64,000 nucleotides of DNA from Daejeonella sp. (GTDB lineage Bacteria > Bacteroidota > Bacteroidia > Sphingobacteriales > Sphingobacteriaceae). Below the pieces are notes generated by a model, which was not told where the DNA came from, ran no database searches, and saw only the letters and a list, made by a program, of their open reading frames with translations. How positions within the stretch are numbered: position 1 is the first letter of the stretch; each line of letters begins with the position of its first letter. The stretch is from contig NZ_JAFEIG010000015.1 of assembly GCF_017495225.1 (NCBI RefSeq), forward strand, positions 35,957 through 99,956, given 5' to 3'. Positions 1-64,000 of this stretch are shown piece after piece. Made by a program: the position numbers and the translations under genes.

Positions 1-2
1 CC

Positions 3-89
3 ACTGTTAATTCAAGTGGTGCTCGCTTGGATATTAAAGGTCCATGGGCAAGTATTAGAGCAGGTTTGAATCTTGGGTTTAGATTTTAA
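3..89 (+). CDS. 3' end of a gene entering from the left edge; probable outer-membrane beta-barrel protein
   Basis: Open frame TVNSSGARLDIKGPWASIRAGLNLGFRF*, with alternating hydrophobic residues and a terminal Phe (BAM-type signal), followed by a terminator. Confidence 0.55.
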   Translation, partial: TVNSSGARLDIKGPWASIRAGLNLGFRF

Positions 90-112
90 TTTTCTTTAAG
101 TTTTATGTTTAT

Positions 113-142
113 AAAGAGGGGCTTTTTTAAGGCCCCTTTTTT
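113..142. terminator. Bidirectional intrinsic terminator
   Basis: AAAGAGGGGC..GCCCCTTTTTT hairpin between convergent genes. Confidence 0.7.
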
Positions 143-185
143 CTTTTGTAAGAATAAATTTTATTGATTGGGATATAGATAAAAT

Positions 186-980
186 TTATAAGCCGTTAGC
201 CTTAACGGTAATCTCTGCAATATCCAAAACACTAACTTCTTTCTCCTGGTTAAAGTTTTTAACTCCGTCGCTGAGCATAGTCATGCAGAATGGGCACGAA
301 GAAGCAACAATATTTGGTTTAAGGGCTAGCGCTTCGTCAATGCGTTCAATGTTGATATCCTTATTACCTTTTTCGGGTTCCTTAAACATTTGGGCACCAC
401 CAGCACCGCAGCAGAGTCCATTCGACTTACAGCGTTTCATTTCAACTAATTCTGCATCAAGTATTTCTAATGCCTTGCGAGGCGCTTCATAAACGCCATT
501 GGCACGACCTAAATAACATGGATCATGGAAGGTGATTTTCTTTCCTTTGAAAGATTCGCCACCTTCAGCTTTAAGTTTGCCCTCATCAATTAATTGCTGT
601 ATTAATTGAGAATGGTGAATAACTTCATAATTACCACCTAATCCTGGGTATTCATTTTTTATGGTGTTAAAGCAATGTGGGCATCCTGTAACTATTTTTT
701 TGATGTCATATCCATCCAATACTTGAATATTGGTCATGGCTTGCATTTGAAAGAGGAATTCATTTCCTGCACGCTTTGCGGGATCTCCTGTACAACTTTC
801 TTCAGTGCCTAGAATAGCAAAATTCATCCCCACATGGTTTAGAATCTTACAGATATCGCGGGTAATTTTCTGAGCACGTTCATCAAAACTACCTGCGCAG
901 CCTACCCAAAATAAGATATCTGGACTTTCACCTTTTGCCGCCATTTCGGCCATAGTAGGGATCTTGATAGTTTGTTCCAT
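186..980 (-). CDS. (Fe-S)-binding CCG-domain oxidoreductase (HdrD/GlpC/FadF C-terminal-like)
   Basis: Two CCG domains: ESCTGD..GCPHC and HDPCYLGR..LCCGAGG..SCPFC. Confidence 0.88.
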   Translation of the reverse strand: MEQTIKIPTMAEMAAKGESPDILFWVGCAGSFDERAQKITRDICKILNHVGMNFAILGTEESCTGDPAKRAGNEFLFQMQAMTNIQVLDGYDIKKIVTGCPHCFNTIKNEYPGLGGNYEVIHHSQLIQQLIDEGKLKAEGGESFKGKKITFHDPCYLGRANGVYEAPRKALEILDAELVEMKRCKSNGLCCGAGGAQMFKEPEKGNKDINIERIDEALALKPNIVASSCPFCMTMLSDGVKNFNQEKEVSVLDIAEITVKANGL

Positions 981-1053
981 ATTCGTTGTTTTGTCTTTTT
1001 GGTTTTCGTTTGTCTGGGGTTTTATTATGATATCTGAGGTCTGATGTCGGTTA

Positions 1054-1137
1054 GTTATCTGTTATCTGCTAACTGACAACTGCTAACTGACAACTGCTAA
1101 CTGACAACTGTTAACTGCTAACTGATAACTGACAACA
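1054..1137. repeat. Heptamer tandem array, 12 units, consensus GnnAACT
   Basis: gttatct gttatct gctaact gacaact gctaact gacaact gctaact gacaact gttaact gctaact gataact gacaac. Confidence 0.9.
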
Positions 1138-2436
1138 TCACATCTTAGTCCAATTTGCTCGATCGGCGGGCGAATATTTCCAAGGGGCACCATTATTCTC
1201 AATATTTGAGAACATATTATTAAGGCTTGTTGGAGCTTGAGCTTCCTCCATAACCGAAAAACGTCTGAGTTCAACAATGATGGCTAGGGGATCGATATTT
1301 ACCGGACAAGCATCGGTGCAGGCATTGCAGGAGGTGCAGGCCCAAATTTCTTCGCGACTGATATAATCATCAAGTAAAGATTTTCCATCTTGATGATCCT
1401 TGCCATGTTTATCTATATTATTTCCCACCTCAACTAAACGATCGCGGGTATCCATCATAATTTTACGAGGAGAGAGCAATTTGCCAGTCATGTTTGCCGG
1501 ACAAACAGAGGTGCATCTACCACATTCTGTACAGGTATAGGCATCCATTAAATTTTTCCATGTTAAATCGCTAACATCCTTTGCTCCAAAACGAGTCCCT
1601 TCTGCTACGGGTTCTGGGACGAAACTCGGATCAAGCATGGCTTTAACCTCATTGCTAACGGATGCCATGTTTGACAGTTCGCCTTTAGGCTCCAAATTTG
1701 AATAATAAGTATTGGGGAATGCTAAAACAATGTGGAAGTGCTTAGAATAAGGCAAGTAGTTTAAAAATGCAAATATCCCTATAATGTGAAACCACCAGCA
1801 GAAGCGCTCAATGGCGATAAGTGCTGATTGCGAATCTGGTAGGATAGGTAAAAGGTAGCTACTTATAGGAAAAGTTCCCGCCTGAATATAATTGGATGCA
1901 CCTGCTAATTGAAGTTTATAGTCGGCGGCATTCATAAGTAAGAAAGCCGACATTAAAAAGACCTCAACAATTAAAATGATATTAGCATCCGTCTTTGGCC
2001 AATTAGTCATTTCTACGCCTTTAAAACGCTTTAGATTGATAATATTTCTTCTTGCATAAAATACCACTACGGCAAGAAGAACTAAAGCTGCGAGTATCTC
2101 AAATGAAGCAATGAGCACATTGTATAATCCACCAAGAGGCGCTGCAAAAATTCGGTGTGTGCCTAAAAGTCCGTCGAGGATAATTTCAAGTACCTCCAAA
2201 TTAATAATTACAAATCCTAAATATACAAAGAGATGCAAGATGGCGGCAATGGGTCTTTTCCCCATTTTAGACTGTCCGAAGGCTACCTTGAGCATGGTAA
2301 TTAAGCGATCGAGTGGACGATCAGAACGATCTATATCTCTACCGAGATTGATATTTCGGATAATTTTGCGTATATTCTTTGTGAATAATGCTATTGAAGC
2401 CGCAGCAATAATTAGAAAAATGACTTGCAGAACCAT
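1138..2436 (-). CDS. Membrane Fe-S oxidoreductase (NarI-like TM region plus 4Fe-4S dicluster; FadF/HdrD N-terminal-like)
   Basis: Multiple TM helices, then CTECGRCTSVCP and CTSCNACTDACP. Confidence 0.88.
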   Translation of the reverse strand: MVLQVIFLIIAAASIALFTKNIRKIIRNINLGRDIDRSDRPLDRLITMLKVAFGQSKMGKRPIAAILHLFVYLGFVIINLEVLEIILDGLLGTHRIFAAPLGGLYNVLIASFEILAALVLLAVVVFYARRNIINLKRFKGVEMTNWPKTDANIILIVEVFLMSAFLLMNAADYKLQLAGASNYIQAGTFPISSYLLPILPDSQSALIAIERFCWWFHIIGIFAFLNYLPYSKHFHIVLAFPNTYYSNLEPKGELSNMASVSNEVKAMLDPSFVPEPVAEGTRFGAKDVSDLTWKNLMDAYTCTECGRCTSVCPANMTGKLLSPRKIMMDTRDRLVEVGNNIDKHGKDHQDGKSLLDDYISREEIWACTSCNACTDACPVNIDPLAIIVELRRFSVMEEAQAPTSLNNMFSNIENNGAPWKYSPADRANWTKM

Positions 2437-2489
2437 ATTGGTGTAGGTTTATGCTGTAAAAATATGGATTATCTCGGAAATCCAATTAC

Positions 2490-2501
2490 TATGCATGCAT
2501 A
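2490..2501. promoter_or_regulatory. Perfect palindrome, candidate operator upstream of the Fe-S operon
   Basis: TATGCATGCATA, 53 bp upstream of the ATG at 2436. Confidence 0.5.
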
Positions 2502-2584
2502 ATATTTAAAATATTTTTTTTTAGATCTTCAAGAAAAAAATACAATAATTTTCAAATAATATTTTCATAAACGAAAAAAGACAT

Positions 2585-2592
2585 TACATTTG
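2585..2592 (+). promoter_or_regulatory. Bacteroidota sigma-ABfr -7 element for tRNA-Phe
   Basis: TACATTTG matches TAnnTTTG. Confidence 0.65.
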
Positions 2593-2619
2593 CAGTCCCG
2601 AACAAAACGGGTATGGTCT

Positions 2620-2692
2620 GGTACCATAGCTCAGTTGGTAGAGCAAAGGACTGAAAATCCTTGTGTCGCTGGTTCGATTCCAGCTGGTACCA
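2620..2692 (+). tRNA. trnF: tRNA-Phe (GAA)
   Basis: Acceptor GGTACCA/TGGTACC, D arm GCTC/GAGC, anticodon arm AAGGA-CTGAAAA-TCCTT, T arm GCTGG-TTCGATT-CCAGC; CCA not encoded. Confidence 0.97.
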
Positions 2693-2694
2693 CG

Positions 2695-2726
2695 AAAAAA
2701 GCCTCAGAGAAATCTGAGGCTTTTTT
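2695..2726. terminator. Bidirectional intrinsic terminator
   Basis: AAAAAAGCCTCAGA-gaaa-TCTGAGGCTTTTTT. Confidence 0.85.
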
Positions 2727-2755
2727 GATTTTAGGAATTTTATAAAATCGTTCTA

Positions 2756-3268
2756 CTAAATCCTCAAACCATAATCCTCATTTGAAAGAATCAAAAATTT
2801 ATAAGTGTTTATTGTGGCAGATGAATAATTAGTTTTATCTGTGATTGTAGTTACCTTAATTGTGTTTTTCTTACCTTGGTAAACTTTAATAATATCCCCG
2901 TTTTCTAATTCAGCTTTAATTAATCTATAACCTAAAGAAATTATTTTGGTTACATATTTAGAATAGGTTTCTTTTTGGCTAATGTGAATTGAAATTCTAT
3001 TGGTTTTAGTGTCATTGCTTGATAAATACTCAATGGTAGATTTGGATGCTTTATTAGATAATCTAAAATAATCAGATGATTGTCCGTTAGCATCCAATCT
3101 AGCCTCGTTTGAATTTATCCATCCTTTGGGATTTAAATATTCTATAAACTTGGTCAAGTTTTTCTTTCTTAAATCAACAAGTTCATCTAAGCTTAGGCTT
3201 TGCCCAAATCCAGTATTTGTAAGAAGTATTAATAATAGGAATGTGATAAATTTGATAAAATATTTCAT
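2756..3268 (-). CDS. Hypothetical secreted protein
   Basis: 170 aa with signal peptide (MKYFIKF..GFG/QS); very AT-rich. Confidence 0.75.
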   Translation of the reverse strand: MKYFIKFITFLLLILLTNTGFGQSLSLDELVDLRKKNLTKFIEYLNPKGWINSNEARLDANGQSSDYFRLSNKASKSTIEYLSSNDTKTNRISIHISQKETYSKYVTKIISLGYRLIKAELENGDIIKVYQGKKNTIKVTTITDKTNYSSATINTYKFLILSNEDYGLRI

Positions 3269-3643
3269 GCTTTTATTTTGTTAAATTATTGTTTTAGAAA
3301 ACCATTTGGAATCGTCTATCTTATATTATCCTGAAATTCCTTTCATCAAAACTTAGTAATAGCTTTTCCAATCTTTGAATTTGCTTTATTCAATTCTATT
3401 TTAATTCTTACATTTTATATAAGTATTTTGCCTTGTTCGTGTGAAATGCCATAAATTAAATTATTCTTCATTATTTTGATTATATTTATAAATTATTAAA
3501 TATTATTTAATAATAAAGCGTCTATGGATAAATAATATTTACCATAAATTTAATTTATTAAATTAATTTAATAAAAAAATTATTAAATTAATTACCTTCT
3601 GAATCATTTATTTTCTACTAAGCTATTATTAATCAACTACTTG

Positions 3644-3659
3644 ATTGATTCTAATCAAT
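3644..3659. promoter_or_regulatory. Fnr/Crp-family type box
   Basis: ATTGAT-TCTA-ATCAAT, perfect TTGAT-N4-ATCAA about 50 bp upstream of 3709. Confidence 0.5.
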
Positions 3660-3708
3660 ATTATTTATTTCAAATTGTCTAAATTTAAATTTAAATAATC
3701 TTAACAAA

Positions 3709-4209
3709 ATGACTCTTCTAATCATTCTTGAGGCCCTTTATGATAAGGATGATGCCAGTTTAGTAGAAATGATTAATAATTCCGTTCCAGTTAAAACCTA
3801 CTCTTTTAAGAATAAACTTTTTGTAATTCATTCTGGCTTTAGGTTTACGATAAATACTGGTAAGGCATTTGATTTGTTAATTGATCTATCAGATTTAAAT
3901 GATCCTCAATTAATCCTAAGTCCAGTTTCAGAATTAACCTCATTCCCACTAATTCTTGGATTAGTAGTCTTTAAGAAAAATAAATATATCGATGCTTTCT
4001 CAAAGGTGATGATTGCTGGAATTTCTGAGGATAATGTTAAAATTTATCCCATAGAGTCTAAAGTTGAGGATATTGAGATTATGAACTTAAATCATTCTGA
4101 GTTTTATATTTTCCGAGCTGAAGACAATTCCATAATTAGACGTTTTCCCTTGTCGAGATTATATAATAAATCCCTTTTATTACGAGATGGAAAGTTTTAT
4201 GAATATTGA
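3709..4209 (+). CDS. Hypothetical protein (orphan)
   Basis: 166-aa ORF in very AT-rich DNA; no recognised motif. Confidence 0.6.
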   Translation: MTLLIILEALYDKDDASLVEMINNSVPVKTYSFKNKLFVIHSGFRFTINTGKAFDLLIDLSDLNDPQLILSPVSELTSFPLILGLVVFKKNKYIDAFSKVMIAGISEDNVKIYPIESKVEDIEIMNLNHSEFYIFRAEDNSIIRRFPLSRLYNKSLLLRDGKFYEY

Positions 4210-4363
4210 AAATATGCTTATTGTTTGAATTCTAAATTCTTTATACCTGTATATTTTGATCTAAAAATCAAATCCTATTCTTGAAAAATTAGAAAGCTTA
4301 ATTAATTTTATTTATACTTATGAAATAAAATTTGCTGTTGAGCTCTTATTAAATTTATTAGAT

Positions 4364-5920
4364 ATGATGAAGAGGATTGTCCCTAACCTAAATAATTTCT
4401 TCTGTTTATTTTTCATAATCATTTCATCTAGCTTATCTGCTCAGGACAAGAAAGCGTTGACATATCAGCCTATTACAGGCACAAAACCACGAAATATTAT
4501 ATTTATTCTCTCAGATGATCACCGTTATGATTTTATGGGATTTACTGGAGCTGTACCGGGTTTAAAAACGCCTAATTTAGATCGAATTGCCAATGAGGGG
4601 GCTCATTTTCAGAATGCTTTTGTGAGCACTGCACTTTGTTCACCAAGTAGAGCTTCTATTTTAACTGGTCAATATGCTCATACGCATACGGTGGTTGATA
4701 ATCAGGCACCAGCACCAAAATCCTTGATTTATTTTCCTGAATATCTTCAAAAAGCGGGTTACCAAACATCGTTTTTTGGAAAATGGCACATGGGTGGGGG
4801 GAGTAGTGACCCGAGACCAGGTTTTGATCGTTGGGTGAGCTTTGCGGGGCAAGGTGTCTATTATAATCCACAATTAAATATTGATGGGAAGATGCTTGCT
4901 TATCGCGACAGCGCTTATATTACTGATGTATTAACCGATTTAACCTTAGAATGGTTAGAACAGCGAGATAAGAAAAAGCCATTTTTTGTTTATTTATCCC
5001 ATAAGGCAGTACATGCCGAATTTAATCCCGCAAAAAGAGATAATGGAATTTATAGAGATATAAAAATTCAATATCCTGTATCTATGTTTTCTACTGCAAG
5101 GGCTAATAGTAAGAAATTCACCAAGGGTCATCAGGTAGATTCAAGTAGTTATAAAATTAATTATAAAGACATACCGTCCTGGGTGCGCGCCCAACGGGAT
5201 AGCTGGCATGGAGTTGATTATATGTATGATGGTCAGACTGATTTTGATAGTTTTTATGTGGATTATCTAGAGACTTTAATGGGGATTGATTATAGTGTAG
5301 GGAGGGTGTTAAAATATCTTAAGGATAATAATCTAGACAAGGAAACTTTGGTGATTTACATGGGAGATAATGGTTTTTCATTTGGTGAACATGGCTTGAT
5401 TGATAAGCGCCATGCTTATGAAGAGTCGATGCGAGTGCCGTTAATAGCCCGCTCACCTGATTTAATTAAAGCTGGGACAAAGGTGAAAGAAATGGTTTTA
5501 AACATTGATATCGCACCTACAATTCTGGAATTAGCTGGAGTGAAAAAGCCAGTCCAGGTGGAAGGAAATTCATTCGTTTCACTCATGAAAGGAATGCCTG
5601 AAGCTAACTGGAGGAAGGAAATATTTTATGAATATTATTGGGAAAACCCATTTCCGCAGACGCCCACACAATTTGCAATTCGCACGGATCAGTTTAAATT
5701 TATTCGTAGTCACGGGGTATGGGATATTAATCAGCTTTATGATTTAAAGAATGATCCTTATGAGCTAAATAACCTCATTAGGGATCCGAAATTTCAAACT
5801 ATAGCGAAAGACTTAAATACGAAATTGTGGGATTGGTTGGATAAAACTGGCGGATTGTATATTCCTCTAAAAACAATAAATGAGCGCAAAAACGACCATA
5901 TATTTAGATCTACTTGGTAA
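4364..5920 (+). CDS. Sulfatase, Cys-type (GlcNAc-6-sulfatase-like)
   Basis: ILSDDH, CSPSRASILTG, GKWH, HKAVH, GDNG; signal peptide. Confidence 0.92.
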   Translation: MMKRIVPNLNNFFCLFFIIISSSLSAQDKKALTYQPITGTKPRNIIFILSDDHRYDFMGFTGAVPGLKTPNLDRIANEGAHFQNAFVSTALCSPSRASILTGQYAHTHTVVDNQAPAPKSLIYFPEYLQKAGYQTSFFGKWHMGGGSSDPRPGFDRWVSFAGQGVYYNPQLNIDGKMLAYRDSAYITDVLTDLTLEWLEQRDKKKPFFVYLSHKAVHAEFNPAKRDNGIYRDIKIQYPVSMFSTARANSKKFTKGHQVDSSSYKINYKDIPSWVRAQRDSWHGVDYMYDGQTDFDSFYVDYLETLMGIDYSVGRVLKYLKDNNLDKETLVIYMGDNGFSFGEHGLIDKRHAYEESMRVPLIARSPDLIKAGTKVKEMVLNIDIAPTILELAGVKKPVQVEGNSFVSLMKGMPEANWRKEIFYEYYWENPFPQTPTQFAIRTDQFKFIRSHGVWDINQLYDLKNDPYELNNLIRDPKFQTIAKDLNTKLWDWLDKTGGLYIPLKTINERKNDHIFRSTW

Positions 5921-5957
5921 GAATATACGCATTTTTTTTCACATTATCAAATTTTTT

Positions 5958-7463
5958 ATGTTGAAACGATTTAATTATCTCTTTTTAATTTTAATGCTTG
6001 GTCAAACTTTTAGCGCAGTTTCTATTGCGCAAACCAGGCCTAATATTGTAATTATTTACACGGATGATTTAGGTTTCGGAGATATTAGTGCTAATGGGGC
6101 CAAGAAAATAAAAACTCCTAATATTGACCGCATTGCTAAGGAGGGTTTAAGATTTACAAATGCTTATGCCACTTCAGCAACATGTACTCCATCTCGATTT
6201 TCATTACTTACAGGAAAATATGCCTGGCGAAAATCTGGGACTAATGTTGCTCCAGGAGATGCGGCTTTAATTATTCCTACAGATGTAGAAACGATGCCGG
6301 CAATGCTTCAAAAGGCAGGTTATAAGACCGCCGTAGTGGGGAAATGGCATTTGGGATTAGGTCCCGCAGGTGGACCCAACTGGAACGCCGACATTAAACC
6401 CGGACCTTTAGAAATAGGTTTTAACTATTCTTTTATCATGCCAGCTACTGGCGACCGTGTGCCTTGTGTTTATTTGGAAAACCATAGAATTGTAGATCTT
6501 GATCCTTCAGATCCGATTCGTGTTTCTTATAAAGAAAAAATAGGGAATGAGCCTACAGGAAAAGAAAATCCTGAACTTTTAAAAATGAATTATTCTCATG
6601 GGCATGATGCTACTATTATCAATGGTGTGAGCAGAATAGGATGGATGACTGGTGGGAAAAAGGCGCGTTGGATAGACGAAGAAATGGCCGATGTATTCAC
6701 TAATAGGGCCATAAATTTTCTAGACGAAAATGCAAAAAATCCATTTTTCCTGTATTTCGCTACGCATGATATTCATGTGCCAAGGCTTCCACATTCTCGA
6801 TTTGTAGGCAAAAGTGGCATGGGAGCACGTGGTGATGCTATTTTACAATTAGACTGGTCGGTGGGAGAGATTCTGAAAACTCTCGACCGCCTAAAAATTG
6901 CTGATGAGACCTTAATTATTTTTACTAGTGATAATGGGGCAGTGGTAGATGATGGATATGTGGATGAGGCGGTAGAAAAATTGAATGGACATACTCCATC
7001 AGGAATATTAAGAGGCGGAAAATACAGCGCTTTTGAGGGTGGAACTAAAGTCCCTATGTTGCTAAGATGGCCCTCAAAAATTAAGTCAGGAAGCGTGTCA
7101 AACGCCTTGTTTAGTCAGATAGATTTTTATGCTTCATTGGCTGCATTGACCGGAAGAAGCATAAACGCACCTGATAGTTTTAATAGTTTAAATACTTTGT
7201 TGGGTGCTAAAGAGAATCGCGAATTTATTATTCAGCAGGCCGTAAATAGTAGGTTGGGAATAATTCAAGGCGATTGGAAATATATTCCAGCTGGTCCGGG
7301 GGCAGCAATAAATAAGCAGGTAAATATTGAGCTTGGGAATGATTTAAAGCCTCAATTATATAATCTTAAGAAGGACGCAGGTGAGAAGAATAATTTGGCA
7401 GATCAACATCCTGAGATAGTAGAAAAATTAATGCAGAAGCTCAAAGAGCTCAAGGGAGAATAA
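5958..7463 (+). CDS. Arylsulfatase, Cys-type (Gal/GalNAc-6-sulfatase-like)
   Basis: YTDDLGFGD, CTPSRFSLLTG, GKWH, TGDRVPC, SDNG; start moved to ATG 5958 (signal peptide). Confidence 0.92.
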   Translation: MLKRFNYLFLILMLGQTFSAVSIAQTRPNIVIIYTDDLGFGDISANGAKKIKTPNIDRIAKEGLRFTNAYATSATCTPSRFSLLTGKYAWRKSGTNVAPGDAALIIPTDVETMPAMLQKAGYKTAVVGKWHLGLGPAGGPNWNADIKPGPLEIGFNYSFIMPATGDRVPCVYLENHRIVDLDPSDPIRVSYKEKIGNEPTGKENPELLKMNYSHGHDATIINGVSRIGWMTGGKKARWIDEEMADVFTNRAINFLDENAKNPFFLYFATHDIHVPRLPHSRFVGKSGMGARGDAILQLDWSVGEILKTLDRLKIADETLIIFTSDNGAVVDDGYVDEAVEKLNGHTPSGILRGGKYSAFEGGTKVPMLLRWPSKIKSGSVSNALFSQIDFYASLAALTGRSINAPDSFNSLNTLLGAKENREFIIQQAVNSRLGIIQGDWKYIPAGPGAAINKQVNIELGNDLKPQLYNLKKDAGEKNNLADQHPEIVEKLMQKLKELKGE

Positions 7464-7470
7464 TATTAAA

Positions 7471-7514
7471 TATTTTGATTTGGGTAAAAACATAGAATTA
7501 CCCAAATCAAAATA
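7471..7514. terminator. Bidirectional terminator, 17-bp perfect inverted repeat
   Basis: TATTTTGATTTGGGTAA..TTACCCAAATCAAAATA between convergent sulfatases. Confidence 0.8.
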
Positions 7515-7524
7515 ATAATTGAAT

Positions 7525-8985
7525 TTATTTTACTTTGCCTGCAAGGCGTTTATTTGCGCCTTCAATTTTCTGTAAATCATCACCTAGATCTGCTCTTGCC
7601 TCTTCTGCTAATGCTTTTAACTCTTTTACAATTTCCGGGAAGTATGATTTAACATCGTACTGTTCGCCTGGATCTCTACGAAGGTCATAAAGAGCTTCTG
7701 CCATCATGATATTTTCAGGCGCAGCTCCTGGAAATCCATCAACACCAGGTGCTTGATTTAAATAGGAGCGCGATGGGTGTTCGAATACAAGCTTCCAATT
7801 ATCTCTTCTAACGGCTTCTAGTGCGTTTTTTCGGTAATAGTATAAAAAGTTTTTTCGAGGGGATAATTGCATATTACCTTTTAAGATTTCTCCCAAATCA
7901 ATACCATCGATTTTTTTATTGGGAAGAGCTGTTCCCGTTAATTTGGCAATGGTTGGCAAAATATCGATAGTGGAGGCTAATTGATTTGCGACTAATCCGC
8001 CAGGTATTTTACCTTTCCATCTGATGATACAAGGAACCCGCTGACCACCCTCAAAGGAGCTTCCTTTTCCTTCTCTTAGTCCGCCAGTATTTCCTGCATG
8101 GTTACCAAAATTTAACCAAGGACCATTATCACTGGTAAAAATAATCATGGTATTATTTTCAAGACCTTCTTTTTTAAGAACTTCCATTATCTTACCCACA
8201 TTATAATCGATTTCTTGAATCATATCGCCATATAAACCTTGCTTGCTTTTACCTCTAAATGCTGCTGATGCATTGATCGGTACATGTGGCATTGGATGCG
8301 GTATGTATGCGAAAAATGGCTTCTTTTTATTGCGACGAATGAAACTGATAGCTTCGTCGGTAAACTTGCTAGTAAGCATTGCCTGATCTTCTAAAGTGCT
8401 GATGGTGTCGATTGGGGCATGGTTTCTGATCAATGGAAGAGGTGGGAAACGATGTTTGTTTGTCCCAGCTAAGGCTGGTGCACCATCATAATTTACAGGC
8501 CACATATCATTTGAATAGGGTATTCCTAGGTATTCATCAAAGCCATGATTGAGAGGTAAAAACTCTGGAGCATCTCCAAGATGCCATTTCCCGAATATTC
8601 CTGTGGCATAATTTTTCTGTTTTAGGAGCTCGGCAATAGTAGTTTCCTCTTTGTTCAAACCTATTGGGGAAGCAGGAAAAAGAGCGCCTGTGATGCCAAT
8701 TCGGTTAGAATAACAGCCTGTTAAAATTGCCGCACGTGAAGCACTACAAACTGCTTGAGCAGATAAAAAATTAGTAAAACGAATACCTTCTGAAGCTAAT
8801 CGGTCGATATTTGGGGTGTTAATATCGAGTGCGCCATAAGATGATAAATCGCCATAGCCCATATCATCCATGAAAATTAAGATAATATTGGGACTATCAG
8901 ATGCTGTGTTTTTAACTGGAGTGTTTGATTGATGAAGGGTAAGCAGTACTAGTGCTAAAACCAAAATCTTTATTTTTTTGAACAT
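7525..8985 (-). CDS. Arylsulfatase, Cys-type (ArsA/GALNS-like)
   Basis: FMDDMGYGD, CSASRAAILTG, GKWHLG, PYSNDM, SDNGPW. Confidence 0.92.
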   Translation of the reverse strand: MFKKIKILVLALVLLTLHQSNTPVKNTASDSPNIILIFMDDMGYGDLSSYGALDINTPNIDRLASEGIRFTNFLSAQAVCSASRAAILTGCYSNRIGITGALFPASPIGLNKEETTIAELLKQKNYATGIFGKWHLGDAPEFLPLNHGFDEYLGIPYSNDMWPVNYDGAPALAGTNKHRFPPLPLIRNHAPIDTISTLEDQAMLTSKFTDEAISFIRRNKKKPFFAYIPHPMPHVPINASAAFRGKSKQGLYGDMIQEIDYNVGKIMEVLKKEGLENNTMIIFTSDNGPWLNFGNHAGNTGGLREGKGSSFEGGQRVPCIIRWKGKIPGGLVANQLASTIDILPTIAKLTGTALPNKKIDGIDLGEILKGNMQLSPRKNFLYYYRKNALEAVRRDNWKLVFEHPSRSYLNQAPGVDGFPGAAPENIMMAEALYDLRRDPGEQYDVKSYFPEIVKELKALAEEARADLGDDLQKIEGANKRLAGKVK

Positions 8986-9115
8986 GAGATAACGATATTT
9001 ATTATGCTCAAGATAAAATTTATATGGGATAAATAAAAAGATTAGATTTTTTGCCAGTCAATTTTTCAAATAATATTTTAATTCCGTTTTTTATCCCAAT
9101 CTTTGTATGGATAAA

Positions 9116-9511
9116 ATGAAAAAGCTTGTAATCACCATATTAGCAATTTTTTACCTAGGTGTTTCATCTGGCGCAAGCCTGCATGTTCACCATTGTATGG
9201 GTGAGCTTGTTGAATGGGGATTTTCTGATAATAGTGTAGATGATGAGGGCAAATGCACCAATTGTGGCATGAAGCAAGGCAATTCTGAGCTTTGTTGTAA
9301 AACTCAGAAACAAGAATTTAAGCTAAAAGATAGCTATAAAGCTCCCTTAAATGTCATTCATTTTCAGTCTTTTGCTTTATTAGCACAAACTTATCCTGAA
9401 CATAAAATTTTAGCAAAAACTAAGGCTCCTGCTGATGATTTTGTGCAAATATCTGTCCCGCCCTCGGATAAAACCCCAACATTTATTCGGAATTGTAATT
9501 TCCGTATTTGA
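9116..9511 (+). CDS. HYC_CC_PP family protein
   Basis: Signal-like N-terminus, HHCMG, CTNC, LCCK, VPP near the C-terminus; upstream of metal-efflux genes; start could be 9107. Confidence 0.8.
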   Translation: MKKLVITILAIFYLGVSSGASLHVHHCMGELVEWGFSDNSVDDEGKCTNCGMKQGNSELCCKTQKQEFKLKDSYKAPLNVIHFQSFALLAQTYPEHKILAKTKAPADDFVQISVPPSDKTPTFIRNCNFRI

Positions 9512-9658
9512 TTTTTCTGTTTTGGACAATCCTCTGTCCTAAATTTTCTTTTTAAGTATTTAATGAAAATATTGATCAGTTTAATTGATCTAATTTTTTC
9601 ATTTTCAAATACTTATATCAAAATTTAATTTCTCGTTTACTAGATTAATCAATAAAAC

Positions 9659-9925
9659 ATGAAAAATTTATTCAATATCTGCGCAATTTTGCTTGTATTT
9701 TCTTGGGCATCTTGTACAAGTTCAGAAAAGCCTGTTGAGGCAAGTACTGATACAGTCACACATCACCAATCACATGCAGTGTATACTTGTCCGATGCACC
9801 CAGAAGTCATAAGCGACAAACCAGGAATTTGCCCTGAATGTAAAATGGACCTAGTTGCAAAAGTCGATGGGCCATCAACAAGCGATTCTACTGTTAAAGC
9901 ACATCACGATAAACACCAACACTAA
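9659..9925 (+). CDS. Heavy-metal-binding-domain lipoprotein
   Basis: Lipobox WASC, YTCPMHP..PGICPECKMDLV, His-rich ends. Confidence 0.88.
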   Translation: MKNLFNICAILLVFSWASCTSSEKPVEASTDTVTHHQSHAVYTCPMHPEVISDKPGICPECKMDLVAKVDGPSTSDSTVKAHHDKHQH

Positions 9926-9930
9926 GCACG

Positions 9931-11235
9931 ATGGTTGAGAAAATCATTTCATTTTCACTGCGTAACCGCTTCATTGTACTGCTTTTTGCAGCTGCTATTT
10001 TTACTTGGGGAATATTCTCTATGAAATCTAGCAAGATTGATGCGATACCGGATTTGTCTGAAAATCAGGTTATTGTATTTACAGAATGGATGGGTAGGAG
10101 TCCTCAAATTATTGAAGACCAGATTACTTACCCTTTAGTTACAAATCTTCAGGGCTTACCTAAGGTTAAATATGTTCGAGCAAATTCCATGTTTGGAATG
10201 AGCTTCATTTACATCATTTTTGAGGATGATGTGGATGTATATTGGGCTCGTGCTAGAGTGCTTGAGCGGCTCAATACTGTGACTAATAGCCTTCCAGATG
10301 GTGTTAGTCCGACAATTGGCCCCGATGGCACTGGAGTAGGTCATGTACTGTGGTACACCCTTGATGCCCCTGGGATGGATTTAGGGGAGCAGCGTGCCGT
10401 GCAAGACTGGTACATCAAATTTGCTTTACAAAATGTACAGGGTGTAAGTGAAATTGCTTCCTTTGGCGGATTTCAAAAGCAGTATCAAATTAGTATTGAT
10501 CCAGATAAGTTAAGTTATTATAAATTAACTATTCAGGATGTGATGCGGGCCGTAAAAAGTAATAATAATGAAGCTGGTGGTCGGAAATTTGAGATGAGTG
10601 GGATTGCTTACATCATCAAAACAACGGGTTATTTAAAGTCGCTTGATGAAATCGGTAATCTGCCAATAAGAACACAAAACTCCATCCCCATTAAGGTTAG
10701 TGATATTGGTACCGTTCAAATGGCTGGCGAAAGTCGCTTAGGTATTTTCGACTATAATGGTGAGGGTGAAGCAGTTGGTGGCATTGTGGTTTTACGTTAT
10801 GGTGAAAATGCCAATGAAGTTATTAAGCGAGTAAAAACAAAGATGGATGAGGTGAGCAAGGGACTTCCTGAAGGAATGAAATTTACCATTGTTTACGATA
10901 GAGGAGAACTGATAGAAGAGTCGATTTCATCTATTAAAACAACATTAATTGAAGAAATGATAGTTGTTTCACTCATTGTTATGCTTTTTCTTTTACACTG
11001 GCGAAGTGCAATTAGCATTATTATTCAGATTCCTATTACGATTGCGGCAAGTTTCATTGTGCTAAATGCCTTTGATATTTCATCCAATATCATGTCCCTA
11101 ACGGGGATAGCGCTTGCCATAGGGGTAATTGTTGATAATGGAATTATTATGGCCGAAAATTCATACAAAAACCTGGCTACAAGGCAAGCCGAACTTAATG
11201 AACAAAGAAAAGGAGGGAACTCACATGTGGTTTAA
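9931..11235 (+). CDS. cusA: CusA/CzcA-family RND permease, N-terminal part (TM1-TM4)
   Basis: DAIPDLSENQVIV, TYPL, GPDGTGVG, GVIVDNG (TM4 Asp); ends after TM4. Confidence 0.88.
   Translation: MVEKIISFSLRNRFIVLLFAAAIFTWGIFSMKSSKIDAIPDLSENQVIVFTEWMGRSPQIIEDQITYPLVTNLQGLPKVKYVRANSMFGMSFIYIIFEDDVDVYWARARVLERLNTVTNSLPDGVSPTIGPDGTGVGHVLWYTLDAPGMDLGEQRAVQDWYIKFALQNVQGVSEIASFGGFQKQYQISIDPDKLSYYKLTIQDVMRAVKSNNNEAGGRKFEMSGIAYIIKTTGYLKSLDEIGNLPIRTQNSIPIKVSDIGTVQMAGESRLGIFDYNGEGEAVGGIVVLRYGENANEVIKRVKTKMDEVSKGLPEGMKFTIVYDRGELIEESISSIKTTLIEEMIVVSLIVMLFLLHWRSAISIIIQIPITIAASFIVLNAFDISSNIMSLTGIALAIGVIVDNGIIMAENSYKNLATRQAELNEQRKGGNSHVV
11211..11216 (+). promoter_or_regulatory. Shine-Dalgarno-like site for the second CusA half
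   Basis: AGGAGG, 8 nt before ATG 11225. Confidence 0.5.
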
Positions 11236-13168
11236 GAAGAAAAATTCTTTTTCTGGCAAGGACGATGATTATGTAAAGCTATCTAGTGAAGAGCGCTTGA
11301 GTATCATAGAGAAAGCCTGTAAACAGGTCTCAAGAGGTGTATTTTACTCCACCATCATAATTATTGCTTCATTTTTGCCGGTTTTTTTATTAACTGGTCA
11401 GGAAGGGAAATTGTTCCATCCTTTGGCTTATACCAAGACATTTATTTTGGTAATTGATGCCATTTTGGTACTCACTTTAGCCCCTGTAATTATTTCCTTT
11501 TTTATGAAGGGACGTTTCCGTCAGGAGCATGAAAACCCCATTAATAGGGGAATGGAGCGTGTTTATTTGCCAATTATCCGTACTTGTATCCGAAATAGAA
11601 AAACCACACTAGGCATCAATATCCTTGCTTTGATTGTTAGTGTGCCGATGTTAATGAGTTTGGGTCGTGAGTTTATGCCTCCTCTTGATGAGCAGTCGGT
11701 GCTTTTTATGCCGGTAACCTTACCCGATGTTTCCAATGGTGAGATTAAGCGTATTCTTCAAGTTCAAGATAAGCTTATAAAATCTGTCCCAGAGGTAGAT
11801 CATGTACTTGGTAAGGCGGGGAGGGCAAGTACAGCCACAGATAATTCGCCAATTAGCATGATTGAAACGATTATCGCTTTAAAGCCTAAGAGTGAATGGC
11901 GGCCAGGCATCACCAAGAAGGATATTATCAATGAATTGGATGCTAAACTTCAAATTCCAGGTGTGGTTAATGGTTGGACGCAACCCATCATAAATCGTAT
12001 AAATATGCTTTCTACCGGAATTAGAACGGATGTGGGATTGAAGGTTTACGGTCAAGATTTGAATCAGATCAATACTATTTCGCATGAGGTTCAACATATT
12101 TTGCAGGGTATTGATGGTGTAAAAGATCTCTATGTGGAGCCAGTTACGGGTGGCAAATACCTTGAAATTGATATCAAGCGCGATCAGCTAGAGCGTTACG
12201 GGTTAACTGTTGACGATGTGAATGCTACCGTTGAAACTGCTATCGGGGGTAGCCCTTTTGCTTCAACTATTGAAGGCAGAAAGCGTTTTAATGTCCAATT
12301 GCGCCTTGGTGAAGATTTTCGTAATAGCCTAGATAAACTGAAAAGGATTCCACTTGTTTCGCCAGATGCTGGAACTATTCCACTTTCTGCTGTTAGCGAT
12401 ATTCGATTTGTGGATGGTCCGCCTATGATAACCTCAGAAAATGCGATTTTACGAGGAGCAGTAATGTTTAATGTGCGTGATCGTGATCTTGGCAATACCG
12501 TGCAAGAGGCCATAGATAAGCTGAACAAAGATTTAAAGTTGCCAGGTGGCTATTTTGTGGAGTGGAGTGGTCAGTATGAGAATTTATTGCGTGGACAAAA
12601 AACTTTACTTTACATACTTCCAATAGTGTTATTTATCATTTTTCTTGCCCTTTATCTCGCATTTAAATCAATCAGAGAAGCATTCTTAAGCTTGGTGACT
12701 ATACCCTTTGCCTTGATTGGGGGAGTGTTTTTAGTTTATTTCTGGGGAGTAAATCTTTCTGTTGCTGTGGCGGTAGGATTTATTGCACTCTTTGGTATCG
12801 CAGTTGAAACAGGGGTAGTGATGGTTATTTACTTGAATGATGCTATGAATCAGTTAATTGCATTGAAAGGAAACTCAAGTGAAACCATCAGCAAAGAAGA
12901 CTTACGCGAGTATGTAATTATGGGTGCAGCTAAGAGGCTAAGGCCTAAAATTATGACTGTTTGTGTGGCTTTATTCGGTTTAATACCTGTGTTATGGTCG
13001 GGAGGAGTGGGTAGCGATGTGATGCAGCCCATTGTTTTACCTATGATTGGAGGGGTTTTAACCTCATCTACTCATATTTTATTGGTTACTCCACTCATAT
13101 TTTTAATGACTAAGGAGTATGAATTAAGAAAATTTGGAAAATTGGAGGTTCATGATGTTAAACATTAA
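11225..13168 (+). CDS. cusA: CusA/CzcA-family RND permease, C-terminal part (TM5-TM12), 647 aa
   Basis: FLPVFLLTGQEGKLF, LFMP / SMIET / NMLSTG (Met triad and Glu as in E. coli CusA), RLRPKIMT. Confidence 0.88.
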   Translation: MWFKKKNSFSGKDDDYVKLSSEERLSIIEKACKQVSRGVFYSTIIIIASFLPVFLLTGQEGKLFHPLAYTKTFILVIDAILVLTLAPVIISFFMKGRFRQEHENPINRGMERVYLPIIRTCIRNRKTTLGINILALIVSVPMLMSLGREFMPPLDEQSVLFMPVTLPDVSNGEIKRILQVQDKLIKSVPEVDHVLGKAGRASTATDNSPISMIETIIALKPKSEWRPGITKKDIINELDAKLQIPGVVNGWTQPIINRINMLSTGIRTDVGLKVYGQDLNQINTISHEVQHILQGIDGVKDLYVEPVTGGKYLEIDIKRDQLERYGLTVDDVNATVETAIGGSPFASTIEGRKRFNVQLRLGEDFRNSLDKLKRIPLVSPDAGTIPLSAVSDIRFVDGPPMITSENAILRGAVMFNVRDRDLGNTVQEAIDKLNKDLKLPGGYFVEWSGQYENLLRGQKTLLYILPIVLFIIFLALYLAFKSIREAFLSLVTIPFALIGGVFLVYFWGVNLSVAVAVGFIALFGIAVETGVVMVIYLNDAMNQLIALKGNSSETISKEDLREYVIMGAAKRLRPKIMTVCVALFGLIPVLWSGGVGSDVMQPIVLPMIGGVLTSSTHILLVTPLIFLMTKEYELRKFGKLEVHDVKH

Positions 13169-14402
13169 AAAAATAGGGTTAATTGTGCTTTTTATGAGCT
13201 CTCGACTTGCTATTGGGCAGGATAAAATGAGCTTGGAGCAGATATTTGAGGAGATAAAATCTAAAAACATCGGACTAAAATCTTATGCTAGTCGTATTCA
13301 AAGTAAGGATGCAAAAGTAGAAGGTGCAAGTGCTTGGATGGCACCTATGGTAGGAGCTGGTACATTTATGACACCTTACCCTTTTCAGGGGATGGCTGGA
13401 GAAAATGATCGTGGTGCTTTGATGCTTACCGCTGAACAAGAAATTCCAAATCCCGCGAAGGTAAAAGCTAAGAGGGAATACCTTCAAATTCAATCTAAGG
13501 GAGATATTTATGCTCAATCTGAGCTTTTTAACCAATTTAAAGCAAGAGCAAGGCAGCTTTATTTCGGTTTATTGATTGATTATAAAAGGATTTATTATCA
13601 AGAAGAGAATAAACGCATCATGGAAACCATGATGAAGCTTGCGGAGATCCGTTATCCTTTTAATCAGGGCGGGTTAAACCAGGTTTTTAAGGCTGAAGGA
13701 CGTGCTTTTGAGTCGGAGAATATGATTTTAATGACTAAATCTAGTATTCGCTCTAAAAAAATCACACTCAATACCTTGATGAATCGGTCGGCCGAAATGG
13801 ATCTACAAATAGATACTTCATTTCAAGTTAATTTTATTCCTAAGGCGGATTTAGATACTGCCTATTTTGCTAGTTCCAGAAGTGATATTTTAAATATGCA
13901 GCATGAAATTAATGTCATGAAAAAAAATATCAACCTGATGAAACAAGAAGCTAAGCCTGATTTTAGGTTACGCTTTGATCACATGTCGAACTATTCGGCA
14001 ATGATGCCAAGGCAATTTACTGTGATGGGAATGCTCTCTATTCCGATTGTTCCTTGGTCTTCAAAAATGTATAAATCGGAAATAAAATCAATGAATTTTG
14101 AGCAGGAAGCGATGCGTCAGCAGAAGGCAGCAATGTTGACCGATATGTTAGGTATGACCCGCAGCATGGAAAGTGAACTTACATTGATGCAGAAGCAATT
14201 AGCTAATTATGAGCAAAGGATTGTGCCTTCTCTACAGAAATATTTGAAGGTTTCAATTTTGTCTTACCAAGAAAATAAATCGGATTTAAATACGGTAATT
14301 GATGCTTGGGAGGCTCTAAATATGGCACAAATGAATTATCTGAATCAATTAGAGAAATTTTATCAAATGATTGTTGATTATGAGAAAAATATTGAAAGGT
14401 AG
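13152..14402 (+). CDS. TolC/CusC-family outer-membrane efflux protein, Met-rich
   Basis: Signal peptide, helical OEP pattern, KPDFRLRF..GMLSIP; overlaps the stop of the CusA C-half. Confidence 0.85.
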   Translation: MMLNIKKIGLIVLFMSSRLAIGQDKMSLEQIFEEIKSKNIGLKSYASRIQSKDAKVEGASAWMAPMVGAGTFMTPYPFQGMAGENDRGALMLTAEQEIPNPAKVKAKREYLQIQSKGDIYAQSELFNQFKARARQLYFGLLIDYKRIYYQEENKRIMETMMKLAEIRYPFNQGGLNQVFKAEGRAFESENMILMTKSSIRSKKITLNTLMNRSAEMDLQIDTSFQVNFIPKADLDTAYFASSRSDILNMQHEINVMKKNINLMKQEAKPDFRLRFDHMSNYSAMMPRQFTVMGMLSIPIVPWSSKMYKSEIKSMNFEQEAMRQQKAAMLTDMLGMTRSMESELTLMQKQLANYEQRIVPSLQKYLKVSILSYQENKSDLNTVIDAWEALNMAQMNYLNQLEKFYQMIVDYEKNIER

Positions 14403-15696
14403 TATCGGCTTTTTTCTTGTCTTGGGATTTATGCTTTCGGCTTGTAATCAAAACAAGGAAGCTACATCAACCATTATCTACACATGCCCAATGCATCCTG
14501 AAATTTTAAATGAAGGACCAGGCATTTGCCCAATTTGTAAAATGGATTTGGTACCAAGAGATGCTGGTGGATCACATGGTTCAGCTGATAAATCTCTAAA
14601 TAGTTTAGTAAAGCCTAGTAATGAGTTAGTTATCTCAGGAATCAAGACTGTGAAAGCACAAAGTGGATTGCGGAATGTAGATTTAATCTTGAAAGGAGTA
14701 ATAAATTACAATTCTAATCAGTGGAAAACCGTTTCTGCTCGAGTTAGTGGTCGCATAGAACGTTTATATGTAAAATATGGCTATGAACAGGTAAAAAAAG
14801 GACAGAAAATAATGGATATTTATAGTCCCGATTTGCTAAATGCTCAACAAGAACTACTTTTTCTTAAAAATAATTCAGAACCTGAATTATTAGAATCCGC
14901 CAAGAAAAAATTACTGTTTTTAGGCTTATCGCAACAGCAAATAAATCAAGTTTTGCGTAGCGGAATTATAAATCCTACCGTCTCCGTTTATAGTCCCTAT
15001 TCTGGATATGTCGCCGAATTGGAACTAAATAATATGCCTGATTCTAGTCCCGCAGCTCAAACCGGAGGTACCAGAATAAGTACAAATAATGCTTCTGGAA
15101 TGAATGGGATGGGTTCTGGGACTAACTCTGAAGCGATTCCGACGGTAAAATCAATTAGTACAGGACAAGCACTTCAGATTAGAGAGGGCCAATATGTGAA
15201 TGCGGGACAGAAATTATTTAGTTTGATAAATACAGATCAAGTTTGGGTTGAATTTTTTGCAGATGCCAAGCAATTGCAGTCCTTTAAAAGTGGGACTAAT
15301 ATTAAAATTAATGCAATTGATGTTGCTGATCAGGAAATAGAAATTAAGGTTAGCCTTGTGCAGCCTTATTATCGTGAGGGTGTAAATTATTCATTAATTA
15401 AAGCCAATTTACCCAATGGGAGTCGTTTGTGGAAGGTTGGTCAACTCATTTCTGTTCATAAAGAAACTGAGTTAAATGGGAATTGGGTTCCAAAAACAGC
15501 TGTTTTGCAAATGGGAAAAAAACATATTGTCTTCTTGAATCGGGACTCTGCATTTGTTCCTGTTTATGTAGATGTAAAAGCAATGGCAAACGATTGGATT
15601 GATGTTGGAGATAGTTTAAAAGCAGATCAAAAAATAGCCATCAATGCATGGTTTTTAGTCGATACCGAAAGTTTTATTAAAGCAGAACGTTTATAA
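14380..15696 (+). CDS. CusB-like membrane-fusion protein 1 with N-terminal heavy-metal-binding domain
   Basis: Lipobox LSAC, YTCPMHP..CPICKMDLV, GRIERLYV, YSPDL, Ser/Gly/Met-rich insertion. Confidence 0.87.
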   Translation: MRKILKGSIGFFLVLGFMLSACNQNKEATSTIIYTCPMHPEILNEGPGICPICKMDLVPRDAGGSHGSADKSLNSLVKPSNELVISGIKTVKAQSGLRNVDLILKGVINYNSNQWKTVSARVSGRIERLYVKYGYEQVKKGQKIMDIYSPDLLNAQQELLFLKNNSEPELLESAKKKLLFLGLSQQQINQVLRSGIINPTVSVYSPYSGYVAELELNNMPDSSPAAQTGGTRISTNNASGMNGMGSGTNSEAIPTVKSISTGQALQIREGQYVNAGQKLFSLINTDQVWVEFFADAKQLQSFKSGTNIKINAIDVADQEIEIKVSLVQPYYREGVNYSLIKANLPNGSRLWKVGQLISVHKETELNGNWVPKTAVLQMGKKHIVFLNRDSAFVPVYVDVKAMANDWIDVGDSLKADQKIAINAWFLVDTESFIKAERL

Positions 15697-16886
15697 TGAA
15701 AAGAAATATATTAATTGGTTTTTTCCTGCTTTTTGTAGGTTTTTTGCTATATTCATGCAAAGATACGAAAAAAGATAAACATGCTCATGCCGGCACTTAT
15801 ACCTGCCCCATGCATCCTCAAATCATTAATAATGCACCCGGTTCTTGTCCGATTTGCGGAATGGACCTTGTACCAGTAAATGCGGCTGGAAGTAAGAATG
15901 AATTGATGTTAAGCGACAGTCAGGTTCAGTTAGCTAATATTCGAACCATGTCAATTGCGACTTCCTCATTTAGTACTTCCAAGGTTTTAAATGGTCGATT
16001 AATCACTAATCCAGAACGTACTGCCACTGTATCTAGCCGTTACTCCGGATGGATTGAACGATTGTTTATAAAGGAAACTGGAATTAAGATTAGTAAAGGA
16101 CAAGCTCTTTTTCAAATCTATAGTGAGCAAATACAAACCTTACAACAAGATTATTTACTTCAAATTAAGCAAGCCGCTGCATTTCCTAATGAAAAGATTT
16201 ACAGCACGATGCGGAATGCGGCAAAAAACAAATTGCGCTTATTTGGAATGAGTGATTCGCAAATAAAATCTTTAGAAAATGGGACTAAAACATCCCCATT
16301 ACTCACCGTTTTTTCAAGTGAATCTGGTACGGTTACAGAACTGAATATTTCTGAGGGGCAGTATGTTTCTGAGGGGACTCAAGTATTAAAATTAGAGAAT
16401 TTTGATCAGTTGTGGCTAGAGATGGATGTCTATCCTTCTGAAATTTCTGACATTAAAATTGGGACTAAAGTTAAGGCATTAGTAAGTGGTTTAGGAAATG
16501 AAGAACAATCTCTTGTAATTGATTTTATATCTCCACAGATAGATCCATCAACTCAAATTTTGAAGGTACGTGCTCCAATTAAAAATTCAGGGAATTTACA
16601 GGCAGGAATGCAGGCGAGCGTCTTTTTGCCAGTTTCAGAGATTAGGGATGCGATGAGTTTACCGATGGATGCGCTTGTCCGCGATGAGCGAGGCTCACAT
16701 GTTTGGGTTAAAGTCGGGAAAAACACCTTTTCTCCTCGAATTGTTAAAACTGGAGCAGAAAATGAGGATCAAATAATAATTCTTTCAGGATTGGAAGGTG
16801 TAAAAGAGGTTGTTATCAGTGGGGCATATTTATTATCGAGTGAGTTTTTATTAAAAAAGGGGATGGATCCAATGCTTAAAAAATAG
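15696..16886 (+). CDS. CusB-like membrane-fusion protein 2 with N-terminal heavy-metal-binding domain
   Basis: Lipobox LYSC, YTCPMHP..CPICGMDLV, GWIERL; start overlaps the previous stop (TAATG). Confidence 0.87.
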   Translation: MKRNILIGFFLLFVGFLLYSCKDTKKDKHAHAGTYTCPMHPQIINNAPGSCPICGMDLVPVNAAGSKNELMLSDSQVQLANIRTMSIATSSFSTSKVLNGRLITNPERTATVSSRYSGWIERLFIKETGIKISKGQALFQIYSEQIQTLQQDYLLQIKQAAAFPNEKIYSTMRNAAKNKLRLFGMSDSQIKSLENGTKTSPLLTVFSSESGTVTELNISEGQYVSEGTQVLKLENFDQLWLEMDVYPSEISDIKIGTKVKALVSGLGNEEQSLVIDFISPQIDPSTQILKVRAPIKNSGNLQAGMQASVFLPVSEIRDAMSLPMDALVRDERGSHVWVKVGKNTFSPRIVKTGAENEDQIIILSGLEGVKEVVISGAYLLSSEFLLKKGMDPMLKK

Positions 16887-16930
16887 AATTATTATCCTCT
16901 GACATGTTGTATTGAATTTTTCCGCTAATT

Positions 16931-16946
16931 TTTGATGAAAATCAAA
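16931..16946. promoter_or_regulatory. Fnr/Crp-family type box
   Basis: TTTGAT-GAAA-ATCAAA, perfect TTGAT-N4-ATCAA about 117 bp upstream of 17063. Confidence 0.5.
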
Positions 16947-17062
16947 TAGCTTCTTGATTGGTATCGTTTTCATTGGCTCATGGATTCTGCAATTTTAAAT
17001 GAGAAAAATGCTGAAGTATTGGCCAAATTAAAATTGATTATTTACCATTTAACAAAGAAATC

Positions 17063-17569
17063 ATGAAACATTTAAAGTTAATTCTAATCCTAATTGTATT
17101 CACTACAGGCTTTGCCCTAAAGTCTGAGGCTCAAATTGTGCTTCCAGAGGTTAAAATAGAAGCAATAAATTATAAATATCTCAACTCTGTAGAAGCAGGT
17201 GCAGTAGCTCTTCCTGTGAAGCGCCTACAGCGCGAGGTTGCTGCATTTGATTTGAAAACCTCAGAATTTTATGAAGATGAGTATGACAGCTATTTTATTT
17301 CTTTTTACATCCCTGAAGGAGAAATTTTGGCGGCCTATGATAAAGATGGCAATTTATTGCGCACGGCAGAAAAGTATAAGAATGTGAAGTTGCCCACCGA
17401 AGTAGCCTCCACAGTTGCTCAAAAATACCCAGGATGGACTATTGCCAAGGATGTCTATTTAGTAAGTTATTATGAATCAAAGGGCATAACCAAAGTGTAT
17501 AAATTGGTTCTTGAAAATGGGACTAAACGTATGCGTATCAAAACAAATGAATTTGGAGATATTATTTAG
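17063..17569 (+). CDS. Secreted PepSY-like / BLIP-like hypothetical protein
   Basis: Signal peptide; LPEVKI..NYKYL, AAYDKDG, VKLP..VAQKYPGW pattern. Confidence 0.7.
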   Translation: MKHLKLILILIVFTTGFALKSEAQIVLPEVKIEAINYKYLNSVEAGAVALPVKRLQREVAAFDLKTSEFYEDEYDSYFISFYIPEGEILAAYDKDGNLLRTAEKYKNVKLPTEVASTVAQKYPGWTIAKDVYLVSYYESKGITKVYKLVLENGTKRMRIKTNEFGDII

Positions 17570-17590
17570 GTCCAATTTTATCAATCATAT

Positions 17591-17618
17591 AAAAGCAGTC
17601 TCAATAGACTGCTTTTTT
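17591..17618 (+). terminator. Intrinsic terminator
   Basis: AAAAGCAGTCT-caat-AGACTGCTTTTTT. Confidence 0.85.
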
Positions 17619-17855
17619 ATTTATTACAAATTTAGCTCTTCAAATTCTTTTTTTTAAATAGCCTTTTTGGTTCTTTTTACCCATGATTCTAAATTTAATT
17701 TAGAAAATGAATCATTTTATTTTTACACTCTCAATAAAAATGTATAACTTAAACTTTAATAATAAATAGCTCATATATAGCTAGTTAAATTCGTTTTAGG
17801 AGTTTGCTTATGTGTTTCTCCTTGATATTTTAATTTTATTAAATCTTTGATATTA

Positions 17856-19094
17856 ATGCAAGCAACAGAGTCTCTAAAGGATGATTTACCAGTTAATGGA
17901 AACATTGTTAACCCTACCTTACCTCCCAATAGAATTGCTTCTGTAGATGTTTATCGTGGTTTTGTGATGCTCCTCATGATGGCAGAGGTTCTTTCTCTTT
18001 CAGATGTTTCTAAAGCTTTGCCAGGAAATAAATTCTGGGAATTTTTGTCTTTCCAACAAAGTCATGTTCCATGGATATGGTTGAGTTTGCATGATATGAT
18101 TCAGCCCTCATTTACTTTTTTGGTTGGTGTTGTTCTTCCTTATTCTATTGCAAGCCGGAAAAATAAAGGTGCTAGCGTACAAAATATACTCATACATACC
18201 ATTAAACGTTCCTTTATTTTAATATTTCTAGGAATATTTTTGCGTTCCATGTACTCGAGCCAAACAAATTTTACATTTGAAGATACACTCACGCAAATAG
18301 GACTGGGTTATACCTTCCTGGTTTTAATCTCTTTTTATTCACAGCGAGTTCAGATTATTTCTCTGATTGTGATCCTGTTTTCTTATACCTTGGCGTTTGC
18401 ACTTTATCCGCTGCCTGGGGCCTCCTTCGATTATGCCTCTGCAGGTGTAAGTGCCAATTGGGAGCATAATTTAACTGGCTTTGCTGCACATTGGAATAAG
18501 AATACCAATTTAGCCTGGGCTTTTGATCAGTGGTTTTTGAATTTATTTCCTAGAGAAAGTCCTTTTCTTTTTAATTCAGGAGGTTATTCTACGCTCAGTT
18601 TTATTCCTACTTTGGGAACAATGATTTTGGGGCTTCTAGCAGGAAATTACCTGAATTCATCTCAAAACGCCCGCAAAAAACTTAATTTCTTCCTTTTTTC
18701 GGGCTTAGCTCTCCTTGTTTTTGGTATTCTGCTTCATGTAAGTGGTTTAAATCCTATTGTAAAGCGCATCTGGACTCCTGCATGGACAATCTTTAGTGGA
18801 GGCATCTGTTTCTTGTTTTTAGCCTTATTTTATGGATTAATTGATATGAAAGGCAAGCATAAAGGTTCTTTCTTTTTGATGGTTATTGGTGTAAACTCAA
18901 TTGCAGCTTATGTTATTGCAGATGGTGGGATGAAAAATCTTATCAACGACTCTCTATTTATTCATTTGGGCGAAAACTTTAATCAGGTATTTGGAACTGC
19001 TTATGCTACTTTAATTAGTGGCGGACTAGTCCTATTGTTTGAATGGTTGATTTTATATTGGATGTTTAAGAAAAAAATATTTATTAAGATTTAA
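17856..19094 (+). CDS. HGSNAT/NagX-like (DUF5009) membrane acyltransferase
   Basis: RIASVDVYRG, HDMIQPSFTF, multi-TM, KRIWT. Confidence 0.82.
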   Translation: MQATESLKDDLPVNGNIVNPTLPPNRIASVDVYRGFVMLLMMAEVLSLSDVSKALPGNKFWEFLSFQQSHVPWIWLSLHDMIQPSFTFLVGVVLPYSIASRKNKGASVQNILIHTIKRSFILIFLGIFLRSMYSSQTNFTFEDTLTQIGLGYTFLVLISFYSQRVQIISLIVILFSYTLAFALYPLPGASFDYASAGVSANWEHNLTGFAAHWNKNTNLAWAFDQWFLNLFPRESPFLFNSGGYSTLSFIPTLGTMILGLLAGNYLNSSQNARKKLNFFLFSGLALLVFGILLHVSGLNPIVKRIWTPAWTIFSGGICFLFLALFYGLIDMKGKHKGSFFLMVIGVNSIAAYVIADGGMKNLINDSLFIHLGENFNQVFGTAYATLISGGLVLLFEWLILYWMFKKKIFIKI

Positions 19095-19115
19095 GCTCAT
19101 TAAAAAAACATTTTT

Positions 19116-20222
19116 ATGAAAACGAAATTTCTTTATTTATGTATGATTGGCTCACTATTTTGTGGTGATGCTCAGTCTCAAATGAAACCCTCAAAAGCAA
19201 ATAAATCTTCCACAAAGTTTTATACTTTGCAAGATTTTAAGTCGGTTGAGAAATATGATACCCACGTTCATATCAATACCTACGATACTGCTTTCATAAA
19301 TTTAGCCAAAGCGGATAACTTTAAATTATTAACGGTAAATGTTAATCCTTCTACTTACCCTTCTGTTGATAATCAAGAAAATGTGTCATTAGAATTGATA
19401 AAAAGTTTCCCTGAGCAAGTGGCTTATGCTACCACTTTTACTGTAAAAGATTGGGGGACAGATCTTTGGCTTCCTCAAACTCTGGCTTATCTAAAAAATT
19501 CATTTAGCAAAGGTGCAATTGGGGTTAAAATCTGGAAGAATATAGGAATGGAACTTCGTGACAAAGATGGGAAGTTTGTGATGGTTAATGATGCTAGACT
19601 GGACCCGGTTTTTGATTTTATTGAAAAAAACAATGTTACTCTTATTGGGCATTTAGGTGAACCTAAAAATGCATGGCTCCCAGTTGATCAAATGACTGTC
19701 TCAGGGGATAAATCTTATTTTTCCAAGAACCCTAAATATCACATGTACCTTCACCCTGAATACCCCTCTTACCAAGATCAAATTGATGCACGTGATAAAA
19801 TGCTTGAAAAGCATCCAACAATTCGTTTTGTTGGTGTTCACTTGGGTAGCCTTGAATGGGATGTAGATGAATTGGCAAAAAGACTCGATAAGTTCCCAAA
19901 TATGGCAGTCGATATGGCCGAACGTATTTGTCACCTTCAATATCAAACTATAAATAACAGGCAAAAAGTATATGATTTCATGGTTAAATATCAAGATCGA
20001 CTTATTTATGCTACCGATAATTCAGTGGGTAAAAGTTCAAATCCTATAGAATATAAGAAAAGGATTCATGAAAGAAGAATGAGCGATTGGAGATATTTTG
20101 TAAGCGATGATGAGATGAATGTGACTGATTTTCAGGAGAAAATCCAAGGTCTTAAATTGCCGAAAGAAGTAATTGATAAAATTTATAGAACAAATGCTGA
20201 GAAGTGGTTTCCAGGAATCTAA
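19116..20222 (+). CDS. Secreted amidohydrolase-2 family protein
   Basis: Signal peptide, DTHVH, GVKIWK, GHLGEP, VHLG, YATD. Confidence 0.82.
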   Translation: MKTKFLYLCMIGSLFCGDAQSQMKPSKANKSSTKFYTLQDFKSVEKYDTHVHINTYDTAFINLAKADNFKLLTVNVNPSTYPSVDNQENVSLELIKSFPEQVAYATTFTVKDWGTDLWLPQTLAYLKNSFSKGAIGVKIWKNIGMELRDKDGKFVMVNDARLDPVFDFIEKNNVTLIGHLGEPKNAWLPVDQMTVSGDKSYFSKNPKYHMYLHPEYPSYQDQIDARDKMLEKHPTIRFVGVHLGSLEWDVDELAKRLDKFPNMAVDMAERICHLQYQTINNRQKVYDFMVKYQDRLIYATDNSVGKSSNPIEYKKRIHERRMSDWRYFVSDDEMNVTDFQEKIQGLKLPKEVIDKIYRTNAEKWFPGI

Positions 20223-20254
20223 AACAATTAATTCCACCTTAAAACAAATAAATC

Positions 20255-21664
20255 ATGAAAAATAACCGTAGAGATTTTTTGAAAAAAAGTAGCCTTGCCG
20301 GATTAGGTCTTGCGGGTGCAACAGTATTAAACGGATTCGCATCCGAAGAGAAGAAGGGTCCATGGATTGCAAAATCAAGCATCCAAACATTTAACATGAG
20401 TGGCTATGCTGCCCCAAAGCTCGAAACTGTTCGGGTTGGTTTTATTGGTTTAGGTCAACGTGGTCCTTCTCACCTTAACGCGATTTCTAAAATCGAGGGC
20501 ACCGAAATTAAAGCTTTATGTGATTTACGCCCTGAAAGTGTAAATAAGGCTAAAAAAAGGCTAGAAGCTACGAGTCATAATCCTAAGCTTTATTCTGGGA
20601 CTGAGGATGAATGGAAAAAACTTTGCGAACAAAAAGATATTGACCTGATTTATATTTGTACACCTTGGCATTTACATACACCTATGGCTTTGTACGCAAT
20701 GGAGCAAGGTAAACACGTAGCGATTGAGGTTCCTGCAACTGTTTCATTAGAAGAATGCTGGAAGTTAGTAGAGACATCCGAGCGCACACGCAAACATTGC
20801 ATGATGCTCGAAAATTGCTGCTACGATTTCTTTGAATTATTGACACTAAACATGGCAAGACAGGGCTATTTTGGTGAGATTATTCATACAGAAGGTGCTT
20901 ATATTCATAACCTCATCGACCTTAATTTTAGTGATAAGGGTTATCAAAATATGTGGCGATTGAGAGAAAATGCGACAAGAGAGGGTAGTATTTATCCCAC
21001 TCATGGATTAGGCCCAGTTTGTCAAGTATTAAATGTTAATCGTGGAGATAAAATGGATTATTTAGTTTCTATGTCATCCAATGATTTCCATATGGGTGAA
21101 CGTGCTAAAGAAGAGGCAGCAAAGAATGATCTTTACAAAGAATTTGTTGGTAAGGATTTTAAAGGAAATATCAATACTACCACAATTCGTACAACTAAAG
21201 GTAAAACTATCATGATTCAACATGATGTAACTTCACCGCGTCCTTACTCTCGTATTCATTTAGTGAGTGGTACCAAAGGTACTGCGTTAAAATATCCAAC
21301 ACCACGGATTTCAAATGGCCATTCAGGTTGGTTAAAAGAAGATGATTTTAAAGCTCTTGAGGCTCAATTTACGCCTAATATTGTGAAGAAAGTAGGAGAG
21401 CTTGCTAAAAAAGTTGGTGGCCATGGTGGAATGGATTTCTTAATGAACTGGCGTTTAATTGATTGTCTTCGTAATGGCTTACCTCTTGATCAAGATGTTT
21501 ATGATGCAGCAGCATGGAGCTCAATTTGGCCATTAAGCGAATGGTCTGTAAATAATCGTTCCAACTCAGTTGATGTTCCTGATTTTACTCGTGGAGCATG
21601 GAAAAAGAATCAGCCACATGATATTAACCTTGAAAAAGGTGGAGATACTAAGGTGAAAATCTAA
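20255..21664 (+). CDS. GH109 NAD-dependent alpha-N-acetylgalactosaminidase (Gfo/Idh/MocA), Tat-exported
   Basis: RRDFLK Tat signal, GLGQRG, EVP, LENCCY, YPTHG, GGHGGMD. Confidence 0.9.
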   Translation: MKNNRRDFLKKSSLAGLGLAGATVLNGFASEEKKGPWIAKSSIQTFNMSGYAAPKLETVRVGFIGLGQRGPSHLNAISKIEGTEIKALCDLRPESVNKAKKRLEATSHNPKLYSGTEDEWKKLCEQKDIDLIYICTPWHLHTPMALYAMEQGKHVAIEVPATVSLEECWKLVETSERTRKHCMMLENCCYDFFELLTLNMARQGYFGEIIHTEGAYIHNLIDLNFSDKGYQNMWRLRENATREGSIYPTHGLGPVCQVLNVNRGDKMDYLVSMSSNDFHMGERAKEEAAKNDLYKEFVGKDFKGNINTTTIRTTKGKTIMIQHDVTSPRPYSRIHLVSGTKGTALKYPTPRISNGHSGWLKEDDFKALEAQFTPNIVKKVGELAKKVGGHGGMDFLMNWRLIDCLRNGLPLDQDVYDAAAWSSIWPLSEWSVNNRSNSVDVPDFTRGAWKKNQPHDINLEKGGDTKVKI

Positions 21665-21689
21665 ATCTGATTTTTTAATATTTTTTAAG

Positions 21690-21746
21690 GGGCTTCAGGA
21701 TTAATTAAAACATTGAGTTTTTCTTTATGTTTTAATTCTGAAGCCC
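21690..21746 (+). terminator. Long interrupted hairpin after GH109
   Basis: GGGCTTCAG/CTGAAGCCC outer arms and AATTAAAACA/TGTTTTAATT inner arms. Confidence 0.6.
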
Positions 21747-21811
21747 TTTGTAATTCATAGTGATTCTTAATAATATTAGCCATAATTTTAAACATTAGTT
21801 GAGCAGTCATT

Positions 21812-21819
21812 TACATTTG
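21812..21819 (+). promoter_or_regulatory. -7 promoter element
   Basis: TACATTTG upstream of 21876. Confidence 0.55.
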
Positions 21820-21875
21820 CCTTCCGAGGCATTTTTTGTTCTTGAAATGATCCAATTGTTAATCTTAAAATTTAA

Positions 21876-23057
21876 ATGGAAAATAAAAAATATAATAAAG
21901 CTACCGAAGCCGTTTGGGCGGGAGAGGATAATCCTTACTTTAAAGAAGCAGTTACCACACCAATTGTGAACAGTGTTGCTTTTGCCTACCATGATTTGGA
22001 TAAATGGTATGATATATCTGTGGGTAAGCAAGATGGATTTATTTACAGTCGTAATACTAATCCAACGGTAGCTGCACTTGAAGAAAAAATTAGAGTGCTT
22101 GAAGGTGCTGAATCGGCAACAGCCTTTGCAACCGGGATGGCAGCCATTAGCAATACCTTGTTCACTTTTCTTAAGCCAGGAAAGCGTGTGGTGTCGATGA
22201 AGGATACTTATGGCGGGACAAGTAAATTATTTTTAGATTTTTTTCCTGAATACAAGGTTGATGTTAAACTCTGTGAAACGGGGAATCATGAAGAGATGGA
22301 ATTGGAAATTGCTAAAGGTTGCGATTTAGTTTACCTTGAAACTCCTACCAATCCTACCCTTAAAATTGTTGACATCAAAAGAATGGCTCTTGCAGCTAAA
22401 AAGGTGGGTGCAATTGTAGTGGTAGATAATACCTTCGCTACGCCAATCAACCAAAATCCTTTGTCGCTTGGCGCTGACTTAGTCCTGCATAGCGCTACAA
22501 AATACCTTTGTGGTCATTCTGATGCCATGGGCGGATTATTGGCTGGCAACAAAGATCTAGTACAGAAGGTTTTCCACTTTAGGGAAATTAATGGTGCAAG
22601 CTTGCAGGCAGATCCTGCTTACATGATTGCTAGGGGAATGAAAACTCTTGAATTAAGGGTTTCAAGGCAAAATGAATCTGCACTTACCATCGCTAAATAT
22701 TTAAAAGCTCATCCAAAAGTGAGTGATGTCTTTTATCCTGGCTTAGAAACTCATAAAGGTCATGAAATTGCAAAATCACAAATGCGTGGCTTTGGCGGAA
22801 TGTTGAGTTTTGCTCTGAACGGTGGTTACGATTTAGTTGAAAAATTCCTTCCATCTTTAAAATTAGTCCATTTAGCAGCCAGCCTAGGCTCTGTGAGCAC
22901 ATTAGCCGGTCCGCCGCGCACCACAAGCCATGTTGAGCTTACCGAGGCACAGCGTGCCCATTTAGGCATTCCTGAGAGTTTAATTCGCTATTCTGTAGGA
23001 ATCGAGTCGGTAGAGGATCTACTACAGGATCTTGAAGATGGATTAAAGAAAATTTAG
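21876..23057 (+). CDS. Cystathionine gamma-synthase/lyase family PLP enzyme
   Basis: YSRNTNPT, ETPTNP, VDNTFATP, HSATKYLCGHSD (PLP Lys), SLG. Confidence 0.9.
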   Translation: MENKKYNKATEAVWAGEDNPYFKEAVTTPIVNSVAFAYHDLDKWYDISVGKQDGFIYSRNTNPTVAALEEKIRVLEGAESATAFATGMAAISNTLFTFLKPGKRVVSMKDTYGGTSKLFLDFFPEYKVDVKLCETGNHEEMELEIAKGCDLVYLETPTNPTLKIVDIKRMALAAKKVGAIVVVDNTFATPINQNPLSLGADLVLHSATKYLCGHSDAMGGLLAGNKDLVQKVFHFREINGASLQADPAYMIARGMKTLELRVSRQNESALTIAKYLKAHPKVSDVFYPGLETHKGHEIAKSQMRGFGGMLSFALNGGYDLVEKFLPSLKLVHLAASLGSVSTLAGPPRTTSHVELTEAQRAHLGIPESLIRYSVGIESVEDLLQDLEDGLKKI

Positions 23058-23070
23058 TGTATTTGTATTT

Positions 23071-23113
23071 AAAGCCGGATAAATGACCTAATGTTCATCT
23101 ATCCGGTTTTTTT
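23071..23113 (+). terminator. Intrinsic terminator
   Basis: AAAGCCGGATA..TATCCGGTTTTTTT. Confidence 0.7.
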
Positions 23114-23219
23114 ATACAATTCTATTTTAGCTTGCATGAGTTTCATATCATGAGCTAAATCATGCTTTTCTTTGTTTTTGGTCATTTTATTTCAAGCCTT
23201 TTATTGATATCGTTGTATT

Positions 23220-23600
23220 ATGAAAGAGATAAACATAAAACACGTTAGCAATTTGCATAGTGATGCACTCAGGGGACTAGAATTTTATGAGCAAGAATTA
23301 GCCATTTTACAAAAGCGACTTGAAGAAATTGCTGGGGATAATACTGGGCACGAGGTGTCGGTAAGTATCGAACATTTTCAGAATCAGTTTTTGATTCAGA
23401 ACAACAATATTGATGAGCTAAAGCATAAAATAAAAGAAAATTTAAAGGCTATTGAGAGTCAGGTAATGAGTTCGGCTGGTTTTGTTGATCAAGATTCTAT
23501 GAGCCTAAATGCGGATCTTTATGACCAGTATTTAACTCAAGAAAAGATTGTTAACGATATAAGACAAGAATTTAATCGATTTGCTTCTAAATGGATGTAG
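23220..23600 (+). CDS. Hypothetical helical protein
   Basis: 126 aa, coiled-coil-like, EHFQNQF motif. Confidence 0.75.
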   Translation: MKEINIKHVSNLHSDALRGLEFYEQELAILQKRLEEIAGDNTGHEVSVSIEHFQNQFLIQNNNIDELKHKIKENLKAIESQVMSSAGFVDQDSMSLNADLYDQYLTQEKIVNDIRQEFNRFASKWM

Positions 23601-23677
23601 TTTAAAGCATCCATTTTTCTTATGCAAATGGATAGATGACAATAGATATAAAATCCATAGTTTAGCATGATTTTTTA

Positions 23678-25129
23678 ATGTTGAAAATGGGTTATTTAAA
23701 GTTTTTGTTCATCCTTGTTTTGCTATTCCCTATTGTTTCGAGGGCGCAATCTTGTGCGGGCAACTTTGGCGACCCAGTAGTTAATATTACTTTCGGAAGT
23801 GGCTCAAGTCCAGGACCAATAGCTTCTACTAACTATAATTATACCACAGCAAGCTGTCCAATAGATGGTAGTTATACCATTGTAAATCGTACAAATGGCT
23901 GTTTTGGGAATAATTGGCATACTCTTTCAGAGGATCATACTCCCGGAGATAGTGATGGTTTTATGATGCTGGTAAATGCATCAAATGCTCCCGGCGAATT
24001 TTATAAAGAAACAATAACTAGTTTGTGCCCAGGTACAACTTACGAGTTTTCGGCCTATGTGGTGAATGTTTTAAAGTCTACTTCATCAGGAATAAAACCC
24101 AATTTAACTTTTTTTATTGAGTCTGTTTCAGGTTCAGTTTTAGGCAGCTATTCTACTGGAAGTATTCCAGAATCTTTGAATCCCGAATGGAAAAAATATG
24201 CTTTAGTTTTTACAACTCCTGTTGGGATAAGTTCTGTAGTTCTCAAAATAGTTAATACCGCCCCCGGAGGTAATGGAAATGACCTTGCTCTTGATGACAT
24301 TACCTTTAGGGCTTGCGGGCCAACCATTAAGCCTAAGCTCAATGGTAGCTTGAGCCCCTTTAATGTTTGCGAAGGGCTTAGTCAGACGGTTACGCTCGAT
24401 GCGGATTTAGGTCCCGGTTATACCAATCCCGCTTTTATTTGGCAAAAAAATATTGGGAATTCTGGATGGATTGATATTCCTGGTGCAAATACTAAAGAAA
24501 GCTCTATTGTCATTAATCCAAGCTCTTCAATATCTCAACAATATCGTCTTGCTAGTGCCGAATCTTATAATATCAGTTCCCCTGGCTGCCGGATAATATC
24601 TGATATAATCACTCTTAGCTATTTTGATAAACCTATCGCTGATGCTGGACCAGATAAAATAACCATTCAAGATAAGCCGGTTGCACTAACAGCTTCCGGA
24701 ACAGGCCATATGCTCAGTTATAAATGGTCGCCAGCCACCTTTCTAAATGACCCATATATTTTAAATCCAATTTCAACTCCAGATCAAGACATTACCTATA
24801 CTTTGGAGATTACAGATGCTTGTAATAGTGTTTCAACTGATCAAGTTTTTATTAAAGTGCTTAAAAATATTACCATACCTAATGCTTTTTCGCCTAATGG
24901 GGATGGCATAAACGATCTTTGGAATGTTGCTGGCTTAGATTCTTATCCCGACGCGGATGTTCTAATTTTCAATAGGAATGGGGCTATTATTTTTCAAAGT
25001 AAGGGCTATCAAGAACCATGGGATGGTAAATATCGTGCGACTGCTATTCCTAGAGGGACTTATTATTACTCTATTGATTTGAATAATGGTACAAAGCTTT
25101 ATTCAGGAACAGTCTTTTTGATGGATTAG
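23678..25129 (+). CDS. T9SS cargo with type-B (CHU_C / gliding-motility) C-terminal domain
   Basis: Signal peptide, GDPVVNITFG N-domain, PKD/Ig-like ADAGPD repeat, PNAFSPNGDGIND..FNRNG..WDG..GTYYY. Confidence 0.87.
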   Translation: MLKMGYLKFLFILVLLFPIVSRAQSCAGNFGDPVVNITFGSGSSPGPIASTNYNYTTASCPIDGSYTIVNRTNGCFGNNWHTLSEDHTPGDSDGFMMLVNASNAPGEFYKETITSLCPGTTYEFSAYVVNVLKSTSSGIKPNLTFFIESVSGSVLGSYSTGSIPESLNPEWKKYALVFTTPVGISSVVLKIVNTAPGGNGNDLALDDITFRACGPTIKPKLNGSLSPFNVCEGLSQTVTLDADLGPGYTNPAFIWQKNIGNSGWIDIPGANTKESSIVINPSSSISQQYRLASAESYNISSPGCRIISDIITLSYFDKPIADAGPDKITIQDKPVALTASGTGHMLSYKWSPATFLNDPYILNPISTPDQDITYTLEITDACNSVSTDQVFIKVLKNITIPNAFSPNGDGINDLWNVAGLDSYPDADVLIFNRNGAIIFQSKGYQEPWDGKYRATAIPRGTYYYSIDLNNGTKLYSGTVFLMD

Positions 25130-25154
25130 AATCGCATAAAGCGATTTATTCATT

Positions 25155-27743
25155 TTAACTTTGAATTCTGCTATTTTTTTTGTATCTTATGTATTTGTCT
25201 AACTCAACAGCCATAAATACAATACTTGATACAGCCAATGTGAGTGCCAATTCCTTCAGACTTAGTGCTTGTGTTTTGAATATTTTATTTAAAGCAGGCA
25301 TGTAAATAATCATCATTTGTAGCAAAATAGTTAGTGAAATTGCAAACAGCATTCTTTTATTACTAAATAAGCAAATTTTGAAAAGAGATATTTTATTAGA
25401 CCTTATGGCTAATACATGTCCAAGCTGACTGAAACATAAAACGGTAAAGGCCATGGTTAGTTCATTGCCGTTTCCGTATTTAATTGCCCAGGCTTGAATT
25501 GATAATGTCACTAAGCCTATCAAAAGACCTACCCAGAGGATATGCCATCCCATGTTTCCAGCAAAAATAGAATCAGAAGGTTTTCGCGGTTGATGCTTCA
25601 TAATATTAGGTTCGGCTGCCTCAGAAGCAAGGGCAAGTCCTGGGAGCCCGTCTGTCACTAAATTAATCCATAAAATATGAATGGGAAGTAGTGGAATCGG
25701 GAGGCCTAAAAAAGGTGCTAATACGATGCACCAAATTTCTCCTGAATTACCGGTCATAATGTATTTTATGAATTTTAAGATATTATCAAAAATTTGGCGG
25801 CCATGTTGAATGGCTTTGACAATGCTCGAAAAATTATCATCAAGAAGAATCATATGCGCTGCTTCTTTAGATACTTCCGTTCCATTAATTCCCATAGCTA
25901 TGCCAATATCTGCGTTTTTAAGTGCTGGAGCATCATTTACCCCATCGCCAGTCATGGCCACAAAATGTCCCTTGCTTTGCAGTGCATTCACAATTTTTAG
26001 TTTTTGTTCCGGATCAACACGGGCATATACTTTTACTTTTTCAACTAATTCATCGAATTGTTTATCATCTAATTCAGCAAGCTCAGCACCGCTAATTACC
26101 AAATCATCCTTATTATTGATGATACCTAAGGCCTTCGCAATAGCTGTGGCTGTTAGTTTATGATCGCCAGTAATCATTACTGGTGTAATTCCAGCGTCCT
26201 TGCATTGTGAAATTGCTTCCTTAACATCTTCTCGTGGAGGATCAATCATTGCGGCGAAACCTAGCATAGTTAGGGATGATTCTACATACTCTGGCGTTAT
26301 TTCTTGTGGTAGTTCTTTCAATAGTTTATAGGCAAAACCTAAAACTCGATGTCCCGCCTCCGATAAATTATTCACCTGCTTTTCTAAATTGTCAATTTCT
26401 GAGCTATTTCTCAAATGGGATGTTTTTATCAGCATTTCTACTGCCCCTTTGCTAATTACTAAAATGCCTTCTTCTGTTTGATGTAAAGTACTCATACACT
26501 TTCTATTGGTATCAAAAGGTATTTCTGCAATTCTAGGGAATGACTTCTCTAAATCATGTTTGTTGTGATTATTTGCTAAGGCAAAATTTAGCAGTGAAAG
26601 TTCGGTAGATTCTCCAATCCAATCGCCTTTTTCATTTTTACTTACATCATTGCTCAAAGCCATAGCCATTAGCATTAAATTATTTGAAATACCAGGAAGT
26701 ATTTTTGAATTTTCAATTTCAAAAACCTTTTCAACAGTCATTTTATTGATGGTAAGAGTCCCAGTCTTATCAGTACAAATAAAATTTACTGATCCTAGGG
26801 TCTCTACGGCATGGAGTTTTCGGACTAATACATGTTGATTAACTAGTTTTTTTGCTCCCATTGCTAAGGAGATGGTTACTAGAGCTGGTAGGGCCTCGGG
26901 TATGGCAGCAACAGCTAAAGAAATTGATAAAAGGAGCATGTCCATAAGGCTTTCACCTCGCAGCCATCCCGAAAGGAAAATAAAAACACAAATCGCTAAA
27001 ATGATTATGGATAGGGTTTTACCAAAGCTATTTAGCCTTTTTTGCAATGGGGTAATCTGTTCGTTTTTTTGGATTAATTTAGCAATATGACCCAATTCTG
27101 TATTCATGCCCGTTTCCACTACATAGGCAGTGGCACGCCCACTGGTAACAAAGGTTCCTTTGTAAGACATATTTGTGCGATCGCCAATTGCTAAATTGGA
27201 TTCCTTGAGCTCTGTGCTATTCTTCTCGATATTTTGAGATTCGCCAGTCAAGGCCGATTCATCAACCTTGAGGCTATAAGTGCTTATAAATCGAATGTCA
27301 GCTGGAATTATATCGCCAGAATTTAAGGTTACTACATCACCTGGGACTAATTCGCTAGAATCAATTTTTACTAATTGTTTGTTTCGGAAAACGTGCGCGC
27401 GACTCCTAGCCATATTTTTTAAGGACTCTAGGGCTTTTTCTGCTCTATATTCCTGAATAAACCCGACTAAAGCATTGATGAAAATTATGGAAAGGATAAT
27501 GATGGTGTCGGTCAAATCAGACGCAAAACCTGAAATTATAGCAGCAATGATTAAAATAATAATCATGAAATCACTGAACTGATTCCACAAAATTCTCCAA
27601 ATTTTATATTTGCTTCTATTGTCTATCAGTTCATTATTTCCGAATTTAACCAAGCGCACTTGTGCTTCTTCACTCGTTAGTCCCTCTGTATTGCTTTTTA
27701 ATGCCTCTGCAACTTCTGAAGATGATAGCTTATGCCAATTCAT
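25155..27743 (-). CDS. P-type (IIA, Ca2+-like) cation-transporting ATPase
   Basis: LTGES, IPEALP, DKTGTLT, MITGD, TGDGVNDAPAL. Confidence 0.95.
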   Translation of the reverse strand: MNWHKLSSSEVAEALKSNTEGLTSEEAQVRLVKFGNNELIDNRSKYKIWRILWNQFSDFMIIILIIAAIISGFASDLTDTIIILSIIFINALVGFIQEYRAEKALESLKNMARSRAHVFRNKQLVKIDSSELVPGDVVTLNSGDIIPADIRFISTYSLKVDESALTGESQNIEKNSTELKESNLAIGDRTNMSYKGTFVTSGRATAYVVETGMNTELGHIAKLIQKNEQITPLQKRLNSFGKTLSIIILAICVFIFLSGWLRGESLMDMLLLSISLAVAAIPEALPALVTISLAMGAKKLVNQHVLVRKLHAVETLGSVNFICTDKTGTLTINKMTVEKVFEIENSKILPGISNNLMLMAMALSNDVSKNEKGDWIGESTELSLLNFALANNHNKHDLEKSFPRIAEIPFDTNRKCMSTLHQTEEGILVISKGAVEMLIKTSHLRNSSEIDNLEKQVNNLSEAGHRVLGFAYKLLKELPQEITPEYVESSLTMLGFAAMIDPPREDVKEAISQCKDAGITPVMITGDHKLTATAIAKALGIINNKDDLVISGAELAELDDKQFDELVEKVKVYARVDPEQKLKIVNALQSKGHFVAMTGDGVNDAPALKNADIGIAMGINGTEVSKEAAHMILLDDNFSSIVKAIQHGRQIFDNILKFIKYIMTGNSGEIWCIVLAPFLGLPIPLLPIHILWINLVTDGLPGLALASEAAEPNIMKHQPRKPSDSIFAGNMGWHILWVGLLIGLVTLSIQAWAIKYGNGNELTMAFTVLCFSQLGHVLAIRSNKISLFKICLFSNKRMLFAISLTILLQMMIIYMPALNKIFKTQALSLKELALTLAVSSIVFMAVELDKYIRYKKNSRIQS

Positions 27744-27761
27744 GAAATATTTGGTGATTTT

Positions 27762-30215
27762 TTAACCTATTTCAGCTTTTTTATTTTTGAGAGAGTGCCT
27801 TTTAGGAGTTTTAAAACGCTTTTTTTCAGCGTGATTCATATTTTCTATCCCTTCAACAAGTGCATCTGGATTAAATGAAATACTGTCTATGCCTTCTTCA
27901 ATTAGAAATTCGGCAAATTCAGGAATGTCGCTTGGCGCTTGCCCACAAAGCCCAACTTTAATTCCATTTTTCTTGGCAGCTTTTATCGTTCTCCGTATTA
28001 ACTCTTTTACAGCAGGGTTTTCTTCATTAAACAAGTGATTTACCAAACTTGAGTCGCGATCAATACCCAAAGTGAGCTGAGTTAGGTCATTTGATCCAAT
28101 AGAGAATCCATCAAAAAGCCTTGCAAATTCGTCGGCCAAAAGCACATTGCTTGGTATTTCAATCATTACATAGACTTTAAGTCCATTTACTCCTTTTTTC
28201 AAGCCATTTTTTGCCATTTCTTCCAATACTTTTTCACCCTCTTCAAGGGTTCTGCAGAAAGGAATCATAAGTTTGACGTTTTTTAGGCCCATTTCATCTC
28301 TCACTTTTTTCATGGCTCGGCATTCAAGTGCGAAAGCATCTCTGTAAAATTTGCTATAGTATCTTGATGCACCACGTAAGCCTATCATAGGATTTTCTTC
28401 ACTTGGTTCAAAATAGGATCCTCCTAATAAATTGACATATTCATTGCTTTTAAAATCGCTAAATCTTACAATAACTTCTTTGGGATAAAAGGCCGCTGCA
28501 ACCATCGAAACAGCCTCTGCAAGTTGGTCAACGAAGTATTCTTTGCCATCTTTATAGTTTCCAATAATTTCTTTGATTTTACCCCTAATCTCCTCGTCAA
28601 TTGCTTTTTCAGGCTCGCAAAATACTAAAGGATGTATTTTTATACTCTTTGAAATGGTAAATTCAAGTCGCATAAGGCCAACCCCATGATTAGGATATTT
28701 GCTAAGTTCAAATGCTCTTTCTGGATCAGATAATATCAATAGGGCAGGGGTTTTGGGTAGTTTAACTTTACTAAAATCCTGCTCTTCAACTGTCCATTTT
28801 AATAATCCTTCATAAATATTTCCTGATTTGCCATCTGCGCAGGAAACGGTTATTTCATCTCCAGTTTCAATTACCTTGGTGGCATTCCCCGAACCTACAA
28901 CAGCTAAAGTTCCCAGCTCGCGTGCTACTATGGCTGCGTGACTTGTTCTTCCGCCTTTATTGGTGATAATTGCCGCCGCTTTTTTTAAGATAGGATCCCA
29001 ATCTGGATTAGTAATGTCGGTTACTAAAATTTCTCCTTCTTTTAATTGTTTACCCTCTTGCGGATTGTTAAGTATTCGAGCTTTTCCAGATCTAATTTTA
29101 TCGCCTAAAGCGATTCCTGTAGCCAATAATTTTGATTTTTCGGCAAGCCAATAAATCTCATGAACTTGTTTTTTAGGTTTTGCATGTACAGTTTCTGGCC
29201 TAGCCTGAACAATGTATAGTTTATTGTTAATGCCATCTTTAGCCCACTCAATATCCATAGCTTTCCCATAATGCTTTTCAATAATAAGGCACCATTTTGC
29301 TAATTGTACAACTTCAGCATTGTTAAGGCAGAATTCTTTTTGTTTATCTATGCTTGTTTCTAAATTCAAAATGGTACTCTCACTGGTTTGCAAGTCAGAT
29401 TTTTCGGCATAAACCATGGTGTATTCCTTTTTACCACAAACTTTTTTTATGATAGGTTTATACTGATCTTGATTGAGCGTTGGTTTAAAAACTATCCATT
29501 CATCTGGTATGGCCCTACCTTGGACAATATTTTCACCTAACCCCCAAATGCCATTTATAATTATTGTGTTCTTAAAACCGGTGTCGGGATCAATGGTAAA
29601 TACTACCCCAGACGATGCTTTATCACTTCTAACCATTTGTTGAACCCCTACCGAAATGGCAATATCCTTTTCCATAAAGCCCATGTCATGGCGGTACTTA
29701 ATAGCCCTATCCGTAAATAAGGATACATAACATTGCTTAATAGCATCCAATAATTGCTCTTCACCACTGATGTTTAAAAAGGATTCCATTCTGCCGGCAA
29801 AACTAGCAGTGGGCAAATCTTCGGCAGTAGCGCTACTGCGAACAGCCACATCTAGCACTTCTATACCTAGATTGTTGCAAAGTGAACTATAGGCTGTTTT
29901 TACTTGTTGTTCTATCTCCTCAGGAATTTTTGAATTAAGGATTAGGTTTCTTGCTTGCTCTCCAATAGTACTTAAATTGCTAAAACCCTGCTTATCGAGG
30001 GTAAGCAGTAGGTCTTTAAGCTCCTGCTCAATTTTATTCTCCTTTCTGAATAATCGATATGCTTCGGCAGTCAAGGCGAAGCCATCCGGAATATTTATGC
30101 CCTTACTATTCAATTGGTTGAACATTTCTCCTAATGATGAGTTTTTCCCACCCACGCGGGCAATGTCATCAATGTGAATCTCGCTGAAAGGGATCGTATA
30201 TGATAATGCTTGCAT
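27762..30215 (-). CDS. ppsA: Phosphoenolpyruvate synthase (pyruvate,water dikinase)
   Basis: VGGKNSSLGE, VRSSATAEDLP, VQARPETV, GGRTSHAAIVARE, FSIGSNDLTQ. Confidence 0.95.
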   Translation of the reverse strand: MQALSYTIPFSEIHIDDIARVGGKNSSLGEMFNQLNSKGINIPDGFALTAEAYRLFRKENKIEQELKDLLLTLDKQGFSNLSTIGEQARNLILNSKIPEEIEQQVKTAYSSLCNNLGIEVLDVAVRSSATAEDLPTASFAGRMESFLNISGEEQLLDAIKQCYVSLFTDRAIKYRHDMGFMEKDIAISVGVQQMVRSDKASSGVVFTIDPDTGFKNTIIINGIWGLGENIVQGRAIPDEWIVFKPTLNQDQYKPIIKKVCGKKEYTMVYAEKSDLQTSESTILNLETSIDKQKEFCLNNAEVVQLAKWCLIIEKHYGKAMDIEWAKDGINNKLYIVQARPETVHAKPKKQVHEIYWLAEKSKLLATGIALGDKIRSGKARILNNPQEGKQLKEGEILVTDITNPDWDPILKKAAAIITNKGGRTSHAAIVARELGTLAVVGSGNATKVIETGDEITVSCADGKSGNIYEGLLKWTVEEQDFSKVKLPKTPALLILSDPERAFELSKYPNHGVGLMRLEFTISKSIKIHPLVFCEPEKAIDEEIRGKIKEIIGNYKDGKEYFVDQLAEAVSMVAAAFYPKEVIVRFSDFKSNEYVNLLGGSYFEPSEENPMIGLRGASRYYSKFYRDAFALECRAMKKVRDEMGLKNVKLMIPFCRTLEEGEKVLEEMAKNGLKKGVNGLKVYVMIEIPSNVLLADEFARLFDGFSIGSNDLTQLTLGIDRDSSLVNHLFNEENPAVKELIRRTIKAAKKNGIKVGLCGQAPSDIPEFAEFLIEEGIDSISFNPDALVEGIENMNHAEKKRFKTPKRHSLKNKKAEIG

Positions 30216-30337
30216 TTATTAAGAATTTAATTAACCTATTATCGACTATGTTTTTAGAAGTATTTAAATGGTTGGGTTGGAAATTTTGGATAAATCTTTA
30301 TTTTTTTAAATAAGTTTCATCCTTGAAAAAGCTAATA

Positions 30338-30368
30338 TTGAAACAATGTATTAATGGTATTGTTTCAA
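30338..30368. promoter_or_regulatory. 10-bp inverted repeat upstream of ppsA
   Basis: TTGAAACAAT-N11-ATTGTTTCAA. Confidence 0.35.
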
Positions 30369-30574
30369 ATTCTTTGCGCTAGATTTTGATTTTTTCAGGT
30401 AAAATCATTTTTTATTTGGCTTCAAATCAGATTTAAATCATGGTTATTAGCTCAAATTTTGGATTGATAACAAAATCAGATTTTCTTTATTGCTAAAAAA
30501 AACGCTTTTAATGACTATTTAGAGCATTTTTTAACTAAAAGTTAATTAATAATAAAAAAATTATTCAAAAGCGC

Positions 30575-30604
30575 TTGTCAATACATCTAAATAAATTAGA
30601 TTTG
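30575..30604 (+). promoter_or_regulatory. Bacteroidota -33/-7 promoter
   Basis: TTG (30575) - 19 nt - TAGATTTG (30597). Confidence 0.65.
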
Positions 30605-30627
30605 TTGAACCTTAAAAAAAAACAACA

Positions 30628-30807
30628 ATGGATAAATTTTCAAAAATGAAAGAATTGTTTGCTTCAGTTGAAGTAGACGCTAACAAATTTTACAATTCAG
30701 GTAACAGTGCTGCAGGAACAAGAGTTCGTAAAGGCATGCAAGATTTGAAAAATTTAGCTCAGGAAATCAGAAATGAAGTGACTGAGAAGAAAAACAGTGC
30801 AAAATAA
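30628..30807 (+). CDS. Histone-H1-like (Hc1-like) small protein, 59 aa; not in the ORF track
   Basis: MDKFSKMKELFASVEVDANKFYNSGNSAAGTRVRKGMQDLKNLAQEIRNEVTEKKNSAK; own promoter and terminator. Confidence 0.9.
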   Translation: MDKFSKMKELFASVEVDANKFYNSGNSAAGTRVRKGMQDLKNLAQEIRNEVTEKKNSAK

Positions 30808-30825
30808 TTTTAGCACTTTTTCAAA

Positions 30826-30862
30826 TAATTAAAAAGGCTGGTTTATCCAGCCTTTTTAATTA
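30826..30862 (+). terminator. Intrinsic terminator
   Basis: AAAAAGGCTGG..CCAGCCTTTTT. Confidence 0.85.
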
Positions 30863-30990
30863 TTTCACTTCCTTTCTCATTAATTATTTCCTTGTTTTTC
30901 CCCAAAAGAAGTCCTAACAATTATTTCTCTCTTTTACTGTGATTTGTAAATCAATAATTCGGTCAATTATTTTAGATTTGTACCATAATT

Positions 30991-31371
30991 ATGAAAGATT
31001 TCAAAAACTATTATCTCATACAGGCTAGTCCCGAAGAGGTTTACCTCGCCTTAACAAATCCACTTACTATTTCACTTTGGACAGGTGCAGAGGCTATTAT
31101 GAGTACTGAACCAGGCTCAGAATTTTCTTTGTGGGATGACAGTATTGTGGGTAAGAACATCGAATTTGTTGAGAATAAAAAGATTGTTCAACAGTGGTAT
31201 TTTGGTGATCAGCCTGAAGAATCAATAGTAACTTTTATTTTACATCCAGATAAAAACGGGACATCACTAGAGCTCCGCCATACTAATATTCCTGATTCTG
31301 ATATTCAGGATATGATTGATGGCTGGAATTTGAATTACTTTGGTGCACTACAAGATTTTTATGATGAATAG
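30991..31371 (+). CDS. SRPBCC / AHSA1 domain protein
   Basis: ASPEEVYLALT..W, GKNIEFVENKKIVQQW, GWNLNYF; TAGATTTG at 30973. Confidence 0.85.
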   Translation: MKDFKNYYLIQASPEEVYLALTNPLTISLWTGAEAIMSTEPGSEFSLWDDSIVGKNIEFVENKKIVQQWYFGDQPEESIVTFILHPDKNGTSLELRHTNIPDSDIQDMIDGWNLNYFGALQDFYDE

Positions 31372-31747
31372 TTTCATCGAAAAATTCTAAATTTTTATCT
31401 CGTCTTTAGAAAAGGAATACACTTAGCTTCTTTTGGACTAAAATCTAGGAGATTGTATCCTAATTGCTGTAAATATCCATCCCAAATAAATCGATAAAAT
31501 TCATCAGATAGTGCTTGGATATAGAAAATTAAGCAAAATCTGATAAATACCTAGCTAGTTTAATTGCATTAAAATTAAGCCGACTAATATTCTTTTTTTT
31601 GAAATACTCAATAAAAATTATTGATTAAGAACTAATTAAATCACAAAATTAGACCTTTCTGTTAAAATATAGCCCACAAGGGATTTGAAAACCATTAATT
31701 ACCAGGTTTATTTAGGCATTAATAAAATTTAGCTTATTTTGTAAAAT

Positions 31748-32548
31748 ATGCAAAAGCGCACATTTACAGATCAAATGGGGAGGCTTATTTCCTTTAATTT
31801 TCCGCCCAAGCGGATTATTTCTCTGGTGCCTTCCCAAACGGAGCTTCTTTTCGATTTAGGTTTGGATGAGGAGCTTATTGGGATTACCAAGTTTTGCATC
31901 CATCCTCATGATAAATTTAAGACTAAAACGAAGATTGGTGGCACCAAAAAACTCGATTTAGATAAAATTAGGGCATTAAATCCGGATCTTATCATTGGGA
32001 ATAAGGAGGAAAATGATCAGGCACAAATTAAAGAATTGATGCTTGAATTCCCTGTTTGGATGAGTGATATCACTCTTTTTGAAGATGCGATAGAGATGAT
32101 TGGGCAAATTGCTGAGCTCACAGGAAAAAAGGAAAATGGACTTCAAATCACTTCAAGCATCGAAATGAGCTTTGCAGAAATTCCCCAAAATCAAGCTTGC
32201 CGAAAAAGTGTGGCTTATTTTATTTGGAAAGATCCTTATATGTTGGCAGGAAAAGATACTTTTATTGATACTATTCTGGAAAAGGCTGGTTTTGATAATG
32301 TAATAGCTATGAGTCGATACCCCGCAATGTCACTTTCAGATATAAGAGAACTTAATCCTGAGCATATTTTTTTATCATCCGAACCCTATCCATTTAAGAA
32401 TGAGCATGTTGTAGAGATGGGGGCTATTTTTCCTGATTCTACGGTACGGATAGTGGATGGCGAGTTGTTTTCTTGGTATGGGAGTAGGTTGCGGTTTACG
32501 TCGGATTACCTATTACAGCTTTTGCAAAAAATTAATTGTCATTCTTAA
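31748..32548 (+). CDS. Helical-backbone metal receptor (BtuF-like substrate-binding protein)
   Basis: RIISLVPSQTE, GITKFC, GGTK, KEEN, SSEPYPF, DGELFSWYG. Confidence 0.85.
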   Translation: MQKRTFTDQMGRLISFNFPPKRIISLVPSQTELLFDLGLDEELIGITKFCIHPHDKFKTKTKIGGTKKLDLDKIRALNPDLIIGNKEENDQAQIKELMLEFPVWMSDITLFEDAIEMIGQIAELTGKKENGLQITSSIEMSFAEIPQNQACRKSVAYFIWKDPYMLAGKDTFIDTILEKAGFDNVIAMSRYPAMSLSDIRELNPEHIFLSSEPYPFKNEHVVEMGAIFPDSTVRIVDGELFSWYGSRLRFTSDYLLQLLQKINCHS

Positions 32549-32566
32549 ATAATAAGAAGAATAGAT

Positions 32567-32597
32567 TTTGTAATTATCTAGAAATTCCTTATTTTTG
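32567..32597 (+). promoter_or_regulatory. Consensus -33/-7 promoter for tRNA-Leu-tig
   Basis: TTTG - 19 nt - TATTTTTG. Confidence 0.75.
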
Positions 32598-32676
32598 CAG
32601 ACCGAAATGCTTAAGGTTATGCTTTATTTAAAAAAGCTTTAAAAATCTCAGGTTTTTCTAAAATAATCCTAATGAT

Positions 32677-32758
32677 GCGGATGTGGCGTAATTGGTAGCC
32701 GCACCAGACTTAGGATCTGGCGCTTCACGGCGTGGGGGTTCGAGTCCCTTCATCCGCA
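32677..32758 (+). tRNA. trnL: tRNA-Leu (TAG)
   Basis: Acceptor GCGGATG/CATCCGC, anticodon arm CCAGA-CTTAGGA-TCTGG, long variable arm, GGTTCGAGTCC. Confidence 0.97.
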
Positions 32759-32764
32759 CATATT

Positions 32765-32794
32765 AATTCCTCGGCTACAAACCGGGGAATTTTT
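32765..32794 (+). terminator. Hairpin after tRNA-Leu (terminator or processing signal)
   Basis: AATTCCTCGG..CCGGGGAATTTTT. Confidence 0.55.
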
Positions 32795-32825
32795 GTATAA
32801 ACTAAAACGACATAAAACTCAGAAA

Positions 32826-34172
32826 ATGAACATTACACAGGACAAAATAGACAATCTGAATTCTGTACTTACTGTAAAGATTAATCCTGAAGATTACAAA
32901 GAGCGTGTAGAAAAGGCAGTTAAAGCTCAAGCTAAAAAGGCAAAATTACCAGGATTCCGTCCCGGAATGGTGCCTGCAGCCCACATTAAAAAGATGTATG
33001 GCAAAAGTATTCTAGTTGATGAGGTTAATAACATCTTAAACGATACTTTAAGCAACTATATTAGCGAGAATAAATTAGAAGTTTTGGGTCAGCCGCTACC
33101 TAAAATCGATGATTCTAAAGACTATAACTGGGATTACAATGATAATTTCGAGTTTGTATATGAATTAGGTCTTGCACCTGAGTTTAATTTAGAATTTAGT
33201 TCTAAAGATAAACTGACTTATTATCAAGTAAAAGTAGATCCTGAAACTTTAGCTTCTCGTATTACTAATTTGAGAAAAAGCTATGGCAAAATGTCAAATC
33301 CTGACGTATCGGCAGATGATGATGTATTGTATTCTGATTTGAAGCAATTAGCTGCAGATGGTTCTATTTTTGAAGGTGGAATTACTGCAACTTCTGCTAT
33401 TCGCTTAGATCAAGTTACTGATTCTAAAATCAAGAAGTCGCTAATTGGTTTAAAGAAGGAAGATGTATTAGAAATAGATATTCAGAAGGCTTTTGATTCT
33501 AATGTAACAATCATTTCTAAAGTATTAAATATCGAGGAAGAAGATGCTCAAGACTTGAAATCTAAATTCCAATTAACGGTAAAAAATATCAACCGTTTAG
33601 AAGAAGGTGATTTAAATCAAGAGTTCTTCGATAAACTTTTCGGTGCAGATGTTGTTAAATCTGAAGAAGAGTTTAAAGAAAAAATTAGAGAAGAGCTTGA
33701 AAGCATGATGGTTCAAAATGCAGACCAAAAGCTTCAGGGTGATATGCTTCAATTTGGTTTAGATAAGACGAAATTAAGTTTACCAGATGATTTCTTAAAG
33801 CGTTGGTTAAAAGCCACTAATGAGAAATTAAGTGATGAGGAATTGGAAAAAGGTTATGATGATTTTGCTCGTAACTTACGCTGGACTCTAATTGAAAATA
33901 AGATTATCAAGGATAATAAACTAGAGATCAAATACGAAGAAGTTTTTGCAGCTGCTAAAAATCGCTTAGATTCTCAGTTTAGAATGTATAGTCCGCAGCC
34001 ACTCTCTGAAGAGCAACTCGGACAATATACGGCGCAGTTTTTGCAGAATAAAGAAAATGCGAACCGAATTTTTGAGGAAGTAAAAGGGCAGCATGTATTT
34101 GAATATCTAAAAGGTGTTGTTACCTTAGATAAAAAAGATATTCAGTACAATAAATTCTTGGAATTGAAATAA
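32826..34172 (+). CDS. tig: Trigger factor
   Basis: LPGFRPGMVP signature; tRNA-Leu-tig-clpP-clpX synteny; start moved to ATG 32826. Confidence 0.95.
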   Translation: MNITQDKIDNLNSVLTVKINPEDYKERVEKAVKAQAKKAKLPGFRPGMVPAAHIKKMYGKSILVDEVNNILNDTLSNYISENKLEVLGQPLPKIDDSKDYNWDYNDNFEFVYELGLAPEFNLEFSSKDKLTYYQVKVDPETLASRITNLRKSYGKMSNPDVSADDDVLYSDLKQLAADGSIFEGGITATSAIRLDQVTDSKIKKSLIGLKKEDVLEIDIQKAFDSNVTIISKVLNIEEEDAQDLKSKFQLTVKNINRLEEGDLNQEFFDKLFGADVVKSEEEFKEKIREELESMMVQNADQKLQGDMLQFGLDKTKLSLPDDFLKRWLKATNEKLSDEELEKGYDDFARNLRWTLIENKIIKDNKLEIKYEEVFAAAKNRLDSQFRMYSPQPLSEEQLGQYTAQFLQNKENANRIFEEVKGQHVFEYLKGVVTLDKKDIQYNKFLELK

Positions 34173-34266
34173 GCGAATTGTTTTTGGTCTTATTCATTCC
34201 ATTTATTTTGATCTTTTGTTTTCTACATTAAAATAAATGTTAACCTAATAATTAGAATATATCAAA

Positions 34267-34965
34267 ATGAACATTGATAAGAACGAATTCAGAAAATATG
34301 CGGTTAAACATCATCGCATTGGAAGTCAGCATGTAGACAGCTTTATTGGCAGAGTTCAAAATGCTTCTATACCTACTTCTATGACTCCTTATATCATTGA
34401 AGAGCGTCAGTTGAACGTTGCACAGATGGATGTTTTCTCTCGCTTGATGATGGATAGAATCATCTTCTTAGGAGATGCTGTTCATGAAGGTATTGCAAAT
34501 ATCATTCAGGCTCAGTTATTATTTCTTCAATCAACAGATGCGAAGAGAGATATTCAAATCTATATCAATTCTCCTGGTGGATCCGTTTATGCTGGTTTAG
34601 GTATTTATGATACCATGCAATACATCACTCCAGATGTGGCAACAATTTGTACAGGTATGGCTGCTTCTATGGCTGCTGTATTACTTTGTGCAGGTACTAA
34701 AGGAAAAAGAGCAGCATTGCCTCACTCAAGAGTAATGATTCATCAGCCTTCTGGCGGTGCTCAGGGAGTTGCTTCTGATATGGAAATCAATCTTCGTGAG
34801 ATGTTGAAGCTTAAAAAAGAGCTATACGATATCATTGCTAAACACTCCGGTCAAACTTATGAGTGGGTTGAGCGTGCATCTGATCGCGATTACTGGATGA
34901 TAGCTGGTGAAGCTAAGGATCATGGCATGATTGATGAAGTTTTAATTGGAACTCGAGATAAATAA
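34267..34965 (+). CDS. clpP: ATP-dependent Clp protease proteolytic subunit
   Basis: DVFSRL, YINSPGG, AASMAA (Ser), MIHQP (His). Confidence 0.97.
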   Translation: MNIDKNEFRKYAVKHHRIGSQHVDSFIGRVQNASIPTSMTPYIIEERQLNVAQMDVFSRLMMDRIIFLGDAVHEGIANIIQAQLLFLQSTDAKRDIQIYINSPGGSVYAGLGIYDTMQYITPDVATICTGMAASMAAVLLCAGTKGKRAALPHSRVMIHQPSGGAQGVASDMEINLREMLKLKKELYDIIAKHSGQTYEWVERASDRDYWMIAGEAKDHGMIDEVLIGTRDK

Positions 34966-34967
34966 TA

Positions 34968-36206
34968 ATGAGTAAGGGAAATAAAGATGTTAAATGTTCA
35001 TTCTGCGGCTCCGGCAAGCAGGATACTCTCATGCTGATTGCTGGTCTAGATGCTCACATTTGTGATAAATGTGTTACTCAGGCTAATCAAATCCTTGCGG
35101 AAGAACTTAATGTCCGTAAAACTAAGTCTAGCCAGACTATCGAAACCCTACTCAAACCCATAGAGATAAAAACTCACCTTGATCAATATGTTATCGGTCA
35201 GGATCAAGCAAAGAAAATACTTTCAGTAGCTGTTTACAACCACTATAAGCGTCTAAACCAAAAAGTTGGTAAAGATGAGGTGGAGATTGAAAAGTCGAAC
35301 ATTATTATGGTTGGCGAAACAGGTACTGGTAAAACTTTACTTGCTAAAACTATTGCCAAAGTATTAAATGTTCCTTTTTGCATCTGTGACGCTACTGTAT
35401 TAACGGAAGCTGGATATGTGGGAGAAGATGTGGAGAGTATTTTAACACGCTTACTTCAGGCAGCTGATTACGATGTGAATTCTGCAGAACGTGGCATCGT
35501 CTACATCGATGAGGTGGATAAAATTGCCCGTAAGAGTGATAATCCATCTATTACTCGTGATGTTTCAGGTGAAGGTGTTCAGCAGGCTTTGTTGAAAATC
35601 TTAGAAGGTACCATTGTTAATGTTCCACCACAAGGTGGAAGAAAGCATCCCGACCAAAAAATGATACCCGTGAATACTAATAATATATTATTCATATGTG
35701 GTGGTGCTTTTGATGGGATTGAAAAGAAAATCGCTAACAGACTTCGCACTCAAACAGTTGGTTATAAAGTAGAAAAGGATGATTTTGAAATCGACCTCAA
35801 AAATCTTTATAAATATATTACCCCACAGGATTTAAAATCATTCGGATTAATTCCTGAATTGATTGGTAGATTACCAGTGATTACACATCTTAATCCTTTG
35901 GATAGGGAAACTTTATTAAATATCCTTACAGAACCAAGAAATTCATTGATTAAGCAGTATAAAAAACTGTTCGAATATGAAAATGTAAATCTTGAATTTG
36001 AAAAAGATGTGATGGAATTTATTGTGGATAAAGCCATGGAGTTTAAGTTGGGGGCTAGGGGACTCAGGTCTATCTGTGAAGCTATCATGATTGATGCGAT
36101 GTATGAAACACCCTCCGGAAAAACGGCCAAAGATTTATTAATCACCTTGGATTATGCCAAGGATAAATTTGAAAAATCTGATCTTAAAAAATTAAAAGTT
36201 GCATAA
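34968..36206 (+). CDS. clpX: Clp protease ATP-binding subunit
   Basis: C4 zinc finger CSFC..CDKC, GETGTGKT, DEVDK, RDVSGEGVQQ. Confidence 0.97.
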   Translation: MSKGNKDVKCSFCGSGKQDTLMLIAGLDAHICDKCVTQANQILAEELNVRKTKSSQTIETLLKPIEIKTHLDQYVIGQDQAKKILSVAVYNHYKRLNQKVGKDEVEIEKSNIIMVGETGTGKTLLAKTIAKVLNVPFCICDATVLTEAGYVGEDVESILTRLLQAADYDVNSAERGIVYIDEVDKIARKSDNPSITRDVSGEGVQQALLKILEGTIVNVPPQGGRKHPDQKMIPVNTNNILFICGGAFDGIEKKIANRLRTQTVGYKVEKDDFEIDLKNLYKYITPQDLKSFGLIPELIGRLPVITHLNPLDRETLLNILTEPRNSLIKQYKKLFEYENVNLEFEKDVMEFIVDKAMEFKLGARGLRSICEAIMIDAMYETPSGKTAKDLLITLDYAKDKFEKSDLKKLKVA

Positions 36207-36210
36207 AAAT

Positions 36211-36235
36211 GGCCCCGATTCGATCGGGGTTTTTT
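36211..36235 (+). terminator. Intrinsic terminator
   Basis: CCCCGAT-tcg-ATCGGGG-TTTTTT. Confidence 0.85.
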
Positions 36236-36254
36236 GTACAATAAAAAATAAAAT

Positions 36255-37112
36255 ATGAGAAAAAAACAAGAACCTATAGTTGAAGCCCCTATTGTGGCAA
36301 AAAAGACGAATGATGTTGAAACTCCTGTAAAATCGGGATTGAAAAATAAGACCGAGATTGTAAATAATTGGCTGCCACGTTATACCGGTCGACCATTAGC
36401 AGAATTTAGCCGTTTTATTTTATTAACTAACTTCTCAAAATACTTACATCTTTTTTCGGAGTGGAATGATAATGCACCAATCGTTGGACTAGATAAGCCG
36501 ATGCAAAGTGTTTCAGCGAATGGAATTACATTGATAAATTTTGGAATGGGAAGTCCCATGGCAGCAACCATGATGGATTTGCTAACCGCTATACAACCAC
36601 AAGCGGTGTTGTTTCTGGGTAAGTGTGGCGGACTAAAAAAGAAGAATAAAATTGGAGATTTGATTTTGCCTATTGCCGCCATTCGTGGTGAGGGTACCTC
36701 AAACGATTATCTTCCTGCTGAAGTCCCGGCACTACCAGCCTTCGCTTTGCAGAAAGCAATTTCAACCACCATTCGTGATCATTCACGTGATTATTGGACG
36801 GGTACAGTTTATACCACTAATCGCCGTGTTTGGGAGCATGACAAAGGGTTTAAAAAGTATTTAAAAACCTTACGTGCCATGGCTGTAGATATGGAAACGG
36901 CAACAATTTTTACTACAGGTTTCGCTAATAAAATCCCTACAGGAGCTTTATTATTAGTTTCTGATCAGCCTATGATTCCGGAAGGTGTTAAAACTGCTGA
37001 AAGCGATTCAAATGTAACCGAACAATATGTGGAAACCCATTTAAGAGTTGGAATTGATTCACTTAAGCAATTGATTAACAATGGTTTAACTGTAAAACAT
37101 TTGAAATTTTAA
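36255..37112 (+). CDS. amn: AMP nucleosidase (PNP/UDP family)
   Basis: NFGMGSP, FLGKCGGL, RGEGTS, DMETAT, LLLVSD. Confidence 0.9.
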   Translation: MRKKQEPIVEAPIVAKKTNDVETPVKSGLKNKTEIVNNWLPRYTGRPLAEFSRFILLTNFSKYLHLFSEWNDNAPIVGLDKPMQSVSANGITLINFGMGSPMAATMMDLLTAIQPQAVLFLGKCGGLKKKNKIGDLILPIAAIRGEGTSNDYLPAEVPALPAFALQKAISTTIRDHSRDYWTGTVYTTNRRVWEHDKGFKKYLKTLRAMAVDMETATIFTTGFANKIPTGALLLVSDQPMIPEGVKTAESDSNVTEQYVETHLRVGIDSLKQLINNGLTVKHLKF

Positions 37113-37125
37113 TATTAAATAGATG

Positions 37126-37310
37126 TAATCATGTAGAGACGCACGGCCGTGCGTCTAATCACGTATATACCCACAACCGTTTGTTTAATCATGTAGAGAC
37201 GCACGGCCGTGCGTCTAATCACATGTATACGCACGGTCGTGCGTCTAATCATATAGATACCACAACCGTGTGTTTAATTATTTAGAGACGCACGGCCGTG
37301 CGTCTCTACA
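37126..37310. repeat. Tandem array of six ~30-bp REP-type palindromic units
   Basis: Units begin TAATC/TAATT at 37126, 37156, 37186, 37216, 37246 and 37275; core GAGACGCACGGCCGTGCGTC; last unit holds a perfect 26-bp palindrome (37283-37308). Confidence 0.9.
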
Positions 37311-37318
37311 AAAATTCG

Positions 37319-37326
37319 TATTTTTG
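37319..37326 (+). promoter_or_regulatory. -7 promoter element directly before the CBS start
   Basis: TATTTTTG, 4 nt before ATG 37331. Confidence 0.55.
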
Positions 37327-37330
37327 CATT

Positions 37331-38692
37331 ATGTGGTATAATAATATTCTTGAAACCATAGGAAACACTCCCTTGGTAAAATTGAACAATATAACAAAGG
37401 GTGTTAAAGCTACGGTTTTAGCAAAAATCGAAACTACCAATCCAGGTAATTCTATTAAAGATAGGATGGCTGTGAAGATGATTGAAGATGCGGAGCGTAG
37501 TGGTATTTTGAAGCCTGGAGGAACAATCATTGAAGGTACATCTGGTAATACGGGAATGGGTTTGGCAATGGCTGCAATTATCAAGGGTTATAAATGTATT
37601 TTTACTACTACCGATAAACAATCGAAAGAAAAGGTAGATGCTCTGCGTGCTTTTGGTGCCGAGGTAATTGTTTGCCCTACCAACGTAGAACCGGAAGATC
37701 CAAGATCATATTATTCTGTTTCTTCGCGACTAGAGCGTGAAGTTCCCAATTCATGGAAGCCTAATCAATATGATAATTTATCGAATTCTTTAGCACATTA
37801 TGAGCAAACGGGACCAGAAATTTGGGCACAAACAGAGGGTAAAATTACCCATCTAGTTGTTGGCGTAGGTACTGGAGGTACGATTTCTGGTACAGGAAGA
37901 TATTTAAAGGAGAAGAATCCTAATATTAAAATTTGGGGTATTGATACCTATGGGTCTGTCTTTAAAAAATATAAAGAAACAGGCATTTTTGATAAAAATG
38001 AGATTTACCCATACATTACAGAAGGTATTGGTGAAGATTTCTTACCACAAAACGTGGATTTTAACGTAATTGACCGATTTGAGAAAGTAACAGACAAGGA
38101 TGCTGCTTTAATGACTCGTGATATCGCAAGGAAAGAAGGAATTTTTGCTGGGAACTCTGCAGGTTCGGCACTTGCGGGACTCATGCAAATGAAGGATGAG
38201 CTTAAAGAAAGTGATGTTGTAGTCATTATTTTCCATGACCATGGATCTCGATACATGGCTAAAATGTATAATGAAGATTGGTTAAGAGAGCGTGGATTCT
38301 TAGAAGATGAAAAATTGACTGCAAAGTCGATTTTGACAAAACGTGGCCGACAAGAAATTGTGACTATTGATTGTGAGCAATCTGTTTTACAGGCAATTAA
38401 TACAATTAAATCTTTAAATATTTCTCAAATTCCGGTAACTCAAAAAGGAATGGTTGTTGGTAAAATTACTGAAAGTGATATTTTAAGTGCTGTTTTAGAA
38501 AATCCTGCCCTTCGTTCAGGTAGTGTTAAGGATATCATGACTGCCTCATTTCCTTTTGTTGATTTGAATACCTCCATAGATAAAATCACTTCCATAATTA
38601 ATAAAGAAAATATGGCTGTTTTAGTGGAGGATGGGAATGGTAATATCGAAATTATTACTCAGTATGACATTATTAATGCTATTTCAGGATAA
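37331..38692 (+). CDS. Cystathionine beta-synthase with C-terminal CBS domains
   Basis: NPGNSIKDR (PLP Lys), GTSGNTG, GVGTGGT, EGIGED, CBS pair; the track's GTG start lies inside the repeat. Confidence 0.9.
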   Translation: MWYNNILETIGNTPLVKLNNITKGVKATVLAKIETTNPGNSIKDRMAVKMIEDAERSGILKPGGTIIEGTSGNTGMGLAMAAIIKGYKCIFTTTDKQSKEKVDALRAFGAEVIVCPTNVEPEDPRSYYSVSSRLEREVPNSWKPNQYDNLSNSLAHYEQTGPEIWAQTEGKITHLVVGVGTGGTISGTGRYLKEKNPNIKIWGIDTYGSVFKKYKETGIFDKNEIYPYITEGIGEDFLPQNVDFNVIDRFEKVTDKDAALMTRDIARKEGIFAGNSAGSALAGLMQMKDELKESDVVVIIFHDHGSRYMAKMYNEDWLRERGFLEDEKLTAKSILTKRGRQEIVTIDCEQSVLQAINTIKSLNISQIPVTQKGMVVGKITESDILSAVLENPALRSGSVKDIMTASFPFVDLNTSIDKITSIINKENMAVLVEDGNGNIEIITQYDIINAISG

Positions 38693-39092
38693 TAAATCTT
38701 TTGATTTTCTATTGGTGTGTGGTGCTTATTATTAATCCTCCACCAGTTACCATAGTTGAATAAATTTTTTAGTGTTTCGATCATTTCCTACAATTCTTGA
38801 TTTTACAAAGCCTTTGAAATGCCTGTAAATTTTTGCCTTGTGAAGGCATTTATTAGGAATGTAGCCCTATAAAAATGAGCTTATCGTAATTTGAGATGCT
38901 GGTTTTTTTGAAAGTAATGGACTGATTTTGAGTATCTATGCTAATAAATTCCTCCTTAATAAACTCGATTCAGATTTTCTCTGGAATCAATCTTTATAAG
39001 GTTTTATTTTCTCAAATTTCTTATATACATCTATGCTCAAGAGAAATGAAATAATCTCTTACTATAGATGAAATCCAATAAATACTTTCTTT

Positions 39093-40418
39093 CTAGTGCC
39101 CTTTAGCGGTCGCATCAATTCTTCTAATATCTGCTCCTAAAGCTCTTAATCGCTCATCAATATCTTGATAGCCACGTTCAATTTGTTCGATATTATAAAT
39201 AATTGAGGTGCCTTGAGCAGAAAGGGCGGCAATTAATAAAGAAACTCCTGCTCTGATATCTGGGGAAGTCATTTCTATACCACGAAGTCTCACTTTTTTA
39301 TCAAGACCGATAACTGTTGCACGATGTGGATCGCATAAAATAATTTGTGCACCCATGTCGATTAGTTTATCGACAAAGAAAAGGCGACTTTCGAACATTT
39401 TTTGGTGAATTAAGACATTCCCTTTGGCTTGAGTAGCAACAACGAGCATGATACTCAATAAATCTGGGGTAAATCCAGGCCAAGGAGCATCTGCAATAGT
39501 CATGATTGAGCCATCGATGAAGGTTTCAACTTCATATGATTTCTGAGCTGGGATGAAAATATCATCACCTCGTAATTCAAGCTTTATTCCAAGCTTTTTG
39601 AATACCTCAGGAATCATCCCAAGTTCTTGAAATTGAACATTTTTAATAGTGATTTCAGACTCAGTCATGGCTGCTAGTCCGATGAACGATCCAATTTCAA
39701 TCATATCAGGCAATAGACGGTGTTCAGTCCCGCCCAGCTTTGTCACTCCTTCAATTTTTAAAAGGTTTGAGCCTACGCCTGTAATTTTGGCCCCCATACG
39801 ATTGAGCATTTTGCACAATTGTTGAAGGTATGGTTCGCATGCAGCATTGTAAATGGTTGTTGTTCCTTTGGCTAAAACTGCAGCCATAACTACGTTTGCA
39901 GTACCTGTTACAGAAGCTTCATCTAAAAGGATATAAGCACCTTGAAGATTACTTGCGTCTACATTAAAGAAATCTGTTTTCTTATCGTAAATAAATTTGG
40001 CTCCTAATTTTTCGAAACCTAAAAAGTGTGTATCTAGCCTTCTGCGGCCAATTTTATCGCCTCCAGGTTTAGGTATTGCGGCTTTTCCGAAACGGGCTAG
40101 GAGCGGACCAACAATCATAATTGATCCTCTTAGACTACCACCTTTTGATCTAAAGGTCTCAGATTTAAAAAATTCAAGATTTATATTTTTTGCTTCAAAG
40201 GTATAGGTGTCTTTGCTTAAACGCTCTACTTTAACCCCTAAATCGCCTATGAGTTCGATTAATTTATTCACATCCTTGATGTCCGGAATATTACTAATCG
40301 TGATTTTTTCTTCAGTAAGAAGTACTGCTGAAATAATTTGTAATGCTTCGTTTTTTGCTCCCTGAGGAATAATTTCGCCTTTTAGGGGCTTACCACCAAC
40401 AATTTCAAATGCGTTCAT
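39093..40418 (-). CDS. murA: UDP-N-acetylglucosamine 1-carboxyvinyltransferase
   Basis: GAKNEAL, PGGDKIGRR, SVTGTAN, EPY, PWPGFTPD, DIRAG. Confidence 0.96.
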   Translation of the reverse strand: MNAFEIVGGKPLKGEIIPQGAKNEALQIISAVLLTEEKITISNIPDIKDVNKLIELIGDLGVKVERLSKDTYTFEAKNINLEFFKSETFRSKGGSLRGSIMIVGPLLARFGKAAIPKPGGDKIGRRRLDTHFLGFEKLGAKFIYDKKTDFFNVDASNLQGAYILLDEASVTGTANVVMAAVLAKGTTTIYNAACEPYLQQLCKMLNRMGAKITGVGSNLLKIEGVTKLGGTEHRLLPDMIEIGSFIGLAAMTESEITIKNVQFQELGMIPEVFKKLGIKLELRGDDIFIPAQKSYEVETFIDGSIMTIADAPWPGFTPDLLSIMLVVATQAKGNVLIHQKMFESRLFFVDKLIDMGAQIILCDPHRATVIGLDKKVRLRGIEMTSPDIRAGVSLLIAALSAQGTSIIYNIEQIERGYQDIDERLRALGADIRRIDATAKGH

Positions 40419-40552
40419 CTGTACTGATATGTTTTAAATAATAGATTTTATAATTGGAAAGTGCTAATTTACAAAAACTAGTTTTTGTTCCTTAAATAAA
40501 TTAGAATTGTCTTGTAATATATTGATAATCAATAGGTGTAAAATTTACAATT

Positions 40553-41227
40553 TTAGTATCTTTTACTACCTTGATTATTTGTTCTTTGTCGGTTAGAGCC
40601 AGGATTATTACGATTTGTATTTTGTCGTCCTTTATTTTGGTTAGAATTTCTTTGTCTGCTAGGTGATGCCACTTGACGTACATCTACACGTTGAAGATTT
40701 ACATTTTCTTCAAGCTGCAAGGCACCATTCGACATTTCACGTAAATCTTTGATGATGGTTTCATCGGCAACACTATCCTTATTCCAAGTTACGTAAGCCA
40801 TTTTCATGAAATTAGCAATCGACTGAACCATAGCTTGTTTTTTTTCTGGTTCCTCAATAGCCTTGGCTTTGCTGATCATTAATTCTACAGTTTTCCCATA
40901 ATGCTTGTATTTTATCCGCTGTTGTGGGTAGGATAAAGGAGCAGGTTTAAATCTGATAGCATCCTCAGAAGGTTTTGGATAGGGCGAATCAACATCGATT
41001 TTAAAATCAGAAATAATGTGAAGATGATCCCATAATTTATGCTTGAAGTCGGCCACATCACGCAAATGAGGGTTTAAAAAACCCATTAAATCGATCACTA
41101 CCTGAGCATAACGATTTCTCTCATCTTTGGTAGGTAAATCCACAATATATTTAACCATATTTTGAACATTACGTCCATATTCGGCCAATATTAATTTTTT
41201 CCTGGTGGTATTATAATCGAATGTCAT
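40553..41227 (-). CDS. DUF4290-like protein
   Basis: YNTTR..EYGRNVQ, KLWDHL, YGK; typical position upstream of murA in Bacteroidota. Confidence 0.85.
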   Translation of the reverse strand: MTFDYNTTRKKLILAEYGRNVQNMVKYIVDLPTKDERNRYAQVVIDLMGFLNPHLRDVADFKHKLWDHLHIISDFKIDVDSPYPKPSEDAIRFKPAPLSYPQQRIKYKHYGKTVELMISKAKAIEEPEKKQAMVQSIANFMKMAYVTWNKDSVADETIIKDLREMSNGALQLEENVNLQRVDVRQVASPSRQRNSNQNKGRQNTNRNNPGSNRQRTNNQGSKRY

Positions 41228-41290
41228 TGTTATTTTTTTATTTCGCAGAACAAATATGCGGTTTAAATGCGTTAAAACGCGATTTTGATT

Positions 41291-43561
41291 TTATTTTATA
41301 ATTCTCAATTTAGCAAATTTTAACAATAATTGCTTCTGTCCTAAATCTTTAAAGAAAATTGTTGCTTTTAAGTCGGGTTTGTTGCCTTCCAAATTGATTA
41401 CTTTGCCAAATCCGAAGCGTTCATGTTCAACTTCCATGCCGACTTGGAGTCCCGAGGTATCAGATGGACTAAAGCCTTCACTTGGCACATGTGCCTTGGG
41501 TAAAATGGAGCTTGTTCTTGGGATAGATGCTGGTTTAGGCTTGCTAAAGGTCTCTTTTTGCTGCCATGCCGAACGCTCCTCATCAAAAAATGGGTTGTCT
41601 GATTTCTTTTGCTGTGGCTTAAAATCAAGCTCCAGAAAGCGTGCATCAATTTCTTCAATAAAACGACTTGGTTCACAGCTGGTTAATGTTCCCCAGCGAT
41701 AACGCGATGTGGCATAAGAAAGATTCAGTTTTTTCCCTGCACGGGTAATCGCTACATAAAATAATCTACGCTCTTCCTCCAAATCGGTTCTTGAGCTTAA
41801 TGACATTTGTGAAGGGAATAAGTTTTCTTCAAGTCCCACAACAAAAACATTATCAAATTCTAATCCCTTTGCCGAATGGATTGTCATTAATGAAACGGTA
41901 TCTGCATCGGGGTTTTTATCATTATCATCGTTGGTAAGAAGTGCAATATCCTGCATGAAAATATCGAGACTTCGCTCCTCAATGTCCTCACGCTCACTAA
42001 ATTCTTTGATACCATTCAATAATTCCTGAATATTTTCATACCTGCTTAATCCTTCAACTGATTTATCGGAATAAAGTTCCTTTAAAATGGTTGAATGTTG
42101 TGCAATATGAAGTGCTGTATCGTAGGCCGAATGAGTTTTGGTCATTACCTGAAAGCTCTGTATCAACACCGCAAAATTGGCAACAGAAGTACAACTACGC
42201 GAATCTAGGTAGCTGTGGGCATTGCAAATTACATCCCAAATGCTTATATTATGTTGATCAGCGGCAATCATGATGCGCTCTATTGTCGTATCTCCAATTC
42301 CCCGACGAGGATAATTGATAATTCGTTTTATCGCTTCCTCGTCATTCGGGTTAAATGTTACGCGGAAATAAGCAATAAGGTCTTTAATCTCCTTTCTCTG
42401 GTAAAATGATAGTCCCCCGTAAATTTTATAAGGTACATTCAACTTTCTAAGTGCCTCTTCCATCGCTCTTGATTGTGCATTAGTGCGATATAAAATGGCA
42501 AAATCATGGTATTTTGAGCCTTTAAGAGCTTGTTCTTGGGCAATTCCTTCCGCAACTATTTTTCCCTCTTCGTTATCGCTAAAAGCGCGACTAACCTTTA
42601 TTTTATCGCCTTCTTCATTATCCGAGAAAACAGATTTCTTAAGCTGATTTTTGTTGTTAGCGATAATGCTGTTTGCTACCTTAACAATGTTTTGTGTAGA
42701 GCGATAGTTTTGCTCCAATTTATAGACTTTTAAGTCCGGATAATCTTTCTCGAAATTCAGAATGTTCTGAATATTAGCCCCACGAAAGGCATAAATACTC
42801 TGTGCATCATCCCCAACAACACATATATTTTCATTGTTTGCAGCAAGCTTTTTTACAATTAAATATTGAGAATAATTGGTATCCTGATACTCATCTACCA
42901 TCAAATACTTGAACTTATTCTGGTATTTATATAAAACTTCTGGATGTTCTTTTAAAAGCACATTGGTCTTGTAAAGTAAATCATCAAAGTCCATTGCACC
43001 CGCTTTAAAGCACCTCTGAGCATAAATTTGATAGATTTCGCCAATGCTGCCACGTCCCGTTGAAAAATCTTCAGCCTGAATTTGAGCATTTTGTAAATAG
43101 GCCGCAGGGGATACTAAATTATTTTTGGAAGATGAAATACGGTTGTAAACGAAATTTACATTGTAGAGTTTTTCGTCTAACTGCTTTTCTTTAACAATTG
43201 TACGTAGCAGACTCTTGCTATCGTCGGTATCGTAAATGGTGAAATTACTTGGGTAGCCAATCTTCTCTGATTCTACTCTTAAAAGCTTAGCAAAAACAGA
43301 GTGGAAGGTTCCCATCCATATATTTTTGGCTTCGGTTCCCACAACTTTCATGATACGCTCACGCATCTCCTTAGCCGCTTTATTGGTGAAAGTTAGAACA
43401 AGAATATTGAATGGATCAACCTCCTTTTTGATCAAGTGAGCAACACGATAAGTTATTACACGTGTCTTCCCTGACCCTGCTCCCGCAACTATCATCACCG
43501 GTCCTTCGGTTTGCTCTACTGCCGCTCGCTGCGAAGGATTTAATCCATCTAAATAATCCAA
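41291..43561 (-). CDS. uvrD: UvrD/PcrA superfamily-1 DNA helicase
   Basis: AGAGSGKT, TFTNKAA, VDEYQD, LEQNYRST, TIHSAKGLEF, EERRLFYVAITR, Tudor-like tail. Confidence 0.93.
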   Translation of the reverse strand: MDYLDGLNPSQRAAVEQTEGPVMIVAGAGSGKTRVITYRVAHLIKKEVDPFNILVLTFTNKAAKEMRERIMKVVGTEAKNIWMGTFHSVFAKLLRVESEKIGYPSNFTIYDTDDSKSLLRTIVKEKQLDEKLYNVNFVYNRISSSKNNLVSPAAYLQNAQIQAEDFSTGRGSIGEIYQIYAQRCFKAGAMDFDDLLYKTNVLLKEHPEVLYKYQNKFKYLMVDEYQDTNYSQYLIVKKLAANNENICVVGDDAQSIYAFRGANIQNILNFEKDYPDLKVYKLEQNYRSTQNIVKVANSIIANNKNQLKKSVFSDNEEGDKIKVSRAFSDNEEGKIVAEGIAQEQALKGSKYHDFAILYRTNAQSRAMEEALRKLNVPYKIYGGLSFYQRKEIKDLIAYFRVTFNPNDEEAIKRIINYPRRGIGDTTIERIMIAADQHNISIWDVICNAHSYLDSRSCTSVANFAVLIQSFQVMTKTHSAYDTALHIAQHSTILKELYSDKSVEGLSRYENIQELLNGIKEFSEREDIEERSLDIFMQDIALLTNDDNDKNPDADTVSLMTIHSAKGLEFDNVFVVGLEENLFPSQMSLSSRTDLEEERRLFYVAITRAGKKLNLSYATSRYRWGTLTSCEPSRFIEEIDARFLELDFKPQQKKSDNPFFDEERSAWQQKETFSKPKPASIPRTSSILPKAHVPSEGFSPSDTSGLQVGMEVEHERFGFGKVINLEGNKPDLKATIFFKDLGQKQLLLKFAKLRIIK

Positions 43562-43749
43562 AATCTACTCCTGTTTTTAATCTGCTAAATTAATAAAGAG
43601 ATTTGAGATTTAGGGATTTGATGATCAAGAATTTATCCACGATGACTAGCTATTTTTATGCCTCTAATAGGCTTGAGAATTCCTTAAATGCAGAATAATT
43701 AGCTAAAATCTTTAAATAATATCTTTTAAATTAATATTTTATCTTTAAA

Positions 43750-44289
43750 CTAAAAGCTTATTTTGCCTTTGATTTGGCTTTCGATTAAACGGAGGCTTTT
43801 GGGATTTTTATCTTTATAAAAATTGATAATGTTTTGCTGACCTGGAAAATTTTTAAACAAGATACTGTTTTTAATTTCTGCAGTTTTAGGTGCGGGAACA
43901 TTTACTGCTTCAATATAAATCCAGGCTACATCTTCCTCAATTTCATATCCTAGGTAATTTAATGCTATTTTTTTTCCGTTGATATAAATATCGGTATGTT
44001 CTAAAATATACCTCCCAACTAATTTATTAAGTTCTTCTTTATTGCTAGGTTTTAAAAAATTGACTTTAGTTTTTGAATAATCGTTAAGCTCCACTTCTAA
44101 ATCATCCCAAAATATTTTTTCAGATATTTCAAGCGATTTTTGAGCAGCATTAAATTTTATTTCTGTCATGCTGATATGGAAGGGATGAAGGATTGCATTG
44201 ATTCCTTTTAGCTTGAGAGGCGTGCCTGCATCGAGCTGATTTATTGCCAAGACCATTAAAAAGACAAGCAAAAAATACTTTTTTAACAT
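43750..44289 (-). CDS. DUF6702-like exported protein
   Basis: Signal peptide, HPFHIS, KIFWDDLE, GYEIEED, QQNIIN. Confidence 0.75.
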   Translation of the reverse strand: MLKKYFLLVFLMVLAINQLDAGTPLKLKGINAILHPFHISMTEIKFNAAQKSLEISEKIFWDDLEVELNDYSKTKVNFLKPSNKEELNKLVGRYILEHTDIYINGKKIALNYLGYEIEEDVAWIYIEAVNVPAPKTAEIKNSILFKNFPGQQNIINFYKDKNPKSLRLIESQIKGKISF

Positions 44290-44363
44290 ATTCTATTTAT
44301 TTTGATGCAAAATAACCAATTTTATCGATGTATATTTTTTCAATTTTTAAATAAAAATATGGA

Positions 44364-44945
44364 ATGAATCAGTTTGAATTATATTTTGGCCTAGGGGTAT
44401 CGCATATACTTGATATTGAGGGATATGATCATATTCTTTTTGTGATATCCTTATGCACCATTTATACCTTTGTAGATTGGCGAAAAATCTTGGTTTTAGT
44501 TACTGCTTTTACCATTGGTCATTCATTGACTCTTGCATTGGCAACATTGAAATTTATTTCTGTCAATGCCTCATTTATTGAGTTTTTAATTCCCGTAACT
44601 ATTGCCATTACATCCGCATCAAATTTGCTTAATACTCAGCCCAAAAATGAAAAGGCTATTTCTTTAAACTATTTTTTCGCCTTGTTTTTTGGATTAATTC
44701 ACGGTTTAGGCTTTTCAAATTTTTTAAAATCTTTACTAGGGAAGGAGAGTTCCATTTTAGAACCTTTGCTTGCTTTTAATTTAGGATTGGAACTTGGTCA
44801 AATAGTAATTGTAATCGCATTTTTAGCCCTGACCTTTGTTTTGATTAATGTGTTGAAAGTGAGACAAAAGCTTTGGATTCAAATTGTATCGATTATTGTT
44901 TTTCTAGTATCTATTTATTTAATTTATGAAGCTAAATTTTGGTAA
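44364..44945 (+). CDS. HupE/UreJ-family membrane protein
   Basis: G..HIL..GYDHILF, FTIGHSLTL, GLIHGLGF, FNLGLELGQ. Confidence 0.88.
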   Translation: MNQFELYFGLGVSHILDIEGYDHILFVISLCTIYTFVDWRKILVLVTAFTIGHSLTLALATLKFISVNASFIEFLIPVTIAITSASNLLNTQPKNEKAISLNYFFALFFGLIHGLGFSNFLKSLLGKESSILEPLLAFNLGLELGQIVIVIAFLALTFVLINVLKVRQKLWIQIVSIIVFLVSIYLIYEAKFW

Positions 44946-45102
44946 AAATCTAGTGATAATCATCTTTATGTAAAAAATCAATTTTGATTAAAATTTAAAT
45001 AATGTACATTTAGCTTTCAATTAAAATTAAAAATTTATTAGCCAATTTTATTCCAAGAATTCATTTTCAAGCTTCCGTGGGATTAAATTTAATTTATCAA
45101 AA

Positions 45103-47439
45103 ATGACTAGAAAATTATTTCTTCTTTGTGTCGGGTTTTTAAGTTCTGTATCGGTTTTTGCTCAGTGGTCTGAACAAAATCATGCTGAAAGATTCGAGCA
45201 ATTGGGTCCGATGTTACGCTCCCCAAATGTGTATCGTACTGCATCTGGAGCACCAGGGCATATGTATTGGCAGCAAAAAGCTGACCATGAAATTTCTGTC
45301 GAGCTTAATGATGATAATCAGTCTATAAAGGGCTGGCAGAAAGTTACTTACTACAATAACTCACCTGATCCTCTAAATTATTTATGGATTCAGCTTGATC
45401 AAAATGAGCGTGCTAAGGATTCAAATACTCCTAAAATCGCTGAAAATAGAATTAGCCCTAGAATGTCGATGGGACAATTGCAGTCTATTTTATACCATGA
45501 TCTTGATTTAGGCTATAAAATTATCTATGTGAAAGATATGGCTGGTAAAGATATTCCAGTGACTATCAATCAAACGATGATGCGCATGGATTTGGCTACC
45601 CCTTTAAAGCCAGGTCAGAAAATGGAGTTTACTATGGAGTGGACTTTCAATATTCATGATCGTGTGAGTTTCTTAGGTGGAAGACCAGGTTACGAATATT
45701 TCGAAAAAGATGGTAATTACCTTTATACAATGGCTGAGTGGTTCCCACGTATGGCTGTTTACTCTGATTTTCAGGGATGGCAACACAAACAATTTGTGGG
45801 TAGAGGCGAGTTTGCTTTAACTTTTGGAGATTATAAGGTTAAAATTACTGTGCCAGCTGATCACATGGTTGGTTCAACAGGTGTACTTCAAAATGCGAAA
45901 CAGGTTTTAAGCGCTACTGAATTTGAGCGCTGGGAAAAAGCAAAAAGAACATATGATAAGCCTGTAGTTATTCGTACGCAATCAGAAGCTGAGAAATTGG
46001 AAAAAGTTAGAGCTAAGGACAAGAAAACTTGGATTTATCATGCTCAAAATGTGAGAGATTTTGCTTGGACTTCATCTCGTAAATTTATTTGGGATGCCAT
46101 GGCGGTTAAACAAACTGGTAGCGATGTGATGGCTATGTCTTACTATGGTAAAGAAGGGAATCCACTTTGGGAGCAGTATTCAACTCGTGTTGTTGCTCAT
46201 ACGATCAAATCTTATGGTTCACGTACTTTTGATTATCCATATCCTGTAGCAATTTCTGTTGAAGCTTCAAATGGTATGGAATACCCAATGATCTGCTTTA
46301 ACTATGGTCGCCCGGATGCTGATGGCACTTATTCTGATGCTATTAAATATGGTATGATTTCAGTAATTATTCATGAGGTGGGTCATAATTTCTTCCCAAT
46401 GATTGTAAATTCTGATGAACGTCAGTGGAGCTGGATGGATGAGGGCTTGAATACCTTTATGCAATATATGGCTGAGCAAGAGTGGGATAGAAATTATCCT
46501 TCAAGTAGAGGTCCAGCACATAAAATTGTTCCATACATGAGAAGTGAAAAGCATTTGCTTGAGCCAATCATGACCAATTCAGAGAATATTATTCAATTCG
46601 GTCCTAATGCTTATGCTAAACCTGCAACTGCATTAAATATCTTACGTGAAACCGTAATGGGACGTGAATTATTTGATTATGCATTTAAGCAATATGCTCA
46701 ACGCTGGATGTTTAAACACCCTACACCAGATGATTTATTCCGCACTTTGGAAGATGCTTCTTCAGTAGATTTAGATTGGTTCTGGAGAGGATGGTTTATG
46801 GGTACAGAGCCTGTTGATATTTCTGTAGAAAGTGCAAAATGGTATAAGCTTGATAATCGTACTCCTAAAGAAAAGAAGGCTGATGATAAAAAAGCATTTG
46901 ATCGTGAAGCTAGTTCAATTAGTACCATCAATAACCAAAAGGATATCCCTCAAACAGTTTTAGAGGCTGATCCTGCAACCCGCGATTTCTATAATTCATA
47001 TAATCCATTTACAGTTACTCCGGATGATGAGAAAGCTTATGCTGATTTTATGAGTCGCCTTTCTCCAAAAGAAAAGGAAATGATTAATAGCGGATTGAAT
47101 TTCTATGAACTTAAATTCAGAAATGTAGGTGGATTAGTGATGCCATTAATCATTCAATTTAATTTTGTGGATGGTACTTCAGAAATCAAACGTATTCCTG
47201 CTGAAATCTGGAGATTAAATGAATGGGAAGTTTCAAAGGTTTTTGCTTTCAATAAGGAAGTTAAAGGCATTGTACTTGACCCAATTCGTGAAACAGCTGA
47301 TATCAACGAAGAAAATAACTATTGGCCACGTCAATTTACGCCAAGCCGTTTTGAATTATTTAAAGGAACAGGTGGCCCTAGAGGAAGCTCTAGCGGTGCT
47401 ATGAGTCCGATGAAAAAAGCAAAAGCTGGGAATAAATAG
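45103..47439 (+). CDS. M1-family zinc aminopeptidase, exported
   Basis: Signal peptide, GMEYP, HEVGH..MDEG. Confidence 0.9.
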   Translation: MTRKLFLLCVGFLSSVSVFAQWSEQNHAERFEQLGPMLRSPNVYRTASGAPGHMYWQQKADHEISVELNDDNQSIKGWQKVTYYNNSPDPLNYLWIQLDQNERAKDSNTPKIAENRISPRMSMGQLQSILYHDLDLGYKIIYVKDMAGKDIPVTINQTMMRMDLATPLKPGQKMEFTMEWTFNIHDRVSFLGGRPGYEYFEKDGNYLYTMAEWFPRMAVYSDFQGWQHKQFVGRGEFALTFGDYKVKITVPADHMVGSTGVLQNAKQVLSATEFERWEKAKRTYDKPVVIRTQSEAEKLEKVRAKDKKTWIYHAQNVRDFAWTSSRKFIWDAMAVKQTGSDVMAMSYYGKEGNPLWEQYSTRVVAHTIKSYGSRTFDYPYPVAISVEASNGMEYPMICFNYGRPDADGTYSDAIKYGMISVIIHEVGHNFFPMIVNSDERQWSWMDEGLNTFMQYMAEQEWDRNYPSSRGPAHKIVPYMRSEKHLLEPIMTNSENIIQFGPNAYAKPATALNILRETVMGRELFDYAFKQYAQRWMFKHPTPDDLFRTLEDASSVDLDWFWRGWFMGTEPVDISVESAKWYKLDNRTPKEKKADDKKAFDREASSISTINNQKDIPQTVLEADPATRDFYNSYNPFTVTPDDEKAYADFMSRLSPKEKEMINSGLNFYELKFRNVGGLVMPLIIQFNFVDGTSEIKRIPAEIWRLNEWEVSKVFAFNKEVKGIVLDPIRETADINEENNYWPRQFTPSRFELFKGTGGPRGSSSGAMSPMKKAKAGNK

Positions 47440-47459
47440 TCTTTTTATATTAAAAACCC

Positions 47460-47494
47460 AAAGCCTGAATGAACAAAATCATTCAGGCTTTTTT
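47460..47494 (+). terminator. Intrinsic terminator
   Basis: AAAGCCTGAATG..CATTCAGGCTTTTTT. Confidence 0.85.
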
Positions 47495-47681
47495 ATGCTT
47501 TAGATTTTAATTGAAAAAGACTTAATATAAATCTTTAATATCTTAACATTAAAAGAAATATTTTTTCTTTTGAATTAATATTGTGAGCTTTTAGCTTCTA
47601 TGTTTATTAAAATTCGGTCAAATTTATATTCCTTGTTTAAGGCTAGACTTAGATTTATATCTTTGTAACAAAACCAATTGT

Positions 47682-49052
47682 ATGCAAGAAATTAGAAAAT
47701 ACGTGAATGAAAATAAGCAACGCTTTTTAGACGAGCTTTTCGAACTACTTCGTTTTCCATCGATTAGTGCAGATCAGAAATATAAGGATTCTATGCTTAA
47801 AACGGCAGAGTTCGTTGCCGATAAGTTAAAGCTTGCGGGAGCCGATTCTGTGGAGATTTGTCCGACAGCTGGCTACCCAATTGTGTACGGTGAAAAAATT
47901 ATCGATTCTTCACTTCCAACCGTTCTTGTGTACGGTCATTATGATGTACAACCACCAGATCCATTGGAGTTGTGGGAGACTCCACCATTTGAGCCTACTA
48001 TCCGTGACGAAAAGATTTATGCTCGTGGTGCTTGTGATGATAAGGGACAATTTTACATGCATGTGAAAGCTTTTGAGCTAATGATGAGCACTAAGACTTT
48101 GCCTTGTAATATCAAGTTCATGATTGAGGGTGAGGAAGAGGTTGGTTCAAGTAATCTTGGAATTTTTGTCAATGCAAATAAAGAACGTTTAAAGGCTGAT
48201 GTGGTCCTAATTTCAGATACTTCGATGATTAGCTTGGAGCACCCATCATTAGAAACGGGTCTTCGTGGTTTATCTTATGTAGAAGTAGAAGTTACTGGTC
48301 CTAATCGCGATTTACACTCTGGTGTTTATGGTGGAGCAGTTGCCAATCCCGCAACTATTCTAGCTAAACTTATCGCATCCATGCATGATGAAAATAATCA
48401 CATCACCATTCCTGGTTTCTATGATGATGTTTTAGAGTTAAGCCCTGAAGAGCGCGAGATGCTTAATAAAGCGCCATACAATGAAAATGAATATAAAATC
48501 GACCTGAAAGTGGATGAATTATGGGGTGAAAAGGGTTATACAACTATTGAGCGTACTGGTACTCGTCCAACATTAGAAGTAAACGGTATTTGGGGCGGTT
48601 ACATTGGTGAAGGTGCTAAAACTGTATTGCCTTCAAAGGCTTATGCTAAAATTTCGATGCGTTTGGTGCCTAATCAGCAATCAGATAAAATAACTAAATT
48701 GTTTAAAGATCATTTTGAAAGCATTGCTCCTAAAAGTGTAAAAGTGAAGGTTTGTCCGCATCATGGTGGTGAACCCGTAGTTACTCCAACAGATAGCATC
48801 GCCTACAAAGCGGCACAGAAAGCTATTTTAGAATCCTTTGGTAAAGAGCCTATTCCAACTCGTGGTGGTGGAAGTATTCCAATTGTGGCTTTATTTGAGA
48901 AAGAATTAGGAATAAAGACTGTTTTAATGGGATTTGGTTTGGATAGTGATAATCTACACTCACCAAATGAGAAATATGATATCGCTAATTTCTACAAGGG
49001 AATTGAAACCATTCCTCTCTTCCACAAATATTTTGCTGAATTAAGCAAGTAA
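47682..49052 (+). CDS. M20-family dipeptidase
   Basis: YGHYDVQP, ARGACDDKGQ, EGEEE, HSPNE; TATCTTTG at 47658. Confidence 0.92.
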   Translation: MQEIRKYVNENKQRFLDELFELLRFPSISADQKYKDSMLKTAEFVADKLKLAGADSVEICPTAGYPIVYGEKIIDSSLPTVLVYGHYDVQPPDPLELWETPPFEPTIRDEKIYARGACDDKGQFYMHVKAFELMMSTKTLPCNIKFMIEGEEEVGSSNLGIFVNANKERLKADVVLISDTSMISLEHPSLETGLRGLSYVEVEVTGPNRDLHSGVYGGAVANPATILAKLIASMHDENNHITIPGFYDDVLELSPEEREMLNKAPYNENEYKIDLKVDELWGEKGYTTIERTGTRPTLEVNGIWGGYIGEGAKTVLPSKAYAKISMRLVPNQQSDKITKLFKDHFESIAPKSVKVKVCPHHGGEPVVTPTDSIAYKAAQKAILESFGKEPIPTRGGGSIPIVALFEKELGIKTVLMGFGLDSDNLHSPNEKYDIANFYKGIETIPLFHKYFAELSK

Positions 49053-49064
49053 TATTAATGGTAG

Positions 49065-49095
49065 ATTAATCCAGGTAAAATTTACCTGGATTAAT
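49065..49095. terminator. 15-bp perfect inverted repeat between convergent genes
   Basis: ATTAATCCAGGTAAA-A-TTTACCTGGATTAAT. Confidence 0.75.
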
Positions 49096-49098
49096 TTT

Positions 49099-50226
49099 TT
49101 ATACCTGCCACATCTCGCAGGTCTTCAGAAAATTATCATCTACATCGGCTCCAATACCTGGTGTATCTGGAATATCCAAGAAATAACCTTCATAAGTCAC
49201 GCCACCAATTACAGGATCTACTAAATGTCCTAATAAACAGGTATCAAGGTCGAAATATTTGATATTTTGACAAGCATAAGCAAAATGTAGGTTAGCGCTT
49301 AGTGCGATTCTACTTTCGAGCATACTTCCTATCATGCAGGCCATTCCGGCATTGCTGGCTGTTTCATGAATTTTAAGTCCCTCGTTTATTCCGCCCGATT
49401 TAGCAAACTTTATATTGATGAGCTCACAAGCGCCGGCATTGATTAATTTGCGGGCGTCATGATGATTATAACAACTTTCATCAGCCATAATCTTTATTCC
49501 TGTATTTTTTCTTAATTCAGGAAGCAAATCATCATACCAAGTCCGCATGGGTTGCTCACAAAACTCAATATTTAAGGGTTCCATTTCCTTTAAACAAAAT
49601 AGAGCATCATCATAATTCCACCCTTGATTGGCATCAATTCTGATAAGCATGTCATTCCCAACAGCATTTCTAATCGCTCTGATTCGCTCTAAATCGGCAT
49701 CTGCTTTTTTCCCTAATTTAATCTTCAAAATGCTTGCACCTTGTTTTTGGTAGGTGAGTGCAGATTGAACCATTTCTTCGGGAGTACCAATTCCGATGGT
49801 CATGTCGGTTTCAATAGTCCTTTTTTTGCCACCTAAATATTTATAAAGCGGTAAATTTTGGTTTTTAGCAGCAAGATCATAAAGGGCCATATCAAAAGCA
49901 CTTTTTATGGTCGAATTATGAGCTGTATAATTATGTAGATCCTGAATTCTTGCAGGAATATCGAGCGCATCTTTACCTTTCCAAATTTGGGCAAAATCTT
50001 TGGCCATTGCTAAGCATGTCTCCTGCGTTTCGCCAACAATCATTGGGAAGGCAGAGCATTCGCCAACGCCATAATTTTGTGAGTCGGTATGTACACGAAT
50101 GAATACATTTTGTGCATAATCCATGGTGCCAGTAGCAATCACAAAAGGTTCCATCGGAATGCTAAATCTATAGATATCGATATGAGTAATTTTCATGTCG
50201 AAATTTAAGTCTTTATTCTTATTCAA
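49099..50226 (-). CDS. Enolase-superfamily dipeptide epimerase (L-Ala-D/L-Glu epimerase-like)
   Basis: KIKLG, RIDANQG, CEQP, MADES, NIKFAK, DLD. Confidence 0.88.
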   Translation of the reverse strand: MNKNKDLNFDMKITHIDIYRFSIPMEPFVIATGTMDYAQNVFIRVHTDSQNYGVGECSAFPMIVGETQETCLAMAKDFAQIWKGKDALDIPARIQDLHNYTAHNSTIKSAFDMALYDLAAKNQNLPLYKYLGGKKRTIETDMTIGIGTPEEMVQSALTYQKQGASILKIKLGKKADADLERIRAIRNAVGNDMLIRIDANQGWNYDDALFCLKEMEPLNIEFCEQPMRTWYDDLLPELRKNTGIKIMADESCYNHHDARKLINAGACELINIKFAKSGGINEGLKIHETASNAGMACMIGSMLESRIALSANLHFAYACQNIKYFDLDTCLLGHLVDPVIGGVTYEGYFLDIPDTPGIGADVDDNFLKTCEMWQV

Positions 50227-50323
50227 AAAACAATTTTATCAATAAATAAGCCGAATAATTATTGCTTTGATATTATCAGATGCTCCATCCGAAATCATTA
50301 TTTTTGTGTTTTAATAGAATAAA

Positions 50324-52348
50324 ATGTCAAACAGACTCATCCACCAAACATCGCCCTATCTCTTGCAACATGCCAATAATCCCGTTGATTGGTATCCATG
50401 GGGAGAAGAAGCATTAGCGAAAGCAAAAAAGGAAAATAAGCTTATTTTAGTCAGTATTGGCTATTCAGCTTGCCATTGGTGCCATGTTATGGAGCATGAA
50501 AGCTTTGAAGATCAGGCTGTTGCTGATATTATGAATGAGCACTTCGTATGCATTAAGATTGATCGTGAGGTGCGACCTGATATCGACCAAATTTACATGG
50601 ATGCGGTACAATTAATGACTGGAAGTGGTGGCTGGCCATTAAATTGCTTTTGTTTACCCGATCAACGTCCAATTTATGGTGGGACTTATTTCAAAAGGGA
50701 AGATTGGAAAAGTATTTTAAAAAACTTGGCCGATTATTGGCAACAAAAGCCGGAAGATGCTATTGGATATGCTGTTAGACTAACCAATGGTATCAATAGA
50801 GGGGAGCAGCTTGTTAAAATTGATCAGGAGCATGAATATAGTAAAAAGGATGTATCCGATATTTTTGAAATTTGGAAACGTACATTTGATTTCGTAGATG
50901 GGGGTTATAATCGTGTTCCTAAGTTTCCACTCCCTAATAATTGGCAATTTATGTTGCGCTACGCCCATCTCATGAAAGATGATGCTGCACATACTGCAAG
51001 TCGCATTACTCTTCAAAAAATGGCCTTTGGTGGCATTTACGATCAAATAGGGGGTGGTTTTGCTCGCTATTCAGTAGATGGAAGATGGCATATCCCTCAT
51101 TTCGAGAAAATGCTGTATGATAATGCACAGCTTGTTTCTTTGTACTCAGAGGCTTTTCAATATACGCCCGATCCGATTTATAAAGATGTGGTTTATGAAT
51201 GCTTAGAATTTATTGAAAGAGAAATGACATCCCCACAAGGGGCATTTTACTCGGCCATTGATGCGGATAGCGAGGGGGTAGAAGGTAAATTTTATTCTTT
51301 TACAAAAGAAGAGATTAAATCCATTTTAGGTGAAGATGAAGACTTGTTTAATATTTATTATCAAGTTACAGAGGAAGGAAACTGGGTTGAAGAGGCGACC
51401 AATGTTTTTATCAGAAAGTTTGAAAATTCCGAAATAGCGACCAAATTGGGTATTAGTGTGGAAGTTTTGGTAAATAAAATCAAAGACGCAAAGGCGAAGG
51501 TTTTGGAGGCTCGTTCATTACGTATCCGACCGGGATTAGATGATAAAATTCTCGCTTCTTGGAATGGGATGATGTTAAAAGCTTATGCGGATGCCTATCG
51601 CGTATTTGCGGAGCCTAAATTTCTTGAGAAAGCTCGGAGGAATGCTCAATTTATCCTTGACCAATTGATTGTGGATCAAAAATTGGTTCGGGTTTATCAA
51701 AAAAATCCGGATCAAAAGGAGCCTAATGCAGCATTCCTTGACGATTATGCTTTGGTTATTGAAGGTTTTATCTCACTCTATGAATCATGTTTTGATGAAA
51801 AATACCTAGAATTTGCCAAAAAATTAACAGATGAAGCTATTTCTGAGTTCTTTGATCAAGAGACTGCCATGTTTTTTTATACGGCTAAGTCGGGAGAACA
51901 GCTTATTGCTCGTAAACAAGAGATTTTAGATAATGTTATTCCAGCTTCCAATTCGGTAATGGCTCATAATCTCTTTAAATTGGGACATTTTTATGATCAA
52001 AGTGCTTATTTAAATATTTCAGAGCAAATGCTTAGAAATGTGCATGCCCGAATAAAGAGCTATGGTTCAGGCTACTCAAACTGGGCTTCACTACTGTTAT
52101 TGCATGTTTTTGGGCTATTTGAAATTGCCATTACTGGTGCTTCAGCTGATGAAAAGAGGCGTGAAATAGAAAAATATTACATTCCTAACAAAATACTTTT
52201 GGGAGGTTCTTCAGGAACATTACCTTTGTTAAAAGATAAATGGGATACAGATACAAAAATATATGTGTGCCAAAACAAAACTTGTTTATTACCAGTAGTT
52301 GAGGTAATTGACGCAATTAAACAAATCGATAAACCATTACAAGCTTAG
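50324..52348 (+). CDS. Thioredoxin-domain / six-hairpin protein (DUF255, YyaL/SSP411-like)
   Basis: [35 protein letters not shown]. Confidence 0.9.
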
Positions 52349-52396
52349 GAATTCAAGAAGATTTTCCTAACCTGTCAATTACTTAATTCTATTAAA

Positions 52397-52894
52397 ATGA
52401 CAATTCAATTAAACAGCGTAGTAGCGCTAACCTATGATCTTTACACAAAAGAAAACGATCAAGAAGTATTTGTAGAAAAAGCTGATGAGCAAAATCCTCT
52501 AGTTTTTTTATTTGGAGTAGGAATGATGCTTCCAAAGTTTGAAGAAAATTTAGCTGGCTTAAATATTGGTGATAGCTATGACTTCCATTTGGCTGCCGAA
52601 GATGCCTATGGAGTAAAAGATGATAGTCGCGTAACTGATCTACCAAAGGAGATGTTTGGCGATATGGAAATTCCAGCTGTAGGTTCAATTTTGCCTTTAC
52701 AGGATGATCAAGGTCACCAGTTTAGTGCAAGAGTAAAAGAAATCACTGAGGCTGCAGTAATTGTTGATTTAAATCATCCTATGGCTGGTCAGGATTTACA
52801 CTTTATTGGTAAAATCATTTCTGTACGTGCTGCAACTGATGAGGAATTAGCTCATGGGCATGCACACGGTGCTGATGGTCATGCATCGCACTAA
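52397..52894 (+). CDS. slyD: FKBP-type peptidyl-prolyl isomerase SlyD
   Basis: DAYG, VDLNHPMAG, His-rich tail HGHAHGADGH. Confidence 0.9.
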   Translation: MTIQLNSVVALTYDLYTKENDQEVFVEKADEQNPLVFLFGVGMMLPKFEENLAGLNIGDSYDFHLAAEDAYGVKDDSRVTDLPKEMFGDMEIPAVGSILPLQDDQGHQFSARVKEITEAAVIVDLNHPMAGQDLHFIGKIISVRAATDEELAHGHAHGADGHASH

Positions 52895-52912
52895 ATTTTA
52901 ATTCTTTTTTAG

Positions 52913-52943
52913 AAAGGGCATTGAATTTTCAATGCCCTTTTTT
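52913..52943 (+). terminator. Intrinsic terminator
   Basis: AAAGGGCATTGA..TCAATGCCCTTTTTT. Confidence 0.85.
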
Positions 52944-53009
52944 ATTTCTCAAAAAAAATAAAAAATCATCTATTCTTCATCTTGGCAAAATAATTTTACA
53001 GAAAAAACA

Positions 53010-53933
53010 ATGATCATGAAGAAACAAACACAATTAAAAAGCGCTCTACTTGTATTAAGTATTGCCTTAATGAGCCTTGGTGCATGTAAAAAAGATTCTT
53101 TACCCTTAGATAATGAACTTGAATTTGCAAGGCTGGAAGCCATAACCATTAGTAGTACTTCTGCTTTAGGGTCAAGTTTTGGATCATCCGATAGTTTGTA
53201 TGCTATGGAAGCCTGCAAAAAGGGAAATAAGAAAAGTCCAATCGAATTAGCTGCTCTTTCTTCAACTATTACAAACTATTTAAATGCTAATTATTCCGGT
53301 TTTACTTTTCAAAAGGCATATCAAATCTCGAATCAAATTACAGCAGCTGTAGATAGCTATGTTGTTGTTATTCAGTTTAATTCAAAGCCTGTTGCTTTAA
53401 AATTTGATGCTACAGGTGCTTTTGTTAAGGTATTGGAGCTTAGAGAAGGTCGCAATATGAAAGGTCGCGGTGGCTGGCATGCCGGTGGTCTATTTGATCA
53501 CAGAGATGGGAAACAACGCGATACTTTAGCAATTAGTGCCATACCTGCTTCAATAAAGACCTATATATCAAATACTTATGTGGCTGACACTATCGTTCAT
53601 GCCTTTGTTAATAAAGATCAAAGCATTATTGTGATTAGCAAAAATGTCAATTATTTTGCCACTGCTTTTAGTGCAACAAATACTTTTTTAAAGCGTCATC
53701 AATTGCCTGCTTTCCCTGGTAAGGGTATGTCGATTGCAGCTAGTGCTTTACCTGCTGTTTCAACTACGTACTTAACTACAACTTTCCCTAATTATGTATT
53801 CAAAAAAGCATTTGAAATTAAAGCAAATGGGGTAGTAAAGGCCTATTTAGTGTTGATTGATGCCAATTTAACCAAATATGCTGTACATTTTGATGCTACA
53901 GGTGCTTTCGTGAAGGCTTCAGCCATCAGATAG
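53010..53933 (+). CDS. Lipoprotein with three PepSY-like repeats
   Basis: Lipobox LGAC; repeated L/IP..I..Y....Y/F and FDATGAFVK twice. Confidence 0.75.
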   Translation: MIMKKQTQLKSALLVLSIALMSLGACKKDSLPLDNELEFARLEAITISSTSALGSSFGSSDSLYAMEACKKGNKKSPIELAALSSTITNYLNANYSGFTFQKAYQISNQITAAVDSYVVVIQFNSKPVALKFDATGAFVKVLELREGRNMKGRGGWHAGGLFDHRDGKQRDTLAISAIPASIKTYISNTYVADTIVHAFVNKDQSIIVISKNVNYFATAFSATNTFLKRHQLPAFPGKGMSIAASALPAVSTTYLTTTFPNYVFKKAFEIKANGVVKAYLVLIDANLTKYAVHFDATGAFVKASAIR

Positions 53934-53953
53934 TATAATTTCTTTATATCTTC

Positions 53954-53985
53954 AAGCAGCTTCCTTCCTGGGGGCTGCTTTTTTT
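53954..53985 (+). terminator. Intrinsic terminator
   Basis: AAGCAGC..GCTGCTTTTTTT. Confidence 0.75.
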
Positions 53986-54100
53986 ATGTCTAATTCTAAC
54001 AATGTTTTTCATGTTAGAATTATTCCTGAAGGTGATTCTTTATTCGAATTTGAATATTTTAGCTATTTTTAATCATTCCCAAACAAGCCTAGAAATTCAA

Positions 54101-56011
54101 ATGAAAAAAATCTCTTATTTTTTATTTTTCCTCCTGCTTTCTTGCAGTGTATTTGCTCAATCAAATATCCCAAGGATAGCCATTATTCCACAACCTGTTT
54201 ATTTAAAACAAGGTTCTGGTTATTTTAAACTGCCAGAAAATATAACAGTCCATGCCCCAAATTCGAATGAGATTCAGTCGGTAATTTCCATTCTAAGTCA
54301 GAGAATTAGTCCGGCAACAGCTTATCATGTTAGTACCACTAAAAATTCAGATCAAGCAAGCATAAACCTAATTATAAACGATGCTTATGATTCTAAATTA
54401 GGAAATGAGGGATATCATTTATCAGTAAGGGATTCTGGTGTAAAAATCAGTGCAAATATGCCTGCGGGACTGTTTTATGGGGTGCAAACGTTGATTCAAT
54501 TACTTCCTAAAGAGATTGAAAGTAAGCAATTGCAAGGAAATATAATTTGGCAAATTCCTTTGCTTGAAATCACTGATTACCCTAAATTGGCTTGGCGTGG
54601 ATTGATGTTTGATGTGGCAAGGCATTTCTTTACTAAGGAGGAAGTCAAGAAATACATTGATGCCATGGCTAAATACAAATACAATGTTTTACATTTACAC
54701 TTAACTGACGATGAGGGTTGGAGAATTGAAATTAAGGGTTTCCCAAAACTGACTGAAGTTGGTGCTTGGAATGTGAAGCGTATTGGTGAATTCGGCGATT
54801 TTATTCCCCAAAAACCTGATGAAGCCCGTAATTATGGAGGCTTTTATACCCAAGAAGATATAAAGGAACTAGTTTCTTATGCAAAAGATCGATTTATAAA
54901 CATTCTTCCTGAGGTTGATGTTCCAGGTCATAGTCTTGCTGCAATTGCTTCCTATCCCGAATTGTCATGTACTCCTGAAGCTATAAATTATAAGGTTAGA
55001 TCGGGCGAAAAAATCATGGATTGGTCGGGTGGCGCACCTCCTAAAGCTTTGTTAGACAATACATTATGTCCTGCTAATGAGCTCGCTTACAGCTTTATGG
55101 ATACCGTAATAACTCAGTTAGCACAGCTTTTCCCATTTGAATATATTCATGTTGGAGGTGATGAAGCGCCGATTAATTTTTGGCAGAAAAACCCGCAAAT
55201 TAAAGAGCTTATGCTACGCGAAGGCATTCAAGATATTACCAAAGTTCAAGGCTATTTTACTCGTAGGATAGAAAAAATTGTGGAATCTAAGGGTAAAAAA
55301 ATGATGGCTTGGGATGAGGTGTTAGAAGGTGGTGTGAGTCCTACAACCGCTGTAATGAGCTGGCGCGGAATGAAATATGGTATTGAAGCGGCCCATAATC
55401 AACATGAAGTGGTAATGAGCCCAACAACCTATGCATACCTCGATTATATGCAATCAGATGCAATTTCTGAGCCTAGAGTCTATGCATCGCTAAGATTGAA
55501 TAAAACCTATGAGTTTGAGCCTGTACCGGAGGGCGTAGATCCTAAATATATTAAAGGTGGGCAAGCTAATTTATGGACTGAGCAGGTTTATAATATTCGT
55601 CAAGCGGAATACATGACTTGGCCACGTGGCCTTGCCATTGCAGAATCTGTTTGGTCGGAAAAGGATAAGAAAAATTGGCCAGACTTCATGTCAAGGGTGG
55701 AGGAACATTTTAAACGCTTTGATATTGCTGAAACAAAATATTCGCCAAGTGTGTACGATCCAATATTTAAAGCAGGAAAAACTGCGGATAGGAAATTGAC
55801 GGTTGATTTGAGTTTAGAAATTGAGGGACTAGACATTTACTACAGTTTTGATAATTCTTTCCCAGATCGCTTTTATCCTAAATATATGGGTACACTCACT
55901 GTTCCAATTGATGCCAAGCAATTAAAACTGATTACTTATAGAGGCAATAAGCCCGTAGGAAGAATGCTGACAATGCCTATTGAGGAGTTGAAAAAGCGTG
56001 CAAAACTATAG
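54101..56011 (+). CDS. GH20 beta-N-acetylhexosaminidase
   Basis: WRGLMFDVARHF, HLTDDEGWR, PEVDVPGH, HVGGDE, WTEQ; start moved to ATG 54101. Confidence 0.93.
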   Translation: MKKISYFLFFLLLSCSVFAQSNIPRIAIIPQPVYLKQGSGYFKLPENITVHAPNSNEIQSVISILSQRISPATAYHVSTTKNSDQASINLIINDAYDSKLGNEGYHLSVRDSGVKISANMPAGLFYGVQTLIQLLPKEIESKQLQGNIIWQIPLLEITDYPKLAWRGLMFDVARHFFTKEEVKKYIDAMAKYKYNVLHLHLTDDEGWRIEIKGFPKLTEVGAWNVKRIGEFGDFIPQKPDEARNYGGFYTQEDIKELVSYAKDRFINILPEVDVPGHSLAAIASYPELSCTPEAINYKVRSGEKIMDWSGGAPPKALLDNTLCPANELAYSFMDTVITQLAQLFPFEYIHVGGDEAPINFWQKNPQIKELMLREGIQDITKVQGYFTRRIEKIVESKGKKMMAWDEVLEGGVSPTTAVMSWRGMKYGIEAAHNQHEVVMSPTTYAYLDYMQSDAISEPRVYASLRLNKTYEFEPVPEGVDPKYIKGGQANLWTEQVYNIRQAEYMTWPRGLAIAESVWSEKDKKNWPDFMSRVEEHFKRFDIAETKYSPSVYDPIFKAGKTADRKLTVDLSLEIEGLDIYYSFDNSFPDRFYPKYMGTLTVPIDAKQLKLITYRGNKPVGRMLTMPIEELKKRAKL

Positions 56012-56022
56012 TTTTGGTCAAT

Positions 56023-56056
56023 AAAAAAGCCGGTAATTTGTGTTACCGGCTTTTTT
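56023..56056. terminator. Bidirectional terminator
   Basis: AAAAAAGCCGGTAA..TTACCGGCTTTTTT. Confidence 0.88.
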
Positions 56057-56065
56057 ATCTTTTTC

Positions 56066-57703
<1,638 letters not shown>

Positions 57704-57775
57704 TTATTAAAATGCAAAGGTACGGATTCAATTTTGTTAAACCTGAATATTAAAAAATTATGCTTCTTTGTAAAA

Positions 57776-58228
57776 ATGAATAAGATTAAGGAAGAGTTAT
57801 TTAATCAATGTATGCAATATGTAGTGGATTGCATTAATACCGCTGAGTTAGCTATTCAAGATGCTAGTGAGTCGGCAAACGATGATACCAAAAGCAGTGC
57901 GGGCGATAAATTTGAAACCGGACGCGAAATGATGCAGCAAGAAATTGACAGAAATAGGAAGCAATTAGAAGAGGCTAAGAAAATGAAAATCGCTCTTGAA
58001 CAAATTGAGAACTATCAAGCCTCTCAAATTGTTCATTCTGGAAGCCTTGTAATTACGAATATTGGTAAATTTTATATGAGTATCAGTAGGGGACAGATAC
58101 AGGTTGATGGGGATAGTTATTTCGCTATTTCGGGTATTTCACCTATCGGACTCAAACTAATGCGCCAAAAAGTTGGTTATACCTTTGATTTTAATGGAAA
58201 AACATTCAAAATTGAAGCTATTTTTTAA
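57776..58228 (+). CDS. GreA/GreB-like protein
   Basis: SSAGDKFETGREM coiled-coil tip; C-terminal ISGISPIG..L..KVG..F.FNG. Confidence 0.7.
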   Translation: MNKIKEELFNQCMQYVVDCINTAELAIQDASESANDDTKSSAGDKFETGREMMQQEIDRNRKQLEEAKKMKIALEQIENYQASQIVHSGSLVITNIGKFYMSISRGQIQVDGDSYFAISGISPIGLKLMRQKVGYTFDFNGKTFKIEAIF

Positions 58229-59153
58229 TTTTTAAATCAGGTTTTTTCTCTTTCTCAATAGGTGTTGAAATAATTTCTTTGTTCATCCACTTAACAATTT
58301 CCTTGGTTAATGCTACCCTTCTATTTGAAAATGCATGATCAGTATTCCAAATTTTATATTCAAAAGTTTTGCTTTTATTATAATTGGTGAAGGTGGGATT
58401 GTTCATATGCTCATCAATTACCATAATTGGTTTCTTGGAACTAGCTATCATTTTTTCAATGTCATATTGCTGGATATCTTTCAATATATCATTTAAAAAC
58501 TCATTTGGATCGCAATTAAGCATCCCTAAAGTCAGAAGATATTCTTTAAGCCCTATTAAATTTCCTTCCGCATCTTTACCTTGAAGAAGTGTGTATGGAT
58601 TAAAGACCGAAACTGCAAAAACACCTTTAACCCTCGGATCTTTTAAGCCTGAAATTAGAGCTAAACCAGCACCCATACTATGACCTACAAGGGCAATTTT
58701 TCCGGTGTCGACCTTTAGTTGGAACCTATTCAGGCTGTCTGTAAGGTAATCGAGTACTGCTCCAGCATCTTCAACAGAGTTTTTAAACCTAAAAACACCT
58801 TGACTGCCCCATGCACCTCGATAATTAAAGTAAATTACATTATTGCCCGCCCTGCGTAAATTCTGTGCCAAATCTAAATTTCTTTCATTTCCGGGTAAAC
58901 CATGAAGAAGTACAATTGTTGGATGAGGGCCCTTTCCGTCTGCTGTATAAGCAAATCCATAGATAGTTGAACCAGATGATTTTATTTGTAATTCAACCTG
59001 TGCCGCAGGATAAAACTCATCCGGCTTAAAGTCGTTATAAATATATTCTATATTTTCTTTTTCAGATTTCGAAGTTTCCGATTGGCAGGAGGAAAGAATC
59101 GTTGTTAGGCTAGCAAGTAATAGAAAAGCAGAAAAAACATTATTCATAGACAT
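58218..59153 (-). CDS. Alpha/beta-hydrolase lipoprotein
   Basis: Lipobox LSSC, LHGLPG, GHSMG, TDHAF. Confidence 0.85.
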   Translation of the reverse strand: MSMNNVFSAFLLLASLTTILSSCQSETSKSEKENIEYIYNDFKPDEFYPAAQVELQIKSSGSTIYGFAYTADGKGPHPTIVLLHGLPGNERNLDLAQNLRRAGNNVIYFNYRGAWGSQGVFRFKNSVEDAGAVLDYLTDSLNRFQLKVDTGKIALVGHSMGAGLALISGLKDPRVKGVFAVSVFNPYTLLQGKDAEGNLIGLKEYLLTLGMLNCDPNEFLNDILKDIQQYDIEKMIASSKKPIMVIDEHMNNPTFTNYNKSKTFEYKIWNTDHAFSNRRVALTKEIVKWMNKEIISTPIEKEKKPDLKIKK

Positions 59154-59173
59154 TATAGACGGGGCGAAGACAT

Positions 59174-59205
59174 AAAAAAAGGGTTTAATTTTATTTAAAC
59201 CCTTT
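59174..59205 (-). terminator. Intrinsic terminator (minus strand)
   Basis: AAAGGGTTTAA..TTAAACCCTTT with A-tract on the left. Confidence 0.7.
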
Positions 59206-59219
59206 AATATACAAAATTT

Positions 59220-59732
59220 TTATTGAATTTCAAAACTTATCTGAGTATCAGCCCAAATTAGGTGTACTTGGCCATTTTTGGTAATTTCAAAGCTCATCGT
59301 TTCAGTAAATTCCTTTGATTTACCTGGTTTAACTTGAATGCGTAAGGCATCATCACTTTCCTTATAAACTGTACCCCAATTTTTCCATGCTTTATTGAAA
59401 ATGATGGTCCACTCTTTCTCCCCAGGAATGGTATACAAGCCGTATTTTCCAGCTGCTAATAATTGGCCTTCAATTTTTAAATCTTGGCTAGTCTCAAAAA
59501 TAGTAGTCTCATTAGCACCTGTACGCCATACTTTTCCTGCCGGAGCTAGTTCGTTTAAGGATCTACCCTTTAAAGATGGGCGACTATAATCTATTGATAC
59601 TGATGCGCCAGATGTTAGGCTTTGTGAAACTAAGGCTGGCGGACTAGCTCTTTTGCTTTTATCTTGTTGAGCAAGGGTAGTTAAGTTGAATAAACCACCA
59701 AACATTAGTGTTAATAAGATTAATTTTTTCAT
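59220..59732 (-). CDS. DUF2911 family exported protein
   Basis: RASP, DYSRP, WRTGANE, GKYGLYTIP. Confidence 0.88.
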   Translation of the reverse strand: MKKLILLTLMFGGLFNLTTLAQQDKSKRASPPALVSQSLTSGASVSIDYSRPSLKGRSLNELAPAGKVWRTGANETTIFETSQDLKIEGQLLAAGKYGLYTIPGEKEWTIIFNKAWKNWGTVYKESDDALRIQVKPGKSKEFTETMSFEITKNGQVHLIWADTQISFEIQ

Positions 59733-59792
59733 AATTTTTTATCTTGAAATTTAAATATAAGTGTTTAGTATTGAATAATATCTGTTTTTGAA

Positions 59793-60653
59793 TTAAAAAC
59801 TTTTAACAATGCTATTATGTAAAGTTTTGGTATCCCAATATCCACTTGCAATGATCCTTCTTATGGTAAACAGGGGATCATTTTCATCTCTTTTTTCTGC
59901 TAAAATAAATGCTGAACTGAAGCCTCTTTTCTTTAATTCTGGGATAGCTTCTTTATTCCATAATCCAAATGGGTAGGCAAAATATTTCACTTCTTTACCC
60001 GTAATTTCTTGCAATGTTTTTGTTGGCTTTTCTATCTGTGTTGCCCAATCCTCACCCTGGTATTTTTTCACATTTTGATGATCGTAAGTATGCGAACCAA
60101 TAACATGACCAGCATCAGATAATTCTTTTATTTGTGCCTTGCTCATATAATTTGGTTTGCCAATTGAGACCGTCATGATAAAAAATACGCCCTTAAAACC
60201 ATATTTATTCATTTCTGGAATGGCAGCGGTGTATTGATCTAGTTTAGTATCGTCAAAGGTTAACATGATAGGCTTTTTAGGCAGTTTCTTTCCATAAACT
60301 AAATAATCGTAGAGTTGGTCTGGTAAAATAGTTTGATAGCCACTGTCGGCAAGCATTTTCATTTGCGATTTAAACTCTGCCATCGGAACGATATAATCTT
60401 TACCCATTTTTCCATCTGTAGCTGTCCAATTTCTAATTTGATGATAACATAAAATAGGTACTTGCGGTTTGGCAAGAATTTCGGCAGCGCTTGCCGCTTT
60501 TTGATTTTCTAAAGCTTCCTGATTTCCGCTTTCTTCCTGATTTATCTTATTGTTATCATTGTTTTTTGCTGCCTTGGGTGCTGAATTTTGCTGACATGAA
60601 CTCAGAGCAAGCATAAAAATTATTAAAGGAACTAAGATGGATTTTGTTTTCAT
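59793..60653 (-). CDS. Polysaccharide deacetylase (CE4) lipoprotein
   Basis: Lipobox LSSC, PILCYH, TFDD, GSHTYDH, FAYPFG. Confidence 0.9.
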   Translation of the reverse strand: MKTKSILVPLIIFMLALSSCQQNSAPKAAKNNDNNKINQEESGNQEALENQKAASAAEILAKPQVPILCYHQIRNWTATDGKMGKDYIVPMAEFKSQMKMLADSGYQTILPDQLYDYLVYGKKLPKKPIMLTFDDTKLDQYTAAIPEMNKYGFKGVFFIMTVSIGKPNYMSKAQIKELSDAGHVIGSHTYDHQNVKKYQGEDWATQIEKPTKTLQEITGKEVKYFAYPFGLWNKEAIPELKKRGFSSAFILAEKRDENDPLFTIRRIIASGYWDTKTLHNSIVKSF

Positions 60654-60802
60654 GGCTTATTTAAATATCGGCTTTTAATTTGTTTGCGAAAATAGTCAAA
60701 ATTGACTCATTGTGAACGCCAAAGCGTGTAAAAATAGTATTGAAATGCAAGGAATAAATCGTTTGATAATAATTGCATTACCTTTGCATTTTAAATGGCA
60801 AA

Positions 60803-62104
60803 ATGATAGAGAAGGTATTAAAGAATTTAAAGATTGCATCCCTCAACGATATGCAGCGTGTGGCGATTGATTCGGCTAGTGCAAAAGACACGGTAATTTT
60901 ATCGCCGACAGGCTCTGGGAAGACAATTGCGTTTTTAATACCCGTTTTAATGCGATTAGATCCTTCAAAATCTGGAATTCAAGCATTAATATTGGTGCCT
61001 TCAAGGGAATTAGCGCTCCAAATTGAACAGGTTTTTAAAGCAATGGCCACTGGTTTTAAGGTGAATTGTTTTTATGGAGGACATCCTGTCAGGACCGAAA
61101 AAAACAATTTGGTTCAGGCGCCTGCTATTGTTATTGGCACTCCCGGAAGAATGGCTTATCATATTCGCCATGAAAATTTTAATCCCGATACCATACATAG
61201 CATTGTGTTGGATGAGTTTGACAAAGCTCTTGAGTTTGGCTTTGAGGATGATATGGCCTTTATAATCAGTCGTTTAAAGAATGTAGGTCGTAGAATTTTA
61301 ACCTCCGCGACTAAAATGACGGAGATTCCAGATTTTACAGGATTGAAAAAAGCTGCCGAAGTTAATTTCCTCAGCGACTCGAATAGTCGCCCTGATTTGA
61401 GCGTTAAATCCATCATTTCTGAGGCAGCTGATAAGTTGGAGACCTTATTTTCATTGATTTGTAAAATCGGAAATCGCTCCACATTGGTTTTTTGTAACCA
61501 CCGTGAAGCTGTAGATAGGATTAGCGGATTATTATGGGATATGGGATTAGATCATGGAGTTTTTCATGGTGGGATGGAGCAAGAAGATCGTGAAAAAGCT
61601 TTATTGAAGTTCAGAAATGGAAGTTATAGCTTTTTAATTACCACAGATTTGGCTTCCCGCGGATTAGATATTCCTGAAATTGAAAATGTAATTCACTATC
61701 AATTACCACATAATGAGGAGGCTTTTGTGCATCGAAATGGGAGGACAGCAAGAATGAATGCCAGTGGAACAGCCTATGTTATTTTGACTGAAGATGAAAA
61801 ACCTGCATTTTTGAAGGATAATATTGAGATTGAAACTTTAGCAGAAAAAAATATTGTTCCCGAAAATACTGCTTGGGCAACATTATATTTAGGGGCAGGA
61901 AGGAAAGATAAAATCAATAAAATTGATATTGTCGGACTTTTAATGAAGAAGGGGAAACTTGAAAAGGATGAATTGGGTTTAATTGAAGTACAAGATTTTG
62001 CTTCCTATGCAGGCGTTAGTCGCAAGAAGATTGAAAACTTAGTCAGACTCTTTAAAAACGAGAAAATAAAGAATAAAAAAATAAAAATTGAGGTCTCAAG
62101 ATAA
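60803..62104 (+). CDS. DEAD-box RNA helicase with DbpA-type C-terminal RNA-binding domain
   Basis: PTGSGKT, PSRELA, TPGR, LDEFD, SAT, RGLD, HRNGRTAR, GRKDKI; TACCTTTG at 60779. Confidence 0.9.
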   Translation: MIEKVLKNLKIASLNDMQRVAIDSASAKDTVILSPTGSGKTIAFLIPVLMRLDPSKSGIQALILVPSRELALQIEQVFKAMATGFKVNCFYGGHPVRTEKNNLVQAPAIVIGTPGRMAYHIRHENFNPDTIHSIVLDEFDKALEFGFEDDMAFIISRLKNVGRRILTSATKMTEIPDFTGLKKAAEVNFLSDSNSRPDLSVKSIISEAADKLETLFSLICKIGNRSTLVFCNHREAVDRISGLLWDMGLDHGVFHGGMEQEDREKALLKFRNGSYSFLITTDLASRGLDIPEIENVIHYQLPHNEEAFVHRNGRTARMNASGTAYVILTEDEKPAFLKDNIEIETLAEKNIVPENTAWATLYLGAGRKDKINKIDIVGLLMKKGKLEKDELGLIEVQDFASYAGVSRKKIENLVRLFKNEKIKNKKIKIEVSR

Positions 62105-62109
62105 TAGAA

Positions 62110-62361
62110 ATGAGCAATAACGATATCATGAAAAAGCTTCGCGTAGCGCTAAAGCTTAACGATCAGGAAATCATTGAAATCCTTAAATTAGTCGATTTTT
62201 CGATTACCAGAACCGAATTGGGTGCGATATTTAGAAATAAGGAGCATGAAAATTTTAAGCCTTGTGGTGATCAGATTTTGAGAAATTTTTTAAATGGGCT
62301 GATAATTTATAAACGGGGACCGAAGCCTGTTGTGGAGCAAGGAATAAGGAGCAAGGAATAA
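62110..62361 (+). CDS. DUF1456 (YehS-like) protein
   Basis: NNDIMKKLRVAL..CGDQILRNFLNGLI..KRG. Confidence 0.88.
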   Translation: MSNNDIMKKLRVALKLNDQEIIEILKLVDFSITRTELGAIFRNKEHENFKPCGDQILRNFLNGLIIYKRGPKPVVEQGIRSKE

Positions 62362-62396
62362 AGAGCAAGGAATAAAGAGCAAGGATTAAGGAGCAA
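62335..62396. repeat. 14-bp (7+7) tandem repeat, about 4.4 copies
   Basis: GAGCAAGGAATAAG / GAGCAAGGAATAAA x2 / GAGCAAGGATTAAG / GAGCAA. Confidence 0.9.
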
Positions 62397-62461
62397 ATTG
62401 ATCCACTAGCTATAGTTGATTAAATTTTGAACGCGGAATGCGGTTTTAACGAAGGTCCCTC

Positions 62462-62526
62462 ACCTGCGGAAGGGCAGGTTTCGGGATGACATGGTTTTTT
62501 AAACGCCATGCACCTGTCATCCCGAA
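62462..62526. repeat. REP/REPIN-like nested inverted repeat
   Basis: ACCTGC/GCAGGT hairpin, then TTCGGGATGACA..TGTCATCCCGAA (12-bp perfect). Confidence 0.7.
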
Positions 62527-62568
62527 CGATTGAGGCAAATTTTGTGCTAAATTTAGGCGTTACGCATG

Positions 62569-62593
62569 TCCCCCTTAAGAGGGGGTAGGGGGA
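62569..62593. repeat. CCCCCTT..AGGGGG-type REP-like element
   Basis: TCCCCCTTAAGAGGGGGTAGGGGGA, a GC-rich island in AT-rich DNA. Confidence 0.6.
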
Positions 62594-62646
62594 GGAAACG
62601 CGTTATAAGCATTTGTATCGTCCTTAAAATTTAATTTTTAATTTAA

Positions 62647-62697
62647 TCCTGTAATGCATTTACAATTAATTTATTGTCCTGCAATGCATTTACAATT
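62647..62697. repeat. 21-bp direct repeat x2 with 30-bp period
   Basis: TCCTG(T/C)AATGCATTTACAATT at 62647 and 62677. Confidence 0.85.
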
Positions 62698-62860
62698 TTA
62701 TGAGTTTGGAGACTCCAATTATTTGCTAATTCTTAGCGATCGCTGCGCTAAAATTACAACAGCCTTTCTGTTGTAACAGGAAATCAATTTTTGTAATCGA
62801 TGGAAACTCTTCAGACAGTGAGATTTTAAAGTAAAACACACCAATTAGGGGCCTTTAAGC

Positions 62861-63469
62861 TTAATTATTTTCTTTTTGATTGGAAGTTTCCATTTCTAAT
62901 TTAACTTTTAATAAATCCTCATAAATAATTGTTGGAGTTATTCGCCAAAAATTACTTTCTTCTAATAAGGGTAATATTTCTGGCTTCATGCTTACCAATT
63001 TAGTTGTCATAAGCTCTTTTTCAATTTTTTCCAATTGGTTTAGCGTCAATATGGAATTTTGTTCTGTAAAAAAACTTACCTCTAATGTATTTCCGTTGAT
63101 ATCGGTTTTAATATCTATCATCAAACCTGCGTATTTTATACCTGCTGCAAGGGTTTCAATTTGTTGTTTGCTTATGTGATTGGCACATATCCTGCTAAGT
63201 TTGACCACATCAATAACAATGTCTGGTTTGGTCAATATTTGGCCGTGTAGTCTAGGAGAGTTCTGCTTTATATTGGTAAACCTATTATTGATGTTTTCAA
63301 TATCAATGTATTTGGTAGTTTTTTTAATTTGATAGTTAAGATTAAGGGCTTTATTTATGGATCCATCTTTTAGTTCAGCTATTGGTGTTTGAGCAAAGCA
63401 TGAACTATACAGTAATGCAAATAAACCATTAACCCAAATAGTTTTTGTAATTGATAAATACGTTTGCAT
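62861..63469 (-). CDS. Hypothetical secreted protein, tandem paralog copy 1
   Basis: 202 aa, signal peptide ..SCFA/QT; about 75% aa identity to the neighbour by manual alignment. Confidence 0.8.
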   Translation of the reverse strand: MQTYLSITKTIWVNGLFALLYSSCFAQTPIAELKDGSINKALNLNYQIKKTTKYIDIENINNRFTNIKQNSPRLHGQILTKPDIVIDVVKLSRICANHISKQQIETLAAGIKYAGLMIDIKTDINGNTLEVSFFTEQNSILTLNQLEKIEKELMTTKLVSMKPEILPLLEESNFWRITPTIIYEDLLKVKLEMETSNQKENN

Positions 63470-63489
63470 AACCTTTTAACTTAATGATG

Positions 63490-63516
63490 TTAAACGCCCC
63501 AGATAGGGGCGTTTAA
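63490..63516. terminator. 11-bp perfect hairpin between the paralogs
   Basis: TTAAACGCCCC-AGATA-GGGGCGTTTAA. Confidence 0.65.
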
Positions 63517-63530
63517 TTTTAATTAGTTTC

Positions 63531-64000
63531 TCATGGTTTAGAGGCTTCCATTTCAACTTTAACTTTTAATAAATCCTCATAATAAAATTTAGGTCTTATT
63601 TGCCAAAAATTACTTCCTTCTAATAAGGGTAATATTTCTGGCTTCATGCTTATCAATTTAGTTGTCATAAGCTCGTTTTCAATTTTTTCTAATTGGTTTA
63701 GAGTCAATATAGAGTTTTGCTCTGTAAAAAATCCTATTTCTAATGTATTGCCGTAAATATCGGTTCTGATAATAATTCTTAAACCAGTATATTTAGTACC
63801 TACTGTAAGTATCTCTAATTGTTTAGTGCTAATATGTTTGGCGCAAATTTTACTAATTTTTTCCATATCAATAACAATATCTGGTTTAGTCAGTACTTGG
63901 CCGTATAGCCCAGGAGAGTTTGGCTTTATATTGGTAAATTTATTATTGATATTATCAATTTCTATATATTTAATAGTTTTTTTAATTTGATAACTATAAT
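63531..64000 (-). CDS. Hypothetical protein, tandem paralog copy 2 (5' end beyond the window)
   Basis: Frame stays open to the window edge (..YQIKKTIKYIEIDNINNKF..); the track's start at 63866 is an internal Met. Confidence 0.8.
   Translation of the reverse strand, partial: YSYQIKKTIKYIEIDNINNKFTNIKPNSPGLYGQVLTKPDIVIDMEKISKICAKHISTKQLEILTVGTKYTGLRIIIRTDIYGNTLEIGFFTEQNSILTLNQLEKIENELMTTKLISMKPEILPLLEGSNFWQIRPKFYYEDLLKVKVEMEASKP

Follow-up and report, generated by a model that had tools for sequence, protein, structure and literature searches.

A CusA-like permease apparently encoded as two genes, with a conserved split after its fourth transmembrane helix, in Bacteroidia

An RND permease is usually described as one chain of ~1,050 amino acids, and its mechanism is framed in terms of two covalently linked six-helix repeats. 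In a 64,000-nucleotide stretch of a Daejeonella sp. genome (hereafter the window), two overlapping genes are together collinear with one such permease, which raises the question of whether they are the remains of a broken gene, the template for one recoded polypeptide, the source of two unrelated products, or a pump built from two chains. The initial annotation of this locus, made from the DNA alone, favored a functional two-chain protomer over a pseudogene. That preference is supported by the conserved position of the cut, the varied junctions at which it occurs, and dN/dS values of 0.01-0.06, with chain assembly and transport as predicted steps. The product of the locus is very probably an HME-RND efflux permease for Cu(I)/Ag(I), of the CusA type, made as two separately translated membrane proteins.

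The first gene, cusA-N (ORF1, 9931..11235 of the window, on the + strand like all features described here), encodes 434 aa that run from TM1 to TM4, with the first periplasmic loop (which in CusA holds PN1/PN2/DN) between TM1 and TM2, and finish in 16 aa of cytoplasmic tail; the stop codon is TAA at 11233-11235. The second gene, cusA-C (ORF2, 11225..13168), encodes 647 aa that start with a basic head of 18 aa and continue through TM5-TM12, with the second periplasmic loop (which in CusA holds PC1/PC2/DC) between TM7 and TM8. ORF2 lies in the +1 frame relative to ORF1, and its ATG at 11225 creates an 11-nt overlap with the end of ORF1 (11225..11235). The ORF1 product ends in QRKGGNSHVV and the ORF2 product begins with MWFKKKNSFSGKDDD. 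This two-gene layout, as originally described with its coordinates, overlap, frame, and both tails, was confirmed on the sequence. A Shine-Dalgarno (SD)-like GGAGG at 11212..11216, inside the codons for Gly429-Gly430, precedes the ORF2 ATG by 8 nt. Against the NCBIfam CusA/CzcA model TIGR00914, ORF1 accounts for profile positions 1-430 and ORF2 for 431-1036, with neither gap nor overlap. The two halves score 464.2 and 624.7 bits, which sum to 1,089 bits, and the curated cut-off is 701.45. In place of a single polypeptide of ~1,000-1,100 aa scoring above this cut-off, the locus therefore contains two genes that each score below it.

Alignment with Escherichia coli CusA pairs ORF1 residues 1-418 with CusA 1-421, and ORF2 residues 19-627 with CusA 430-1036, which places the cut at CusA 421-430 in the TM4-TM5 cytoplasmic loop. 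Hydropathy analysis, with four TM segments in the N chain and eight in the C chain, agrees with this placement, as the initial annotation had proposed. The 12 helices and large TM1-2 and TM7-8 periplasmic loops typical of HME-RND permeases are found only when both chains are taken together. At the junction, the 16-aa tail and the 18-aa head together amount to 34 residues, against 8 at this place in E. coli CusA, and the joined loop would therefore be ~26 aa longer. An earlier estimate of 40 residues against 16 had the difference roughly right, with absolute numbers that hinge on where the loop ends are chosen. The metal-site residues M573, M623, E625, and M672 of CusA align with M162 (11708-11710), M212 (11858-11860), E214 (11864-11866), and M261 (12005-12007) of the C chain, forming a putative Cu(I)/Ag(I) site (span 11708..12007). 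The proton-relay residues of CusA, D405 in TM4, E939 in TM10, and K984 in TM11, are divided between the chains: the alignment equates D405 with the invariant Asp402 of the N chain (11134..11136), and E939 and K984 with E528 (12806-12808) and K575 (12947-12949) of the C chain (span 12806..12949). The alignment thus bears out the claim that the methionine triad and its glutamate are intact on the C half and the TM4 aspartate on the N half.

The two genes sit within a tightly packed operon. Its first gene (9659..9925), 5 nt upstream of cusA-N, encodes a lipoprotein of 88 aa whose heavy-metal-binding domain carries CPMHPE..CPxC. Downstream of cusA-C, a second overlapping junction (13144..13168) repeats the arrangement of the first, with GGAGG at 13144-13148 followed after 6 nt by an ATG at 13155 and a 14-nt overlap with the cusA-C stop. 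The gene that begins there (13155..14402, ~415 aa) occupies the outer-membrane-factor position, a role assigned from operon position only, and matches none of the NCBIfam models. It is followed by two membrane-fusion (adaptor) genes at 14380-15696 and 15696-16886 (span 14380..16886) that overlap at TAATG. Both match CusB/CzcB/RND_mfp models in the NCBIfam profile search, and each product carries an N-terminal CPMHP metal-binding domain. Both expected partners of an HME-RND permease, a membrane-fusion protein and, by position, an outer-membrane factor, are thus encoded beside it; of the operon genes scanned, none was noted as a homologue of CusF.

The initial annotation had called for a search for a conserved split point across Bacteroidota, and had suggested that short and long CusA pairs occur in other members of the phylum. 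The cut is at the same position in 19/19 same-genus orthologues, in all but one fused copy among ~95 family-level matches at ≥57% identity, and in 53 of the 57 class-level matches, which bears out that suggestion. Among named loci, which span Pedobacter, Sphingobacterium, Mucilaginibacter, Chitinophaga, Flavobacterium, Pontibacter, Hymenobacter, Cytophaga, and others, 76/80 share it. The cut persists from 96% down to 52% identity and across four orders (Sphingobacteriales, Cytophagales, Chitinophagales, and Flavobacteriales). The identical junction occurs in at least 16 distinct clusters of 434-aa proteins at 93-96% identity from independent sources and in independent metagenome-assembled genomes (L002, L083), and it is shared by more than 100 protein clusters with a length of exactly 434 aa. 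A search of 50%-identity representatives with the N half gave true short chains and contig-edge fragments side by side, among them, at 42-44% identity, P0174 (460 aa) and P0177 (458 aa).

The DNA at the junction is unrelated between clades. The halves may meet at an 8-14 nt overlap, at ATGA, TAATG, or TAAnATG, at an in-frame stop followed by ATG, or across gaps of ≤58 nt. In four genomes a gene lies between the halves, either one for a 73-78 aa metal-binding lipoprotein or a 194-aa ORF; in L023-L025 the inserted lipoprotein gene is like the one that opens the operon in the window. Two genomes, G391 and G496, have the halves permuted, with the C half 4 kb upstream of the N half and still in one operon, and the halves share an operon in all loci apart from contig-edge cases. 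A single recoded chain cannot account for these unlike junctions, intervening genes, and permuted orders.

In a tree of 76 sequences, obtained by a quick search with SH-aLRT support only, all 57 split copies fall in one Bacteroidia clade (100% SH-aLRT), within which seven fused copies are nested at six places. Its sister lineages belong to other classes of Bacteroidota and contain fused copies only. At least seven changes are needed on this tree, one fission and six re-fusions. The tree thus points to a single fission, on the stem leading to a CusA clade specific to Bacteroidia, with about six re-fusions afterwards. The natural re-fusions yield a CusA of normal length, and one of them (L034) retains both the N-tail and the C-head motifs. 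Continuous relatives, whose existence with the same loop length would have argued against a two-chain pump, are confined to a few nested re-fusions and to more distant homologues in other classes with short loops. We calculated dN/dS with our own Nei-Gojobori code for closer pairs, because saturation of synonymous sites makes comparisons of the window with most orthologues unusable. The values are 0.01-0.06 for both halves in 11 pairs. The comparisons indicate that strong purifying selection has maintained the split, that horizontal transfer has spread it, and that re-fusion has only rarely reversed it.

A pseudogene could have arisen through a recent inactivating frameshift, or the break could be an indel introduced by sequencing or assembly. 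Neighboring ORFs that lie in different frames but together match one protein collinearly, as in the window, are the usual signature of a frameshift, and runs of A and G lie close to the junction. However, an error would not recur identically in independent assemblies and in the many clusters of exactly 434 aa, or at one position across four orders, and neither the intact catalytic residues nor the low dN/dS of both halves, even with synonymous sites saturated, fits a decaying gene. The comparative data refute this explanation, to which we assign a negligible probability. A programmed +1 frameshift near the ORF1 stop could instead produce a single full-length CusA, with GGAGG as a stimulatory element as in prfB. 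The +1 frame of ORF2, the SD-like motif upstream of the junction, and an ORF2 frame that in the window stays open for 107 nt upstream would suit such an event, and Bacteroidia retain the prfB +1 site with its SD (PMC10798248). However, in relatives, stop codons close the ORF2 frame 11-38 nt upstream of the ORF1 stop, and the last sense codon differs among orthologues (GTT, GAA, GAG, AAT, GAT, AAC), so there is no conserved slippery site. At the E. coli prfB site the stimulatory SD is spaced by ~3 nt, whereas GGAGG here lies 13 nt from the last sense codon and at an ideal 8-nt spacing for the ATG. Other clades, moreover, show all frame relations, in-frame stops, stop-containing gaps, intervening genes, and permuted order. 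Programmed frameshifting was therefore rejected as very improbable on the grounds of spacing, slippery site, and layout.

It is also conceivable that both products exist without combining into a CusA-like protomer, with one of them acting alone in the pump or each having a separate role. The 4-kb separation of the halves in two genomes would allow this, and halves could in principle be mixed where a genome has two or three split paralogues (G527, G013, G019). However, because the cut follows TM4 of six, neither half is a complete RND repeat, and the relay residues are shared out over both chains. The halves also co-occur in one operon, permuted loci included and contig-edge cases aside, their dN/dS is equally very low, and re-fusion in nature restores a CusA of normal length. 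We consider separate functions improbable, if somewhat less so than frameshifting.

In the favored two-chain model, the 434-aa N chain would span the membrane with TM1-TM4, carry the first periplasmic loop, and end in the cytoplasm, and the 647-aa C chain would begin with a Lys-rich cytoplasmic head and continue through TM5-TM12 with the second periplasmic loop. The two chains would join in the membrane as one CusA-equivalent protomer, with TM5-TM6 of the C chain completing the first six-helix repeat and the porter domain assembled from the PN subdomains of the N chain and the PC subdomains of the C chain. The proton relay would cross the chain boundary, coupling Asp402 to Glu528 and Lys575, and the predicted three-methionine metal site would lie entirely on the C chain. 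Protomers would then trimerize and engage the products of the downstream genes, two adaptors and the outer-membrane factor. Within the operon, ORF2 would initiate at ATG 11225, 8 nt before the ORF1 stop, and termination-reinitiation coupling, the likely mechanism, would keep the chains near a 1:1 ratio. For substrate, assembly, stoichiometry, and use of ATG 11225 alike, we infer these features from sequence.

The closest well-characterized relative is CusA of the E. coli HME-RND system CusCFBA (PDB 3K07, 3NE5, 4DNT), to which the joined chains are collinear over the full length, with the methionine triad, E625, and D405/E939/K984 conserved. Both operons include adaptor and outer-membrane genes. 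In contrast to CusA, the Daejeonella permease consists of two polypeptides (434 + 647 aa) whose ~26 extra loop residues form two free tails, and, unlike CusCFBA, its operon encodes two adaptors that each have a CPMHP domain as well as a stand-alone metal-binding lipoprotein. SecD/SecF, a protein-export component of the RND superfamily, is encoded by two genes in E. coli and is fused in some bacteria, and it resembles CusA-N/C as an RND-superfamily member with two genes in some lineages and one in others. SecDF is listed as TC 2.A.6.4 (PMC6281302). However, SecD/SecF is cut between the six-helix repeats (6 + 6, at TM6/TM7) and is not part of a tripartite efflux pump, whereas CusA-N/C is cut inside the first repeat (4 + 8, at TM4/TM5). 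MexB expressed as two halves is described as functional (Eda, Yoneyama and Nakae 2003, Biochemistry 42:7238, as cited in PMC4359379), but that split is artificial and separates six helices from six (6 + 6), lying after TM6 where the Ialpha helix has its N-terminal end, whereas the CusA-N/C split appears natural, ancient, asymmetric, and selected. In another Bacteroidota strain, an RB-TnSeq study mentions an RND pair with a CuCl2 phenotype and draws no link from that pair to a split pump (PMC13440311). The full-text literature searched holds no description of a split CusA/CzcA; subscription journals and TCDB fell mostly outside this scope, and an earlier description is possible.

A natural, ancient, and selectively maintained split inside the first repeat would mean that TM1-4 and TM5-12 can assemble even when inserted separately. 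It would provide a natural system for studying RND folding and assembly, and the coupling of TM4 to TM10/11 across a chain boundary. In annotation, such 'half' genes call for neither a pseudogene flag nor a count of two pumps. Surveys of metal resistance in Bacteroidota from soil and water will undercount or mis-score the family if they depend on full-length CusA models, since neither half reaches the curated cut-off.

The junction also bears on translation initiation. ATG 11225 is the sole ORF2 start conserved among orthologues, with an earlier candidate at TTG 11129, and the positions of GGAGG (11212-11216), ATG, and TAA give the layout of a coupled gene pair, in which an SD lies 5-10 nt before a start that overlaps the upstream stop. 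The GGA codon is present in 20/20 orthologues and is the sole single-codon column among 84 invariant four-fold-degenerate columns. GGAGG at SD-like spacing precedes only 0.7% of the long ORFs in this genome. Across clades, it is found at 28 of 35 junctions with an 8-14 nt overlap and at 1 of 99 others, counts that are phylogenetically non-independent and represent ~3-4 independent clades. The window as a whole contains 58 GGAGG matches, with 59 expected, and is not enriched; the signal is positional, not compositional. A role of GGAGG in initiation stands against reports that Bacteroidia ribosomes are SD-blind (PMC7797042, PMC9976891, PMC13000453) and sequester the anti-SD CCUCC (PMC7797042), and its conservation could serve a different purpose. 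The 16S rRNA of this genome retains the CCUCC tail. Strong, conserved SD-like GGAGG motifs are likewise known in Bacteroidia mRNAs from rpsU (bS21) and prfB of Flavobacterium johnsoniae (PMC9976891, PMC13000453, PMC10798248). Unlike those cases, GGAGG here lies within coding sequence at a stop/start overlap of an efflux operon, with a second copy at the next junction, and the two junctions offer a testable case of SD use beyond rpsU and prfB in reportedly SD-blind bacteria. The broadest reading, which we offer tentatively and consider rather unlikely in full, is of a large, horizontally mobile, Bacteroidia-wide Cu/Ag RND family with an obligate-heterodimer 4 + 8 protomer and a cross-chain relay, in which the Daejeonella/Pedobacter lineage sets the chain ratio by SD-assisted reinitiation at both junctions. 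If so, SD-blind ribosomes, or a bS21-free subpopulation of them, would use the anti-SD here. The GGAGG junction between the pump halves is conserved at the nucleotide level in the Daejeonella/Pedobacter lineage, and the second junction, with GGAGG and ATG 13155, is conserved in L063, L084, L085, L099, L101, L103, L131, L134, and L138.

The CusA-type pump is encoded on the forward strand by two genes, cusA-N (positions 9931-11235; 434 aa, with its TAA stop at 11233-11235) and cusA-C (from the ATG at 11225 to 13168; 647 aa), the latter in the +1 frame and overlapping the former by 11 nt. The ORF listing and the raw sequence confirm this two-gene arrangement, which had been proposed in the initial annotation. 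Positions 1-430 of the NCBIfam CusA/CzcA model TIGR00914 are covered by the N chain and positions 431-1036 by the C chain. In alignments with the solved Escherichia coli CusA, the closest homologue, CusA residues 1-421 match residues 1-418 of the N chain, and CusA residues 430-1036 match residues 19-627 of the C chain. Therefore, a 16-aa tail on the N chain and an 18-aa head on the C chain stand in for 8 residues of the TM4-TM5 cytoplasmic loop, the region where the cut had been placed. Hydropathy gives four membrane segments in the N chain and eight in the C chain. The copper site lies entirely in the C chain, with M162, M212, E214, and M261 aligned with CusA M573, M623, E625, and M672. The predicted proton relay is shared out over the two chains, since D402 of the N chain aligns with CusA D405 and E528 and K575 of the C chain align with E939 and K984. 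All of the copper-site Met and Glu residues and the TM4 Asp previously assigned to the C and N halves, respectively, are thus present.

While E. coli CusA is a single chain, the present pump has two, and unlike the E. coli system its operon includes two adaptors bearing metal-binding domains and a stand-alone metal-binding lipoprotein. SecD and SecF show that an RND-superfamily protein can naturally be encoded by two genes, but there the cut separates the two repeats (6 + 6) and is not 4 + 8. MexB engineered with a cut after TM6 is cited as still functional (Eda et al, 2003, cited in PMC4359379), whereas the split described here is natural and 4 + 8. A search of open-access full text returned no description of an efflux RND permease that is naturally split 4 + 8. 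In public annotation the phenomenon is widespread, with each half named simply 'efflux RND transporter permease subunit'.

A sequencing error or a pseudogene could also produce two open frames, but both are ruled out by retention of the split across genus, family, and class and by low dN/dS in both halves. The same +1 arrangement occurs in 19 of 19 orthologues within the genus, Daejeonella of the Sphingobacteriaceae (78-96% identity). In these, the cusA-C frame is shut by stops at varying positions 11-38 nt upstream of the cusA-N stop, and therefore the ATG at -11 (-8 in one locus, L018) is the only conserved start. The length of exactly 434 aa is shared by more than 100 public protein clusters. 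Across 200 sampled genomes of the family, all of the ~95 matches at ≥57% identity, from 17 of 37 genera, have short open frames of 425-475 aa, the single exception being one fused copy. Of 57 matches at ≥52% identity in 400 genomes sampled from the class, 53 are split. The conserved split point sought among relatives was found, at one protein position. Among named loci, 76 of 80 are split, including those from Pedobacter, Sphingobacterium, Mucilaginibacter, Olivibacter, Chitinophaga, Flavobacterium, Pontibacter, Hymenobacter, Cytophaga, Adhaeribacter, Rufibacter, Larkinella, and Ohtaekwangia. By the Nei-Gojobori method, each half gives a dN/dS of 0.01-0.06 in all pairs with unsaturated dS. At the sequence level, the conserved cut and these ratios support the initial reading of a functional two-chain pump. 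In two relatives the C half is interrupted, with an open frame of 171 aa in L056 and two frames in L064; these loci could be true pseudogenes or result from errors in assembly.

The two frames could alternatively be joined during translation, by frameshifting or stop codon read-through. The protein is always cut after ENAYRHL.. and before ..EERLxIIEKSxKQVG, and the junction DNA depends on the clade: 8-14 nt overlaps, ATGA, TAATG, TAAnATG, an in-frame stop followed by ATG, or gaps of 2-58 nt. In three loci (L023, L024, and L025) a gene for a 73-78 aa metal-binding lipoprotein with a YQCPMHPEV..CPKC domain lies between the halves, and in one further genome a 194-aa ORF separates them. In the window, a similar lipoprotein gene (9659-9925) immediately precedes cusA-N, and a gene for a 134-aa HYC_CC_PP family protein (9107-9511; NF047658, score 33 bits, cut-off 28) lies upstream of the efflux operon. 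Two operons are permuted (L081, G391:C52:133300-142000, and L082, G496:C197:1-5800), with the order C half, outer-membrane factor, two adaptors, and then the N half ~4 kb downstream of the C half; L081 adds a small metal-binding protein gene before the N half. Neither frameshifting nor read-through can link halves across intervening genes or in permuted order, and gene order thus argues that the halves are separate genes, not one recoded gene. The E. coli prfB frameshift has a stimulatory spacing of ~3 nt. A prfB-like +1 frameshift in the window was rejected because the last sense codon of cusA-N varies among orthologues, and the GGAGG motif at the junction is 13 nt from that codon, far past stimulatory spacing, and at ideal spacing for the cusA-C ATG.

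In the junction sequence, AAGGAGGGAACTCACATGTGGTTTAA, GGAGG is followed by 8 nt and the ATG, with the cusA-N stop 8 nt past the A of the ATG. The Gly429 codon is GGA in all 20 orthologues, with synonymous sites otherwise saturated, and is the sole single-codon column among 84 invariant four-fold-degenerate columns; Gly430 is GGA or GGG throughout. Only 0.7% of 2,133 long ORFs in this genome have GGAGG at SD-like spacing, and the sequence preceding starts is poor in G and rich in A, the usual Bacteroidia pattern. Among 134 adjacent split junctions, GGAGG occurs at 28 of the 35 that overlap by 8-14 nt vs 1 of the other 99. These junctions come from at least three distinct clades (the Daejeonella/Pedobacter group, L055/L057, and L069), so that the counts are not fully independent. 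The single codon at Gly429, the genomic rarity, and the tie to long overlaps provide evidence for selection on the motif. Ribosomes of Bacteroidia are reported to keep the anti-SD sequestered and not to respond to SD sequences, with rpsU and prfB as known exceptions (PMC7797042, PMC9976891, PMC13000453, PMC10798248). The 16S rRNA of this genome retains the CCUCC tail, and cusA-C would be translated by SD-assisted termination-reinitiation.

The same design recurs at the next junction (13144-13168), where GGAGG (13144-13148, forward strand) is followed by 6 nt and an ATG at 13155, giving a 14-nt overlap with the end of cusA-C. Here the motif lies within codons for Leu-Glu-Val (xTG GAG GTn). Nine relatives share it unchanged, among them six Pedobacter loci (L099, L101, L103, L131, L134, and L138) in which the N/C junction is a plain ATGA. 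The forward-strand ORF that begins there (13155-14402), in the outer-membrane-factor position, gave no NCBIfam match at E ≤ 0.001; relatives conserve it after cusA-C with 37-61% identity. Genome-wide, RGGAGG-N4-9-ATG leading an open frame of ≥55 aa occurs at only 31 sites. The first residues at two of these, C18(-):134629 and C8(-):26416, resemble ribosomal protein bS2 and a ribosome hibernation factor, which, if true, would fit the few SD-led Bacteroidia genes being translation-related.

In a maximum-likelihood tree of 76 proteins (concatenated halves or full-length sequences), all 57 split copies group in a single long-stemmed Bacteroidia clade (SH-aLRT support, 100%). The sister lineages, the best homologues from other Bacteroidota classes (51-58% identity), are all continuous proteins of ~1,045-1,130 aa with short loops; copies of the E. 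coli type, which are more distant, are likewise continuous. Seven fused copies occur at six places inside the split clade (L034, L032, L059, L037, L073, L092, and L153), and nested in this way they look like independent re-fusions; one fission followed by six re-fusions, or 7 changes, is the most parsimonious history. The long loop of L034 retains both the N-tail motif SEEQLKK and the C-head motif SWF..R..DPL, as expected of re-fusion, while the other fused copies have short loops. Families and orders are intermixed in the gene tree, indicating that the operon has been transferred horizontally.

Bacteroidia also hold continuous CusA/CzcA-like genes of unusual length, with open frames of ~1,270-1,300 aa and ~1,450 aa. 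This genome has one of 1,453 aa (G000:C8:325769-328873), and long forms are present in many relatives. One 434-aa N half (P0009), 96% identical to that in the window, has the NCBI title 'putative cation efflux system protein CusA-like [Daphnia sinensis]' and is almost certainly bacterial contamination of the Daphnia sinensis assembly.
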